Shown one piece after another: positions 1-64,000 of a stretch of 64,000 nucleotides of DNA (the first letter of the stretch is position 1; each line of letters begins with the position of its first letter). Origin of the DNA: Phycisphaerae bacterium (GTDB lineage Bacteria; Planctomycetota; Phycisphaerae; UBA1845); NCBI GenBank assembly GCA_963666835.2, contig CAXXGO010000001.1, positions 96,001 through 160,000 of the forward strand. The letters are read 5' to 3'. The notes under the pieces are model-generated. The model had not been told where the DNA came from and ran no database searches. It saw only the letters and a program-made list of their open reading frames with translations. The translations under genes were made by a program, and so were the position numbers.

Positions 1-2423
1 GCAGCAAAGACTACTGTGAGTGCTTCGAGTGTGATGAGGACGAGGACTGTGACGACGGCGACCCTTGTACAGGAGTGGAAACCTGCGATCCGGGGAGTCT
101 GTCCTGTCTGCCGGGAACGCCGGTCGACTGCTCGGCATGGACGGATGACTGCTATGAGGGTGTGTGCGATCCGGATATCCCCGGCTGTTCGGGAACGGAC
201 TGTTGCTGGGCGAGAGTGTGGGACATGTTCACCACCCCGTGCGACAACGACACCGATTGCGCGTCTTACCCGCACACTACGTGCAACCTCGATACGCACT
301 ACTGCTGGGGGCCGGCCAATGCCTGCGAGGATGGCGATCCGTGTACGTTCCTGGACACGTGTACGCACGAAGGTGCCTGTATCGGCTTCTTGCGTGACTA
401 TGGGCCGATCGACTACGTCTGGTACGCAGACGATACCGAGGTATCCGTTGATGACTACGTGTACCTTGAGCTAAAAGCTGCTCCGAATGACGGCGGCGAC
501 TATCAGCCGTCGGTGTTTGAGGCCGTGCTGGCGTGGGATCCGACCGTCCTCGAATTACTGGGGGTCAATGACCCGTGCACGACAGCGCCTATTCCGGCGG
601 GCTGTACGAGGTGCGAGACCCACGCGGATTGCGATGGCACGCTGTGCCAGTGCGAAGGTGGCCCGCCGTGCCTCAGCGGCGGCGAGGTACCGCAGCCGAG
701 CGGGATCTGCCTGAACGGCCTGTACGAGTGGTTCTCGGAGGGATTGGCGACGGGCCCGTCCGATCCGGACGGCCTCAATGACGATTGGTCGGATGGCGAC
801 GCGTATTACTTGGCACTGGGGCAGCTTCTGTACGAGGATCCGCCGGTGTTTGACGGGGAACCACCCCTTTGGCTGACGACGTTTGTGTTCCAGGCGGTCG
901 GCTATGGGGATACGGATGTAGAGTTGATTTCCTGTACGGGGGACTGGCCGACGGAAAGTCAAATACTCGCAAACTCCACGCATTCGGTGGGAGAACTGCC
1001 GTCGGTTGAGGTGTCGGTGGTCGAATGTTATAACGCTGGTGATTGTGACGACACCGAGGTCTGCACAGAGGATTCGTGTGTTGCAGGTGCGTGTGTATAT
1101 GATCCGATTCCGGGATGCTGCCACGACGCCGGCGACTGTGATGATAGCGCGGATTGCACCGCGGATACCTGTGTGCCCGGCACACCGTACGATCACTGCG
1201 CCTATGAAGACCTGTGTACTGACAATGGTCTGTTCTGCGACGGGGTGGAGCTGTGTGATGTCGGCAGCAATAGCTGCGTGAGTTCGGGGGATCCGTGCGC
1301 TCCGTTCGACTGTGACGAGGTGACCGATACTTGCGACGTGACCTGCGAGCCGCCGCTGGTCGAATCGGTCGGGTCGCGATATCTCGCCATTACCGCACAG
1401 CCGAGGATCAGCGCGGCGGAAGTCAGTTTCCGGGTGACGTCGCCCGACTGGGCGTGCCTGGATAAGTACGTCGGTGGGGTGACCCGCTGCGCGGCCGGCG
1501 GAAACCGGTGCTTCTCCGATGCGGAGTGCAACTACTGTGACGGGCCTTACGGCGGACCTTGTACGAGCGACGCGGATTGTAAGACCTGTGGCGATCCGGG
1601 GAACACGCCGTGCGAGGATAGCTTGGATTGCCCCGCGGGTGGTTACGTGTGCGAACAGAACGAGTTGTGTGTAATCACCGGCGATACGTGCGAACCGACC
1701 TCACCGCTCGATACCGTCGATATCGACGGGGATGGTCTCGTAGACGGCGTAGTCGCCGGCTTGGTTTCCGACCCGGCGGATGCGGCCTCATTGACCCCCC
1801 AGGAGTGGGGTACGCAGTACTTGCGCTGCTCCGTCTCGTTCGACCCCTGCGTGGTAGACGGGGACTGTGACGTCGGAAAATGCAGCATCTCGGAGGGAAT
1901 GTGCAGTATTGCGGCGGAAGACTGTAGGAACGTCTGCAGCCTGTCCGGTTACGAGTGCGAGAATGACGGGCAGTGTATTGGTGGCGCTGGTGATACTTGC
2001 ACGGTTCTGCAGACCTGTGAGGACTTTGAGACCTGCGAGCCGGGACGGATATACCTGAGCGGACCGGATATCATCCCCAGTGAAGCAGGGACGGTTACGC
2101 GGTATCACGTGCAGGCCGATTGTGGCGGCCTGACCGGTGCGGTAGAGGCGACTATGAGGCGCTGGGGCGACAGCGACGACAGCGGTATCGTCAATGTCAC
2201 CGACGTTCAGTTGGCCTTGTTCGGCTTCCAGGGGCGCTACAATGTGGCTGACCCGCCTAGGACGAGAGCTGCGGTGGACGTTGTGGGGGCCCGGGTGTGC
2301 GTGCCCGATCTGATCGTTTCGTTCACTGACGTGATGCGGGTCCTGGCCGCGTGGCGAGATGCGGCGAGTTATAACCCGGGCGTCTTGGGTGGCTCGGCAG
2401 ATTGCGATGTCCCGTGCCCGTAA
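1..2423 (+). CDS. Large Cys-rich secreted protein (5'-partial) with cohesin-like domain and C-terminal dockerin-like domain
   Basis: The frame is open from base 3 (SKDYCECFECDEDEDCDDGDPCT...). Many C-D-D-G-x-x-C-T-x-D repeats; cohesin-like segment (VSVDDYVYLEL...EAVLAWDPTVLELLGV...LTTFVFQA); C-terminal Ca-loop pair (GDSDDSGIVNVTDV...PDLIVSFTDV). Confidence 0.75.
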   Translation, partial: SKDYCECFECDEDEDCDDGDPCTGVETCDPGSLSCLPGTPVDCSAWTDDCYEGVCDPDIPGCSGTDCCWARVWDMFTTPCDNDTDCASYPHTTCNLDTHYCWGPANACEDGDPCTFLDTCTHEGACIGFLRDYGPIDYVWYADDTEVSVDDYVYLELKAAPNDGGDYQPSVFEAVLAWDPTVLELLGVNDPCTTAPIPAGCTRCETHADCDGTLCQCEGGPPCLSGGEVPQPSGICLNGLYEWFSEGLATGPSDPDGLNDDWSDGDAYYLALGQLLYEDPPVFDGEPPLWLTTFVFQAVGYGDTDVELISCTGDWPTESQILANSTHSVGELPSVEVSVVECYNAGDCDDTEVCTEDSCVAGACVYDPIPGCCHDAGDCDDSADCTADTCVPGTPYDHCAYEDLCTDNGLFCDGVELCDVGSNSCVSSGDPCAPFDCDEVTDTCDVTCEPPLVESVGSRYLAITAQPRISAAEVSFRVTSPDWACLDKYVGGVTRCAAGGNRCFSDAECNYCDGPYGGPCTSDADCKTCGDPGNTPCEDSLDCPAGGYVCEQNELCVITGDTCEPTSPLDTVDIDGDGLVDGVVAGLVSDPADAASLTPQEWGTQYLRCSVSFDPCVVDGDCDVGKCSISEGMCSIAAEDCRNVCSLSGYECENDGQCIGGAGDTCTVLQTCEDFETCEPGRIYLSGPDIIPSEAGTVTRYHVQADCGGLTGAVEATMRRWGDSDDSGIVNVTDVQLALFGFQGRYNVADPPRTRAAVDVVGARVCVPDLIVSFTDVMRVLAAWRDAASYNPGVLGGSADCDVPCP

Positions 2424-2920
2424 CCGTCGGCTTGGGGCGGACCGCACGATGTTCGCCCGGTTGATTGGACCGTAGAATTGACTGATAGACGGGCAGCGGC
2501 TCGCTTTTCGGCGAGACGCTGCCCGCTCTTCGCGCGGCTTGCCGGCCAATGCGGAAAAGCAGCTTGGTCGTCAAGGGATGGTGACGGGCGTCGGGGGCAT
2601 CGCGGCGCTGCACGGGGCCACGATGCCGAGTACGGGCGGGATACGTGATTGCCGCCGTGCGGCCCGCGGCGTCCGGGCTATGCCCCCTGGGCCGGTGTGC
2701 TTCGCAGAGGTCCGTGGCAAGGCTGGTAGCGGGCGGCCATTCTGGGCTGGGCGCCAGATCACCCGCCCGTGCCGTTTGGGTAGGCGGGCGTGAGCTCACA
2801 TGGGAGAAACCTGCATTCCCAGTTTTCTGACGTACGTTCCGAAAGCGATCAGGGCGCGATCCACACGGTGGATTGAGGCGCGTTCACAGGGTTGATGGTG
2901 GGAGCGGTGGCAGGTAGGTG

Positions 2921-2977
2921 AAAGAATCTAAAAAAATCCGGCCGGTGGCTTGACGGGCAGGTCGGTTCTGCTAACTT
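2921..2977 (+). promoter_or_regulatory. rRNA-type sigma-70 promoter
   Basis: A-tract at 2921-2937 (UP-like), TTGACG at 2950-2955, 16-bp spacer, extended -10 TG-C-TAACTT at 2969-2977, directly upstream of the 23S leader. Confidence 0.75.
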
Positions 2978-3029
2978 ACGGGGCTCCGACGCAGTGAGCA
3001 CCCTTCGGTGTTCGGTGGCGTCGGGGTTT

Positions 3030-3043
3030 GGTTCTTTGACAAC
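3030..3043 (+). promoter_or_regulatory. rrn antitermination boxA
   Basis: GGTTCTTTGACAAC resembles boxA (TGCTCTTTAACA) and follows a boxB-like hairpin at about 2983-3027. Confidence 0.75.
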
Positions 3044-3306
3044 TGAAGAAGCGGACGCAAGTCTGCCGGAGACGAGTCGGACCCTACCAGGGGGGCGGCC
3101 CGAATCCGGCAACTGACGAAGGTAATGTGGAAACGAACCACTGGTTCCAGGTGGTCGTGGCCTTGTCCGGCCTGTTTTTTGGGGTCGGAAATTGGTGCGA
3201 CTGCCGAGGAAACTCAAGCGCTGGAAAGTCGGCTTGGCTATCAGCGATGCTGCCTCGCGAGCGGCGGGTGATAAGCCCGTGCGATCGGGTGACAGCCTCT
3301 CATGAG

Positions 3307-6204
<2,898 letters not shown>

Positions 6205-6300
6205 GCTCTCATGAGTGGCTGTCAAGTCGATTTCCAACGCGGTTGGTTTGCATAACACCGACGTCAGGTGCGTCCGTTTCTTCAGGTGCCAAAGAACAAC

Positions 6301-6340
6301 AAAGGCCCGTGCCGGTCTAACCGGTGCGGGCCTTTTGCTT
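6301..6340 (+). terminator. Rho-independent terminator of the 23S transcript
   Basis: AAAGGCCCGTGCCGGT-CTA-ACCGGTGCGGGCCTTT stem-loop followed by a T-rich tail. Confidence 0.85.
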
Positions 6341-6403
6341 GCGCCAAGACCGGGCGTTAGCGGGATTCCACGCCTACGCCCGAGCGTGCTCAGACTGTGA
6401 AAG

Positions 6404-7798
6404 GTGAACGGTATGGCTGCGAAGATCCGGCAGGGGATTGTTGGGGGAGTTGTCATTGCCGGGCTGGTTGCTGGTCTGGCGACCACGAGCGGATGTCGGC
6501 GGAGCGACGAAGGCGACAACCGGTCGGCGGAAGCAGGGGGTGTCGTCGACCGGCCACCGGCTCCGGACTGCGTGCAGCGCGTTGACTACGTAGCGTGGTA
6601 CTCCGCCCGTCATTTCCAGGGCGATTGGCCCTGCGGCAGGGACGTGTACCCGTTTATGTTCGACGAAGATGTCGAGTCGGCGCTCCGAGCCGAGGAAGAA
6701 CTGGCGGATGCGTTGAACGCCGCCAGCAAATCGCCGTGGGCGTCGTCCGAGCTGCCGGGGCTGGCCGAGTATCTGAGGGAGCTCCGCCCCTATCTCGAAG
6801 CCTACACGCACGGCGCGACCTCGGACAACGTTCGTTGGTTTTGCGGCGCAGATACGTGGTGGCCGGAGCCGCATCCGGACTACACCAAGTTCTCGAGAGT
6901 CCTGGGCAAGGCGCTTCTTGCGGCTGCATGGATGGATGCTCCACCCGCAGATCACGGGGCGGCGAGTCTCTTGGAGGCGCTCGCGACGAACTTCCGGCAC
7001 GCCGGACACCTTCGGCATGCCGGTGGCCTCACGGCGTTCTTTGCGAACTCGATCATCCGGCACATGAACTACGAGGCTATCCGGCGGGCACTCAGCACTC
7101 AGCTACTGTCAGGCAAGGATGCGGCCGCCGTCCTTGAGCTGCTGCATTCGGAGGACGAGCCGCGCGGGATCGCGGAGACCTACCGTTGCGAATGGCTCAG
7201 TCTGCTGGACCTTCTCCAGCAACTGCATCCGGGGGGGGAGTTCTCGAATAGGGTGGCGAAGGAGCTCAAGCAGAATGAGTACCTCCCCGCGGGCGGGATG
7301 ATGCTGCGATCGCCGAAGAGAACCGCGACCGGAATCGACAACTGGTTCCGTCCGTTCGTTGAGGCGGCCGAACGGCCCTGGTCTGTCGAGACGTATCGCC
7401 AGGTAGATCAGCTAGCGCGAAAGAGAGCCGACAAGGCGGGCGGCGATTTGTTCCTGAACATTAACCTGCCCAGCCTGGGTCGAACCTACCTGTTCGGAAT
7501 GACCATCGAGACCGAGAGAAGAGGCACGATCGTCATTGCTGCGCTGCATGCCTACAGATACGAACACGATCGCTGGCCGACATCTCTGGATCAACTGGAA
7601 ACGCTGTCGCCCACAATGAGAGTCGACCCCTTCTCGGGACGCGCATTCGGATACGAGCTGCGTGACGACCGGCCCTGGCTGTACAGCGTAGGGCTCGACG
7701 GCGTAGACGACGGAGGCAATCACGACCCGCGGGCCGCCGGGAGCGATCGCAAGAAAGGGCATGACCTGGTGCTCTTCCCCGTTCCTGCGGGTTCTTGA
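6404..7798 (+). CDS. Hypothetical lipoprotein with GspG/pseudopilin-like C-terminal motif
   Basis: 464-aa ORF; hydrophobic N-terminus ending in a lipobox-like TSGC; C-terminal WPTSLDQL...DPFSG...LYSVGLDGVDDGG. Confidence 0.7.
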   Translation: MNGMAAKIRQGIVGGVVIAGLVAGLATTSGCRRSDEGDNRSAEAGGVVDRPPAPDCVQRVDYVAWYSARHFQGDWPCGRDVYPFMFDEDVESALRAEEELADALNAASKSPWASSELPGLAEYLRELRPYLEAYTHGATSDNVRWFCGADTWWPEPHPDYTKFSRVLGKALLAAAWMDAPPADHGAASLLEALATNFRHAGHLRHAGGLTAFFANSIIRHMNYEAIRRALSTQLLSGKDAAAVLELLHSEDEPRGIAETYRCEWLSLLDLLQQLHPGGEFSNRVAKELKQNEYLPAGGMMLRSPKRTATGIDNWFRPFVEAAERPWSVETYRQVDQLARKRADKAGGDLFLNINLPSLGRTYLFGMTIETERRGTIVIAALHAYRYEHDRWPTSLDQLETLSPTMRVDPFSGRAFGYELRDDRPWLYSVGLDGVDDGGNHDPRAAGSDRKKGHDLVLFPVPAGS

Positions 7799-7880
7799 TC
7801 CCCAGCCAAGGGCACCCGTCCACTCCGCCGTATGCGACGTCACGCTGGGGGGTTACCATGCGAGTGGTGCGGCCGCGTTT
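7749..7880 (+). repeat. Repeat A copy 1 (3' end of upstream gene plus promoter-like spacer)
   Basis: Diverged copies at about 15609-15740 and, partially, 18325-18380; all share TATGCG..CACGC..GGGGGTTACCATGC. Confidence 0.85.
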
Positions 7881-7923
7881 ATGGAGCCGGGCAGGGAACT
7901 CAAAGGGGGGGGAGTGGACGAAC

Positions 7924-8409
7924 ATGAACAACACTGGCGAAGGCAACCCGGAGTATCTGCACGGGGCCGAGGCGTCGGAGCAGGCGCGGTTGGAGGCGCA
8001 GGCGGAGATGCTCGGCGGGGCGGAGTTCCTGCCGCCGCTGAAGCCCGAAATGCACGTGGTCGAGGTCGGCTGTGGGACGGGGGCGATTGCGCGGCGGGTG
8101 GCCCGCAAGCTCGGCTCCGGTGAAGTGATCGGTGTCGATCGGCAAGAGGCACAGTTGGAGACCGCCCGGCGACTGGCCGACGGGGACGGCGTGGAGAACA
8201 TCCGGTTCGTGCTGGGAGCGGCCGACGCGCTTGATCTTCCGTCCTCGTCCTGCGACGCGGCGTATGGCCGGTTCATCTTGGAGCACGTGGCCGACCCCAT
8301 GGCCGTGGTGCGAGAGAAGGGACGGGCGAGCCGGCAGAGGCGGGGGCTGGACGGCCGAAATCCGTCCGGCCGTGCGGCACCGGTAGGGTGTGACGGTCTG
8401 TTGCGATGA
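7924..8409 (+). pseudogene. Truncated class I SAM-dependent methyltransferase (5' duplicate)
   Basis: About 7951-8312 is nearly identical to 18461-18824. Similarity stops at MAVVRE and the ORF runs on into unrelated sequence. Confidence 0.85.
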
Positions 8410-8420
8410 GCGTTACGACG

Positions 8421-9578
8421 TTATTGGGAATCAGCGAAAGCGCCGGGTTGTTCACCAGCACCAATGCCCGCGACATCTTCTATCGGACAAGATGCTTCAT
8501 GGAGCATCTGATCGTCTGGGTGCGGAGCAGGTGAGTTACCTCCGTAGAGCCGGCGCACTCGGTAGATCGGGCGTTCGCGGATGTCGTGGTAGATTCGCAC
8601 CAGCAGCTCCGACAGAACTCCAAACAGAACGCATTGCACCGTGAAGAACGCCAGCAGGGCGCTGAGCGTAACGAGGATATTGCGATTAAGATTGAGCCCT
8701 CCTGTCTGGCCGAAGTACCCGTACTTCTGGCCTATGGCAATAGCCAGCAGCGCCAGCGACATCGAAGAAGTCGCGAGGCCTATCTTCCCGAAGAAGTAGA
8801 GAGGCTTGGTCATGTAGGTTCCGAAGAACTTCACCGTGACCAAGTCCAGCACGACTCGTATGGTGCGCCACAGGCCATACTTCGCCGTGCCGCGTATTCG
8901 AGGGCGATGATTGACCACCGCTTCGGTTATTTCAGCTCCCTGCCAGGCGGCCAATGCGGGAAGGAAGCGGTGCATGTCACTCGACAGGCTGACGTCCTCA
9001 ATGACCTCCCGCCGGTAAGCCTTCAAAGTACACCCGAAGTCGTGTATCGGGACGTGGGTGACGAGTCGTATCACGCCGTTGGCAATCTGGGATGGAATGC
9101 GACGGGTGAGCCACTTGTCCTTTCTGCTCTTTCTCCACCCGCTGACAATGTCGCAGGCCGGAGGGCCCTCGAGTTTCGCAAGCAGCATGGGAATATCACG
9201 CGGGTCGTTTTGAAGGTCGGCATCGATCGGTACGATCACGCTGCCACGGCTGTGATCAATGCCCGCGGCCATGGCTGCCGTTTGGCCAAAATTGCGCCGC
9301 AACTCCAGGACCGTGATCCTGGGATCGCTGTTGGCGAGATCCACAAGACGTTCCAGACTCCCGTCAGTGCTCCCGTCATCTACGAGGATGATCTCGTAGT
9401 CGAGTCCGGCCTTTTCAAGAACCTCGTTCAACTCGGCGCAGAGAGGTTGAAGGTTGTCCTTCTCATTGAGAACCGGGACGACAATCGACAGGTCGCACTT
9501 GCCCCCGCGAAGTCCCGGCCGTTCTTTGGCGTCGTTTGTGCGCTCTTTGGATGTCGTCGCAGTCAACATATCGCCCAC
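8421..9578 (-). CDS. Glycosyltransferase family 2 (ArnC/DPM1-like polyprenol-phosphate glycosyltransferase)
   Basis: SIVVPVLNE, VDDGSTDGS, RRNFGQTAA, DADLQNDP, DFGCTLKAYR; C-terminal TM helices. Confidence 0.92.
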   Translation of the reverse strand: MGDMLTATTSKERTNDAKERPGLRGGKCDLSIVVPVLNEKDNLQPLCAELNEVLEKAGLDYEIILVDDGSTDGSLERLVDLANSDPRITVLELRRNFGQTAAMAAGIDHSRGSVIVPIDADLQNDPRDIPMLLAKLEGPPACDIVSGWRKSRKDKWLTRRIPSQIANGVIRLVTHVPIHDFGCTLKAYRREVIEDVSLSSDMHRFLPALAAWQGAEITEAVVNHRPRIRGTAKYGLWRTIRVVLDLVTVKFFGTYMTKPLYFFGKIGLATSSMSLALLAIAIGQKYGYFGQTGGLNLNRNILVTLSALLAFFTVQCVLFGVLSELLVRIYHDIRERPIYRVRRLYGGNSPAPHPDDQMLHEASCPIEDVAGIGAGEQPGAFADSQ

Positions 9579-9618
9579 CCTCTACACAGTTCGCTCAGTC
9601 CGGTAGAACAGAACAATC

Positions 9619-11505
9619 TTACACCTGTGTGAATACGACCAGATTGTCTTCTTCATCTGCCTGAAAACCATCGAGCTGAAACAGGACTCGCGTGTGCGCA
9701 TCGTTGTGCCGCGACAGCAGTTCATAGTGCTTGGCTCGTAGGATCAAGTAGACGGGTCTGTCTTCGCGGAGTCGTTCCCGGACACGTTTGGCAGTCTCCT
9801 GAAACACGGCCCCGGACACGGATTGCCGCTGACGCCGAAGCCCGGCCATTTCGTTGGCATCTATGAGGCGCCGGATCTTCAATCCGGAATAGAATTCGAC
9901 CGAGGCGTTCGGCCGCTTGTCGGCCCAGATGAGTTCATCTTCCGGACTGATACCGTGCTCGCTCAGCCCCTTGATGAGAGCCTGGGCCTCCGCGTTTACG
10001 GTCAAACCCTTTGCGGCCGCCGGCCACATCACCAGCAGGAGAATCGGAACGCCAAGGTTCACAAACACGAACGACACCAGCCGCCGGTTCTGAGCGTAGG
10101 CGAAGCACGCGGCGGTCCACACTAGAAACGCTCCGGAGTAGGCAATCGCATAGGGTTTGAGTAGTTCGGGGTACTGGCGCTCAAGCGCCGCGCCACCGGC
10201 AACCCCGGCGGCGGCTAACAACACCGGCAAGCTGTAGCACGTCGCCCGCCCCAAACGGGCTAACGCCGGAACTGCGCCGAAGAAGAACCGGTCAATCACC
10301 GGCGCCAAAAGCAGGCAGTACGCCGGCATCACCGAGAGCAGGTAATGAGGGCGCTTGAACACGGCCGTGCTGAGGAAACAGGTTCCAACGATCGCCCAGG
10401 TGAACAAGAACGACAACTCCTGTCGCAGCGGCTTGTAGCGCGCCACAAACGGCGACGCAACAGCCTCGGGCACGGAGGCCATGAAAGGCACGGTCAATGC
10501 AAAAACCAACGGGATGTAGTACCATGCCGGGTGCGTCCTGCTGCTGAGTTCTCCCGCATATCGGCCGAGGTACTCGATTCGCCACAGGTCGAGCGCATTG
10601 TCAACGTGCGTATAAACGTACACGGGCCACGCGCCGGCCAGAACCGCGAAGAGAAGAGTTCCGGGCACCAGCCATAGCGTCCGTAGTCGCGAAAGCTGGG
10701 TCTTAAACGCCCAAGCCCAGCGGTGCGCAAGTGGCAAGCGAGGCCCATCTCCCTGCCGCCCCGCCGCAAGAGCAGGAACGGTGACAAACCAGTATACGCC
10801 TAAGGACAAGCCGACAATGGCCAGTGGAAGCGGTGCTTTGGCCAACATGGCCAGGGCGAACGCCGGATAGAACGCGGCCATGGCCCATCTGCTTGGCCGT
10901 TCGTGCATCGCCCCGCGCCAGAAGCATGCGAACGACAGCGTTGTGAATAGGGTCAACACCATATCCACCTGGGCGTTGTGCGAGTAGAAGACTGTGGCCG
11001 TACATCCCGCACAGATGAAGCCCCCAACAAGCCCGCCCCGGTACCCGTACAACATCGACCCAAGCCAGAAGACGACCATCACAGTGGCGAAGCCCGCGAC
11101 GGCCGATGGAAGTCTCGCCGATAAGCTCGTCACCGGCGGCGCGCCGTCCGGCGCCCCCGTGAGCGTGGATGCCGCACCAATCAGCCAGATCCCGAGCGGC
11201 GTCTTACGAACGCGCGGAGCATCGCCAAGTGTCGGAATAATCCACTCGCCGGACTGGATTGAGGAGCGCGCGGCCAGGGCGTTGATAGACTCATGGTCGC
11301 CGAGCGGCGGACCGGAGCCCAGCCCATAGAAACAGGTCACGGCGGAAAGGGCGATCAAGGCTACCAAACCCGCAGTTCTTCGGCCCGTAGGGGTAGAGCC
11401 GGTGTCTTCGGGGCGATCCGAAGAAGTTGCGCACCGCTGACCTTCGGAGTCGTCACTGTGTCGGGTTGAATCGCACGTTGGTGTCACAACCATAGTTCGG
11501 TTCAT
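9619..11505 (-). CDS. ArnT-like / GT39 membrane glycosyltransferase
   Basis: DHESINALAAR...GEWIIP...KTPL...ARLPS, MLAKAP, HPAWYY, KRPHYLL; many TM segments. Confidence 0.88.
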   Translation of the reverse strand: MNRTMVVTPTCDSTRHSDDSEGQRCATSSDRPEDTGSTPTGRRTAGLVALIALSAVTCFYGLGSGPPLGDHESINALAARSSIQSGEWIIPTLGDAPRVRKTPLGIWLIGAASTLTGAPDGAPPVTSLSARLPSAVAGFATVMVVFWLGSMLYGYRGGLVGGFICAGCTATVFYSHNAQVDMVLTLFTTLSFACFWRGAMHERPSRWAMAAFYPAFALAMLAKAPLPLAIVGLSLGVYWFVTVPALAAGRQGDGPRLPLAHRWAWAFKTQLSRLRTLWLVPGTLLFAVLAGAWPVYVYTHVDNALDLWRIEYLGRYAGELSSRTHPAWYYIPLVFALTVPFMASVPEAVASPFVARYKPLRQELSFLFTWAIVGTCFLSTAVFKRPHYLLSVMPAYCLLLAPVIDRFFFGAVPALARLGRATCYSLPVLLAAAGVAGGAALERQYPELLKPYAIAYSGAFLVWTAACFAYAQNRRLVSFVFVNLGVPILLLVMWPAAAKGLTVNAEAQALIKGLSEHGISPEDELIWADKRPNASVEFYSGLKIRRLIDANEMAGLRRQRQSVSGAVFQETAKRVRERLREDRPVYLILRAKHYELLSRHNDAHTRVLFQLDGFQADEEDNLVVFTQV

Positions 11506-12170
11506 CCCCTGCCGGCAGTGCGACCCAGGCGGACGGCTGCGGGCAGGTGTTCCTTGTAGTACCCGATCAGATGTTCCGTCAACTTGCCGCTGCGATCACG
11601 CAGGCCGCAACGCTTCGCCTCCGCTATCGCTTCATGAAGCGACCATCCGCAGTGTTTCACGCGGTATGCGACAATGGCCGCCCCCGTGCGATTTACACCA
11701 GCCGCGCAGTGGACAATGACGGGATGCCCGCGGCGGGCCTCAATCCAGTCGGCGGCCTGGTCCAGCTTGTCATAGTCCGCCACCCCGTCACCCGGCATGG
11801 GGATTAGCCCAAACTCCAGGTTGTGTGCTCGGATCACCCGGAGCTCGGCGGCCTCGTCCGGCTTGCCGGGCCTGAGCCATGTCAGAGCTAGGATCCCTTC
11901 GATGTGGTAATCGTCGACAAGCCCCTCAATCAGGCCCGCGTCCACCTGACCGGAGCGGTATAGCCAGCCCGGCTCAACGACAGCGAACCGCTTGGGCCAT
12001 ACCTTCCAACGGTTGGCATAGAGGACCCGGCCGATACCCGCACACGCCATGACGATTGCGATGGTGATTATGACGCGTTTCGATATGTTCAGCTTTTTCA
12101 CGCTTCTCCTCGCCGGGTCTGCGGTCTCTTGCGTCGAGCTAAGTTGCACTTGTCTCACGGTCCGCCTCAC
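11502..12170 (-). CDS. Membrane-anchored dual-specificity / tyrosine phosphatase family protein
   Basis: LYRSGQ and the CX5R motif HCAAGVNRTG; N-terminal TM helix. Confidence 0.9.
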   Translation of the reverse strand: MRRTVRQVQLSSTQETADPARRSVKKLNISKRVIITIAIVMACAGIGRVLYANRWKVWPKRFAVVEPGWLYRSGQVDAGLIEGLVDDYHIEGILALTWLRPGKPDEAAELRVIRAHNLEFGLIPMPGDGVADYDKLDQAADWIEARRGHPVIVHCAAGVNRTGAAIVAYRVKHCGWSLHEAIAEAKRCGLRDRSGKLTEHLIGYYKEHLPAAVRLGRTAGRG

Positions 12171-12173
12171 ACG

Positions 12174-12866
12174 CTACAGAATTACGGCCATCATTTGCAC
12201 GCTGCCGAGGAGCATCGTCACGGTGGCCAGAAGCAAGGAACCTCCCTGCAACATGGCGGTTTGCCAGGTGAACGTGCCCTTTCGAAAAGCCCCTAGCGGA
12301 AGTAGCAGGGGAGTACCCGCGCGGTAGCGGCGGTGGGCTTCACCATACAGCACTTCCAGGCGCATCTCTTCCCACAGAATCGTGATTGGATAGAACACGG
12401 CGAAGTACACTGATACCAACACGTAGTTTTCCGAGTCTGCCAGCAGAATGCAGAAGCCATACGCAAGAAGGATCGATCCGAAGTACAGAGGATGCCTGCA
12501 AAGTGAATACACGCCATCGGTCGCCAGGCACTCTTTCTTGTGGATGCACCCGAGAGCAGCGAGGCGGAAAGCCAGCCCGGAGGCGATCAGGATCAAGCCG
12601 ATCACGACGTACGCGTTGGGGCGATCCAAGGCGAAAGGACGCTCGCGGAAGTACACCCCCTCGAGCAAGCACCAAGCCGCCACGAGAAACCCGACTTTCG
12701 TGCGCGCTTTCTTGATGAGACGAACAACCGCAATGGCCCAAGGCCGGTCGCTAACTATGCCAACAAGCTTCACACTTGTTGTGTCGGTCTCAACAACAGC
12801 GTGTTGTCTCTCGGCACGGGCAGCCCGTTTGGTGGTCTCAATCTCTTCGGAGGGTGAGTTCGGCAT
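12174..12866 (-). CDS. Isoprenylcysteine carboxyl methyltransferase / PEMT family membrane protein
   Basis: LATDGVYSLCRHPLYFG and EEMRL..LYG motifs. Confidence 0.85.
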   Translation of the reverse strand: MPNSPSEEIETTKRAARAERQHAVVETDTTSVKLVGIVSDRPWAIAVVRLIKKARTKVGFLVAAWCLLEGVYFRERPFALDRPNAYVVIGLILIASGLAFRLAALGCIHKKECLATDGVYSLCRHPLYFGSILLAYGFCILLADSENYVLVSVYFAVFYPITILWEEMRLEVLYGEAHRRYRAGTPLLLPLGAFRKGTFTWQTAMLQGGSLLLATVTMLLGSVQMMAVIL

Positions 12867-13060
12867 TATGTCCTTCTACCATCAGTTACGCGCTCGACGG
12901 GGTCAGTGCCGTCCCTTGGCACTCTGCTCCGCGATCGATACCGCTTCGAATCGGGTGGCCTGCACTTATGCTGCCCTTGATCACGCCTTGTCAAGGATGC
13001 GGCGACTGTGCCACGATGCCCAGGATCATACTGACGGACTGCAACAGCACCGTGACAGAC

Positions 13061-13080
13061 AGATTACAATCCTGTAATCT
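13061..13080. promoter_or_regulatory. cop/cus-box-like response regulator binding palindrome
   Basis: Perfect AGATTACA-ATCC-TGTAATCT between the divergent envelope operon and the response regulator. Confidence 0.65.
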
Positions 13081-13236
13081 TCGGGCCGCGTCCTGAACTT
13101 CGCCCGCCGGCCGGCTATGGTGTTCGTTGACAACGAGCGTTTACCGCTTGCCAGTCGGAGGTCGCCGAGCTAGACTGCCCGTCTGCAGTGGCTGTCCTGG
13201 GACCGCCTCGGGGTTGCTTTAGCTGGAGTCTGCAGG

Positions 13237-13914
13237 ATGCGCGTCTTGGTGATCGAGGACGAGCCGGGTGTGGCCGGCTTCGTAAGGAAGGGTCTGTGCG
13301 AAGCTTCCTACGCTGTTGACGTTTCGGACGACGGTATTGACGGGCTCAACTTAGCCTGCTCAAACCAATACGATGCTATCGTGCTCGACCTGATGCTCCC
13401 GGGGAAGGACGGTTTCACGGTTCTGCAGGAGCTTCGTTCCCAGGACGTGCGGACCCCCGTGATCTGTTTGACCGCCCGGGATGCCGTGGACGATCGCGTT
13501 AAAGGTCTGGACCTTGGCGCCGATGACTATCTCACCAAGCCATTCAGCTTTACAGAGTTGCACGCCCGAATCCGCGCTCTGCTGCGCCGGGGGCACGAAG
13601 TCACCACGAACCCGATTGTCGTTGCAGATTTGGCGGTCGATGTGCTCGCCCGAAGTGTGCATCGTGGCCGGCGGCGAATCGACCTGTCTCCCAATGAGTT
13701 CGCATTGCTGGAGTACCTGGCGCGCAACGCCGGCCAGGTTCTCTCGCGGACGATGATCCTTGAGCATGTGTGGGATATGAACCAGGATCCGATGACTAAC
13801 GTGGTCGATGTCCACATCAACCGCCTGCGGAAGAAGGTCGATGCCGGGTTTCACCCTTCGTTGATCCACACCATTCGTGGAGTAGGGTATGTCCTCCGGA
13901 ACGACGAGCCCTAA
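13237..13914 (+). CDS. OmpR-family heavy-metal response regulator (CusR/CopR-like)
   Basis: MRVLVIEDE, DLMLPG, GADDYLTKPF, NVVDVHINRLRKK, IHTIRGVGY. Confidence 0.95.
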   Translation: MRVLVIEDEPGVAGFVRKGLCEASYAVDVSDDGIDGLNLACSNQYDAIVLDLMLPGKDGFTVLQELRSQDVRTPVICLTARDAVDDRVKGLDLGADDYLTKPFSFTELHARIRALLRRGHEVTTNPIVVADLAVDVLARSVHRGRRRIDLSPNEFALLEYLARNAGQVLSRTMILEHVWDMNQDPMTNVVDVHINRLRKKVDAGFHPSLIHTIRGVGYVLRNDEP

Positions 13915-15331
13915 CAGAGTATTCAGAACCATCGGAGCACGACTGACGCTCTGGAGCGTGGGCGTCATGCTGTGCGCCTGCATACTGCTGTGCGGCACGT
14001 TGTATGCGGGCATGTTCTATGCGCTGCGCGGCGAGGTGGACAGGTTCCTCGAAGGCGAGGTGCACGAGTTCATGGTCACGGTGAATGCGCATCCGAGCGA
14101 CGACGTCGGCCTCGAGCAGGCGATCCAACGGGAACTCGGAGGGCGGACCCGAAGGGATCTGGCGTTTCGACTTTTCGACCGGGATGGGCACCTGATCGTC
14201 ACGAGTGAACCGGCAGACCCGTTGGAAGGCGTGTGGACCCCACCGGCAAGCGCAGATTGGGAAAGCCATTCCCTGCACTACGAAAGCGTTCGAGTAGCCG
14301 TTCATCCACATGCGTTTCGCCTCTGCAGCCTTCGCGTGGAGACGCTCGACGGACGAGCCTGTATAGCCCAGGCCGGCTACATGCTTGACCGTATGGCCAC
14401 CTCGCTAGCTCTATTCCGTCGAGTATGCGCTGTTGTCATGGTGGTTGCAGTTCTCGCCGCGGCGGCAGCCGGGAGGTTCCTTGCGAGGCGCAGTCTGCGG
14501 CCGGTACAAGCAGTCGTTGAAACGGCGCGGCGGATCGGCGGCGACAGTCTGACCGAGCGGATTCCCCTGGCCGGAACGGGTGACGAACTGGACCAGTTGG
14601 CGAAGACTCTCAACAACATGCTGGACCGGATTGAGCATCACGTCCAGCAAGTGCAGCAGTTCACCGCAGATGCGTCACACGAACTGCGCTCACCGCTGGC
14701 CGCGTTGCGCGGCAGCGCCGAGTTGGCCCTGACGCGCCCGCGCACCGCCGAGGAACTCCGCAATGTGATCGAAGAGAGCATTGAACACTACGATCGTCTG
14801 GCAAGAGTCGCAGAAGACCTACTTCTCCTCACCCGTGCGGATGCCGGCGATCAGATACTCCACTACGAGTCTGTCCGGCTTGATACTGCAGTGCAAAACG
14901 TGGTCGATCTGTACGCGCCACTTGCGCAGGAGTGCGGGATCGATTTGGTGCCAAGCCACCCGGCGGAGATCGAACTCGAGGCCGACGGCACACGCCTGCG
15001 CCAGCTTATCGGGAACGTGCTCGATAACGCCATCAAGTACACCGAGGCGGGCGGTCAAGTGACGGTCTCTCTGGCTCAGGCTGACAGCGTGGCCCGGCTC
15101 ACGGTTCGTGACACCGGAGTGGGAATTCCCGCTGAGCATCTGCCGCGGGTGTTCGACCGATTCTACCGAGTCGACCGTGCCCGTTCTGGGAAGAGCCGAG
15201 GTGCCGGGCTGGGTCTTGCTATCTGCCGCATGATCGCTGAAGCCCATGACGGGAAGATCAGCGTTTCAAGCGAGCCGGGCGACGGTACGCGTGTCACGGT
15301 GGTGCTTCCTATCCGCGCGCGTGAAGGCTAG
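13889..15331 (+). CDS. Heavy-metal sensor histidine kinase (CusS-like)
   Basis: Two TM helices, HAMP domain, H-box FTADASHELRSPL, N-box NVLDNAIKY, DTGVGI, FDRFYRVD, GAGLGLAI. Confidence 0.95.
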   Translation: MSSGTTSPNRVFRTIGARLTLWSVGVMLCACILLCGTLYAGMFYALRGEVDRFLEGEVHEFMVTVNAHPSDDVGLEQAIQRELGGRTRRDLAFRLFDRDGHLIVTSEPADPLEGVWTPPASADWESHSLHYESVRVAVHPHAFRLCSLRVETLDGRACIAQAGYMLDRMATSLALFRRVCAVVMVVAVLAAAAAGRFLARRSLRPVQAVVETARRIGGDSLTERIPLAGTGDELDQLAKTLNNMLDRIEHHVQQVQQFTADASHELRSPLAALRGSAELALTRPRTAEELRNVIEESIEHYDRLARVAEDLLLLTRADAGDQILHYESVRLDTAVQNVVDLYAPLAQECGIDLVPSHPAEIELEADGTRLRQLIGNVLDNAIKYTEAGGQVTVSLAQADSVARLTVRDTGVGIPAEHLPRVFDRFYRVDRARSGKSRGAGLGLAICRMIAEAHDGKISVSSEPGDGTRVTVVLPIRAREG

Positions 15332-15443
15332 CTAGACCTCGACGCGCATGTTACCGTCCCCTTCGGCGAAACGCTGTGATGTGTGCCCGCAGTCGTTCGC
15401 TTCAGGCTGCCGATGAGGGTGTGAACGCAGGGAAGACTTGAAC

Positions 15444-15610
15444 ATGAGCAGCGCCGGCGAGGGTAACACGGAGTATCTGCACGGGGCCGAGGCGTCGGAG
15501 CAGGCGCGGTTGGAGGCGCAGGCGGAGATGCTCGGCGGGGCGGAGTTCCTGCCGCCGCTGAAGCCCGAAATGCACGTGGTCGAGGTCGGCTGTGGGACGG
15601 GGGCGATTGC
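15444..15610 (+). pseudogene. Second, shorter methyltransferase 5' fragment fused to repeat A copy 2
   Basis: 15471-15610 matches the methyltransferase start up to GTGAIA, then switches to AAGAAAGGGTATGACCTGG (cf. 7751). Confidence 0.85.
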
Positions 15611-15826
15611 AAGAAAGGGTATGACCTGGTGCTCTTCCCCGTCGATGCGGGCTCTTGACGCTCGGCCAGGTATGCCGGCCCACTTCGCGGTATGCGAGCT
15701 CACGCCAGGGGGTTACCATGCAAGTGGTACGGCCGCGCGGATGGGTTCGCGGGCCTGCACCGCTGCAACCGGCCGGCACGGGTCAGGTTGCTCCAACACT
15801 CATCCTGACGTCGGAGCGCGACTGCC

Positions 15827-16720
15827 ATGGCCGCACACTCTATTGACCGCCTTAAACAACTGACACTTGTTGCGCTCTTCTCTGATGACGAACTGGTGCA
15901 GACACTCGTGTTGAAAGGCGGAAACGCGCTCAGCTTGGCGTACGGCATGACAGCACGCGCGTCCTTCGACCTCGATTTCTCGATGGAAGGACAGTTCGAT
16001 CTCTCCGACCTGGAGAAGATCAGGTCGACAGTTGACCACCGCCTCAAGCAGACTTTCGACCCGGAAGGATATGTTGCCTTTGATGTGACGATCGAAGCCA
16101 AGCCGGAAGACATTTCACCTGAAGCAGAGTCCTTCTGGGGCGGCTATGATCTGCAATTCAAGCTCATCCCACGGACGCGCTATGAGGAGCTGGGGGGCGA
16201 TCTGCACGCCATTCGCCGCGAAGCCGTGCCCCCCCGTCCCGGTGGCAAAGCTCGCTTCGAGATAGACATCAGCAAGCACGAGTACTGCACGGGAAAACAA
16301 ACCGTCAAAATCGATGAGTTCACCGTCTACGTGTACACGCCGACCATGGTGGTGTGCGAGAAGATCCGCGCCATCTGTCAGCAGGCACCTGAGTACACTG
16401 CGAAGATGGAGAAGCATCGCGCCGTCCGTACGCGTGACTTCTTCGATATCCACGAGACGGTTACGCACTTCGGAATCCGCCCGGCCACCCCGGAGAACCA
16501 AGAGCTTCTCAGGAACATGTTCGCTGCCAAACACGTGTCGCTCGAACTGCTCCCTCGAATCGAGGAGCAACGTGAGTTTCACCGGCAAGGTTGGGATGCC
16601 CTCAAGGACACCGTTGATCCACGCGTAAACCTGTGCGACTACGACTACTACTTCGATTACGTCCAGGACATTTGCCGTGAACTCGCTCAGGTGATGCGTC
16701 TCAACCCTTTCGGCACGTAG
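15827..16720 (+). CDS. abiEii: AbiEii/AbiGii-family nucleotidyltransferase toxin (type IV TA / abortive infection)
   Basis: LVLKGGNAL...RASFDLDFS (Pol-beta-like NTase motif), EKIRA, RTRDFFDI. Confidence 0.9.
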   Translation: MAAHSIDRLKQLTLVALFSDDELVQTLVLKGGNALSLAYGMTARASFDLDFSMEGQFDLSDLEKIRSTVDHRLKQTFDPEGYVAFDVTIEAKPEDISPEAESFWGGYDLQFKLIPRTRYEELGGDLHAIRREAVPPRPGGKARFEIDISKHEYCTGKQTVKIDEFTVYVYTPTMVVCEKIRAICQQAPEYTAKMEKHRAVRTRDFFDIHETVTHFGIRPATPENQELLRNMFAAKHVSLELLPRIEEQREFHRQGWDALKDTVDPRVNLCDYDYYFDYVQDICRELAQVMRLNPFGT

Positions 16721-17604
16721 ATTCGCCACTCCGGCACGTACTCGGTTTCCTCCATCCCGTAGGCCAAGTAGAAGTCGAACTCGTACTCGAATCCATCACG
16801 AAACAGCTCAACCGCGCTGCGATCATATACACCGGCCGCTTCGAGATAGAAACCGATCGCCTGGTGATACGGATAGACGTGGCCGAGCTTTCGGAGCAAT
16901 CCCGCCAATCGATTCACCGATACCCGCCCTGCGGCCCGCTCATAGGCCTTCCGTACCTCGGCAACGCCTCCTGAATAGAAAGGACGCACGGCAATATCGA
17001 TCAACGTTCGCTCAATGTCCGTCAGCCGCAGCACTACCTTCCCGCCCTCTTCCGGCAAGACAGTCTTACGCTCCTCGACCCCAAGATAGCCCGTGTGCTT
17101 TCCGTTGAGCAGACAGACGCGTAGCCCTTGCCGCGCCATGCCCTTGACATTGGCCACGTTCTTCGTCATTCGCGGATTCCGACGAAAGGCCAGGTCGATG
17201 CGATCCTGACTCAACCCTGCCGCTGATGCCGGCTTTGGTCTTTGCTCGTGATTGATGTACACGGTTCGCGGATCCTGCTCGGTCAGATCGTGCATCTGAA
17301 CGGCCGTGAAATGCGAGAAGTGGCAACCAGGTTTCAGCGTAAGAAGGACCGCCTCTAACGGAACCCCGCCCCAGCAATACCGGACCTCCTTCCGTTGCGG
17401 GAATCCAAACTCCATCCTTCGCAGCTTCCGGCTCTTGATGAGGTACTCCAGAAACTCCCCGAACGCCATGCTTTGCGCCAGCCGCCACCGTTCACGGTTT
17501 TCTGCGAGAATGCGCTCCAACTCGCGCTGCCGGTAAACCCGCGTCTCTCGACTTTCGAAAGACTTGAGAATCTCCGCTCTTGCTAATTGAAGGCGCGTCG
17601 GCAT
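16687..17604 (-). CDS. abiEi: AbiEi-family antitoxin / transcriptional regulator
   Basis: SHFTAVQMHDLTEQDP.TVYIN and TDIERTLID motifs. ATG at 17604 follows a GAGGAAG RBS. Converges on and overlaps abiEii. Confidence 0.78.
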   Translation of the reverse strand: MPTRLQLARAEILKSFESRETRVYRQRELERILAENRERWRLAQSMAFGEFLEYLIKSRKLRRMEFGFPQRKEVRYCWGGVPLEAVLLTLKPGCHFSHFTAVQMHDLTEQDPRTVYINHEQRPKPASAAGLSQDRIDLAFRRNPRMTKNVANVKGMARQGLRVCLLNGKHTGYLGVEERKTVLPEEGGKVVLRLTDIERTLIDIAVRPFYSGGVAEVRKAYERAAGRVSVNRLAGLLRKLGHVYPYHQAIGFYLEAAGVYDRSAVELFRDGFEYEFDFYLAYGMEETEYVPEWRIYVPKGLRRIT

Positions 17605-17617
17605 CTTCTTCCTCACT

Positions 17618-17647
17618 GGTGTTTGAAGTATATATACTTCAAACACC
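17618..17647. promoter_or_regulatory. Perfect 30-bp palindrome (putative AbiEi operator 1)
   Basis: GGTGTTTGAAGTATA|TATACTTCAAACACC, 13 nt upstream of the abiEi ATG. Confidence 0.75.
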
Positions 17648-17729
17648 TCTGACCACTAGCACATATCTCGTAGCGGTTCTGAACAACTCTCCCGCGGCGC
17701 TATGCAGCGAACACGCTTTCAGAGGTACA

Positions 17730-17767
17730 CCGGACAGTATGTAGTATATATACTTCATACTGGCCGG
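17730..17767. promoter_or_regulatory. Near-perfect palindrome (putative operator 2)
   Basis: CCGGACAGTATGTAGTATATATACTTCATACTGGCCGG; same AGTATATATACT core. Confidence 0.7.
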
Positions 17768-17959
17768 GCACGCAAGAGACAATCTCGGATGGTCACTCAC
17801 GCGGAATGGGTGATACAAACCGTTCACGGGGTCGAGGCCCTGCAAAAAAGCGGGTTTCTGTCTCGGGTGGCATGGAGGAACAGGCAAAACGGGCCCGAGA
17901 ACCCGGAAAGAACGCTGTTTTTAGAGCGCCAGGGGCGCCTTCGCACCGTGAACACCGAC

Positions 17960-17989
17960 GGGATACGTAGTATATATACTACGTATCCC
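17960..17989. promoter_or_regulatory. Perfect 30-bp palindrome (putative operator 3)
   Basis: GGGATACGTAGTATA|TATACTACGTATCCC; same core. Confidence 0.7.
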
Positions 17990-18427
17990 AATGGATGCCC
18001 ACACGTCGTTCGCAACTTACTAAGACGTGCAGGCCGCAACCCCGTCACCGAAGCAAGGCACCATGGCTTGCAGTAAAGCGGGAATTGAGCCTGGCGAGCA
18101 GACTGTGCGTCTGTTAGCTTCACGTTGGTATGCAGGGCACCAAACAGCGGATGCTCCAGTTCTACCACGGCTACGCGGCAACCATCGTGTCGCGGGAAAT
18201 CGTAGAACAGAAGCGCATTTGGCGAAAAGACGCGACTTGGCCGTCGAGATTCACTTCGTTCCGCCTACACGAAAGCCCCAGCCGGTGTGAAGCAGCACGG
18301 CGCCCCTCACGCACCCGCCGATTCTATGCGGCCCCACGCCAGGGGGTTACCATGCAAGGGGCGCGGCCTCGCGGATGGGTCCGCCGGCCGCTGTCGGGGT
18401 AGGGCCTTCAGTAGGGGAGCGGATAAC

Positions 18428-19258
18428 ATGAGCGACAACGGCGCCGGCGAGGGTAACACAGAGTATCTGCACGGGGCCGAGGCGTCGGAGCAGGCGCGGT
18501 TGGAGGCGCAGGCGGAGATGCTCGGCGGGGCGGAGTTCCTGCCGCCGCTGAAGCCCGAAATGCACGTGGTCGAGGTCGGCTGTGGGACGGGGGCGATTGC
18601 GCGGCGGGTGGCCCGCAAGCTCGGCTCCGGTGAAGTGATCGGTGTCGATCGGCAAGAGGCACAGTTGGAGACCGCCCGGCGACTGGCCGACGGGGACGGC
18701 GTGGAGAACATCCGGTTCGTGCTGGGAGCGGCCGACGCGCTTGATCTTCCGTCCTCGTCCTGCGACGCGGCGTATGGGCGGTTCATCTTGGAGCACGTGG
18801 CCGACCCGGTGGCGGTGGTGCGGGAGATGGCCCGGGTAGTGAAACCGGGCGGTTGGATCTGCGTTTACGAGTGGGACAACGCGATGGAGTCGATCTATCC
18901 GGATTCGCCGCACCACCGGGCGGTCTGGGCGGGTATCTACCGGCTGCAGGAGTTGCAGGGCGGGGATCCGTGGATGGCTCGACAGCTTCGGCGGGTGTTT
19001 ATGGAGGCCGGGCTGGCGAACGTGACGGCCGAGGCGCGGGTATGGACGGTCACCGGCGGCGAGCCGGACAAGCTCCGGGTACTCGTGGACGGCGCCCGCG
19101 AGATCATCCGGCAATCTCGTGCCGGGCTACTGGAACGCGGGCTCGTGGCGCAGGAAGCTCTCGACGGAGCGGAGGGCGAGTACGACCGCCTTCTGCGCAC
19201 TGCCCACAGTTACGTTGCGGAGGGTTTCTGCCGCGCTGTTGGCAGTGTGCGCGACTGA
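18428..19258 (+). CDS. Class I SAM-dependent methyltransferase (intact copy)
   Basis: VEVGCGTG motif I, ILEHVADP, RVVKPGG; ATG at 18428 follows GGGGAG. Confidence 0.92.
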   Translation: MSDNGAGEGNTEYLHGAEASEQARLEAQAEMLGGAEFLPPLKPEMHVVEVGCGTGAIARRVARKLGSGEVIGVDRQEAQLETARRLADGDGVENIRFVLGAADALDLPSSSCDAAYGRFILEHVADPVAVVREMARVVKPGGWICVYEWDNAMESIYPDSPHHRAVWAGIYRLQELQGGDPWMARQLRRVFMEAGLANVTAEARVWTVTGGEPDKLRVLVDGAREIIRQSRAGLLERGLVAQEALDGAEGEYDRLLRTAHSYVAEGFCRAVGSVRD

Positions 19259-19369
19259 GGCCGAGGCGCGGTCGCTGGACGTAACGGCGTATGGTCGGAG
19301 CCCAGACGCCGACGTTGCTTGGTCGGCACCGGCGCAGGATTGCCGTCCTTGCGCATCGCGCAAAGACCG

Positions 19370-19403
19370 TGGCAGGTCTCGTTCCTCGACCGTGCCCTAC
19401 GAG
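19370..19403 (-). repeat. GTAG-type REP-like element, copy 1
   Basis: 33/34 identical to 61469-61502; the minus strand reads GTAG followed by an imperfect hairpin. Confidence 0.7.
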
Positions 19404-19525
19404 GGCGGCGATTTGTTGACCGGTGGAGCTCAGCGCACCGAGTGACACGGCGATCTTCGCGCGATGTGCGCCTTGTGCCGTTACGCCGGCAGGCTGGAAG
19501 CCTGCGTTAGATGGCGATGTCGACC

Positions 19526-21370
19526 CTATCGCGGGGCGACGAGGTTTTCGCCGGACAGATCGTCTTTGCGGGTCGCATCCCCGCCCGTGCTGAAGGACGT
19601 TATCTCGGCACCCGGGTCGACGAGGAAGAGCAGCACCAACTGGTAGTTGCCTTTGAGGTGCTCGTCCTTGATCCTGGTAAACGCTCCCAGCCCGCCGATC
19701 GTACCGGCTTGCTCCGGGAAGTACTGAACCTCGATGACCTCGCGACCGTTGACTGAGGCGATCGCGTATTTCCCGACGATGCTATACCGATTCCCGGTGG
19801 CGTCTTCGACGTAGAAGTTCTGGACGGTCTGCAGGGCTTGGTCGAGTATTCTGCCCAACCCGCTTCGCGAGTGCAAACGGGCGGTGTTAAGTTGGAGCAA
19901 GCGCTTGTCGCGGGGAACGTCGAAGTGGCTGGCGGGGCGATCCTGGCCGTTGTCCTGTTCGTCCATGTTTCCGACGAAATGCCCGTTCCTGATCCGACCG
20001 CGGCGAACCTGAGGATCTCGATCAGCCTGATACGCTTTGAGTTCGATCGGGGTCTGATCTCCGAAGAAGGAGGACGCTGCAACAGTCGTTATCCCGCGGA
20101 CGTTTCCGCCCCGGCCGGAGTCTGCGACGGTTTCATCCTCGGATCGCTCGCGACGATTCCGCCGTGAGCGACCGCGTCGAGTTTCGGGCTCTGTCGGAGG
20201 GGGAGTCGGCGGCGTCGAGGTGACTGTAGCGCTCGACGGGGTCGCCGGAGCCGAAGTAGTCCCGGGAGTTTCTTTGAGAGTAATCTTGGCTCTGCCGCTG
20301 CGTTTATACTCAAGAAAGTCGGCCGCAAAGCCCTTAGGAAGCTCGAAGACGACTTCCACCTCGTTGATCTTACCGTCGCGCGGTTTGAACAGATCATCGA
20401 CGATCGACCAGTACTTGCCCCCGGCGTGAACATGGCTGATATGCCGGTTTACGGCCTGGGTATCATCCTGTTGCTGGATCGCGATCGGATAGTATTGGCC
20501 GAAGGGTCCGTCATTGCGCTCACGTCCCACGAGGCGGAACTGGCGGATGGTGAACAGGTGACTCTTGCGGGTATCCCGGGCCGCGTTGCCCAGGGCGACC
20601 CGGACCGCCCAGAACTCGTTGCCGCTTCCCGGGGATACCGGGTCGAATTGGGGAGGATCGTGCGATCTTGGTGGGGGTATCTTGTGCTTATAGACGAACG
20701 GAACCTTGCTGACCTCCTTGACAGAGATCGAACCGGCCGCGGCGTACCGTGACACCGTTGCGGGGACGGCGTTCAGCCAAGCGGTGGCCTCGACGATGTC
20801 CGGATTCCCCTCAGCCAAGCCGTGCTCTCCGGCAAAGATGCCGTGCGAGAGCAGGGTGGCCAGTCCGACGGCGAAACGATCCGGGGTCAGATAGTACTCT
20901 TTAATGGGCGCACGGGGATCCGGTGGTTCTTCGCTGCTGGTCTTCCTTGCTTCGGGATCCGGAGTGACGAGAACGCGCTGATAACCGAGGAAGGAGACCC
21001 CCATGGGCACGTTCGTCAACGCGAACTCCAACATTCCCGTAACCACAAAACCGGTGATCAATCCGCAGAGCCCGGCTCCGGCCCGATCGAACCAGCCCGG
21101 TAGCAGGCACGTTCGACGGATGAGCTTATCCGTGACCAGCCGCAGGATCAGCAGGGGGATTCCGAACACCACTGCTATAGCGATCGCGTGAGCATAATCG
21201 GGCTTCCACGCCATCAGGTACTTGACGGCGATCCACTCGTAAGTGCCTATCGAAGCCGCGGCACAGCAGATCGTGAGCACTGTCATGATCAGGGCACTAA
21301 ACGCCCCCTGTGAGCTCTGAAGCACGGCAATCGCAAAAATCAGGATTACGAAAAGGAGCGGTATCCACAT
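19526..21370 (-). CDS. CvpA-family membrane protein with large extracytoplasmic extension
   Basis: N-terminal TM bundle (QGAFSALI...DRAGAGLCGLITG), then soluble domains and a Pro/Thr-rich linker. Confidence 0.7.
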   Translation of the reverse strand: MWIPLLFVILIFAIAVLQSSQGAFSALIMTVLTICCAAASIGTYEWIAVKYLMAWKPDYAHAIAIAVVFGIPLLILRLVTDKLIRRTCLLPGWFDRAGAGLCGLITGFVVTGMLEFALTNVPMGVSFLGYQRVLVTPDPEARKTSSEEPPDPRAPIKEYYLTPDRFAVGLATLLSHGIFAGEHGLAEGNPDIVEATAWLNAVPATVSRYAAAGSISVKEVSKVPFVYKHKIPPPRSHDPPQFDPVSPGSGNEFWAVRVALGNAARDTRKSHLFTIRQFRLVGRERNDGPFGQYYPIAIQQQDDTQAVNRHISHVHAGGKYWSIVDDLFKPRDGKINEVEVVFELPKGFAADFLEYKRSGRAKITLKETPGTTSAPATPSSATVTSTPPTPPPTEPETRRGRSRRNRRERSEDETVADSGRGGNVRGITTVAASSFFGDQTPIELKAYQADRDPQVRRGRIRNGHFVGNMDEQDNGQDRPASHFDVPRDKRLLQLNTARLHSRSGLGRILDQALQTVQNFYVEDATGNRYSIVGKYAIASVNGREVIEVQYFPEQAGTIGGLGAFTRIKDEHLKGNYQLVLLFLVDPGAEITSFSTGGDATRKDDLSGENLVAPR

Positions 21371-21384
21371 AGCCTTTCAGCCTT

Positions 21385-23070
21385 CTACTTGCGGTCACTG
21401 CGCAGGCAGCGCAGGATTTCATTCATACTCGTGCTGCCGTCGATGACCTTGAGCAGCCCTTCTTCCTGTAGGTAGTACATCTTGTTCTTGCGACACTGGG
21501 CCTTGATACGGTTCATTGGCGCCCCGGTGGCGATGAGTTTCGAAATCTCTTCGTCCACGACCAATAACTCGAAGATAGCCAGACGGCCCACATATCCCGA
21601 TCCCTGACAGGCCTGGCACGCGATCTCCCGACCCTTGCGGTCTCGTTTGACGTCTGTCGGGGGGCGATAGAACTTCTCGATCTTGCTCGCGGGGAGGTTC
21701 AGCTTCTTGAGTGTAGCCTCGTCCGGAGCGAATGCCTCGCGGCACTCCTCGCACAGCAGGCGGACCAGACGTTGGCTGAGGATCCCGAGCAGAGCCCGGG
21801 AGGCGAGTTCCGGGTCTTCCAGGAACGCGAGATACTTCGCCAAGGCGTCGAACGAGTCGTTGGCTTGTATGCCCATGTAGATTTTTCGATCATCGGCGGC
21901 CACGCGGGTGGCGACCTGAGCGGTCTCGCGGTCTTCGCACTCACTGACCATGACGATGTCGGGCTCGCGCCTCAGCACGGTCTGGAGGGCTCGGGCGAAG
22001 TCCACGTCGGAGCTGCCCCCCTCGTATACCTGCTGGGTGATATTGTCTAGGTCGATCTGCGAGCGCCGCTCGAGCGCGTGAATGTTATGCATGTAAGCAT
22101 CGTGACTGCGCAGAATCGCATACTGAGTCGTGGTCATGCCGTTCTGCGGTGGTGAGGCGATCAGCATTATGCCGGTCGGCTTACCGAGGATTTCTTTGGT
22201 CAGCGCCTCCAAACGGGGGGTGGCTATTCCCAGCTCATGGAGACGGAGCAGCACCGGTCCGGTCTGGAAGCGCACCCGCATCCGCTCGCCGGCCGTCGTA
22301 CCCGACGTGCGAATCTCGGTATCACCGATGTGGCCGGTGTGGCTGAGCAATGCGGTCTTGATGCTCCCGGTCTGCGGGCGCCGGATCTCTTCGGCGTTCA
22401 AGCCTGCGATTCGCTTCAGGAACCGGAAGATCCGTTCGCCTTCCTCCGTAGGGATACCGCCCTCGCGCTCCGTGGCCACCCCGTCGACCCGATACACCAG
22501 CCGATAGTTCTCTTTGCCGACGAGAATGTCCGCATCGGATGCCCGGTGTGAAAGCAGATCGTGCAGAAGATCCTGAACGGCCTGGTAGTCCAGCGCTTCT
22601 TCCGGCTCGCCCGGGAACTTCACCGGCTCCCCCTTGTGGTCTTCAAGGTGGACGCGCTGGCCCTTGTCTTCCACGGCGTTCTTCTTGTCCGGATCCCCGA
22701 AGAGCTTCCGGCGCACATGAGCAACTGTGAGAATCTGCTTGGCCACGACGACTCGACTGTTTCGGTGGAGGAGGTAGGCAACCATCGCCCCACCAGCGAT
22801 GAGCATCCAGGCGGCAAGGCCGATGTAAAACAGCACTCCCGGCCAGGGCACGAGAAAGAGGACCAAGTATCCCACCATCGCCCCGGAGACTACGATCAGA
22901 TTCCACTGCTCGCGCTTGGTCTTCACCACGTCGGTATCGCGATCGATCCACTGGGCGCCGGCGGCCCACGCTATTAACAGCGCGGCCACGGCGCCGATTT
23001 TGATCGGATTGACGTACATCACGGTATCGAGCACTGTTGCTAATATCGGGGATGTCATATCTACATCCAT
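21385..23070 (-). CDS. GspE/PilB-family secretion ATPase-like protein, degenerate, with N-terminal TM helices
   Basis: YRVDGV, LRREPDIVMV, QRLVRLLCEEC...CQACQGSGYVGR zinc motif. The Walker A position reads SPPQNGMTTT. Confidence 0.85.
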   Translation of the reverse strand: MDVDMTSPILATVLDTVMYVNPIKIGAVAALLIAWAAGAQWIDRDTDVVKTKREQWNLIVVSGAMVGYLVLFLVPWPGVLFYIGLAAWMLIAGGAMVAYLLHRNSRVVVAKQILTVAHVRRKLFGDPDKKNAVEDKGQRVHLEDHKGEPVKFPGEPEEALDYQAVQDLLHDLLSHRASDADILVGKENYRLVYRVDGVATEREGGIPTEEGERIFRFLKRIAGLNAEEIRRPQTGSIKTALLSHTGHIGDTEIRTSGTTAGERMRVRFQTGPVLLRLHELGIATPRLEALTKEILGKPTGIMLIASPPQNGMTTTQYAILRSHDAYMHNIHALERRSQIDLDNITQQVYEGGSSDVDFARALQTVLRREPDIVMVSECEDRETAQVATRVAADDRKIYMGIQANDSFDALAKYLAFLEDPELASRALLGILSQRLVRLLCEECREAFAPDEATLKKLNLPASKIEKFYRPPTDVKRDRKGREIACQACQGSGYVGRLAIFELLVVDEEISKLIATGAPMNRIKAQCRKNKMYYLQEEGLLKVIDGSTSMNEILRCLRSDRK

Positions 23071-23126
23071 CGGTGGTCCATCTACACAGGCCCACCGCCT
23101 CTGCGGTGGGCCGACTAAGCGGGAGG

Positions 23127-24287
23127 CTAACCGATAATGCCCCCGCCGGTAACTGATATTCCCTTTAACCGCATGCCCAGCTCCTCCGGATTAGGGGCGG
23201 CGGCGTAGGCCGTCTTTACTGAGATCAGCTCCTTCTCCGAAAGTTGGCGAAGCGATTCTGTAAAATCAATCATACCCTCATGGTAGGAGTTACGCATCAC
23301 CGCGCCAATCTCGCTGTCCCGTTCCTCCGCGATCAGCTTCCGGACCGTCGCGTTACACCGCATGATTTCGCAGCAAGGCACACGCGGGATCTCCGGCTGC
23401 AAACCCGGCAGCAGCTTCAGACAAACGACTGCCTGCAAATTGAAGACCAAGGCCGAACGGACCATTGCCCGGCTCTCATCCGGAAACAGCTCCAGAATCC
23501 GTCCGATTGTACCCCAGGTGCTGGATGAGTGGATCGTGCTGAACACCAGATGCCCGGTTTCAGCGGCGGCGAGAGCGGCGCTGAAGGTCTCCTGATCCCG
23601 CAGCTCACCGATCAGAATCACGTCCGGGTCTTCCCGCATAACGTACTTGAGGGCGTCAGCGTAGTTCTCCACGTCGAGCCCGATCTCCCGCTGGTTTACG
23701 AACGACATCTTGTCTTCGTAGAGAAACTCGATCGGATCCTCGACCGTTACGATGTGGCACGGGCGAGTGGTGTTAATATCTTCCAGAACGGCCGAGATGG
23801 CGGTGCTCTTGCCGCTCCGCGATATCCCGGCGAACAAGATCAAGCCTTGTTGGATCTTCGCGAAATCGCCAAGCACCGGAGGCAGGTGCAGCTCTTCGTA
23901 GCTGTGAATCTCGCCCGGGACCCGGCGGGCTGCAACCGACATCTTCCCCCGCTGGCGAAACGCATTCAGGCGAAAACGGTCCGTAGTGCCGAGCTGGTAG
24001 GCAAAATCCGTGGACCCCTTCCGGCGATACTGAGCAATCTGCCGTTCGTCCATGATCTCGAACGCCATCGACTCGATCTCGGCCGCACTAAGTCCGTGAG
24101 AGTCGATATTGCGGATCTCTCCCTTTATTCGAAGTTTCGCGGGGGTGTCGGCCTTCAGGTGGAGATCGGAGGCCTTGTGTCGGCACATTGCCCGGAAGAA
24201 GATGTCAATCTTCTTGGGCTGGTTCCGGGCAATATCGGCGGGGGGGAGTTCGCACGAGTCCTCGTGGTCGGGAGTAGTATCCATCAC
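23127..24287 (-). CDS. pilT: PilT/PilU-family type IV pilus ATPase
   Basis: ASDLHL, GISRSGKST, EDPIE, QREIG, REDPDVILIGELRD, AAETGHLVFSTIH. Confidence 0.9.
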   Translation of the reverse strand: MMDTTPDHEDSCELPPADIARNQPKKIDIFFRAMCRHKASDLHLKADTPAKLRIKGEIRNIDSHGLSAAEIESMAFEIMDERQIAQYRRKGSTDFAYQLGTTDRFRLNAFRQRGKMSVAARRVPGEIHSYEELHLPPVLGDFAKIQQGLILFAGISRSGKSTAISAVLEDINTTRPCHIVTVEDPIEFLYEDKMSFVNQREIGLDVENYADALKYVMREDPDVILIGELRDQETFSAALAAAETGHLVFSTIHSSSTWGTIGRILELFPDESRAMVRSALVFNLQAVVCLKLLPGLQPEIPRVPCCEIMRCNATVRKLIAEERDSEIGAVMRNSYHEGMIDFTESLRQLSEKELISVKTAYAAAPNPEELGMRLKGISVTGGGIIG

Positions 24288-24490
24288 GACTGCGCGTTCC
24301 TCCGAGTCAGGTACCGGGCTCGGTTCGCAGACCCGACACGCAAGGCTCCGCCCGGTGCCTGCCGCGAATAATGACCGCTGGAAACTCGTCGGGATCCCAC
24401 CGCGTCAAAGAACTGCGAGGCCCCCACAATTTCGACATTGTAGAAACTCGTGTGCCGGCTTCAAGGTGTAACCTTGTCAAGGTGGCGGAG

Positions 24491-25222
24491 TCAGACCAGG
24501 TTTCGTCCGCCGTCGACGGAGATTATCTCCCCGGTCACGTACTCAGCGGACTCGACCAGGAATCGCACCACCTTGGCCAGTTCGCCCGGCGTTCCCGCGC
24601 GTCCCAGGGGGACGCGGTCGACCAGAGTCTGCCGGAGATCCTCGTCGTACGCGTCAGAAAACTCAGCAATCCCCGGAGCTACCCCGTTCACGTGGATCGA
24701 AGGGGCGTACTTCCGGGCCAGCCCCTTTGTAAGCGCGGCTAGAGCGGCTTTGGAGCAGCAGTACGCCAGATGGCCCGGCCAGGGCCGCTCCCCCGAGATA
24801 TCGCAGAGATTAACAATCGCGCCTTGACCGTGTGCTGCAAGATGGCGTCGACTGTGCTCGGCCAGAGCCATTGGGGCAATGAGGTTCGTCCGGAGTGTCT
24901 CTTCCCAGCACTCGGGGGCGAATTCCTCGCCATCAGCCGTGAATGCTGCGGCGTTGTTGATCAGAACGTCGAGGCGGCCGAGCTGGTCGATGGTCTGGTC
25001 GATGACTTTCGGCCAATCTGCCGAGGCGTTCAGGTCGCCGGGAATCGCGGCGGCCTTTTGTCCCATCGAGACTATCTGATTGACGACCTCTTCTGCCTGC
25101 TTTGGTGAGTTTCTGTAATGTACGGCGACGTCACACCCGGCCCGGGCTAGTTCCAGTGCGATTGCCCTGCCGACGCGCTTAGCCCCTCCGGTTACCAGCA
25201 CGACATTGCCCTTGAGGTTCAT
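24491..25222 (-). CDS. SDR oxidoreductase, pteridine reductase (PTR1/FolM)-like
   Basis: TGGAKRVG, VHYRNS, NNAA, YCCSK, VNGVAPG, VDGG. Confidence 0.88.
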   Translation of the reverse strand: MNLKGNVVLVTGGAKRVGRAIALELARAGCDVAVHYRNSPKQAEEVVNQIVSMGQKAAAIPGDLNASADWPKVIDQTIDQLGRLDVLINNAAAFTADGEEFAPECWEETLRTNLIAPMALAEHSRRHLAAHGQGAIVNLCDISGERPWPGHLAYCCSKAALAALTKGLARKYAPSIHVNGVAPGIAEFSDAYDEDLRQTLVDRVPLGRAGTPGELAKVVRFLVESAEYVTGEIISVDGGRNLV

Positions 25223-25283
25223 GGATGCTGCCCTGGTAAAGCCTGCTGTGGTCCCAGTATCCGAGGTTGCCCGCGTTTGCGGT

Positions 25284-25610
25284 CTACCAATCGTCAAACG
25301 GCGAATCGGGATTCCGGTCGAGGGGGCTTGGGGGGTGTTTGCGTGTCTTCATTGCCCGATACGCCAGGGCGATAACGGCCACCATCAGCGCCGTAGTCAC
25401 CACGATTATCGGAATCGCGCCGATCGGCGCCGGTGGTTCGGCCCCCGCCGGTACGCCGTTGATAGCAGGGTCCAGTGGGATTGCGGGCGGCGCGTGCGTA
25501 CGGTAGACCCAGCTTCCCCAAGCCCAAAGGAGCAAGGATACTCCGGCTATTAAGAACACGAGCGCCACGCGGGTCCGCCTCGCTTCCGAATTGTCAACGT
25601 CATCGGGCAT
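25284..25610 (-). CDS. Small two-TM hypothetical protein
   Basis: Two hydrophobic helices; overlaps the end of the DnaJ-class gene in operon fashion. Confidence 0.6.
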
Positions 25611-26583
25611 GTGAGGAGTCTGTGTGCCAGGGGCAATTCACTCGCGGATCAACGTCACCCAATTCGCGGAGTTGCTCGTATAGTCTTCGCTGCTCGTCCG
25701 TCAGGTTCTTGGGCGGCATAATCTGAACGATTACATACTGGTCTCCGCGCGCCGCGCCGTTGCTGCGAGGTGCGCCGCGCCCGCGAAGTCGCAGTTTGCT
25801 GCCGCTCCGGGTTCCGGGTGCGATCGTCACGGTGGCCGTGCCGTCAGTTGTGGGGACGTCCACCTTGGCCCCGAGGGCGGCCTCGATCGTACTGATCGGC
25901 ACGTCGACGTAGACGTCCGCGCCTTGTCTGGAGAAGTAGGGGTGCGCGTTGATGCCCACCACCAGCAGCAGATCGCCCGGCGGTCCGCCGTTGATGCCGG
26001 GTGAGCCTTTGCCCCGCAATCGAATCTTCTGTTGTTCCTCAACGCCGGGCGGGATCTTGACATCGAGGTTCTCGGTCTTGCGCCCCGGTGCGGATAGGCG
26101 CACTGTCACGGTGCATCCGTGAATCGCCTGCTCGAAGCTCAGTCTGAGTTGTTGCTGAACATCGTCTCCTTTCTGAGGCGATCGAGCCCGGCGGCGCGGT
26201 CCGCCCCTTCCGAACAGGTCATCGAACACGCTGGCCCGCTGTCCGCCGCCGCCGAACGCCGAGAACAGGTCTTCCAGATCATCGACGCGAACTGACGATC
26301 CGCCCCCGCCCCACTGATACACGCGTTGTCCGTTGGGGTTGGTCGTCCACTGCCCGACGCCGGCCTTGCCGTATTGATCGTATTCTCGGCGCTTCTTCGG
26401 ATCTTTGAGGACACTGTAAGCCTCTTGGACTTCTTTGAATTTGTCCTCTGCCGCCGCGGCATCAGCCTGATTTCGGTCCGGGTGGTGTTTCTTGGCGAGC
26501 CGCCGGTAGGCGCGCTTGATCTCGTCCTGTGTTGCGGATCGTTCAACACCCAGGATTTGGTAGTAATCAGACATACCGGTCAT
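25600..26583 (-). CDS. DnaJ-class chaperone lacking the zinc finger (CbpA-like)
   Basis: [11 protein letters not shown] motif, G/F-rich region, DnaJ C-terminal domains; no CxxCxGxG repeats. Confidence 0.92.
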
Positions 26584-26754
26584 GAACCAACCACAGCCCC
26601 CGTACCGGCTTTATCGACGGGAATTACTCCCGCACCGTCCTGTGCAGTATAGACCTGAGCCCGCCGCGGGGAAAGCGGGGAACGCCCGCAAGACATACCC
26701 GGGCACGGGTCGCCGATTGTCAAGATCCTCGGGGACGCCGTGACTCGACAAACG

Positions 26755-28359
26755 TCAGCCGGTCGGCCAGAGCAATCGAACCTGCCAGGGCTCGTAGGGC
26801 AGCGGACTGTGGGGCTCGTTGATCTTCTCTTCAGCGATCAGGTCACGGACCGCGCCGAGCGGCTTGCCGCGTTGGAGCACTAGTTCTCGCGGGCGGTCGG
26901 AGATATTGGCCACGAAGACACAGCACCTTCCGGCCGGCGTTACGCCCTCCCGAATGATTACGTCTTCCGCCAAGCCCGGGCCGGTTTCCTTCACGGTTGC
27001 TCTGCCGGTGTGTTCGGTGTGCCCGGCCAGCTCTCGTCCGATTGTGAGGAGGAACGTCTCGGGGTCGGCCGCTTTTTCCGGATCAAGCGGCACTACGACC
27101 TGGTACTGCCGGCGCAACCGATCGTCCACGGATCCCCGGCGAACCACGTCGAACCTGAGCTGACGATCAAGGAGTTTGGCCCAGATGGGCTCGATCCACG
27201 CGGCCCACTCGTTACTTCGGCTCGGGTCAACGGCTTCTGCGCCCACGGCGACGGCCACCACCGGTTTCGTCCTGAACGGTGCCAAGTACTCGCCCAACCG
27301 GATGAGATCGAGTGCGGTGTGCGAGAGCGCCTCGGTGTGGCTCGGGGTGGTCAGCAGGCTGGCATACATGCTCCCGGACCCGTCCCGCAGATCGCGCCAT
27401 CCGCGCACAAGACCAAGCGACTGTCCATCCAGAGCATGCACCCAAAGTGCCGCAGATGTGGCATCAGGGGGATCGCTACGGTTCTGCAGGGTGCCCCAGC
27501 CGTCCGCGACGTATCGGAGACGCTCGAAGACCCCGCGGGCGGCTGCCCGGCGCGCCAGCGACGACGCCCACGATTCTCCGAACGCCGGGTCAACGATTGC
27601 CGCCGACCGGCCCGGCCGACTTCCGACAATACGTTCGCCACCCAGCAGGTTTTGCAGAGTGACCGGTTCGACGGTTAACGCATGCTGGGGAAGCCCCGTG
27701 TCGGTGCTGTTGGCGTCAGATAGCACAACCGAGGCCATGCCCAGGGCGGCGGCGCGATCGAGCAGAGCCGAGCCGGATCCATCGCGAGGGATCTCGCCTG
27801 CGATTCGGGGGTACACGCGAAAGCCCATGGCGGCCGCCAAGTCCAGATCTCCGAAAGACGGATGGGATCGGGTGGCGGTCGTCCGGTCGACAATCCCGAG
27901 CAGGGCCGGGGTAGGTGACGCCTCGGCCAGTTCGGCGCCGGTTATACGACGGCGGTGCGGACGGAATCCGGGGTAACTGTCGGAAGCGGTGACCCGTTGG
28001 GTTGCGTCGTCCGCCCATTCGAGCATTTCGATCAAGACGGGATCGGCGATGGCCCCGTTTTGGTGTTGTCGCAGGCGCATCTCGCGCTCGAGGGTCTGCG
28101 TCGTCTTCACCAAAGTGGCGAGGGTGGCTCGGGCGTAGGGGCGGTCAAACCACTCGAAATGCAGCGTATCCAGCAGGTTGTTGAGATCCACCAACCCGGC
28201 GACCTGGTCGGTGAGCCGGTCCACGCGCGTGCGCAGGGTGGCCATATCGACCGAGTCGTCGGAAACGGCGGCAAGCGCCGAAGGAAGCCCCGCCCCGGCC
28301 ATGATTCCCAGAACCGACAGCCATACCGCCGTCAGGCGGCGTAATTCGGAAGTGTTCAT
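26755..28359 (-). CDS. Secreted hypothetical protein
   Basis: Long ORF with a signal peptide; ATGA overlap with the upstream gene. Confidence 0.7.
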   Translation of the reverse strand: MNTSELRRLTAVWLSVLGIMAGAGLPSALAAVSDDSVDMATLRTRVDRLTDQVAGLVDLNNLLDTLHFEWFDRPYARATLATLVKTTQTLEREMRLRQHQNGAIADPVLIEMLEWADDATQRVTASDSYPGFRPHRRRITGAELAEASPTPALLGIVDRTTATRSHPSFGDLDLAAAMGFRVYPRIAGEIPRDGSGSALLDRAAALGMASVVLSDANSTDTGLPQHALTVEPVTLQNLLGGERIVGSRPGRSAAIVDPAFGESWASSLARRAAARGVFERLRYVADGWGTLQNRSDPPDATSAALWVHALDGQSLGLVRGWRDLRDGSGSMYASLLTTPSHTEALSHTALDLIRLGEYLAPFRTKPVVAVAVGAEAVDPSRSNEWAAWIEPIWAKLLDRQLRFDVVRRGSVDDRLRRQYQVVVPLDPEKAADPETFLLTIGRELAGHTEHTGRATVKETGPGLAEDVIIREGVTPAGRCCVFVANISDRPRELVLQRGKPLGAVRDLIAEEKINEPHSPLPYEPWQVRLLWPTG

Positions 28360-28934
28360 CGCGGTATTCTCCACCAGCAGTATTCGGGGTTAGTCTGTCC
28401 GACCGAGGCGCCCTGCGAACCGGCGGTAGGATACGGGAGGTTCGCCCGGGCGTCGATCAGACGTTGTCTAGAGAACCCGGCCGGGCTTTCTCTAAGCCGT
28501 CGGCGCGTTTCGTCGCTGAAAAACGCCTCTGCCGGGGGGAGGTCGTTGTCGTCGTCGTAAAACTTGAGAGCTTCTTCAAGGCACTGCCCCGCGCCGAGGT
28601 TCAGGTGACGTCTTCGGACCTTGTCGGGCTCTTCTTCAGCGGCGCTGATGAGGACCCGCGACAACGTGATCCACTGCGCCACGTCGATAATCCGAGACGG
28701 TTCCTCCCCCGGGTTGATTCGATCATCGTTATCTGCGGCTGAGTGGTTGAGTCGCTCGAATGACATCGTGGTGTCAGCATGACAGGCCGCACATTCCGTT
28801 TCGATAGTGACTGTGCCGGCCGGGTCATCTTCATTCAGCGGATCCGCCCCGATCAGCGGTCCGCGCCCACAAGATGCGCAGCGGACGACTCGCAGGTAGA
28901 GGTAAGCCTCCGGAAGACTATGGGCACGAAGCAT
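28356..28934 (-). CDS. Hypothetical protein with N-terminal zinc-ribbon-like motif
   Basis: CASC...CAAC; operon-like overlap with the next gene. Confidence 0.7.
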   Translation of the reverse strand: MLRAHSLPEAYLYLRVVRCASCGRGPLIGADPLNEDDPAGTVTIETECAACHADTTMSFERLNHSAADNDDRINPGEEPSRIIDVAQWITLSRVLISAAEEEPDKVRRRHLNLGAGQCLEEALKFYDDDNDLPPAEAFFSDETRRRLRESPAGFSRQRLIDARANLPYPTAGSQGASVGQTNPEYCWWRIPR

Positions 28935-29104
28935 GGTCGAACGGCAATCCGATCGTGAACGGTTCAGACAATCCCTGTCGTTGCGCGCCGTTTAGCCGCC
29001 GGTATCCTTGACCGGACCGACCGGCCGGCGCGAGCCTGCCCTGGCTATAACCGCCGAGTGCGGTCGGTGCCCGCCATCCGGCGGGTGGAGACTATGCGCT
29101 TCGC

Positions 29105-29926
29105 TCAGTCAGACTCGTCGCTGCTCTCGGCATCGCCGCCGCGTTGCGCGGCTGCCGCCTGGGCTATGATCTCCAACTGCGCCAGAGCGGCTTCCGCCGG
29201 AACCTGCTCCGACCGTACACCCTGGGCGACGGTGTCGAAGGTGGTGCTAATCGCGGTGAGCCCCTGCTCCAACGTCGCGAAACTTGGGAGCCCGGGTACT
29301 TCGATGAACCACTCTTCGTCTATCAGAACGAAACGGCATGTGGGCAAACTCCCGCCGTCCTTGATTTCTCCCGTCACCTCCCCCTCACTCACCACGGTGA
29401 GCGCTCCGACGTCGAGCGTGAAATCCGTCATCCGCTCCAGTTCGGTGAAGATTGTGGTGATACGCTCGCTGGCATCCGGGAGTTTCTCTTCAAGGGCGGT
29501 CTTGGCCGCCTCGAGTTTCTCGTCCATGGCCGTTAGGGTTTGCAGAAGTGCCTCGAGCGTTTCTTGTTGCTCATCGACGTAGTACACGACCAACTCGTCG
29601 ATTTCACCATCGGCGGCGATCTCGTTGTACTCGGCGATTAGCTCGCGGATTTCGGCCTCCAGCCCGCCGGCCTTGCCCTCTTCGGCTGCGTCCTCGTCCT
29701 CATCCTCGACTTCAGCCTCGGCATCGAGCTCGCGGAACGGCTGCCAGGTGGCCGACCCCTCGCCGGCGTTATAGGCCACGCTTGTGCCGTGTACGGGAAT
29801 CAACACGGTGTCCTCATCGCCGAGATTCTCGCTGTAAGCGGCAGGCGGAGCGACGTCTCGACAGCCCGCGGCTGCGACGAGGGCCAGGACACACCAAAGA
29901 CAACCACGCCGGCGGATAAGTACCAT
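29105..29926 (-). CDS. Acidic hypothetical lipoprotein
   Basis: AAGGAG RBS, lipobox AAGC, Glu-rich helical body. Confidence 0.7.
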   Translation of the reverse strand: MVLIRRRGCLWCVLALVAAAGCRDVAPPAAYSENLGDEDTVLIPVHGTSVAYNAGEGSATWQPFRELDAEAEVEDEDEDAAEEGKAGGLEAEIRELIAEYNEIAADGEIDELVVYYVDEQQETLEALLQTLTAMDEKLEAAKTALEEKLPDASERITTIFTELERMTDFTLDVGALTVVSEGEVTGEIKDGGSLPTCRFVLIDEEWFIEVPGLPSFATLEQGLTAISTTFDTVAQGVRSEQVPAEAALAQLEIIAQAAAAQRGGDAESSDESD

Positions 29927-30128
29927 CGCCAACTCCTTGCGTTTTCACTGTAGTATCGCGGTACGCTCCCGCGGAACTAGGCTAGCTCCAACGGCCCGTC
30001 CGGTCAACTTCTGAGGATGTGCGGCCGCAGGGTGGCGAGGTTATAGGACCATCGGTAGAAGTGGCAGGACCGCTGTTCGGTGCGCGTCAGGCGGTTGTGT
30101 TGCTAAACTAGCAACCCCGGCCAACGCC

Positions 30129-30311
30129 TCACCGTATGGGTGGTTCACCCTTGCCCGTCGAACCACCGCTGATCGTGGTGATCAGTCGAACAACGGGCGT
30201 GGTCTTCCCGCAGGTCTCGCACGGAAGCCGGCGCTTGGGCTTGTCCATGATCCCGTGCTGCAGCTCCTGCTGGGCTCCGCAAACCTGACATTGATAAACG
30301 TACACCGGCAT
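30129..30311 (-). CDS. FmdB-family zinc ribbon protein
   Basis: MPVYVYQCQVCG...CETCG; GGGAGG RBS. Confidence 0.8.
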   Translation of the reverse strand: MPVYVYQCQVCGAQQELQHGIMDKPKRRLPCETCGKTTPVVRLITTISGGSTGKGEPPIR

Positions 30312-30374
30312 TCTGTCTGCCTCCCTTGAGTGCCGTTGCCATGCCGCCCGGAGCGTCGTGGCTGCGGCACTATC

Positions 30375-30815
30375 TCAATCATACGATACGCGGGTGCTTT
30401 CGTCGGCCAAAGTAGGTTGAATCAGCTCCGCCCATTGCGGTGAGTCCCAGGTTCCCAGCTTGGTATGCACGTCGTAGTATTTCTGTGGTATCGGATGAGT
30501 GCCCACGACCACCTTCAGGCCGTACCTTGTCGTAATGAAATCGCGAAAGTGGTTGATACGCGGGCACGGCGGGTATCCGACAACCAGCCCGGTAGCCAGG
30601 TGGACGGTTTGTACGCCGTTCTTTTTCATCTCTTCCGGGGTGTACTCGATATTGCCGCCGGGGCAGCCGCCGCAAGTGGTGAACCCGGCGATCTCCACGT
30701 CCTTTCCACGGTAGATACTGAAGGCCCCTTCCCTATTGCGGAGCGATCGGAGGCATTTGCCTCCGGCGCACATTCGATAACGGTCGCAGATGATAATTCC
30801 GATCTTCTCAGTCAT
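30375..30815 (-). CDS. CGGC domain protein
   Basis: KIGIIIC..CAGGKC...TCGGCPG...HLATG...CP...GTH. Confidence 0.9.
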   Translation of the reverse strand: MTEKIGIIICDRYRMCAGGKCLRSLRNREGAFSIYRGKDVEIAGFTTCGGCPGGNIEYTPEEMKKNGVQTVHLATGLVVGYPPCPRINHFRDFITTRYGLKVVVGTHPIPQKYYDVHTKLGTWDSPQWAELIQPTLADESTRVSYD

Positions 30816-30827
30816 TAGTGTCTCTCG

Positions 30828-31784
30828 CTATTGGTCTGCTGGAGATTTCGCATCCATCTCCGAACCGTGAATGACCGCTCTGTAGTAACACGTACCGGCC
30901 ACCCAAGTGGTCTCGATACGTTTCTCCGCCAGAAGTCGATCCAAGTACTTGATGGCTTCGTTCGGGTGCATCCTGAGCCCTTGGGCGACGCCGTCGATAG
31001 AGCACGGCCGTCTTCGAAGCAGGCCCAGCACTTCGTCCCGGCTGACGGAGAACTGAGTTTGCCGCGGATCATGGGGGTAATCGGCGACGACGTCGGTCGG
31101 CGCGCTGAACAGCCTCGCCAGCTCGGTTAAGCGCTCGGGTGACACGCCGGCCGCCGAGCTGTCCGCCGGGGGCCGGACTACGGTGTTAAGCTGGACCCGA
31201 TCCGGCTTGATGGCGTTAGTGTGTTCGACGATCTTCATGACCTGGGCTTCGGTATCCGTCATCCCGGCGAGCAGAAGAACCTCCAACCAGTACTCTCCCC
31301 GGCACGTCTGGCGCGACGCTACCAGACCATCGATCATCCTGTCAAACGAGACGGCCGCGTGGGGCCGATTGACGAGTTGAAAGGTCTTCTCGTCACCGGC
31401 GTCCAACGAGGGAATAAGAAGATCGACGTTCGCAACATCCTCGCGCACGTCGGGCCGCCACAGCAGCGATCCGTTCGTCAAGAGCGCCACGGGAATGTCG
31501 GTCATGCTCTTGATTCCGTCTATCAGAGCGCCGAGTTGCGAAAAGAGAGTCGGTTCTCCGGAGCCGCTGAGGGTGATGTAGTCAGGTTCGGTGGAGAGCT
31601 TTGCTTCGACCTCGTTAAGAAGCTCTTCCAACGGCGCCCATGGCTTCCGTTCCACGGTGTGGCAGTTGGTGCGACCAAGCTGGCAGTAGACGCAGTCGTA
31701 CGTGCAGGTTTTGAACGGTACGACATCCACGCCCAGCGACCGGCCCAGCCGGCGCGAGGGCACTGGACCGAAGACATAGCTCAT
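30828..31784 (-). CDS. Radical SAM protein (COG0731-like)
   Basis: FGPVPSRRLGRSLG, CTYDCVYC, SGSGEPTL. Confidence 0.92.
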   Translation of the reverse strand: MSYVFGPVPSRRLGRSLGVDVVPFKTCTYDCVYCQLGRTNCHTVERKPWAPLEELLNEVEAKLSTEPDYITLSGSGEPTLFSQLGALIDGIKSMTDIPVALLTNGSLLWRPDVREDVANVDLLIPSLDAGDEKTFQLVNRPHAAVSFDRMIDGLVASRQTCRGEYWLEVLLLAGMTDTEAQVMKIVEHTNAIKPDRVQLNTVVRPPADSSAAGVSPERLTELARLFSAPTDVVADYPHDPRQTQFSVSRDEVLGLLRRRPCSIDGVAQGLRMHPNEAIKYLDRLLAEKRIETTWVAGTCYYRAVIHGSEMDAKSPADQ

Positions 31785-31882
31785 TCTGACACCTCGTTAG
31801 TCCTGCGACCGGCACGTTAGACACTGCGTGCAGAGCAGTATCGCCCGCAAATCTGTGTCGGCCTTTCCGTAAGCAGCGGCAG

Positions 31883-34195
31883 TTACGGTGGGTTCATCCC
31901 CGTCATCTTCCGAACCGTTGTGTATACCGGCCGGCCGTCGGGCCCGTACGGATCGATCAGGATCTTGCGGTCGAAGACGGGAGATACGAACGTTGACGAC
32001 TGATGGCAGTCGCGGCAGCCGTCGGTGGGCGGAAACTGCGGAGTGTAGCCCCATGATTCCTCCTTAGGCCGCACGTTGTGGTCCTTACCCCACAAATAAG
32101 GCCACCAGGTCATGGGGATTCCGGTTCCCTCCGGTTCGAAGTAGCTCACTCCCTCGTCCGCTTGCGGATCCTCATACCATACCCGCTGCCCCTTAACCAG
32201 CACGGGTCGGTTAGCCACGGGTACGCCGTGCGCATCATTACCTTTCAGGGCGTTGATGCAGGCGAGGATTTCCTCAGGTCGGTTAATCTCCAATTGTCCG
32301 TCGCCGTTGTTGTCTTCGACTATGGGCAGCGGCTCGGGTATTACCTGGCTGACCCGCCACGTATATATGGGCGAGACGATGTCATCGCTCAAATCTTCGG
32401 GCGTACCGTTCTGGTCCCAATCGCCCCAATAGACCATGACCCAGATGTTGACCGGGAACAGCCGATCCACCCCGTCTACGTCTTTCTTCCACTTAAGTGC
32501 CGGATACCAGCGGCTTTTGTCCGGGTTGGTCGGATCCAGCGGATCGGCCGAGTAGTATTGCGTGGTCATCCCGACCGCGCCGGGGATCGTAATGTCCCTG
32601 AACAGCACCGCCGGCGCCAGCGAATAGGGGATGTGGCAGCTCTGGCATGACATCAGTTCGAACGGTTCAGTATAGTGAATGATGGGCTCTCCGGGGACCT
32701 CCGGAGCTTCGGGATGTTTCCCCGGATTCGGCGCGCCGCCCGGCAGTTGCCCCAAATGGCAACTTCGGCAATCGCGCAGGGTATTCCAATCGAGGTCGTT
32801 ACGGTATTGGATCTGAAAGCTGTTGCCCCGCCCGAAGTTGTGGTGCAGATCTCCAATGTGACAGACGGTACACGCTCGACTTTCCTCCGGCGGGATGTCA
32901 TTCGTCGGGTCGTCGTCCGACAGGTTGTTGAACTTGCGGTACATTACGTTGCTGTCGTCAAACCAGACCGTGCCGGTAATGGTGCCGTAAGGATGGCACG
33001 CCCAACAGGCTTGGTCTTTCGGAGGCCACGTTACCGAAGCCGGCGCCAGGGCGAGGCCGCCGTCCGGGCCGGCGAGAAGGCTCCCGTCGGCGACGCCTAC
33101 CGCGTAATCGATTTGCAGCGTCGGGTTGGTATCAGTTCTTTGTGAAGTTGCCGTGCCGTCTTCGAGGAACGCGGCGTCTGCAGTCGTATACGATTCGCCT
33201 GCCGGCCCCTTGGCGGCCGAGGCGGCGTACTCCATTTGCGAGAACCAGCCCTGACCGGCGGTGCTCGCCGCTGCGAAGGCCGGGACCGGTTGACCGTGCG
33301 CGTCTTGCAGAGTTTCAGCCGTCGCCAGCGTATTCTTGCGCCATACGAAGTTCAGATCGACGCCGTCCACAACAGTGCGGTCCGCCCGATGGCAGCGCAG
33401 ACAGTCCGGACCGGATAGGCCGGTCACATTCCACGGGGCAAGCCGTGACAAGCCGGTGACATAGTCCAGGACGCTGTAGTCACCATCCAGAGTTACGTCG
33501 TCCGCGGTCTGGCCGAGCACCTCGTAGCCGAACTGTCCGGTGGCTAAGTCATAGAATGGTCGACCGTTGCGATCGAACTCGCCCGGTCCGCCGCCCGGAT
33601 GGCAACTGCCACAGTCACGAATCCAGGCAAAGGCCGTCTGCTCCATGGCGGATTCGCTCGTATTGTCCTTGGCGGCCAAAAGGTACTTAAAGGTCTGACC
33701 CCACTTGCCGTAGCGGCCGGAACTCTTGATCCACCAGCGCCCGTCGGTGTAGTAGTCGTCCTTCATGTCGAGGTCGCCTGCGGTGTCCGTGCGACCCTGC
33801 TGGAACAGGAACCCGTTGGTTACGACGGAGGCATTATGGCAGCCGCCGCATGTTTGTCGTCCGCTGTATGGTCGGGTGGAGTCAATTGTTATCACGTTGC
33901 CGAGGTCGTCCTTGAGAGGCATGGGTAAGTGCCCCAGAGACTGCTGGAAAACGGAGAAGTCGGCCAGGTCGATCCGTTGGTCTCCGTTGAAGTCGAAGGC
34001 CCCGAGGCAATCTGATGAGATCGGTGCCGCGGTTGGCTCGAGGGGCGAAACGCACTCGGCGAAAAACGCGTAATCGTCCAGTCCTATATATCCGTCACCA
34101 CTAACATCTACGGAGGCAAACAACGCTGAACTCCCGGCCGTACATACAGCCAGGGTCGCGGCCAGAATTAGCGCACCGCGTGTATAGTCGAACAT
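31883..34195 (-). CDS. Secreted octaheme c-type cytochrome with N-terminal dockerin-like Ca-binding pair
   Basis: Signal peptide; DVSGDGYIGLDD and DFNGDQRIDLADF loops; eight CxxCH motifs (CGGCH, CGSCH, CLRCH, CWACH, CTVCH, CRSCH, CQSCH, CRDCH). Confidence 0.88.
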   Translation of the reverse strand: MFDYTRGALILAATLAVCTAGSSALFASVDVSGDGYIGLDDYAFFAECVSPLEPTAAPISSDCLGAFDFNGDQRIDLADFSVFQQSLGHLPMPLKDDLGNVITIDSTRPYSGRQTCGGCHNASVVTNGFLFQQGRTDTAGDLDMKDDYYTDGRWWIKSSGRYGKWGQTFKYLLAAKDNTSESAMEQTAFAWIRDCGSCHPGGGPGEFDRNGRPFYDLATGQFGYEVLGQTADDVTLDGDYSVLDYVTGLSRLAPWNVTGLSGPDCLRCHRADRTVVDGVDLNFVWRKNTLATAETLQDAHGQPVPAFAAASTAGQGWFSQMEYAASAAKGPAGESYTTADAAFLEDGTATSQRTDTNPTLQIDYAVGVADGSLLAGPDGGLALAPASVTWPPKDQACWACHPYGTITGTVWFDDSNVMYRKFNNLSDDDPTNDIPPEESRACTVCHIGDLHHNFGRGNSFQIQYRNDLDWNTLRDCRSCHLGQLPGGAPNPGKHPEAPEVPGEPIIHYTEPFELMSCQSCHIPYSLAPAVLFRDITIPGAVGMTTQYYSADPLDPTNPDKSRWYPALKWKKDVDGVDRLFPVNIWVMVYWGDWDQNGTPEDLSDDIVSPIYTWRVSQVIPEPLPIVEDNNGDGQLEINRPEEILACINALKGNDAHGVPVANRPVLVKGQRVWYEDPQADEGVSYFEPEGTGIPMTWWPYLWGKDHNVRPKEESWGYTPQFPPTDGCRDCHQSSTFVSPVFDRKILIDPYGPDGRPVYTTVRKMTGMNPP

Positions 34196-34310
34196 TGCCT
34201 CTCTCCCATAACCTGGCGTTGGCTACCCCTCCCTCCGAAGGGGGGCACCAACCACGACGCCTTGACCGGAAGACGGTCCGGTAACCGGAACCTGACCTTT
34301 GGGTCCTGGA

Positions 34311-34883
34311 TTACGGCGGATTCTGCTCTCCTTCTGTAAGCAGCCGCAGGAGCGCATCACGAACCTCGTCGTTGAACCCCGAAAATGCCTGATCCTGATA
34401 GAACATGATAGGCAGGTACCCAAAAGTGGTCGAGACGCCCTGACTGGCGGAGAACTCCGCTTCAAGCTCGTACATCAAGGCTACTTCCCCATCTTCGGTA
34501 GTGAGGTGCTCCTCGACCTTCAACGTCGGGTAATCCTCAACTATGCTGTTGAACCAATCCAGTGCTTCCAAACACATCGAACCGGCGTTGTTATGGAACA
34601 TAAGTAACGTACCCAGATCGGTCTCGTCATCGGGATCGGTTTCACCGCCGGGGTCGGTCTCATCATCGGGATCAGTTTCACCGTTCGGATCGACCTCGTC
34701 ACCGGGGTCGGTTTCGCCGCCGGGGTCGACCTCGTTACCGGGATCGCTCTCGCCGTCGGGGGCAACTTCGCCACCGGGGTCGACTTGACCACCAGGATCC
34801 ACTTCGCTGCCGGGATCCGGCGCTACGGCGCAACCGCCCCACAGCAACCCCACGAATAAAAAAACGGTTAGGAGTGATCTCAT
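34311..34883 (-). CDS. Lipoprotein with DPGGE(V/T) repeat stalk and thioredoxin/glutaredoxin-like domain
   Basis: Lipobox WGGC; about 11 six-residue repeats; FHNNAGSMCLEA...YLPIMF..QAFSGF. Confidence 0.7.
   Translation of the reverse strand: MRSLLTVFLFVGLLWGGCAVAPDPGSEVDPGGQVDPGGEVAPDGESDPGNEVDPGGETDPGDEVDPNGETDPDDETDPGGETDPDDETDLGTLLMFHNNAGSMCLEALDWFNSIVEDYPTLKVEEHLTTEDGEVALMYELEAEFSASQGVSTTFGYLPIMFYQDQAFSGFNDEVRDALLRLLTEGEQNPP
34617..34818. repeat. Degenerate 18-bp coding tandem repeat (about 11 units)
   Basis: Encodes DPGSEV DPGGQV DPGGEV APDGES DPGNEV DPGGET DPGDEV DPNGET DPDDET DPGGET DPDDET. Confidence 0.85.
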
Positions 34884-35803
34884 GGCGCCGCACACGGGTT
34901 CTGTAATTGGTCCAAGTCCTCCAGCTCGTCGAGCGGAGTAGAAGGCGTCGGGGTGGTGTAGAGGACTTCGCGGTTCTCAGGGATCAAGGCCAACGGTACT
35001 TCGAGATTGACCCCGCTGTTGGCGGTCACCCAGACATCAAAATTAGCCGCCCATTCAACCGTAGCACCGTCAAGGAGGTTCTCGTATGTGTCCCACCAGT
35101 CCTTCTTGACACCGCCCAGGTAGGCATGCGATGCCACCATGATTCGCTCAGGCTGCTTGGCCACGGCTTCGTCCACCACGTCGGCGAACTCGGCGGCCGT
35201 CGAGCCGCGTGCCCACAGAGAGTAATCGCACAGACTCCCGCGCCCCATATCCTCGAAGGTCACGTTACTGACCGAGATGATCTTGCAGTCATATTCATCC
35301 GGCTGGTAGATGATGGCTTCGACGTCACTGGTGCCGCGGGCCAGGACATATTCTACGCCAAGAGCCTCGGCGGCTTTCAGGGTGTTCTCGTCGTACGCGA
35401 AGTAGCGACTTCCGAACACTCGCATGGGTTTCTCGGTAACGGTTTCGACCAGTTCCTGCGCTTCCTCGATCACGGCTAACTGGGTTTCGTAATCCACATC
35501 CCATAAGGGCTCCTGCGAGTAGCCGCCGGCAATCTCATGGCCTTCGTCGGCGAGCCACTTGATGTCCTCGGGGTACTCCTCCAGGATGTTCGCGGTCACG
35601 AAGACCAGGGACTTCAGACCACGCTGATCCAACTCGTAGGCCCAATTCCTCAGCCCGTCCATGTGCTCGAACTCTATCAACTGAATGAGCCCCACCGGTT
35701 TCTGCTCGTCGGGCTCATCCACCATGAACGGCCAATTGACACACCCCGTAACAAGCAGAACAAACGCCGCTGGAACGATCGTCTGTCGTATCATCCTTAC
35801 CAT
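34880..35803 (-). CDS. Polysaccharide deacetylase (NodB/CE4)-like lipoprotein
   Basis: Lipobox VTGC; FVTAN..E.YP....L...GHEIA...; MRVFGSRY...L..LG..Y. The canonical His pair is not evident. Confidence 0.7.
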   Translation of the reverse strand: MVRMIRQTIVPAAFVLLVTGCVNWPFMVDEPDEQKPVGLIQLIEFEHMDGLRNWAYELDQRGLKSLVFVTANILEEYPEDIKWLADEGHEIAGGYSQEPLWDVDYETQLAVIEEAQELVETVTEKPMRVFGSRYFAYDENTLKAAEALGVEYVLARGTSDVEAIIYQPDEYDCKIISVSNVTFEDMGRGSLCDYSLWARGSTAAEFADVVDEAVAKQPERIMVASHAYLGGVKKDWWDTYENLLDGATVEWAANFDVWVTANSGVNLEVPLALIPENREVLYTTPTPSTPLDELEDLDQLQNPCAAP

Positions 35804-36074
35804 CTCTCGAATCCTTCCGTTTGGGCAACGTCCTCATGAACGACGGCCAGACCACGGTTATCTGTAAGCGGCAGAGAAACTCAACATGTCCCCGCTCGCG
35901 ACAATTCGATCTTAACCCTCCCAATCGTTCTATGAACCCCCGGGGCTCTCAAACGGCAACGGAAGCCGTTGGCGGCCTCCTCGCCCGGCTGTTCCGGACC
36001 GGCCTGGGTTCGGGTGGCAGGCTGGAAGCCTGCGCTGCGAATCGAACAACCCGGGTCCTACCTGGAAGGAACCC

Positions 36075-36091
36075 TGCAAAACGTACGCCAA
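36075..36091 (-). promoter_or_regulatory. Sigma-54 (-24/-12) promoter of the leftward operon
   Basis: The minus strand reads TTGGCGTACGTTTTGCA (GG-N10-GC). Confidence 0.75.
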
Positions 36092-36212
36092 TCCAGCCTG
36101 CGAAGAGCGGGACGCTCATAAACAGCTTTCTAGAAAGGTTTTATAGCGGAATGTCCGATATGGCAACATGAGCTTGCAGGCGCAAATCGAGATGATATGA
36201 GCGGGGTCCGGC

Positions 36213-36226
36213 ATGCAAAATGCAAT
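36213..36226. promoter_or_regulatory. Putative activator (UAS) palindrome TGCA-N3-TGCA
   Basis: ATGCAAAATGCAAT, about 125 bp upstream of the leftward sigma-54 site; same pattern as 37802-37816. Confidence 0.6.
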
Positions 36227-36471
36227 GGAGAACTCCGGAGTGGACCGATACCGAGCGGGTGTCCGCTGCCGTGGTGGGTGGGCGTTGGATCTCCGCCCGT
36301 AGCGTAGTCGGTGGAGGCGCACGGGGGAGACGCGCGGAGCGTGCGGCGGCTTGGCGTACCTGAACGAATTGGTGGCTGTTTCGCCTTGAGTCATGTGGCG
36401 GAAAAAATAGGTGACTGTCCCCCATTAAAACGCCCATTAAAACGCCCGACCGACAAGCGAGAGATGTTATC

Positions 36472-37797
36472 TTGGAGTCCATCGCCGATGGGGTCTTTAC
36501 CGTCGACTTGGACTGGCGGATTACGTCGTTCAACGGGGCGGCAGAGCGGATTACCGGGGTGTTGCGCCAGGACGCCATCGGACAGAAGTGCTGCGACGTC
36601 TTCCGGGCGAGCATCTGCGAAAACGAGTGCGCGCTCAGAGAAACGCGGGGTGGTAGCCGCCCCATCGTTAACAAAGCGATCTACATCCTCGATGCAGAAG
36701 GTCGGCGGGTGCCGATCAGCATCTCGGCGGCCGCTCTGAAGGACCCCGACGGCAACGTCATCGGAGGGGTCGAGACCTTCCGCGATCTGAGCATGGTCGA
36801 AGAGCTCCGCAAGGAACTCGAGGGTACCTACACCTTCGCGGACATCGTTGGTCGCGGGCCGGCCATGCGGCAGCTCTTCGACCTGCTGCCTAGAGTCTCC
36901 GACAGCGGCAGTACCGTGCTGATCGAAGGTGCCAGCGGAACCGGCAAGGAACTAGTCGCCCGGGCAATCCACAACCTGTCACAACGCCGCGGCAAGCGCT
37001 TCGTGGCAATCAACTGCGGGGCTTTGCCGGATACGCTGCTGGAATCGGAGCTGTTCGGCTACAAGGCCGGGGCGTTTACCGATGCCCGGCGCGACAAGCC
37101 GGGTCGGTTCGCGGCCGCGTCCGGCGGGACTATCCTGCTCGACGAGATCGGGGACGTATCCCCGGCCATGCAGTCGCGTTTGCTGCGGGTTCTGCAGGAG
37201 CGCGTCTATGAGCCGCTGGGCTCGGTTGAGCCGGTCGAGACGGATGTTCGCGTCATCGCGGCCACAAACAAGGACCTCGCGCGATTGGTTCGCAAGGGCA
37301 CATTCCGCCAGGATCTGTACTACCGGATCAACGTCATTCGGCTGAAGTTGCCGCCGCTACGTGATCGACGCGAGGATGTGCCGCTTCTGGTGGAGCGCTT
37401 CATCGGCAAGTTCAATCGCCTGCAGAACAAAGACGTCGCCGGAGTCTCGGACGAGACCCTGGCGATCCTCATGGAGCACGACTATCCGGGAAACGTCCGC
37501 GAATTGGAGAACATCGTCGAACATGCGTTTGTGCTGCGCCAGTCCGGTATGATCGAACCGTGCCACCTTCCGCCGTCGCTGCGCGGCGATGACGATGTCA
37601 AGCCTCTGCGCCCTCAGGGTGCCCGAACGCTTAAAGCCCTTGAGGCCATCCACATCGTCGATTCCATTCGAAGAAACGGTGGCAACCGCACGGCCGCCGC
37701 CAAGGAACTGGGGATCAACCCCAGCACCCTGTTCCGCAAAATCAAGTTGCTGGGAATAGAGCTTCCCGGGCTCGGACACCCGGAACAGGCCGAATAG
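36472..37797 (+). CDS. PAS-domain sigma-54 activator with Fis HTH (OrpR-like)
   Basis: PAS domain with CX8CX3C (CCDVFRASICENEC), GASGTGKE, ESELFG..GAFTDA, PGNVREL, C-terminal HTH. Start codon uncertain. Confidence 0.92.
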   Translation: MESIADGVFTVDLDWRITSFNGAAERITGVLRQDAIGQKCCDVFRASICENECALRETRGGSRPIVNKAIYILDAEGRRVPISISAAALKDPDGNVIGGVETFRDLSMVEELRKELEGTYTFADIVGRGPAMRQLFDLLPRVSDSGSTVLIEGASGTGKELVARAIHNLSQRRGKRFVAINCGALPDTLLESELFGYKAGAFTDARRDKPGRFAAASGGTILLDEIGDVSPAMQSRLLRVLQERVYEPLGSVEPVETDVRVIAATNKDLARLVRKGTFRQDLYYRINVIRLKLPPLRDRREDVPLLVERFIGKFNRLQNKDVAGVSDETLAILMEHDYPGNVRELENIVEHAFVLRQSGMIEPCHLPPSLRGDDDVKPLRPQGARTLKALEAIHIVDSIRRNGGNRTAAAKELGINPSTLFRKIKLLGIELPGLGHPEQAE

Positions 37798-37801
37798 AGG
37801 T

Positions 37802-37816
37802 GTTGCATTCTGCAAC
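37802..37816. promoter_or_regulatory. Putative activator (UAS) palindrome
   Basis: GTTGCA-TTC-TGCAAC, plus a weaker TTGCATCTTGCC at about 37836; about 125 bp upstream of the rightward sigma-54 site. Confidence 0.65.
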
Positions 37817-37937
37817 TCTCAATCCCGACATTGCGTTGCATCTTGCCGGACAAGGCCCGGGCCGCCTATAGGTCTTGAGCTACGTAACAGCTTGTTATAT
37901 AAGCACTTACCACCATATTGGCGGCTCGGCCTGTCGG

Positions 37938-37953
37938 TGGTACGCTGTATGCA
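37938..37953 (+). promoter_or_regulatory. Sigma-54 (-24/-12) promoter of the orp-like operon
   Basis: TGGTACGCTGTATGCA (GG-N10-GC), with an AT-rich IHF-like tract at about 37885-37908. Confidence 0.75.
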
Positions 37954-37966
37954 CGTATGTTCGGCG

Positions 37967-38374
37967 ATGAAAGTAGCGATTCCAACTTGGCACGGGCGGG
38001 TCTCACCGGTGTTCGACGTCGCGAAGCAGTTGCTGGTCGTGGTTGTTGAGGGCGGCGTCGAGGTTAGCCGGGAGGATCAGGGGCTTGACGAGATGGATTT
38101 GCCACGGCGAGCCGGTCGTGTGGCCGAACTCGGCGTGGACGTGCTGATTTGCGGGGCGATATCCGCGCCGCTGGAATGCATGTTGGTATCGGCCGGCGTG
38201 CGGGTCGTCGGGCATGTCTGCGGGCCGGTCAAAGAAGTGCTCGAGGCGTTCGTGACAGGACAGTTGACAGACACGGCGTTCTTGATGCCGGGTTGCTGTG
38301 GTCGGCAGCGTGGGGCACGACGTCGGCATCGCGGTGGCCGGTGCAGGCCGGGCACGCCGGGAGGAACGGTATGA
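37967..38374 (+). CDS. NifB/NifX-family (dinitrogenase FeMo-cofactor-like) protein
   Basis: MKVAIP...RVSPVFD...GVDVLICGAIS...FLMPGC. Confidence 0.88.
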   Translation: MKVAIPTWHGRVSPVFDVAKQLLVVVVEGGVEVSREDQGLDEMDLPRRAGRVAELGVDVLICGAISAPLECMLVSAGVRVVGHVCGPVKEVLEAFVTGQLTDTAFLMPGCCGRQRGARRRHRGGRCRPGTPGGTV

Positions 38375-38730
38375 AAGTGGCAATCACGGCACAAGGTGCG
38401 GACATGGACGCCGAAGTTGATCCCCGCTTCGGCCGGGCGAAGTTCTTTATTGTGGTTGATCTCGATACCGGTGATTTCTCGGCACATGACAACACTCAGA
38501 ATCTCAACGCGGCTCAAGGTGCGGGCATCCAGGCCGCGCAGAACGTGGTGAACCTCGGAGTGGAAGCGGTCATCACCGGGAATGTCGGACCTAAGGCGTT
38601 TACCGCTCTTGAGGCGGGCAACGTCAAACAGTACATCGGGGCCGCCGGCTCCGTGCGTGATACGCTCGAGAAATACAAAGCCGGGCAGCTTGAGGTAGCG
38701 GCTAACGCCAACGTGAGTGGACACTGGTGA
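38371..38730 (+). CDS. NifB/NifX-family protein (orange protein, ORP-like)
   Basis: MKVAITA...DPRFGRA...GAGIQAAQ...ITGNVGPKAF...NVSGHW. Confidence 0.9.
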   Translation: MKVAITAQGADMDAEVDPRFGRAKFFIVVDLDTGDFSAHDNTQNLNAAQGAGIQAAQNVVNLGVEAVITGNVGPKAFTALEAGNVKQYIGAAGSVRDTLEKYKAGQLEVAANANVSGHW

Positions 38731-38937
38731 TAGGAAGTTCGAAAGTGGGGGTTCCACCCCCGTGTAGCGGATTCGCCAGTGTCGTTTACGAGTAGATTAC
38801 TCAGGGTCCTTCAATTGTATTGAAGGGAGAGTGGGGGGTCTCCCAAGACGGGCGATCCTCTCACAAATGCTCCTCGATAATTTAGGGGTGAGGTACGACC
38901 CTGTGGACAATGAAATGAAGAAAGGTAGGTAAAACAA

Positions 38938-39297
38938 ATGCCGGGAGGTGACGGAACCGGACCGATGGGTCTCGGAGAAATGACTGGAAGAGGATTGGGG
39001 TATTGTTCAGGCTCGACGACACCAGGCTTCATGAACCCGATGCCCGGGATGGGGCGCGGAATGGGCTGGGGCCGTGGTCGAGGCGGACGTGGTGGGCGTT
39101 GGGGTATGGGTCGCGGTTGGGGCCGCGCGAACTTTGCGATGGGCGTTTACCCCGCTACGGTGAACTACGGGGTACCCTTTGCGGGCGAACCGGATGTGGG
39201 GATGCTCAAGAGCCAGGCGCAGCGTCTGGAAGGGGCGCTCAACGAGATTCGCAGGAAGCTTGCTGAGCTGGAAACAGCCCAAACGAAAGAGAGTTGA
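38938..39297 (+). CDS. DUF5320-family Gly/Arg-rich protein
   Basis: MPGGDGTGPMG..MTGRGLGYC, RG-rich middle, C-terminal coiled coil. Confidence 0.88.
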   Translation: MPGGDGTGPMGLGEMTGRGLGYCSGSTTPGFMNPMPGMGRGMGWGRGRGGRGGRWGMGRGWGRANFAMGVYPATVNYGVPFAGEPDVGMLKSQAQRLEGALNEIRRKLAELETAQTKES

Positions 39298-39299
39298 AT

Positions 39300-39674
39300 A
39301 TGCCGCGAGGCGATGGAACGGGACCGGGTGGAGGCGGTGGCGGCCGCGGAGGACGTGGTGGCGGTGGCGGACGTGGTTGTGGCCGCGGAAGAGGCTGCGG
39401 ACGCGGCGGAGGCGTTGGGCAGGTAGCCCCGGCGGGGTCAGGTCGGCAAAGGACCACCCCGCCCGATACGAAAAGGACGGCGCCGCAGGGTCGGGCGGCT
39501 CCGGTGGCGACCGTTGATGCGGATGCGTGTTGCCTTTGTGGCGCTTGTCAGACGGTATGCCCGGCTAACGCGATTACGTTAGGAGACACGACTGTTCACG
39601 TTGACCAGGCCCTCTGCCGCGGTTGTGGGGCGTGTGCGAATGCGTGTCCGAGTGACGCGATCCGGCTCGCGTGA
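39300..39674 (+). CDS. DUF5320-like N-terminus fused to 2x[4Fe-4S] ferredoxin
   Basis: MPRGDGTGP, Gly-rich stretch, CCLCGACQTVCP and CRGCGACANACP. Confidence 0.85.
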   Translation: MPRGDGTGPGGGGGGRGGRGGGGGRGCGRGRGCGRGGGVGQVAPAGSGRQRTTPPDTKRTAPQGRAAPVATVDADACCLCGACQTVCPANAITLGDTTVHVDQALCRGCGACANACPSDAIRLA

Positions 39675-39722
39675 AACGGCGGGTTGTGGTCTAATAGGGC
39701 CGCGGGAAGACGGTCTGAACGA

Positions 39723-40601
39723 ATGCGAACGTATCTAGAATGTGTGCCGTGCTTTTTGCGCCAAGCGCTGTCTGCCGCTCGAATGGTTACCGACGACCCG
39801 GCGGTGCATGAGGAGGTTGTCCGCGAGACTCTCCGGCTCACTGTGACGATGCCGTTTGATCGGTCGCCGCCCTGGATGGGACAGCAGATTCACCGGCTTC
39901 TGCGGGAGGCGACGGGAAACGGCGACCCGTACGCCGAGGTGAAGCGGCGTTCAAACGACCTCGCCTTGGCATTGTATGACACCTTGCAGGGGCATGTCCG
40001 CGGTTCCGCCGACCTGTTCGTTACGGCCGTGAGTCTGGCGATTGCCGGAAACGTGATCGACTTCGGCTGTCGCAACCGGTTGGACAGCGAAGACGTCCAC
40101 CGGGCGATCGAAGATGCGTTGAACGATCCCGTTAACGAGGTTGCCTGCGATGAACTGCGGCAGGCGGTTGAAGACGCCGGGGACATCCTGTACCTGGCCG
40201 ACAACGCGGGCGAGATCGTCTTCGACCGTTTACTGTTAGAGCAACTGCCTAAGGACCGTGTCACCCTGGTGGTGCGCGGCGGTCCCGTGATCAACGATGC
40301 GACGTGGGCGGACGTGAAATCGATCGGGTTGGACTCGCTCGTTGCGGTAATGGACAACGGTGATGACACGCCCGGTACGATCATCGAGTCGTGTTCGCCG
40401 GCCTTCAAGGCGCGGTTTGAACAGTGCGATCTCGTAATCGCCAAAGGCCAGGGCAACTATGAGACTTTGGGGGGAGGCGATCCGCGCGTCTTCTTTCTGC
40501 TCAAAGTGAAATGCCCGGTGATCGCCAGGGACATCGGATGCAAGGTTGGAGAGATGGTTGTCCGCCGAAACACCACGCAAGCGCAGCGGGTCGTGACGTG
40601 A
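39723..40601 (+). CDS. DUF89 / ARMT1-like metal-dependent phosphatase
   Basis: ECVPC, AGNVIDFG, DNAGEIVFD, INDAT, AKGQGNYETL, KVKC. Confidence 0.9.
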   Translation: MRTYLECVPCFLRQALSAARMVTDDPAVHEEVVRETLRLTVTMPFDRSPPWMGQQIHRLLREATGNGDPYAEVKRRSNDLALALYDTLQGHVRGSADLFVTAVSLAIAGNVIDFGCRNRLDSEDVHRAIEDALNDPVNEVACDELRQAVEDAGDILYLADNAGEIVFDRLLLEQLPKDRVTLVVRGGPVINDATWADVKSIGLDSLVAVMDNGDDTPGTIIESCSPAFKARFEQCDLVIAKGQGNYETLGGGDPRVFFLLKVKCPVIARDIGCKVGEMVVRRNTTQAQRVVT

Positions 40602-40667
40602 TTCGAATCCAGCTCTCGGTGGCGGGCAACGTATGCAGATAGGGCATCTTCGATAAGGGTATAACGT

Positions 40668-41507
40668 ATGACCAAGATAGCGGTGGCCAGTGGTAAAGGC
40701 GGGACCGGTAAGACGACAGTCGCCGCGAATCTAGCGTACGTGGCCTCGCGCAATGGTCAGACGGTGGCGTATCTGGACTGCGACGTAGAGGAACCCAACG
40801 GCCATATATTCCTTAAACCGGAGATCAAACACAGCGAGCCGGTCGGCATTCTGGTTCCGCACGTGTCCGAAGCCGACTGCAACCTCTGTGGAAAGTGCGG
40901 AGAGATCTGTCAATACAGTGCAATTGTGTGCGTGGGCAAGAAGGTCCTGGTCTACCCGGAACTTTGTCATGCTTGCGGGGGGTGCCGGATGGTCTGTCCG
41001 ACCGGTGCCATTACCGAGGTCCGTCGTGACATGGGCTTAGTGGGAACCGGCTGGGCCGACTCGATCCGCTTCGTCCACGGATGCCTGACGGTCGGGGAGG
41101 CCATGAGCCCTCCGGTAATCAAGGCGGTCAAGGCGGCCGCTCCCAAGGTGGACCTGCTCATTACCGACGCGCCGCCGGGTACCTCCTGCCCGGTGATCGA
41201 GAGTATTCGCGAGTGCGATTTCGTTTTGTTGGTGACGGAGCCGACCCCGTTCGGGCTCAATGATCTGAAACTAGCGGTAGAGATGGTACGCGTTCTGGAG
41301 CTGCCCTTTGCGGTCGTGCTCAATCGAGCAGATGTTGGCGATCGGGGCGTACACGAGTATTGCGCCGCGGAGCGTATCAAGCTGCTGGCGGAGATTCCGG
41401 ACGACCGTAGGATTGCGGAAGCGTATTCGAGGGGCGAGATGATCTGTGAGGCTCTTCCGGAATATCGCTCGGTTTTCAAAGAGCTGTTGAGGGATCTTAC
41501 CTCATGA
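40668..41507 (+). CDS. MinD-like P-loop ATPase with inserted 2x[4Fe-4S] domain
   Basis: SGKGGTGKTT, DCDVEEPN, two ferredoxin motifs, DAPPGTSCP, TEPTPFGL. Confidence 0.92.
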   Translation: MTKIAVASGKGGTGKTTVAANLAYVASRNGQTVAYLDCDVEEPNGHIFLKPEIKHSEPVGILVPHVSEADCNLCGKCGEICQYSAIVCVGKKVLVYPELCHACGGCRMVCPTGAITEVRRDMGLVGTGWADSIRFVHGCLTVGEAMSPPVIKAVKAAAPKVDLLITDAPPGTSCPVIESIRECDFVLLVTEPTPFGLNDLKLAVEMVRVLELPFAVVLNRADVGDRGVHEYCAAERIKLLAEIPDDRRIAEAYSRGEMICEALPEYRSVFKELLRDLTS

Positions 41508-42409
41508 AGGAAATGGTCGTAATCAGCGGCAAGGGTGGAACCGGGAAGACGTCCCTCGTGGCTTCGTTTGCCGACCTGGCCGGCAGGTGCGTGGTGGCTG
41601 ACGCCGATGTGGACGCGGCCGATCTTCACCTGGTTCTTAATCCGACGGTTGTTCAGCAAGAGGACTTCTCCGGGGGTTCGCGGGCGAGGGTGATTGCGGA
41701 GGATTGTACCGCCTGCGGTAAGTGTGCGGAGATCTGCCGCTTCGAAGCGATTATTGCGGAAGATTCGGTCAACGGCCAAGCGGACCGGACGTACCGGGTG
41801 GACCCCATTGCCTGTGAGGGGTGCGGGGTCTGTGCGTACTTCTGCCCGGCCGAGGCCATCGATTTTTCGCCGGTTGTGAATGGACAGTTGTTTGTTTCCG
41901 AGACTCGTTGCGGTCCGATGGTCCACGCCAAGCTCGGCATTGCCGAAGAGAACTCCGGGAAGCTGGTCAGCCTGGTACGCCAGCGCGCCAAGGCGATTGC
42001 CCAAGAGCAGGGTTTGGACTTAGTGCTGATCGACGGATCGCCGGGTATCGGATGTCCGGTAATAGCGTCGATTACCGGGGCGGATCAAGTGCTGGTGGTG
42101 ACCGAGCCGACGCTGAGCGGTCTTCACGACCTGCAACGAGTTGCGGATCTGACCACGCACTTCGATATAGAGATGTACGTGTGCATTAACAAGTGGGATC
42201 TTAATGAAGGGCTTGCGTCTGAGATAGAAGAGCAAACCCATCGGCGCGGTGGTCATGTCGCCGGGAGGGTGCGCTATGATCGAGCGGTTACCGAGGCGCA
42301 AGTGCATGCCCAGACTATCACGGAACGCGAATGCGGGGCCGCTAACGATATTCGCAGACTGTGGGCGCGGTTGAGAGACGTCGGGGATTTCGATAGCATC
42401 CGGGTCTGA
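41504..42409 (+). CDS. Second MinD-like P-loop ATPase with 2x[4Fe-4S] domain
   Basis: SGKGGTGKTS, DADVDAADL, CTACGKC, CEGCGVC, ENSGKLV, DGSPGIGCP. Confidence 0.92.
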   Translation: MKEMVVISGKGGTGKTSLVASFADLAGRCVVADADVDAADLHLVLNPTVVQQEDFSGGSRARVIAEDCTACGKCAEICRFEAIIAEDSVNGQADRTYRVDPIACEGCGVCAYFCPAEAIDFSPVVNGQLFVSETRCGPMVHAKLGIAEENSGKLVSLVRQRAKAIAQEQGLDLVLIDGSPGIGCPVIASITGADQVLVVTEPTLSGLHDLQRVADLTTHFDIEMYVCINKWDLNEGLASEIEEQTHRRGGHVAGRVRYDRAVTEAQVHAQTITERECGAANDIRRLWARLRDVGDFDSIRV

Positions 42410-42552
42410 GGGTCCGCTGTGCGGACCATTTGGTTTTGTGCGTTGCCGCTGTGGTCCGCGGAGCGGACCCTATTTTGAGGGATGAACCGAGGAATCCAGG
42501 GTATTGTGCAGGATTGGCCTCGGATACGCTGAATACGACTTGTGAGGATTAT

Positions 42553-43851
42553 ATGAATAACGGTCAGCCGGAAAACCGAAACGAAACCGCCTCGACCGGG
42601 GCGTGCGGAAGCTGCACCGGCGGCTCCTGCGCAACACCGCCGCGACGTCCCGAAGAATCGGACAAGGACTTCATCGAAAGACAAGAGCTCGAGCGGAGGC
42701 TGAGCCTGATTCAGCACCGGATTCTTGTCCTGTCGGGCAAGGGCGGGGTCGGCAAGAGCACCGTGGCCGTGAATCTGGCGGCCGCGCTGGCCCGGGCGGG
42801 TAAGAAGGTCGGCCTGTTGGATATCGACGTACACGGCCCGAGCGTTCCGGGGCTGCTGGGTCTGCAGGACCGCCAGATCATGGGATCCGAGGAGGGGATG
42901 GTTCCGGTCAGGCTGAACGACAACCTCGCCGTTATGTCTATTGGGTTCATGGTGGGAGACGAGAGCACGGCCGTGGTTTGGCGCGGCCCGATGAAACACG
43001 GCGTCATTCGCCAGTTTCTGAAAGACGTGGCTTGGGGTGCGTTGGACTATCTTGTCGTGGACTCGCCGCCCGGTACCGGTGACGAGCCGATGTCAATAGC
43101 CCAACTGGTTGGTTCGCCGGCCGGGGCCGTGATTGTGACGACCCCGCAGAAGGTGGCCGTAACAGATGTGCGGCGTTGTGTGTCCTTCTGCGGCATGCTG
43201 TCATTGCCGGTCATTGGGATCGTGGAGAACATGAGCGGTTATGCCTGCCCGAAGTGCGGGGAGCGGATCGATCTGTTCAAATCCGGCGGCGGGAAGGCCC
43301 TGGCCGAGGAAACGCAAGTGCCGTTTCTGGGAAGCGTGCCGATTGATCCGGACATTGTGATTGCCGGCGACACCGGCCGTCCGTTCGTCGATGAGCCCGA
43401 GAAGACCGCTGCAGGGCGGGCTTTCGGCGGTATCGTGCAGGCCGTTCTGGCTTTGCAGGAATCAGGCCGTCCGGATACCGAGAAAGCGAAGGAGCATAGG
43501 GAGAACCAAGGTATGAAGATTGCCATTCCCGTGGCGAACGGGCGACTGAGTATGCACTTCGGTCATTGCGAGGAGTTTGCCATAGTCGAGGTCGATGAAG
43601 AGGCCAAAACTATCGTCGGCACCCAGATGCACAAACCTCCCGCCCATGAGCCGGGTGTTCTTCCGGCGTGGCTCCATGAGATGGGGGCGAACGTGATCAT
43701 CGCCGGCGGTATGGGGCAGCGCGCCCAGCAGCTTTTTGCCCAGAACGACATCTCCGTTGTGGTAGGCGCCGCGTCAGAGCCGCCGGATCAGCTTGCTGCG
43801 GCATACCTGGAGGGGACGCTTCAATCCGGGGAGAACATCTGTGATCACTGA
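42553..43851 (+). CDS. mrp: Mrp/ApbC (Nbp35-like) Fe-S carrier ATPase fused to a NifB/NifX domain
   Basis: SGKGGVGKST, WRGPM, DSPPGTGD, ENMS..CPKC; C-terminal MKIAIP..HFGHC..HEPG..CDH. Confidence 0.92.
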   Translation: MNNGQPENRNETASTGACGSCTGGSCATPPRRPEESDKDFIERQELERRLSLIQHRILVLSGKGGVGKSTVAVNLAAALARAGKKVGLLDIDVHGPSVPGLLGLQDRQIMGSEEGMVPVRLNDNLAVMSIGFMVGDESTAVVWRGPMKHGVIRQFLKDVAWGALDYLVVDSPPGTGDEPMSIAQLVGSPAGAVIVTTPQKVAVTDVRRCVSFCGMLSLPVIGIVENMSGYACPKCGERIDLFKSGGGKALAEETQVPFLGSVPIDPDIVIAGDTGRPFVDEPEKTAAGRAFGGIVQAVLALQESGRPDTEKAKEHRENQGMKIAIPVANGRLSMHFGHCEEFAIVEVDEEAKTIVGTQMHKPPAHEPGVLPAWLHEMGANVIIAGGMGQRAQQLFAQNDISVVVGAASEPPDQLAAAYLEGTLQSGENICDH

Positions 43852-44272
43852 GCCGCTTCAGGCGGAGCTGCGTGAGACCCGGGCGACGGCCCATTCGACC
43901 TGTGTGGTCTGCGGCGCGGCGAACCGCCGGAGCTTGGGCCTGAAGTTCGTGGCCGGTGAGGACGGCGTCGTACACGCGTCCTTCGGGTGCGATAAGGCGT
44001 TCGAGGGATACGCCGGGATGTTGCACGGTGGCATAATCGCGTCACTGTTGGACGGCGCGATGACCAACTGCATGTTCGCAAAGGGCGTCCCGGCCATAAC
44101 GGCGGAGCTCAATGTGCGGTTCAGGCATCCCGTTGTGGTGAACGAGCCGGCGACCGTACGCGCGTGGGTCGATCGGTCCTCACCGCCTTTGTACGTGCTG
44201 AAATCCGAGATCGTTCAGGGCGGGCAATTGAAGGCGGTCGGCGTGGGTAAGTTCATAAAACAGCCGGGTTGA
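43841..44272 (+). CDS. PaaI-family (hotdog fold) thioesterase
   Basis: CVVCG..N..SLGL, HGGIIASLLD, TAELNVRFRHP. Confidence 0.85.
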   Translation: MITEPLQAELRETRATAHSTCVVCGAANRRSLGLKFVAGEDGVVHASFGCDKAFEGYAGMLHGGIIASLLDGAMTNCMFAKGVPAITAELNVRFRHPVVVNEPATVRAWVDRSSPPLYVLKSEIVQGGQLKAVGVGKFIKQPG

Positions 44273-44614
44273 AAAAGGCGCCGACAGTTCGTCCCAACCG
44301 GGGCAACGCGTGTTAGGCCAGCGTTTGGATCTCCTGACAGGCCGGCGCGAACCGCACCCACGGGCTCACGCCCTCGTTGTTCTACACATCATTCGACGTA
44401 TTCACCAACTGCAACCGTTCCATCTTCGATCTCGATTCTCCAGCCCGAAGGGCTCAGATGAAGTAGCCGGGGGCAAGGCCGCCATCGGCGGACGTCGCCC
44501 CCGGTGGTGCCGACAGATCCAGCCTGACCCCGGTAGGGGGCAAATAGGGTCGGCAGATGTGCGATGCGCCACCGCCGCGGGTATGGGGCGCCCGCGCGGG
44601 GGCTTCGCTAATCT

Positions 44615-45880
44615 CTACGAGGTCGCGGGTGCTGGCGCGGGCTTTTGTCGGCGCGATCCTCTGCTCGGCGATCTTTCTGTACGTGGGCGGCGTGGGCGTG
44701 AAGGACGCCCGGGGGCCATACGGCGCGGCGCCGGGGTCGGATCGTTGTCTACCGGCGGATCGCCTACGCACTGCAGGGGCTCGCAGATCAGTCGTTCGAT
44801 TGCCCGGAGGTCCTGGCGCTGGTCTGCGGTGCAGAAGGACACCGCGGTGCCGGTGGCCCCGGCCCGCCCGGTTCGGCCGATGCGATGCACGTAAGTCTCC
44901 GGCTCAGGCGTCAGGTCGAAGTTGAAGACGTGGGAGATGTCCTCGACGTCCAAGCCGCGAGCGGCAATGTCGGTCGCGACGAGCACGGGCGTCTTGGCTG
45001 ATCGGAACTCCGCCAACGCGCGAGTCCGCGCGTTTTGGCTCTTGTTGCCGTGCAGCGCCGCGGCGGGCACGCCGGCCTTGCCGAGCCTCCGAGCCACGTT
45101 GTCCGCCCCGTGCTTGGTGCGCGTGAAGACCAGGGCTCGCGTATAAGGGGTCTCGATCAGCAGTTGCACCAGGCATGCTGCCTTTCCTGCTTTCTCCACG
45201 TGATGGACCCAGTGTTCGACCAGCGGTGCGGGCGATGACACGCGGTCCACCTGTACGGGGACCGGCTTGTTAAGGATGTCGCCCGCGAGTTTGCGGATCG
45301 GGGGCGGCATAGTCGCCGAGAACAGCAGCGTCTGCCGCCGGCGAGGTACCTCGGCGAGAATCCGGCGGATGTCGGGCATGAAGCCCATATCGAGCATGCG
45401 GTCGGCCTCATCCAGTACCAGAATCTCGATCCCGGCGACGCTGACCAGACCTTGACCCATAAGGTCAAGCAGACGTCCGGGAGTGGCAATCAGAACATCC
45501 ACCCCCGCGCGCAACGCGCGGACTTGCGGACCCTGTTTCACTCCGCCGTGCACTACGGTTTGTCGTACACCGGTATGTCGACCGTACGTACGGAAACTCT
45601 CATGGATCTGCTGCGCCAGCTCGCGAGTCGGGCACAACACCAAGGCTCGGATCCGGCCGACCGGGGTTCTCGCCCCCTCCGAACGTCTGCTCAGCCGGTG
45701 GAGGATGGGTAACGCAAACGCGGCCGTCTTACCGGTGCCCGTTTGGGCGCAGCCGAGCACATCGTGACCGGAAAGGACCAGCGGAATGGCCTGGGCCTGG
45801 ATAGGTGTAGGATGAACGTAATGTGCCGAGCGTACGGCACGCAGGAGCGGCTCAGCGAGCCGCAGATCTTCAAATCTCAT
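44615..45880 (-). CDS. rhlE: DEAD-box RNA helicase (RhlE-like)
   Basis: [46 protein letters not shown]; Arg-rich tail. Confidence 0.92.
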
Positions 45881-46388
45881 TCTGTAATACTCTAAAAAAC
45901 CCCAAGCGAAGATGTGTCGGACGCGCGCCGCGTCTACCAAAGCCATCGGTGCCTGGTCATGCTCCAATGGCAGTTACTCCACGGGCAGTATCTAAACTAT
46001 ATACGCTGGCGGGCGCCGCGTCAATCTGGCAGGGGACCGAGAAGAACGTCTACCATGACCGCTCTAGGTGGCAGAATCGGCCACGATACACCTGGGACGG
46101 CGGTTTTGACGCGGTGAATTGACCGTCTCCGAGGCTTCGCATTTCCTCAATAAAACCCGGAATTCCGCAAAAATACTCGTTTTTCTGGGTTCTTGGGCCG
46201 TGACCGGCTCCGGAGAACGCTCAACCGTCCGGCAGCATCGGCCGGCTCCGCAAGGCGCTATCTGCGTTTCGATAGGAAACCGAACCACACGACAACGGCC
46301 AGGGCCACGAGCAAGATGACTGCAACCAACAAGTCGGATATCTGGGCAATGATCATTCAATCTCCCTCATGCTGTTCGGCGGTTGGTG

Positions 46389-47363
46389 TCAGATAATTCC
46401 GAGGTTTCCGGTGCGGAACGACCCGGCGATGGCATTGGGTATTTCGGCTTCGGCGAGCACGACCCTGGCGCGGTTCTCTTCGACCTTGGCCCTGTTCTCG
46501 GCGGTTTGGGCGACCGCCATGGCCCGGCGTTTCTCTGCTTCTGCCTGGAAGCGGCGGGTGTCGGCTTGGGCCTGATCGACCTGTAGCTTGGCGCCGATAT
46601 TCTCGCCGACGTCCAGGTCGGCAATATCGATCGACAGTATCTCGTATGCGGTTCCGGAATCGAGGCCCTTCTGCAGGACGGCCTTGCTGATCTGATTGGG
46701 ATTCTCGAGCACGGCCTTGTATGTCTGGGAAGATCCTATTGCGCTGACGATGCCTTCGCCTACGCGGGCAATAATGGTTTGTTCGGTGGCACCGCCGATT
46801 AGCTGCCGGATGTTGGTGCGGACGGTGATGCGGGCTTTGGCTTTGAGCTGGATTCCGTCCCTCGCCACGGCGTCGACGGACGATCTCCCCTGCTCCAGGT
46901 CGGGTATATCGATGACTTTGGGATTCACGCTGGTGTTAATAGCGTCAGTGAGGTCCCGCCCGGCCAGATCGATGGCACACGCCTCGTTCCAATCCAAGGC
47001 CAGAGCCGCTCGGTTGGCGGCAATCATGGCGCGGGTAACTTTGTCGACGCGGCCACCGGCGAGGAAGTGGCTTTCCAGGTCGTTAACCGTCGTGTCGTGG
47101 ATTCCGGCTTTGACGAGCTGGATCCTGGCAAACACGATGGCGCTCATGTTGACCTTGCGTAGGCGCATACCGATCAGGTCGGTCATCCTCACCTCGGCGT
47201 TGCTCATGAAGGCCTGGAGCCACAACCGGAAGAATTGCGCGGCGACGAGGAGAATGAAGAAGCCGATTACGCCGACAAAGCAGGCGATAATCCACCAACC
47301 GGACCATCCCGGTGCCTGGGCCAGGGCCATTGCGTCAAGCAGACTCATGTTATTCATTGTCAT
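46389..47363 (-). CDS. floA: Flotillin-like protein FloA (YqfA family)
   Basis: [72 protein letters not shown]. Confidence 0.9.
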
Positions 47364-49252
47364 GTTCCACGGATCGCTAGCCGGGAATCCGGAGGTGAAT
47401 TGGACAACTGTGGCACCGGCCCGCTGCCGACCGCCGGCTCCAACTCGCCGCGCGCTTTCACCGGCAACGCGTGGTCGGCAGGCGCGCCGGAAGCACCACG
47501 CATGGGGATGCGGCTGGTGGGCAAGGTCGTTCTGCGCCGGATGTTCCCCCAGCGGAGGCGCACCGCCCAGCCAAAAGTCCGACGAATCGTACGCATCAGC
47601 CCCCACATGCCGAGCCACTGGCAGATTGCGTCAGCCAGATAGAGTTTGCTCTTCGGCCGAACCAGCGCCAGCAAGAAACGCACCGGGTTATAGAAATACA
47701 TGTAGGCGACCAGGATGTTGAGCTGTTTCCGCCAGGGTTTTCGGTGATGCGAGGCCACGACGTAGCTTCCGCTGAACATGTGCTCTTCGACCCGCCGCGC
47801 TCCCGCGCTCTCAAAGACCATTCCGGAAGTGTACGCTTCACCGTACAGCTTCGAGCCGGTTGCCGGCGTTAGCATCAGGGCTTGCATGCTGACCGCACCG
47901 GCCTTACGCAATAGCCTGACCTGGTTGAGCAGGCCGGAGGGTTCCGGGCCGCGGCTGAGTAGAGGCTGTTCGTCGTGGTGCATCAGCATGGGCATCGGAC
48001 AGATGCCATGCTTATGCAGCAAACGAAAGGTCTCGGTTGTCCTGTCGGCGCCCTGGCCCTTCTTCACCAACGTGCCGGTCAAATCCTCGACTCCGAGCCA
48101 CAACGCCCGCACTCCGGCCTTGCGCACGGTCGACAAATGGTCCTTGAGCTGCAGAGCATCATGTACCGTCACCTCAGTTCCCCATCGAAGACACTTGCGA
48201 AGGGGCTTACCGCTGATTTTGGTTTGGGCGAGGGTCTCGACGATATCGAGTGTCCGGCTCTTGTCGTTGAAGAAGTTGTCGTCGGCGCCGAAGAAACGGC
48301 GAATGCCATACGCCTTGTGCAATCTGGCAAACTCGTCGGCGATGCGCGCCCCGCTCTTGGCGCGGTGCCGGCGCTGGTTATACGCGGGAATCGGGCAATA
48401 GGGGCACGTGAATCGGCACCCAAGCGTCAGCACCAGAGAGCTGATCGGACTGTACCGGCCGACCCGGTCGGGCGGCAGAGCGTGTCTCGCCAACGTAGCC
48501 CTCGCGCTGGGCGGTTCGAGCAACTCGTATCCCAGCACGGGATGCGGGAGTTCATCGAGATCGCCGAGCAGACGCTGAACGCCTGTGTCGATAAGTTCCT
48601 CGGCCGCACCGGCGCCGTCGGTTCGCGCATATACCAAGCCGGGAACGTCGTCGAGAATGCCGTCGTGGCACGCCCGCATGAAGGTTTTACGAAGTGGCTC
48701 GTCTCTTCCTCGAACCGAGAGCAGAACCTCCAGCAGGCTCAACAGGACGTATTCCTCGCCGGTAACCGCCACATCCGCGGTCCACGGATCACCTGGGTCC
48801 ACGTTGAAGACGCCCCAGGGCTCGTAGATGCTCTTTGGCCCCCCGGCAATTATCAGCGGCCGGTGTTCCTGGTCGATTCGGCAGGCGTTGCGGACCAACA
48901 TATCGCTCGCGGCGGAGTGGATCTGCATGCTTGAGACCATGAACAGATCGGGAATGCGCCCGTCCAGACGCATCTGGGACGGCTGGAAGTTCCGGTTCCA
49001 TTGTTGGAGCACGATGCGGGTCTTCTCGAACCCCGCGTCCACCATCGCCGAGCCGATCGCACGAACGCCGGCCGGCGCCATACGCAAGTCGGCGTGGACA
49101 AAGGGCAGCATGCGCGTTCGGTGATCGAAGGCGCACGCGATTACGCTGGTAAGGTCGTGCTGCCCGGCGAGGTTCCGCATGCGGCGGCGCAGATCGAGCA
49201 ACTCGCCGGGTCTTAGCAGTTCATCGCCCGCAGCGCGAGGAGGGAGTTCCAT
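47360..49252 (-). CDS. B12-binding domain radical SAM protein
   Basis: N-terminal Rossmann-like region (IIAGGP...GEE), [18 protein letters not shown]. Confidence 0.85.
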
Positions 49253-49255
49253 ATT

Positions 49256-49540
49256 CTAATCCCTGCCGTCTGCCGCGGTGCGCAACCTCAGCCGAGGGCC
49301 CGATTCTGTGCTTCTGACATCGAGGGTCATGTTCGCCATCGCCTGCGCCACCACGCCGTCCAAGAGCAGGACGCTCCGGCCGTCGTGGGTGAATTCCGTG
49401 TCCGCAGGACGGGCGCAGGACGGGCGCAGTCTCCAGCCACCTGTCCGCCGGGTGAATCTCAGAGCGACCCCGTCTGTGAGTTTCTTTCGAGCCAACTTTC
49501 GCGACAAGCAATCCAGCGCGTCTGCTGTTACGGTTAACAT
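49256..49540 (-). CDS. Small HesB/IscA-fold-like protein
   Basis: MLTVTADA...ALRF...D..F..DG..VLLLD...TLDV pattern; lacks the IscA Cys motif. Confidence 0.6.
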   Translation of the reverse strand: MLTVTADALDCLSRKLARKKLTDGVALRFTRRTGGWRLRPSCARPADTEFTHDGRSVLLLDGVVAQAMANMTLDVRSTESGPRLRLRTAADGRD

Positions 49541-49694
49541 GGTTTACCATCCATTCGTAGTGTCGAAGCCTCCCGCCGCGCTGCACTCAGCTGTTCCTGG
49601 CGGGTGATCGTGCGTTCGATGGCCGCAAAGGCGATCTACGGAGTACCGCGCGGTGGCCGCGTGCCAGTCTCATGATTGCGCCAACGCTGATTCT

Positions 49695-49961
49695 CTAGCA
49701 GGCGCATTTTCCACTTTCGCCGCCCGCGTCAGATTCCGGCGCCCTGTCCTCCGCGAACGACAAGTGTGCGTCATGGTCAACGGCCTGTTGGGTGTTTCCT
49801 TCCGTGCCTCGAGCACCATCGGACGCCAACGGTGTCGGGGCACCTTCGTTGTTATCACGGCGTAGGCGTTTCAACGCGGTCCTATCTTGTTTAAGTTGGG
49901 CGCGCTCGCGCTTCTTGAACTCGCGACTACGCTTGCTACTCGAACTTCTTGGCTTTGCCAT
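49695..49961 (-). CDS. Small basic hypothetical protein
   Basis: AAGGAG RBS; Lys/Arg-rich N-terminus MAKPRSSSSKRSREFKKRER. Confidence 0.55.
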   Translation of the reverse strand: MAKPRSSSSKRSREFKKRERAQLKQDRTALKRLRRDNNEGAPTPLASDGARGTEGNTQQAVDHDAHLSFAEDRAPESDAGGESGKCAC

Positions 49962-50085
49962 CTGACTCCTTTTTCTTCTTTAGGGTGGTCGTACTCAGTG
50001 ATGCACCGACTCCGGCGATCCTCCCGTTGATTCCTCGTAGTCCCGGCGGAACGGCCCGGGCCGCTTCGACAGTAATCAGCATGAC

Positions 50086-50550
50086 TCATCCGGCCTGTTT
50101 GGGTGTTTTGCCGCTTCGTTCTATTTCCGGCATCGTTCCATCATTCGATTCCTTTTCCGGTTCCTCGGGGCCCGGGTCACTCCCACTCCAGGTGGACGCT
50201 GGCACGGCATGGGCGAGCGAGAACACCTGCACCACCGTGCCGGTCGACGTGTCGACTTCCGTGGTTGCCTCAGACACCTCGGTTCCCGTGATTCGGCTGA
50301 TCTTCCGGCATAGCGGCTCGGAGGTTGTAGCGAAGAGCTGTCGTTGAAGCTCCCGGATCTGGGCGGAACCTTCGCTGCTTTGCCCCAGGGCCGTCTCGGC
50401 TGGAGACAAGGTCCCCCGTAGCGTGACCACGAGCGTGTCCTCGCTCAAGACCACGGTGACCGAGCTGGGAAGTCGCCCCCTCGTTTTCTGCTCGAAGACC
50501 CTGACGGCCTGGGCGATTCGCCGGGCCTTGCTCGAATCGGACTTGTCCAT
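50086..50550 (-). CDS. DUF2294 (MpsC-like) protein
   Basis: FEQKTRGRLPSSVTV...LVVTLRGTLSPAE...ITGTEV...TSTG.VVQVF. Confidence 0.8.
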   Translation of the reverse strand: MDKSDSSKARRIAQAVRVFEQKTRGRLPSSVTVVLSEDTLVVTLRGTLSPAETALGQSSEGSAQIRELQRQLFATTSEPLCRKISRITGTEVSEATTEVDTSTGTVVQVFSLAHAVPASTWSGSDPGPEEPEKESNDGTMPEIERSGKTPKQAG

Positions 50551-50591
50551 CGGGTCAACCCCTGTAGGTCGCAGCGGTTCCGCATCGCGCC

Positions 50592-50700
50592 AAAACAAAA
50601 AAGCCGACGCGGCCAAACACCCGCAGATGTTCAGCAACGTCGGCTTACTCTTCAACGAGCCCCCCGACATCGTCGGGTTGCCCTTCACCAAGTCATCCGA
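50592..50700 (-). ncRNA. Putative cis-regulatory leader RNA (attenuator) with intrinsic terminator
   Basis: The minus strand reads CGGAUGACUUGGUGAAGGGCAA, hairpin CCCGAC-GAU-GUCGGG, hairpin GCUC-GUUGAA-GAGU, terminator stem AAGCCGACG...CGUCGGCUU and UUUUGUUUU. It ends about 40 nt before the DUF2294 ATG. Confidence 0.65.
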
Positions 50701-50925
50701 GAACAGCGGTCGGACCCGCCGCGTCGCGCGCCGCGGCTCCACTCGCTACCGTTATTGTACGTCACCGGAAGGACAATGGTAGCCAGATTCACAAAAACCG
50801 AGTAGATTAATAGTTCAATGTTCAACACGCAGAGAATTCCGGCATGCGTAGGTGTCATGCGTGGCGGATTGAGTATATCTGCCGAGCAGAGCTCGGACCG
50901 CCAGTGAAACACGCTTGAGGTTCCG

Positions 50926-51306
50926 ATGAAGACACAAGGAGAGATTGAGGCTGCCATCTGCGAGGGGGTTAGGCGTTTCGAACAAGAGTTCATGGGACGC
51001 GGACCCAAGGCGATCCACTCGCACTTGATTGGTGACCTGATCGTGATTCGCCTCCACGGCGTTCTGACTGCGGCCGAACAGCAGTTGGTTCAGTCTCTTC
51101 CGACCGAAAAGGGCAGGGGCCTGCTCAAACAGGTCAGGATCCAACTAATCGAAACGGCCCGTCCGGTCCTGGAATCGATGGTCTTGGAGGTTACGGGCGC
51201 GAAGGTTGTGAGCCTTCACCACGACATCAGCACCGCTACCGGAGAGGAGATCGTGGTCTTCACCTTGGCCCAGTCGCCCCTCGTTCGCGAGAAGGGGAAC
51301 CGGTAA
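50926..51306 (+). CDS. DUF2294 (MpsC family) protein
   Basis: MKTQGEIEAAI...FEQEFMGRGP...GVLTAAEQQL...HHDISTATGEEIVVFTL. Confidence 0.9.
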   Translation: MKTQGEIEAAICEGVRRFEQEFMGRGPKAIHSHLIGDLIVIRLHGVLTAAEQQLVQSLPTEKGRGLLKQVRIQLIETARPVLESMVLEVTGAKVVSLHHDISTATGEEIVVFTLAQSPLVREKGNR

Positions 51307-51778
51307 CGGCCACCTGTGGCCAAGCAGGGCATTGCCGCACACCGGCGGATGGCGACCAGATTGCCGGGGGCGCGGGGGCGTCCCGCGGAGCGGTGGATTC
51401 ACTCTTGCATGCCCCGGCCGGCGCCAAACGCGCTTCGCAGACCAGGCTCACCGAAGCAGCCGCGCAGCGCCACCATAGGTTCGGGTGGTACCCTCCCAGG
51501 TTATGGGTCAAACGCAGGGCGAGCTATGGTCCGCCTCAATCCGAACGACGGTACGCCATTTGCCAGAGGTCGGCCGTGTGGCGTACCGCGACGTCTTCAG
51601 TCTCGCTAGCTTGTTGCGGCACCCCGTTATGTTGTGCAGTAACGGTGTTCGGTGAAGTGCGCAGTGCCGGATGGAGTTCGCCACGGTTGCGAGGCAAGGC
51701 GGCTTGACCCCGGTGTTTCACGGGCCACAATTGCTCGTTTATTCTCGACATAGAAGCCCTGATTAAAGGAGCGCGCTA

Positions 51779-52774
51779 GTGACGAAACGAGTCCTAATCA
51801 TCGATGACGAGCCCGAAATCCGCAGGAACCTGACGGTGGGACTCGCGCAGGAGGGGTTCACCTGCACCGCTTGCCCGGACGGGATCTCGGCAATCCACGA
51901 GCTGCACAGCTCGCGCGAGAAGGGGGTCGGGTACGACTATCTGATTACCGATATTTTCATGCCCGACATTGACGGGCTGAAGATCCTCAAGGTTATCAAG
52001 AGCGAGTTCCCGCAGCTTCCCGTGCTGGTGATTACCGGGTTCGGAAACGAGCTTCTCGAGCAGACGGCTCTGGCCGAGCAGAACACCGGCTTTCTGGACA
52101 AGCCGTTCGAGATGCCCGAACTCGTGGAGGCCCTGGAGAAGCTGGCGCCCTCGGGGACGACTGCAGATGCTCCGGTTATGGAAGGCGCCGCGGAAGCGGG
52201 CAAGATCCGCGAGTCGGTCAGCTCGTACATCACTCTCCGGGTCACGGACACCGCGAAGGACATGGAAGCGTATCGGACGCTTTACGACATGGAGGGCATC
52301 ACCTCGTGTGATGCGGTCAACGGTGATGTTGACATCATTCTGCTGGCCGGTGCGGAGTCGGTAGAGGCTCTCCAGAAGGTCTACGACAAGGTTCGGGCGG
52401 TGGACGGCGTCGAGATTGTGTCCTTGTCGGCCGTTGAGCGTCCGAAGCTCGACCGCGACGTTGAACAGTTCATCGATGTTTATAAGAAGGTTGTGAAAGA
52501 GAAGGCTCAGAGCAACCTCCCGCGGATTCGCGGTACGAAGAGCTATGTGATCGTGGATATCGATCGAAACTCGATTCAGCAGGTATTCACGACGCTCTTC
52601 TTCCTGGACGAGATTTTCTTCTGCGACGTGGTGGACGACGGGACGAAGCTCATCGGGATCATTTCCGAGAGCGGCGCCTTCGGCAAGACGCCCAAGATCG
52701 TCGAGAAACTGTCCTTGATAGACGGGGTGCTCCGCGTCAAGGACGCCAAGATAATCAACCTGTTGGATACGTAG
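51779..52774 (+). CDS. Response regulator receiver fused to two Lrp/AsnC-type ligand-binding-like domains
   Basis: VLIIDDE, TDIFMPDIDG, ITGFG, DKPF; C-terminal repeats (CDAVNGDVDIIL...VDGV; CDVVDDG...IDGV); no HTH. Confidence 0.8.
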   Translation: MTKRVLIIDDEPEIRRNLTVGLAQEGFTCTACPDGISAIHELHSSREKGVGYDYLITDIFMPDIDGLKILKVIKSEFPQLPVLVITGFGNELLEQTALAEQNTGFLDKPFEMPELVEALEKLAPSGTTADAPVMEGAAEAGKIRESVSSYITLRVTDTAKDMEAYRTLYDMEGITSCDAVNGDVDIILLAGAESVEALQKVYDKVRAVDGVEIVSLSAVERPKLDRDVEQFIDVYKKVVKEKAQSNLPRIRGTKSYVIVDIDRNSIQQVFTTLFFLDEIFFCDVVDDGTKLIGIISESGAFGKTPKIVEKLSLIDGVLRVKDAKIINLLDT

Positions 52775-52877
52775 GATTGCGGTCCGAAGATCGTGGCTTG
52801 CGGGGAATGCGGTCGCTTCGTCGTTACGAGTTCAGCCGGTCGGGTTTTCTGTCGGCTGAAGCGGGCTGTATGGGGGA

Positions 52878-53384
52878 ATGGTGACTACTATGAAGGAAGC
52901 CGATTTTGCCTACCGTCTCTGGCGCCATGACGGCGCTCCCGGAGAGCTGATTCCGCTTTTGCAATCGGCGCAAGAGCATTTCGGCTACATCCCCCGGCGC
53001 GCTATCAAGTACATCTCGGGGGTAACGAACACTCCCGAGTCGACGATCTACGGCGTCGTCACCTTCTACAGCCAGTTTCGCCTGCAACCGATGGGCAAGT
53101 ATCAACTCCGGCTCTGTTGCGGGACGGCCTGCCATGTGGCTAACGCGCCCATGCTCCTCGACACGTTGCGCGACGAACTCGGTGTCGAAGAGAACGGAAC
53201 CACCGAGGACGGCCTGTTCACGCTCTTTACGGTGGCTTGTCTGGGCTGCTGTTCCCTCGCCCCGGCCATGATGATAAACGACGAGACCTACGGCAAGCTG
53301 ACGCCGGCGGAAGTCCGGAAGATCATCCGTAAGATCCGCCGCGAAGAGAACAAGAAGGCCACGAAAGAAGGAACCGCCGCCTAG
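52878..53384 (+). CDS. nuoE: NuoE/HydC-like [2Fe-2S] subunit (StnA-like)
   Basis: LIPLLQ.AQ..FGY, VVTFYSQF, CCGTACH, ACLGCCSLAP. Confidence 0.92.
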   Translation: MVTTMKEADFAYRLWRHDGAPGELIPLLQSAQEHFGYIPRRAIKYISGVTNTPESTIYGVVTFYSQFRLQPMGKYQLRLCCGTACHVANAPMLLDTLRDELGVEENGTTEDGLFTLFTVACLGCCSLAPAMMINDETYGKLTPAEVRKIIRKIRREENKKATKEGTAA

Positions 53385-53664
53385 AGAGTCATACGCAGCG
53401 GCGTCTTTGCGTTTCTGCGGGTGTCAAAAGGGGCTCGAGCTTGATTTGCCCCTCGGGGGGAGCATTCTGGAGAGTCACCCGTGGCCAAGCGGAGTATTGT
53501 GCCGACGAAGTTGACCGGATGTTGTCGATCAACGGTCTCACGACGGGCGCTTCTCTTTGGTTCTGTAGCAGAACCACGGACAGAGTAAGCCGCCGTTGTC
53601 GAGCCGGGGCCTCGTCGGTTGCAGCGGAAGGCCACACCGAGCCTTCAATAGAACGGAGAAACCA

Positions 53665-55440
53665 ATGGCGAAGATATTGGTCGGCATGAGCACCTGCGGT
53701 CTTTCCGCCGGAGCGCGTGACACGTACGCGGAGTTCCAGAAGCTTCTTGCGGACGATGCTGCCCACGAGTTGACGTTCACCGGGTGCATAGGAATGTGCT
53801 ACCGCGAGCCGCTGGCCGAGGTGCGGGAAGACGGCAGACGGACAATCTACGGTGATGTCGATCGAGCCCGGGCGCGAGAGATCGTCGATCAGCACGTCAA
53901 AGCCGGCAAGGTTATTGAGGACTACGTGGTCTACACCGAGGAGGACTCGGGTGCGAAGGGCGGAGCGGAAGAGGCATTCCTGGCCCAGCAAAGCCGCATC
54001 GTGCTGCGCAACTGCGGGGTAATCAACCCGGAGTCGCTGGACGAATATATTGCATCGGGCGGCTACCAGGCCATCCGCAAAGCCCTTACGTCAATGACTC
54101 CCGAGCAGATTATCGAGGAGGTCAAGGAGTCCGGGCTGCGGGGTCGCGGGGGGGCGGGTTTCCCGACCGGCATCAAATGGTCCTTCGCGGCCGGCAACAA
54201 GGCTGACCGTAAATACGTGGTCTGTAACGCCGACGAGGGTGACCCGGGGGCGTTCATGGATCGGTCCGTTCTGGAAGGTGATCCGCACGCGGTTATCGAG
54301 GGGATGCTGATCTGCGGCAGGGCCATCGGGGCGAATTTCGGTTACATCTACTGCCGAGCTGAGTATCCCCTGGCGATTAAGAGGCTGCAGATAGCAATAG
54401 AGGCTATCCGCGAGAAGGGCTATTTGGGCAAGAACATCCTCGGCACTGGTTTCGATTTCGAGATCACAATCAAGCAAGGTGCCGGAGCCTTCGTCTGTGG
54501 CGAAGAGACTGCTCTTTTCGCCTCTATTGAAGGCGAACGCGGTATGCCGCGGATCAGGCCGCCCTTCCCGGCGGAAAAAGGGGTCTGGGGTAAGCCGACC
54601 AATAACAACAACGTCGAGACCTATGCGAATATCCCGTGGATTATCGTCAACGGGGCTGCCGCGTACCGTAAGTACGGAACGGAGAAGTCGCCCGGCACGA
54701 AGGTGTTCGCCCTGGCCGGCAAGGTCGCCAACGGTGGTCTGGCCGAGGTGCCGATGGGGACTTCGATCGAGGAACTGGTGTTCCGGATTGGCGGGGGGAT
54801 CAAGGGCGGGCGGAAGTTCAAGGCCGTGCAGATGGGCGGGCCGTCCGGCGGGTGCATCCCCGAGCATCTCAAGGAGACCCCGGTCGACTTCGAGCATATT
54901 CCCCAGACCGGGGCCATTATGGGCTCCGGCGGAATGGTGGTTCTGGACGACAGCACGTGCATGGTGGACATCGCCCGCTTCTTCCTTGATTTCACCCAGA
55001 AGGAATCTTGCGGAAAGTGTACGTTCTGCCGGATCGGTACCAAGAGAATGTTGGAGACGCTCGAGCGGATTACCAGCGGCGAGGGTCGGCCGGAGGATAT
55101 CGAGAATCTGCAGCACGTTGCTCACCAGATCAAGCAGGCGACCTTGTGCGGACTGGGCCAGACCGCGCCGAACCCGGTACTGACGACCATAAACTACTAT
55201 CGGGATGAGTATGAGTCCCACATAAACGACCGGAAGTGTCCGGCCGGCAACTGTGCCGCGCTTGTCTCTTTCAATATCGACCCGGAGAAATGCACGGGCT
55301 GCACGCTCTGTGCGAAGGCCTGCCCGGTGGGTGCTATTACCGGGGAACGGAAGCAGGTGCACGTCATTGATGACGACAAGTGCGTCAAGTGCGGAAAGTG
55401 CATTACCTCGTGTAACTTCGATGCCGTCTTTAAGGCTTAG
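53665..55440 (+). CDS. nuoF: NuoF/HydB-like FMN/NADH-binding subunit with N-terminal thioredoxin-like [2Fe-2S] and C-terminal 2x[4Fe-4S] (StnB-like)
   Basis: GMSTCG..GCIGMC, GLRGRGGAGFPTG, CNADEGDPGAFMDR, GAFVCGEET, ESCGKCTFCR, two terminal ferredoxin motifs. Confidence 0.93.
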   Translation: MAKILVGMSTCGLSAGARDTYAEFQKLLADDAAHELTFTGCIGMCYREPLAEVREDGRRTIYGDVDRARAREIVDQHVKAGKVIEDYVVYTEEDSGAKGGAEEAFLAQQSRIVLRNCGVINPESLDEYIASGGYQAIRKALTSMTPEQIIEEVKESGLRGRGGAGFPTGIKWSFAAGNKADRKYVVCNADEGDPGAFMDRSVLEGDPHAVIEGMLICGRAIGANFGYIYCRAEYPLAIKRLQIAIEAIREKGYLGKNILGTGFDFEITIKQGAGAFVCGEETALFASIEGERGMPRIRPPFPAEKGVWGKPTNNNNVETYANIPWIIVNGAAAYRKYGTEKSPGTKVFALAGKVANGGLAEVPMGTSIEELVFRIGGGIKGGRKFKAVQMGGPSGGCIPEHLKETPVDFEHIPQTGAIMGSGGMVVLDDSTCMVDIARFFLDFTQKESCGKCTFCRIGTKRMLETLERITSGEGRPEDIENLQHVAHQIKQATLCGLGQTAPNPVLTTINYYRDEYESHINDRKCPAGNCAALVSFNIDPEKCTGCTLCAKACPVGAITGERKQVHVIDDDKCVKCGKCITSCNFDAVFKA

Positions 55441-55449
55441 GACCCGAAG

Positions 55450-58400
55450 ATGAATACCGTAGCAATAGAAGTAAACGGAAAGTCGGTTAAGGCAAGACCG
55501 GGCCAGACGATCCTCGAAGTAGTCGAAGAACAGAAGTTGGATGATATTCCAACGCTGTGCCATTCGCCGGAGCTCAAGCCGTACGGTTCGTGCTTTGTGT
55601 GCGTGGTGGAAGTGGAAGGCCGGCCGACGCTAGTGCCATCGTGCGCTACCAAGATAGCCGAAGGAATGAAGATCAAGACCAATACGCCCCGTGTGCGCGA
55701 GTCGCGCAAGACGGCGTTCGAGTTCCTGCTATCCAACCACTATGCCGATTGCGTGTCACCGTGCAATCAGGGGTGCCCGGCCGGGGTCGATGCTCAGGGT
55801 TACATTGCCTTGGCGGCGATGGGTGAACACCGCAAGGCTGTGGATTTGGTTCGCCGGGCCAACCCTCTGCCGGCCGTGTGCGGGCGAATCTGCGTGCGCA
55901 AGTGCGAGGTGGTCTGTCGGCGACAGGATGTTGAAGAACCGGTGGCGATCAACCACATCAAGCGCTTCATTACCGACATGCCGGACGCCTACACCGGGAC
56001 TCCCGAACGTGAAGAGCCGAAGGGCAAGACCGTCGGCATCGTCGGCGCCGGACCGGCGGGGCTGACGGCCGGCTGGTTCCTGGGGCTGAAGGGCTACGAC
56101 GCGGTTGTGTATGAGAACATGCCGGCGGCCGGCGGGATGCTTCGTTACGGTATTCCGGAGTACCGATTGCCCAAGGCCGACCTCGATCGCGAGATCGAGT
56201 ACATCACCCGGGCCGGGGTCGAGATCAAATGCGGGACGAACATTGCCAAGGAAGCTACGGTTGACGAGCTAATGAAAAGGCACGCGGCCGTGTTCCTCTC
56301 GCCGGGGGCTTGGGGCGGCAAGGCGATGCGCGTCGAGGGTGAGTTCGATACGGAGGGGGTAGTCTCCGGGGTCGAGTATCTGATCGAGAAGGCCCAGAAG
56401 CCGGAGCCGGTGTCCGGAACGGTCGTGGTGGTCGGTGGTGGCAACACGGCCATGGACGCGGCGCGGACCTCGTGGCGTCTGGGAGCGTATAAGGTCATCA
56501 TCGTCTATCGCCGAACCAAGGCGGAGATGCCGGCGGATGAGCTGGAGATCGAAGACTGCCTGAAAGAGGGCATCGAGATTATGGAGCTGGTCGCTCCGGT
56601 GGGGGTCGTTCGGGACGGGAAGAAGCTGAAAGCGCTGCGGTGTATACGGATGCAGCTCGGCGAGCCGGATTCGTCCGGACGACGTCGTCCGGTGCCCAAA
56701 GAGGGAAGTGAATTCGACCTGCCTTGTGACCTTGCCATCTCCGCCATCGGGCAAACGCCTCTGGTTGAGGGCATGCTCGAAGGGATGAAGAGCCCGCCGG
56801 AGGTGTCGCGGTGGTCGACTCTCGATGTCGATACCGAGACGATGAAGACGAAAGTCGAAGGCCTGTTCGCGGGCGGTGACGCGGCCGACGACGGCCCGAC
56901 CGTGGTGATCGACGCCATTCGCGACGGACAGCGCGCCGCCAAGGCTATCCACGCCTACCTTTCCGGTGAAGAGCCGCCTAAGAAGCCCTTTGTGGTGAAT
57001 AAAGAGTTTTGGGCGAAGCCGGGTAAGCAGGAGCTTGGCGAGATTAAGCAAAGCCCGCGCCGGCACATGCACGAGATCCCCGTCGAGGAGCGGGCCGGTA
57101 GCTTCCGGGAAGTAGCCACCGGGTTTGAACATGAAGATACCATGCACGAGGCCGAAAGGTGCCTCTCGTGCGGGTGCGTTGCTTACGACTGGTGCAAGCT
57201 CCGCCGCTACGCGGAGCAGTACGACGTCGATATGGAGAAGTACAAGGGGTACGTCCGCAAGCACAAGGTAGATGACCGGCATCCATACCTGGTCTACGAC
57301 CCCAACAAGTGTGTTCTTTGCGCGCGGTGTATCCGCACGTGCGAGCGGGTCCTTCCGGTGGGAGCCCTCGGGCTGGTCAATCGCGGTTTCCAGGCGGAAG
57401 CGCGGCCGGCCATGGAGGACGCGCTCATCGACACGAGCTGCATCGCGTGCGGCAACTGCGTTGATGCCTGTCCGACCGGGGCACTTACGGTGAAGTTCCC
57501 CTTCCCCGGCCGGGCGTGCCTGGCCTTCGAAGAGACTGCGACCCGCTGTGCCCTCTGTTCGGTTGGCTGCGAGATCAAGGTCAAGAACTTCGGCGAAGAC
57601 CGTTACTTCATCGAGCCTTCCGGCAAGCCGGGGGCGTACCTCTGCTTCCAGGGGCGGTTTGTGAACGATTTATTCATCAACCGCAAGCGCCTGTTGAAGC
57701 CGATGGCTCGAGAGGGACTGACCCACGCCGAGACTACTTACCGCGATGCGTACGAGAAGGCGGTGGAGGGTCTCAAGAACGCCGCTGCGGAATACGGACC
57801 GGCGGCGGTGGCGGTGCTGGTCTCGCCGGAGCTGTCCAACGAGGAGATGTACCTGGCCTCGCGCATCGCCCGGGAGGGATTGGGCACGAACAACATCGCT
57901 TCGCTTTCGCTGATGGCCTCGGGGATGCCTTCCGGTGCCATGGATCAGTCACTCGGGTTCACGGCTTCTACGGCCGGGGTGGAGGCGTTGCGGGATTGCG
58001 ACCTGATATTCTGCAACAACACCGGCACGCAGGCGGATCAGCTTGTTTTGAGCGTGGAGATTCAAGAGGCCGCCAAGGCCGGGGCCAAGCTCGTTCTTTC
58101 GAAGTCTTCCGAGGATCCGCTTGACGTAATGGCCGATCTGAAGCTTGACCCGATTCGCGGGCGAGGTACCGCGCTGATTAACGGTATTATCCAATTGCTT
58201 ATCGAAGAGGGTTTCCTTGATCGGGGCAGGATCGAGACTATCCCGGGCGGTGAGGTCTTCCTTGAGGATACGCACGATTATTCGCTGGCGGTGACGGCCG
58301 CGCAGTCGGGGGTTATCGAAGACCGGATTCGCCAAGCCGCTGAGCTAATCAAGGCTGCCAAGAAGGTCGTGTTCGTTCATTCTCCCGATCGACCGCGAGA

Positions 58401-59166
58401 CCATGCGCCGGGCGATCTTCATGCGATGGCCAACCTTGCTCTGCTGCTGCGTTCGGCCGCGGGGATCGAGGCCGAGTTGGTTTTGGCTTATCAGGCCGGC
58501 AACGCGGCCGGAGTTGAAGTCTGCGGGGCGGATCCGGCGTTTATGCCGGGAAGAAAGCCGGTCACGGGCATTCCGGGGACTCGCAACCGGAGTGAGCTGC
58601 TGGCCGCCTTCTCCAGCGGGGCTATCAAGGCCGCTCTCGTTATCGGCGAAGATCCGATCCGCCACGATCGGACGGCGGCGTTGTTCAACTCCGTGGAGTT
58701 TCTTGCCGCGTGTGATTGGGCGGAGACGGAGACCACGCTGTTCGCGAATGTGGCGATTCCTTTGACGACGTATTTGGAGAGCGAGGGGACGCGCGTCAGC
58801 TTCCAGGGTGAGGTGATCGAGTTCAACGCGGCCGTTGGGGCGCCCAACGGGATCAAGACTTGGCACGTGCTTAAGAACCTCGCCGACCATCTTGGGGTAA
58901 AGGTCCCCGGAGTGTTCTCATCGATTTCCGCGAACCTTGCCAAGACCGTGAGGGCGAACCTGGCCGACCGCCTGCCGTTCTATTGGAATACCGGGCAGGC
59001 CCGGGCGTGGGACGGCAAGGGCGAGCTTACGGTGGCGGACGTTGCGACCGTTTCGTTCCCCGGGGCACCGGCCCTTACTCCGTGTGCCCAGCACAAGAAC
59101 GAGGTCCAGGAGATCGGTTTGAAGCACTACCGCGTGGGCTCAAAGGGAGTGCCGGCGGCGGGGTAA
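55450..59166 (+). CDS. Large subunit: [2Fe-2S] + GltD/NfnB-like FAD/NADPH domain + [4Fe-4S] + cofactor-less molybdopterin-oxidoreductase-like domain (StnC-like)
   Basis: PTLC..CFVCVV..PSC; CGRIC; GAGPAG; GGGNTAMDAAR; YRR; KCVLCARC, CIACGNC; CALCSVGC..LC. No Cys/Sec in the segment after NNI where FdhA carries its Mo ligand. Confidence 0.88.
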   Translation: MNTVAIEVNGKSVKARPGQTILEVVEEQKLDDIPTLCHSPELKPYGSCFVCVVEVEGRPTLVPSCATKIAEGMKIKTNTPRVRESRKTAFEFLLSNHYADCVSPCNQGCPAGVDAQGYIALAAMGEHRKAVDLVRRANPLPAVCGRICVRKCEVVCRRQDVEEPVAINHIKRFITDMPDAYTGTPEREEPKGKTVGIVGAGPAGLTAGWFLGLKGYDAVVYENMPAAGGMLRYGIPEYRLPKADLDREIEYITRAGVEIKCGTNIAKEATVDELMKRHAAVFLSPGAWGGKAMRVEGEFDTEGVVSGVEYLIEKAQKPEPVSGTVVVVGGGNTAMDAARTSWRLGAYKVIIVYRRTKAEMPADELEIEDCLKEGIEIMELVAPVGVVRDGKKLKALRCIRMQLGEPDSSGRRRPVPKEGSEFDLPCDLAISAIGQTPLVEGMLEGMKSPPEVSRWSTLDVDTETMKTKVEGLFAGGDAADDGPTVVIDAIRDGQRAAKAIHAYLSGEEPPKKPFVVNKEFWAKPGKQELGEIKQSPRRHMHEIPVEERAGSFREVATGFEHEDTMHEAERCLSCGCVAYDWCKLRRYAEQYDVDMEKYKGYVRKHKVDDRHPYLVYDPNKCVLCARCIRTCERVLPVGALGLVNRGFQAEARPAMEDALIDTSCIACGNCVDACPTGALTVKFPFPGRACLAFEETATRCALCSVGCEIKVKNFGEDRYFIEPSGKPGAYLCFQGRFVNDLFINRKRLLKPMAREGLTHAETTYRDAYEKAVEGLKNAAAEYGPAAVAVLVSPELSNEEMYLASRIAREGLGTNNIASLSLMASGMPSGAMDQSLGFTASTAGVEALRDCDLIFCNNTGTQADQLVLSVEIQEAAKAGAKLVLSKSSEDPLDVMADLKLDPIRGRGTALINGIIQLLIEEGFLDRGRIETIPGGEVFLEDTHDYSLAVTAAQSGVIEDRIRQAAELIKAAKKVVFVHSPDRPRDHAPGDLHAMANLALLLRSAAGIEAELVLAYQAGNAAGVEVCGADPAFMPGRKPVTGIPGTRNRSELLAAFSSGAIKAALVIGEDPIRHDRTAALFNSVEFLAACDWAETETTLFANVAIPLTTYLESEGTRVSFQGEVIEFNAAVGAPNGIKTWHVLKNLADHLGVKVPGVFSSISANLAKTVRANLADRLPFYWNTGQARAWDGKGELTVADVATVSFPGAPALTPCAQHKNEVQEIGLKHYRVGSKGVPAAG

Positions 59167-59497
59167 CGGTTCAGAACGATCGGCGGGGCGGGGCCGCGCT
59201 TGCCCTACGGGGGGTGGTATGGATCAACTTGTTGACCCGTGGAGCAAACGCGGTCCGCGGGGGTGAACGCTCCCCGCTTGTTGATCACGGTCACAGCAAA
59301 GACTAACCTTGACGGGGTTGGGGTGTTGTTCAACCCGTTTCGGGGTTGGTCTGAGAAGGGGGTTTGTGACGCAGGGTGGCAGTGAAGCGGCTGCGGCGCG
59401 TCGTTTACCCTGGGCTTTGTTGTGAAACGCCTACCTTCCTGACATATGTCCACCCGGGTACCTTGGTAACGGACTTCGGGACTTGGGAGGACTACGC

Positions 59498-60349
59498 ATG
59501 GGGCTGCGGAACAAGAAGAAGGAGAGGCTTGAGCGTCTTGACTCGAAGACACTGGATGCCAAGTTTTTGCACGAAATCAAGCACGGACTCCATTGTTCGC
59601 CATTCGAGGCCGAGGCGGTTCTCGATGTGGTCAAGGAAGTTTACTTCCCGTACCTCGATGAACACGCCGGCAAGGCCCCACCTGGCAAGATTGGCTTGGT
59701 CGTCGTCGACGCCGACGAGCCTGCCGGGAAACCCGTCTGCGAATGCCAGAAGCAGAACGTGTGCCTGACAATCCACCGAGGTGCAGAGGATGATCGACTT
59801 CTGGAGGAGGAGGGGCCGGTCGGCTTTCGACAAGCCCGCATCCCACCGCTTTGCCAAGAAGCCCTGAGTCAAGGTGGGCTGCTCACGCGCGAAGATCTGG
59901 CCTACCGGATGTTCTTTGTTACGCCACGAACCATTACGCGCGATTTGAACGCTCTCCGGAGTGCGTATCCCGGGGTGCTTATTCCTCTGCGAGGAATCGT
60001 ACACGATCTTGGTCCCGTGTTGACTCATCGCAGCCAAATCGTGCGTTTGGCTCTGGAGGGAAAGACGACCTCACAGATCTGCACCATGCTTCGCCATTCA
60101 CCGGCGGCTGTAGCGAACTACGTCTCGACATTCACCCGTTGTGCGCAGTTGGCAAAGAAAGGTATGCAGGTCGGGCAAATCGCCTTCCTTCTGCGGAGAG
60201 GCAAGCGGTTGGTACAACAGTACCTTGATCTCCTCGACGAATGCGCGGTCGACAAGAACATGGGCTATCACCTGGAAGAACTGATGCGCCTGGGTTGTTG
60301 TGGCGGGGGGAAAAAGGGACACGGTGAAGAGGGAAGATCCGATGGGTAA
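59498..60349 (+). CDS. DUF1670-type protein A
   Basis: GGAGG RBS; EALSQGGLLTREDL, RTITRDL HTH, PLRG..HDLGP.LTH, HSPAAVANY. Confidence 0.8.
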   Translation: MGLRNKKKERLERLDSKTLDAKFLHEIKHGLHCSPFEAEAVLDVVKEVYFPYLDEHAGKAPPGKIGLVVVDADEPAGKPVCECQKQNVCLTIHRGAEDDRLLEEEGPVGFRQARIPPLCQEALSQGGLLTREDLAYRMFFVTPRTITRDLNALRSAYPGVLIPLRGIVHDLGPVLTHRSQIVRLALEGKTTSQICTMLRHSPAAVANYVSTFTRCAQLAKKGMQVGQIAFLLRRGKRLVQQYLDLLDECAVDKNMGYHLEELMRLGCCGGGKKGHGEEGRSDG

Positions 60350-61115
60350 GCCGCGAGACACCAACAGCAGAAGATACAGTCCCCTGCAGGCGAAAACGCT
60401 GAGAAACGTGTTGGCTCACCGCATCGAAACGGAGTTTCCACGCATAGGCGGCCCACGGATTCGCAACCTGTGCGCAGAGATGATCCTTGAGGTCATCGGT
60501 GCCCACGTTCTCCCGAAGGAGCATATCCAACATGGTCAGATACTCTGGATGGCGATCAGCAGCGCAGATCCCCCGAGTCAGCGTCGACGGATTGAGGATA
60601 CCGATCTGCTTCCGGTGGTCTTGGACGTGAGTACCTTCGAGGATATCGAGATGCGTTTGCAGAAGAAGGGACGTGGAGAGTTGCTCTTACAAAAGAGCTT
60701 GAGGTTATGCCGGCAGGCGTACGAACAAGGGGGCGTTCTGTCCAACTCTGATCTCTCGGAGTTGTTAGCAGTCAATGCGTCGGACGTCTCGCGATTGTTG
60801 GCGGCGTACGAACGCGAGACCGGTCAGATCGTCCCACGTCGCGCTACTGTCCACGATGTCGGCACAGGGCTTACGCACAAACGGATCATCTGTTTCAAAC
60901 ATTACGCAGAAGGCAAAGCGGCTAACGAAGTGGCTCGGGAAACGTACCACAGCCTTGAGGCTGTGGATCGTTACCTGGGCCAGTACGATCGCGTCCGCCA
61001 CTGCCATCTTCAGGGGCTGACGGCAAAGGAGACAGCCCATGCTTTAGGTTGCAGCATCTTCCTGGTTCAGGAGTACCTGGAGATCGATCATGAGTTGGAG
61101 GGCCAGCATGCTTGA
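60342..61115 (+). CDS. DUF1670-type protein B (paralogue of A)
   Basis: QAYEQGGVLSNSDL, PRR..HDVG.GLTHK, HSLEAVDRY, LVQEY; overlaps the stop of A. Confidence 0.8.
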   Translation: MGKPRDTNSRRYSPLQAKTLRNVLAHRIETEFPRIGGPRIRNLCAEMILEVIGAHVLPKEHIQHGQILWMAISSADPPSQRRRIEDTDLLPVVLDVSTFEDIEMRLQKKGRGELLLQKSLRLCRQAYEQGGVLSNSDLSELLAVNASDVSRLLAAYERETGQIVPRRATVHDVGTGLTHKRIICFKHYAEGKAANEVARETYHSLEAVDRYLGQYDRVRHCHLQGLTAKETAHALGCSIFLVQEYLEIDHELEGQHA

Positions 61116-61468
61116 CTCGATGGCACAGCACGTCAGACTTGTGTGTGCTGGTCGAGAGGACAGGGCTCTGCTGAGGAGCACCCCGAGCGCTCGTACCAGT
61201 GCCGGGACAGGCGCGGGAGTCTGCATGCACGGCGGGCTCTCGCTCTCCCTGGCCTGTTCTGGCTCCCAAGCGACAAACCTTGGGGGTCTGGGGGCAAAGC
61301 CCCCGGTGATCGCCACACGGTCGCGGTGGACATATGTCACTATCTTCGGCGTAAGCTGGATCCCGCGGCTCACGCCGTGGGCTAGGCAGAGCTGTCGCCC
61401 TGACGGGCTGGTTCCGCGAGCCACACGCGTGGCACATCTGCGTGCGGCTCGGACGATTACGGCCTTGA

Positions 61469-61502
61469 TGGCAGGTCTCGTGCCTCGACCGTGCCCTACG
61501 AG
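61469..61502 (-). repeat. GTAG-type REP-like element, copy 2
   Basis: 33/34 identical to 19370-19403. Confidence 0.7.
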
Positions 61503-61629
61503 TGGTGTCATCGGCTCCCCCATGTTCAGATTGTTCTACTCTGCACGAGCCTGACAGAAGCGTGGCATTAGAGAAACCCAATAGAACATGGGCCACCCGA
61601 TCGACGCCACCCGGCCGGATAGGCCGCGG

Positions 61630-63999
61630 CTATGACTGCGAGCCTGCATCCGATTCGTTGTCGAGGCGCTTTTTAACTTTCAACAGGCGCGATGTGTGGC
61701 TTTCATCGGAAGCGGATGCCGGCCCGCGTTCGGATGGGGTGCTTGTAGTCGGGCGATGTGTCTGCGGAATACTGTATCCCGATTGCCGCGCGGGCCGGTT
61801 GGCGCGGCAATCGGGGTTTACTTGTTCGTCGCGGCGTTGCGGCTGGTCCGTTGGCGGCTTGCCGGACTCACGCGTCTGGCTATGCGATTCGCGGAGGGCG
61901 GCGAGCGTTGCCACGCTTTTGGCGGCAACCTCTCTGGCGCCGAGTCCGTCCGTCCATCCGGTGAGTTTCTGGAAAAGCTCGGCGGGTGTGACCGCAAGGC
62001 GACGCACGGCCACATCCAACAAGAACAACCCCAATGCGAACTTAACCAGCAGTTCCCAGACGGAGCGACGAATCTGCACCGGACGGATGCTCGACCGCTC
62101 GAAGACCATGTCCGGGTACTGGGCACTGAGCACCCGACCGCCCGTCTTGCGAGCGAGGCCGGCGAGCGTTGTGTCATCATGCGTCATTGTCGCGTACTCC
62201 TTCGAGAAGCTGACGACAATGCCGGTCCTGAGCGTACCCGAGTGCCGCCGGCGTCCTTCTCCCTGCGAATAGGCCATGTTGACCAGGTACGTCCCCGGGA
62301 GGTCCGCTGAGAAATCCGCCTCCAACCGCCCGGACGCCGTACGCTCGAAGTGGAGCGGTTTCGACGAATAGTCCGGCTGAATCAGGCGGCCGGTCAGCTC
62401 CAGCGACGTTTGCAGTTCCCTCGGCAGGTACTCGGCCGATACAACCACGTGGCCGACCCCGTTTTTGACCGACGATTCGACTTCGAGGTCCGACGCATTC
62501 GACGACCTCCCGGCGTACCGGACGACCTGCGTCCAGAGCTTGCTGAAGCTCGGCCACGCCACCCACTGCGGCGCCCAATGATTCCACAGGCCGCTGGTGA
62601 AGGCCACCGCTCGGCCAAGGCCCTCCTGCCAATAGGCGAGAATCGGATCGGAGCCCTCGTCGGTGGGGCGGAACAACGGAACCGATGCCGCCGGCTTGGC
62701 AGAAGCCACGACGTGGCCGCGCAGCGCCGGAATGTCCGACTGCGAGAACCCCACCATAATCCGCTCGTTGTCGCTTTCATCGAGCCGTGGCGTGAACGGT
62801 CTCTCGTATAGTCCGGACGTACTGGCTAATACCGTCTCGTGAACGAAGATCTGCGGCAGCGGCTGTGCACTTCGGGCGGTGTACATTCTGCCCTGACTCA
62901 GCGTTGCAATCCGGGCAAGAAGTGCCCGATCGGCGTCCGGCCCAACGGCAATCGTCGAAACGGTGATGCCCGCATCACAGCACTTTCCGGCGAGCGCTTC
63001 GAAATCTCCGTGAACGGACTTACCGTCCGTGAGCACGATTACGTGCTTCAGGTTAGCGTCCAGAGGGAGCAGGGCGGCATATGCCTGCTCCAGTGCCGGG
63101 AACATGTTCGTCCCGCCGCCGCCGGCAATCGTGGAGATCATGCGCGCAATCGCAGTTCGATCGGCAGCGGTGCGAATCGGAACCACGCACTCCGGCATGC
63201 TGTCGAACGCGATCACACCAATGCGATCCAGCGGACCAAGCAGTTGAACGGCTCCCATCGCTGCCTGTCGGGCCATTGCCAGCTTCTCTCCGCTCATCGA
63301 TCCGGACCGGTCGATGACAATCACCATGGCCAGACTGAGCAGCTTGAGCTTGTCGCGATCGGTCTCGACCGGCAGGACTTCCTCGAGCGTAGTATGAGCG
63401 TAGCCACCGACGCTAAAGGACTGATCGCCGCCGATGACGACTAATCCACCGCCCTGATCGCGAACGAACGAGGCGATCATCTTCTGGAGGTTCTCCCCCA
63501 GCGCAAAGGCCGACACATTGCAGAGAATCAGCGTCGAGCAGTCCGCCAGAGATGCCGGATCGGCCGGCAGTCTATGGAGCGAGATCTGTTCGACCTCGAT
63601 GCCGCCCTTGCGCAGCGCCTCGGCCAGGACCCGCGCGCCCTCTCGATCGCTTTGAGACGAAGAACCCGCTACGATTAGCACGCGTTCCGCCTGTCCGACG
63701 ATCGTAAACGCGCTGCCCTGGTTGTTGATGGCCATGGTGTCCGCAAGCTTATCGTCCGGGCTGATGACCGCCGTGAATCGATGGACGCCGGAGGTCGGCA
63801 GTTGCACCGGAATGGCATATCGGTTTGCCCCGGCGTCAAGGTGGATTGGCAACGATGACGCTTCTGAAGACTCGTCCAGATCAACGAGTCGGTCGTTATG
63901 GTAGAGGCGCAGGTGAGCGGCCGTCGGGAGCTGCGAGCGTATGAACAGTTGAAGGTCAATGACCTCGTCGCGGTTGGCAGTTGCGGGCGCGGACAGCCG
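61630..63999 (-). CDS. vWA-domain membrane protein with glutamine-amidotransferase-like domains (5'-partial)
   Basis: The frame is open to the window edge; MIDAS DRSGSM, GGGT, VLTDG; GGGLVVIGG..SF..GGY..LEEVLPV; GLGRAVAFTS; C-terminal TM helix. Confidence 0.88.
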   Translation of the reverse strand, partial: RLSAPATANRDEVIDLQLFIRSQLPTAAHLRLYHNDRLVDLDESSEASSLPIHLDAGANRYAIPVQLPTSGVHRFTAVISPDDKLADTMAINNQGSAFTIVGQAERVLIVAGSSSQSDREGARVLAEALRKGGIEVEQISLHRLPADPASLADCSTLILCNVSAFALGENLQKMIASFVRDQGGGLVVIGGDQSFSVGGYAHTTLEEVLPVETDRDKLKLLSLAMVIVIDRSGSMSGEKLAMARQAAMGAVQLLGPLDRIGVIAFDSMPECVVPIRTAADRTAIARMISTIAGGGGTNMFPALEQAYAALLPLDANLKHVIVLTDGKSVHGDFEALAGKCCDAGITVSTIAVGPDADRALLARIATLSQGRMYTARSAQPLPQIFVHETVLASTSGLYERPFTPRLDESDNERIMVGFSQSDIPALRGHVVASAKPAASVPLFRPTDEGSDPILAYWQEGLGRAVAFTSGLWNHWAPQWVAWPSFSKLWTQVVRYAGRSSNASDLEVESSVKNGVGHVVVSAEYLPRELQTSLELTGRLIQPDYSSKPLHFERTASGRLEADFSADLPGTYLVNMAYSQGEGRRRHSGTLRTGIVVSFSKEYATMTHDDTTLAGLARKTGGRVLSAQYPDMVFERSSIRPVQIRRSVWELLVKFALGLFLLDVAVRRLAVTPAELFQKLTGWTDGLGAREVAAKSVATLAALRESHSQTRESGKPPTDQPQRRDEQVNPDCRANRPARQSGYSIPQTHRPTTSTPSERGPASASDESHTSRLLKVKKRLDNESDAGSQS

Positions 64000-64000
64000 T

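Follow-up and report, generated by a model that had tools for sequence, protein, structure and literature searches.

How does a small DNA element move when neither of its two genes encodes a protein that profile searches place in a known transposase family? The enzymes known to move insertion sequences in prokaryotes are of the DDE, DEDD, HUH, serine or tyrosine type. In a 64,000-nucleotide stretch of Phycisphaerae DNA (hereafter the window), a 1.9-kb sequence with two DUF1670 genes occupies positions 59432-61344, in a gap between converging host genes (a Fe-S/flavin oxidoreductase gene ending at 59166 and a vWA protein gene ending at 61630) that is full of dispersed repeats. This sequence is a real mobile element, and its full extent exceeds the first drawing by 13 bp. 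Six full copies are present in the genome (C1:155440, 1319284, 1312202 and 65148; C6:1036425; C7:63406); they are 99.8-100% identical, with 0-4 differences per 1900 bases, and have intact genes and different outer flanks. The first-pass annotation of this DNA had proposed a little-studied mobile class, and had named in advance, among the patterns that would speak against it, a gene pair syntenic and single-copy in all relatives and repeats unconserved around other DUF1670 pairs. We find instead multiple copies, a patchy presence in relatives, ends conserved in several phyla and gene-less derivatives, and the proposal of a mobile class stands. Element depth is ~3.5-6x that of its flanks in contigs of three sequencing runs, two of which represent one sample and one of which may be the source sample, and depth is not copy number. 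At C1:1310303-1321183, two copies in back-to-back orientation are separated by 7 kb; they enclose several membrane-protein-like ORFs and could act as a composite unit.

The element's ends have an asymmetric architecture. Perfect 15-bp inverted repeats lie at 59440-59454 and 61325-61339, and each contains the self-palindromic core noted at first pass, the 10-bp palindrome GACATATGTC (59441-59450 and 61329-61338), the left repeat being a likely, predicted protein-binding site. These repeats had been described as exactly terminal; they are perfect as described and sub-terminal in position, the element continuing for 8 nt on the left (59432-59439, identical in 6/6 copies) and 5 nt on the right (61340-61344), all features being given on the + strand. 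The palindromic cores thus lie 9 nt from the left end and 6 nt from the right end. By itself the inverted repeat is weak evidence, because the window contains 2 perfect 15-mer inverted pairs spaced 0.5-5 kb apart and each of 10 base shuffles contains 0-2 (3 in all); the repeat is beyond chance because 12 of the 13 genomic occurrences of the exact 15-mer end the six full copies. A 7/9 direct repeat around the element had been read as a decayed target duplication. The letters beyond the 15-bp repeats are common to all six copies (one copy has a single change) and each half of the direct repeat straddles an element/target junction, so a 9-bp duplication is ruled out, its halves being the element's own ends plus target and an artefact of the borders as drawn. 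What does recur is one base: C61344, the last base of the element, matches C59431, the last base of the left flank, and this base common to left flank and right junction could be either a 1-bp duplication or a 1-bp crossover core.

The target is a hairpin at the end of a host repeat. On the left, a host REP-like repeat (59285-59431, + strand) lies outside the element, and its last five bases (59427-59431) form the left arm of the target hairpin; the rest of the hairpin lies beyond the right end (61345-61353, + strand), with a 3-nt loop at 61345-61347 and the right arm at 61348-61352. All six copies are inserted immediately 5' of the 3-nt loop in this REP-end hairpin, which ends a 150-200-bp REP-like repeat. 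Among 71 matches to the REP end in the genome, 64 are empty, mostly of the form ACGCC-NNN-GGCGT, and the other 7 are joined to the left end of the element, in six cases as part of a full copy and in one as part of a mini. The element occupies both kinds of REP end, and its left end always faces the REP interior. Y1 (RAYT-like) transposase genes adjoin copies of the target repeat at C1:801499 and C1:288162, and the repeat fits what would be expected of a RAYT-associated REP. Two further REP-like high-copy repeats follow the element, at 61469-61502 and 61359-61420, the second named with a sub-threshold Rfam match to Acido-Lenti-1 (E 0.025).

The same end geometry recurs far beyond this genome. 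DUF1670 is present in 3/60 relatives and 4/400 genomes of the phylum, and a scan of species genomes yielded 62 related loci in Planctomycetota, Acidobacteriota, Chloroflexota, Lentisphaerae and others, picked by two peptide patterns whose conservation in these loci is circular. Both ends were located in 27 loci, one in 20 (a few doubtful) and none in 15. All 27 two-ended loci share a fixed order of 9 nt, a 10-bp palindrome, genes, palindrome and 6 nt, and the palindromes of related loci are of the types GACATATGTC, GACAATTGTC or GCCATATGGC. In 26 of the 27, which are not all independent, four related loci coming from one genome, the left flank finishes on the same base as the right end; this base is C in 22, T in 2 (one in uncertain register), G in 1 and A in 1, and it is ambiguous in the remaining locus, L061. 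Beyond this set, four full loci are C/C and one mini is T/T. Two gene-less derivatives have T on the left and C on the right (C6:2406753 and L241), and with the ambiguity of L061 these show that the one-base junction rule has exceptions. In the genome the left-end motif has 12 matches; it is also present in 4/60 relatives, 2 of these with DUF1670, and a reversed-control version of it has no match in the genome or the 60 relatives. No related loci were found in viral contigs or in plasmids, and in a control search the DUF1670 protein family reaches an archaeon. Five Chloroflexota members (L065, L066, L068, L069 and L071) sit after sequences that resemble integron attC core sites and are candidates for such sites.

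Rebuilding the targets of the 27 two-ended loci reveals a stem opening at the cut, with a 3-5-nt loop, in 19; one further target has a perfect stem by eye, and 7, mostly from distant Chloroflexota and Rhodothermales loci, have no stem at the cut. Hairpin targeting therefore belongs to the subfamily of the present element. Stem sequences differ among targets (for example GCCCC, GACCCC, CCAGCC and AGCTCC arms), consistent with a target chosen by symmetry or shape, and the pairing could also simply reflect that REPs are hairpins.

Derivatives lacking both genes indicate which parts of the element matter for movement. Gene-less forms of 25, 49 and 118-119 bp keep the element's ends in this and three other genomes. 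This genome contains two 118-bp elements, one clear 49-bp element with several looser kin, and two 25-bp minis that consist of the left end, one core and the right end; a strict-geometry census of 49-bp derivatives found 1, the others resting on BLAST and reading by eye. Other genomes with DUF1670 genes likewise contain 118-119-bp elements and minis that share these ends. Because gene-less derivatives carry the same ends, the ends may suffice, with an end-specific activity probably acting in trans. MITE families of 118 and ~49 bp (C3:11933-12050, C6:354969-355086, C6:1314788 and kin) have the element's geometry around a GACAATTGTC core, and no full parent of these families is present in this assembly.

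Rearranged relics suggest a second kind of event. At C5:242190-242229, two right ends surround one core as a right-end/core/right-end palindrome, and the REP between two outer flanks is lost; other relics in the genome include a truncated right end and one in which the interior is inverted against its outer end. In L047, ~50 bp of right end plus flank is repeated in inverted form on the left. The palindromic cores would then also exchange with each other, by enzyme or by slippage, and the minis may be made through such core-by-core exchange. We considered the 25-bp mini as a true empty site for core-to-core insertion and rejected this as the main route, because 1/71 REP ends holds a mini against 6 with full elements, and because the extensions are conserved across phyla and the hairpins vary. 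A search of 36 genomes for abutting right and left ends returned one match, in L222 (about 1490-1540), with a single C; there, a mini and then a left end lie at the 3' terminus of a coding sequence, for which the element provides the stop codon. By eye, this gene looks like one for a tyrosyl-tRNA synthetase. Contigs of 4 sequencing runs, an assembly form that drops rare forms, contained no joined right-end-to-left-end junction, and reading by eye gave no convincing -35/-10 promoter pair at joined ends. Among the sequencing runs listed as containing the element, none is an RNA run.

The two genes are overlapping DUF1670 paralogues, as the first-pass annotation recognized: gene A (59498-60349, + strand) encodes 283 aa and gene B (60342-61115, + strand) encodes 257 aa. 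Their products are 26% identical over 250 aa and score 129 and 169 bits against a cut-off of 25 for DUF1670 (PF07900). At E<=0.001, 1453 of 2745 candidates are relatives of B, and A has 1216 relatives among 50%-cluster representatives. The previously described shared motif is present as written, with a His-to-Tyr spacing of +8, except that the His of its 'HD' varies in distant A proteins. Across 73 aligned A proteins, Arg165 and Tyr208 are the sole invariant residues. Five positions, Arg165, Asp170, His177, His200 and Tyr208 in A and Arg167, Asp172, His179, His203 and Tyr211 in B, have the same commonest residue in both paralogue types, in 69-77 of 83 A-type and 5-7 of 8 B-type clusters, the latter a set that lost some B-type repeats from fused proteins to the A-type bin.

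Several features link A to B. A G6A5 run in the A/B frame overlap (60305-60315, + strand) is a possible slippage site from which an A-B fusion would arise. Defined as at least five A, or G2+A4, within the last 78 nt of gene A, an A-run occurs in 40/41 usable loci (44 rows, 3 dropped where the A hit fell on gene B) against 100/3381 long ORFs of the genome. Frame B lies +1 relative to A in 25 loci and +2 in 16, and transcriptional slippage therefore fits better than a fixed -1 ribosomal shift; slippage on the A-run would yield the fusion. Natural fusions exist, and 8/8 scanned proteins of 523-952 aa contain DUF1670 repeats and HTH matches alone; four proteins of 930-952 aa (P0160, P0192, P0196 and P0238) have up to four DUF1670-like repeats. 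These fusions and the conserved A-run suggest that A and B work together, and no other gene was found travelling with the element.

Fold and profile searches point to DNA-binding domains. A model of B (pLDDT 88) comprises N-terminal helices, one beta-hairpin, a winged HTH and two further HTHs, with two strands of 3 or more residues in total. VIA matched this model to HTH and winged-HTH domains alone (best Z 6.4, rmsd 2.4, 53 aligned); Topo VI-A/Spo11 winged-helix rows, at Z 5.3-5.6, were not above background and were set aside. Residues 1-131 alone reached a best Z of 4.7, and in Foldseek the B model had no hit at E<=0.001 among PDB or viral structures. These B-model searches list no catalytic domain of a recombinase or transposase, and absence from such a list does not exclude one. 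A PDB sequence search with the A profile returned winged-HTH regulators alone (best E 0.004), and the ESM Atlas returned HTH proteins at 0.77-0.81. Pfam searches of A and B gave no rve or DDE family match, an IS630 model match being limited to its N-terminal HTH positions 2-38, and the B model lacks the five-stranded sheet of an RNase H fold. Likewise, DEDD RuvC-like and Transposase_20 domains had no match in A or B at E<=1. For HUH enzymes, we found no conserved H-hydrophobic-H, no Y1_Tnp match in A or B and no central beta-sheet in the B model.

We consider it reasonably probable that A and B are an end-joining recombinase that moves the element and that, as the B model predicts, is built from HTH domains and not from a known transposase fold. 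The route that we infer involves circle formation, A-B cooperation, slippage and strand chemistry. A and B, or a slippage-made A-B fusion, would bind the two palindromic cores and bring the ends together into a circle with the cores 15 nt apart, and insertion would follow on the 5' side of the 3-nt loop, through an exchange staggered by one base. Within this recombinase proposal we lean slightly towards a conserved tyrosine, Tyr208 in A and/or Tyr211 in B, forming a covalent phosphotyrosine with the aid of the conserved Arg, Asp and two His; alternatively, the conserved Asp/His would carry out a metal-dependent transesterification. The 25-bp minis and rearranged relics would come from secondary exchange, or from slippage, between palindromic cores. 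Movement by A and B is favoured by the near-identical copies with intact genes and different outer flanks, the patchy distribution of DUF1670, the fixed 9/6 geometry, a common junction base that includes the non-C cases G/G, T/T, T/T and A/A, the stems of differing sequence at the cut, the gene-less derivatives with the same ends and the left-end motif that is never found as a reversed control. Further support comes from the single-C abutment of right and left ends, the lack of any passenger gene, fused forms made of DUF1670 repeats alone, and the conservation of R, D, H, H and Y in both paralogues. Against this, the L222 abutment could be a 25-bp tandem duplication, the B model matches HTH-type domains alone and the catalytic role is a prediction. 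The T/C derivatives, the 7 targets with no stem, the partial dependence among related loci and a B-type sample of 8 clusters also count against it. Ordinary HTH patterns include a wing Arg-Gly and a recognition-helix Tyr, and several of the conserved residues fit them. By analogy with LuxR-type HTHs, the conserved residues would presumably sit on the phosphate-binding face, a placement that would suit either catalysis or plain binding.

These same HTH matches favour a different role for the two proteins, as DNA-binding adaptors for a host or helper enzyme that cuts and joins, such as a REP-associated Y1 transposase, a topoisomerase, or repair and template switching at the hairpin. Y1 transposase genes adjoin the target repeat, the L054 element lies (by eye) directly behind such a gene, and the fold-back relics at C5:242190-242229 and in L047 resemble template-switch products. 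However, the end geometry is the same in several phyla with different targets and the protein family extends to an archaeon, which would demand a near-universal helper. Asp and His are rarely conserved at the HTH positions of His177/179, His200/203 and Asp170/172, whereas here they are conserved at these usually variable positions. On this evidence we regard a purely adaptor role as unlikely.

Less probable again is the reading of both proteins as tyrosine recombinases that have diverged strongly and that work as the pairs or trios encoded by Tn554 or RIT elements do. The first-pass annotation had favoured a tyrosine-recombinase-like enzyme, of which the invariant Arg165/Tyr208 pair survives, together with an hhalign alignment that puts the conserved HS on the recombinase LGH with a Gly-to-His spacing of 12 in both; the absence of a multi-base duplication and the palindromic cores with relics of core-by-core exchange also agree with it. 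The enzyme identity itself fares poorly. Pfam finds no integrase domain in A or B, with no PF00589 match at E<=1, and hhalign against the 8 tyrosine recombinases of the genome gives probabilities of 2.7% (A) and 0.16% (B). The His...Tyr box falls in the region that aligns to sigma-4/LuxR-like helix-turn-helix domains, and the DUF1670 consensus has [TS]HK where HxxR would be expected. Tyrosine recombinases typically use a 6-8-base overlap, against one base at these junctions. Arg165 and Tyr208 are 43 residues apart, and PMC3414803 gives ~30 residues from Arg to Tyr as typical. The proposed HTH-built enzyme may still use tyrosine chemistry, on a fold other than that of the recombinases.

Downstream of gene B lies a conserved structured non-coding motif (61150-61304, no strand assigned) that includes the G5C-AAA-GC5 hairpin (61290-61304) seen at first pass just inside the right end, and that is missing from some multi-copy members. 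Its folding has a z of -3.6, 20/28 pairs show two-sided change, it is present in 23/62 related loci, and an Rfam search returned nothing at gathering score. A metagenome scan matched at least 119 loci, of which 80 were examined; with 87 of 133 candidate ORFs scanned, the neighbours are rve/IS3-type (25), IS21 IstB (13), DUF1670 (8), IS110 (6), IS256 (3), integrases (2), rolling-circle Rep (1), HTH-only (2), reverse transcriptase (1) and host or unassigned (19). In these loci (L103-L182) the transposase genes next to the motif belong to five or more IS families that are unrelated, and the motif occurs in either orientation. The motif-bearing region also occurs in five genomic copies (C1:1129000, C6:1566939, C6:1729282, C6:2674431 and C7:71487; L002, L003), the L003 copy lying downstream of, and antisense to, an IS110-family transposase gene. 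The motif may be an RNA or single-strand DNA signal, and the region is probably a passenger of many mobile elements and not a guide RNA, because a four-copy element lacks it and unrelated IS families share it. That this region yields a guide RNA choosing the REP target, in the style of the IS1111 seekRNA or bridge RNA, is very improbable: the anatomy is IS1111-like (sub-terminal repeats, asymmetric extensions, REP targets and a downstream non-coding region, as in PMC11187229), and the region is structured, covarying and homologous to one beside an IS110-family gene, but its conserved letters are unchanged when the target changes, four copies in one genome (L028, L029, L031 and L032) do without it, although such an RNA could be supplied in trans, and it accompanies many unrelated IS families.

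Whether DUF1670 pairs constitute a new HTH-only transposase/recombinase class, which would join with a one-base overlap, recognize hairpins by symmetry or shape, need no RNA and move 25-120-bp cargo-free ends in trans, we hold to be an evenly balanced question. Literature searches for DUF1670 and PF07900, with paywalled papers, supplements and ISfinder outside their scope, returned no description, and an unpublished listing is possible. New at the present locus are a six-copy, hairpin-targeting member with exact ends, a varying common base, a nested set of derivatives that lack the genes, and observations that speak against a guide RNA. If the proposal is true, a widespread element (judging by the relatives of B) moves without the known enzyme classes and implies new DNA breaking-joining chemistry, an unassigned Pfam family gains a function, and IS annotation misses a whole family together with its MITEs. 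For experiments the genome supplies exact ends, some 60 unoccupied targets and naturally occurring substrates of 25, 49 and 118 bp. A compact inserter that is accurate to the base and leaves almost no scar would also be attractive as a tool.

Set beside known systems, the element fails the tested defining features of the IS110, DDE and HUH families and the tyrosine-recombinase motif test. DDE insertion sequences (IS3, IS21, IS630 and kin) have terminal repeats and 2-14 bp duplications, whereas the repeats of this element lie inside its ends and no more than one base recurs. In IS3 and IS1, two frames overlap across an A-rich stretch and a fused protein is made; the overlapping frames and A-rich run are shared, a fusion being predicted here, but the DDE/RNase H domain, the terminal repeats and the 3-9 bp duplication are not. 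IS200/IS605 and RAYT systems have sub-terminal palindromes, cut some bases away from them, are tied to hairpin DNA and use catalytic Tyr and His. The present element likewise has sub-terminal palindromes, an offset cut, a hairpin tie and Tyr and His as candidate catalytic residues, but it lacks an HUH motif and central beta-sheet and has the same 10-bp palindrome at both ends. Tn554-type and RIT elements encode two or three tyrosine recombinases with a C-terminal Tyr in adjacent or overlapping paralogous genes and insert site-specifically (PMC3414803). The present element resembles them in its adjacent, overlapping paralogues, site-specific insertion and conserved C-terminal Tyr, and differs in having no detectable recombinase domain or HxxR, a much smaller size and a hairpin target. 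The closest likeness is to the IS1111/IS110 group: IS1111 members have sub-terminal inverted repeats with extensions of 7 and 3 nt (PMC11187229), against 8 and 5 nt here, and the group, including IS621 and ISPpu9/10, is described as showing exact REP insertion, a short core in place of a duplication and small gene-less modules that act in trans (PMC11187229; PMC11208160; PMC12288879; PMC1525189), all of which have counterparts here. Unlike that group, this element has two HTH-type genes and no DEDD RuvC-like or Transposase_20 domain, a single common base that varies with the target, and a non-coding region that is dispensable in cis and not target-matched. The element works most like IS1111, but without its enzyme.
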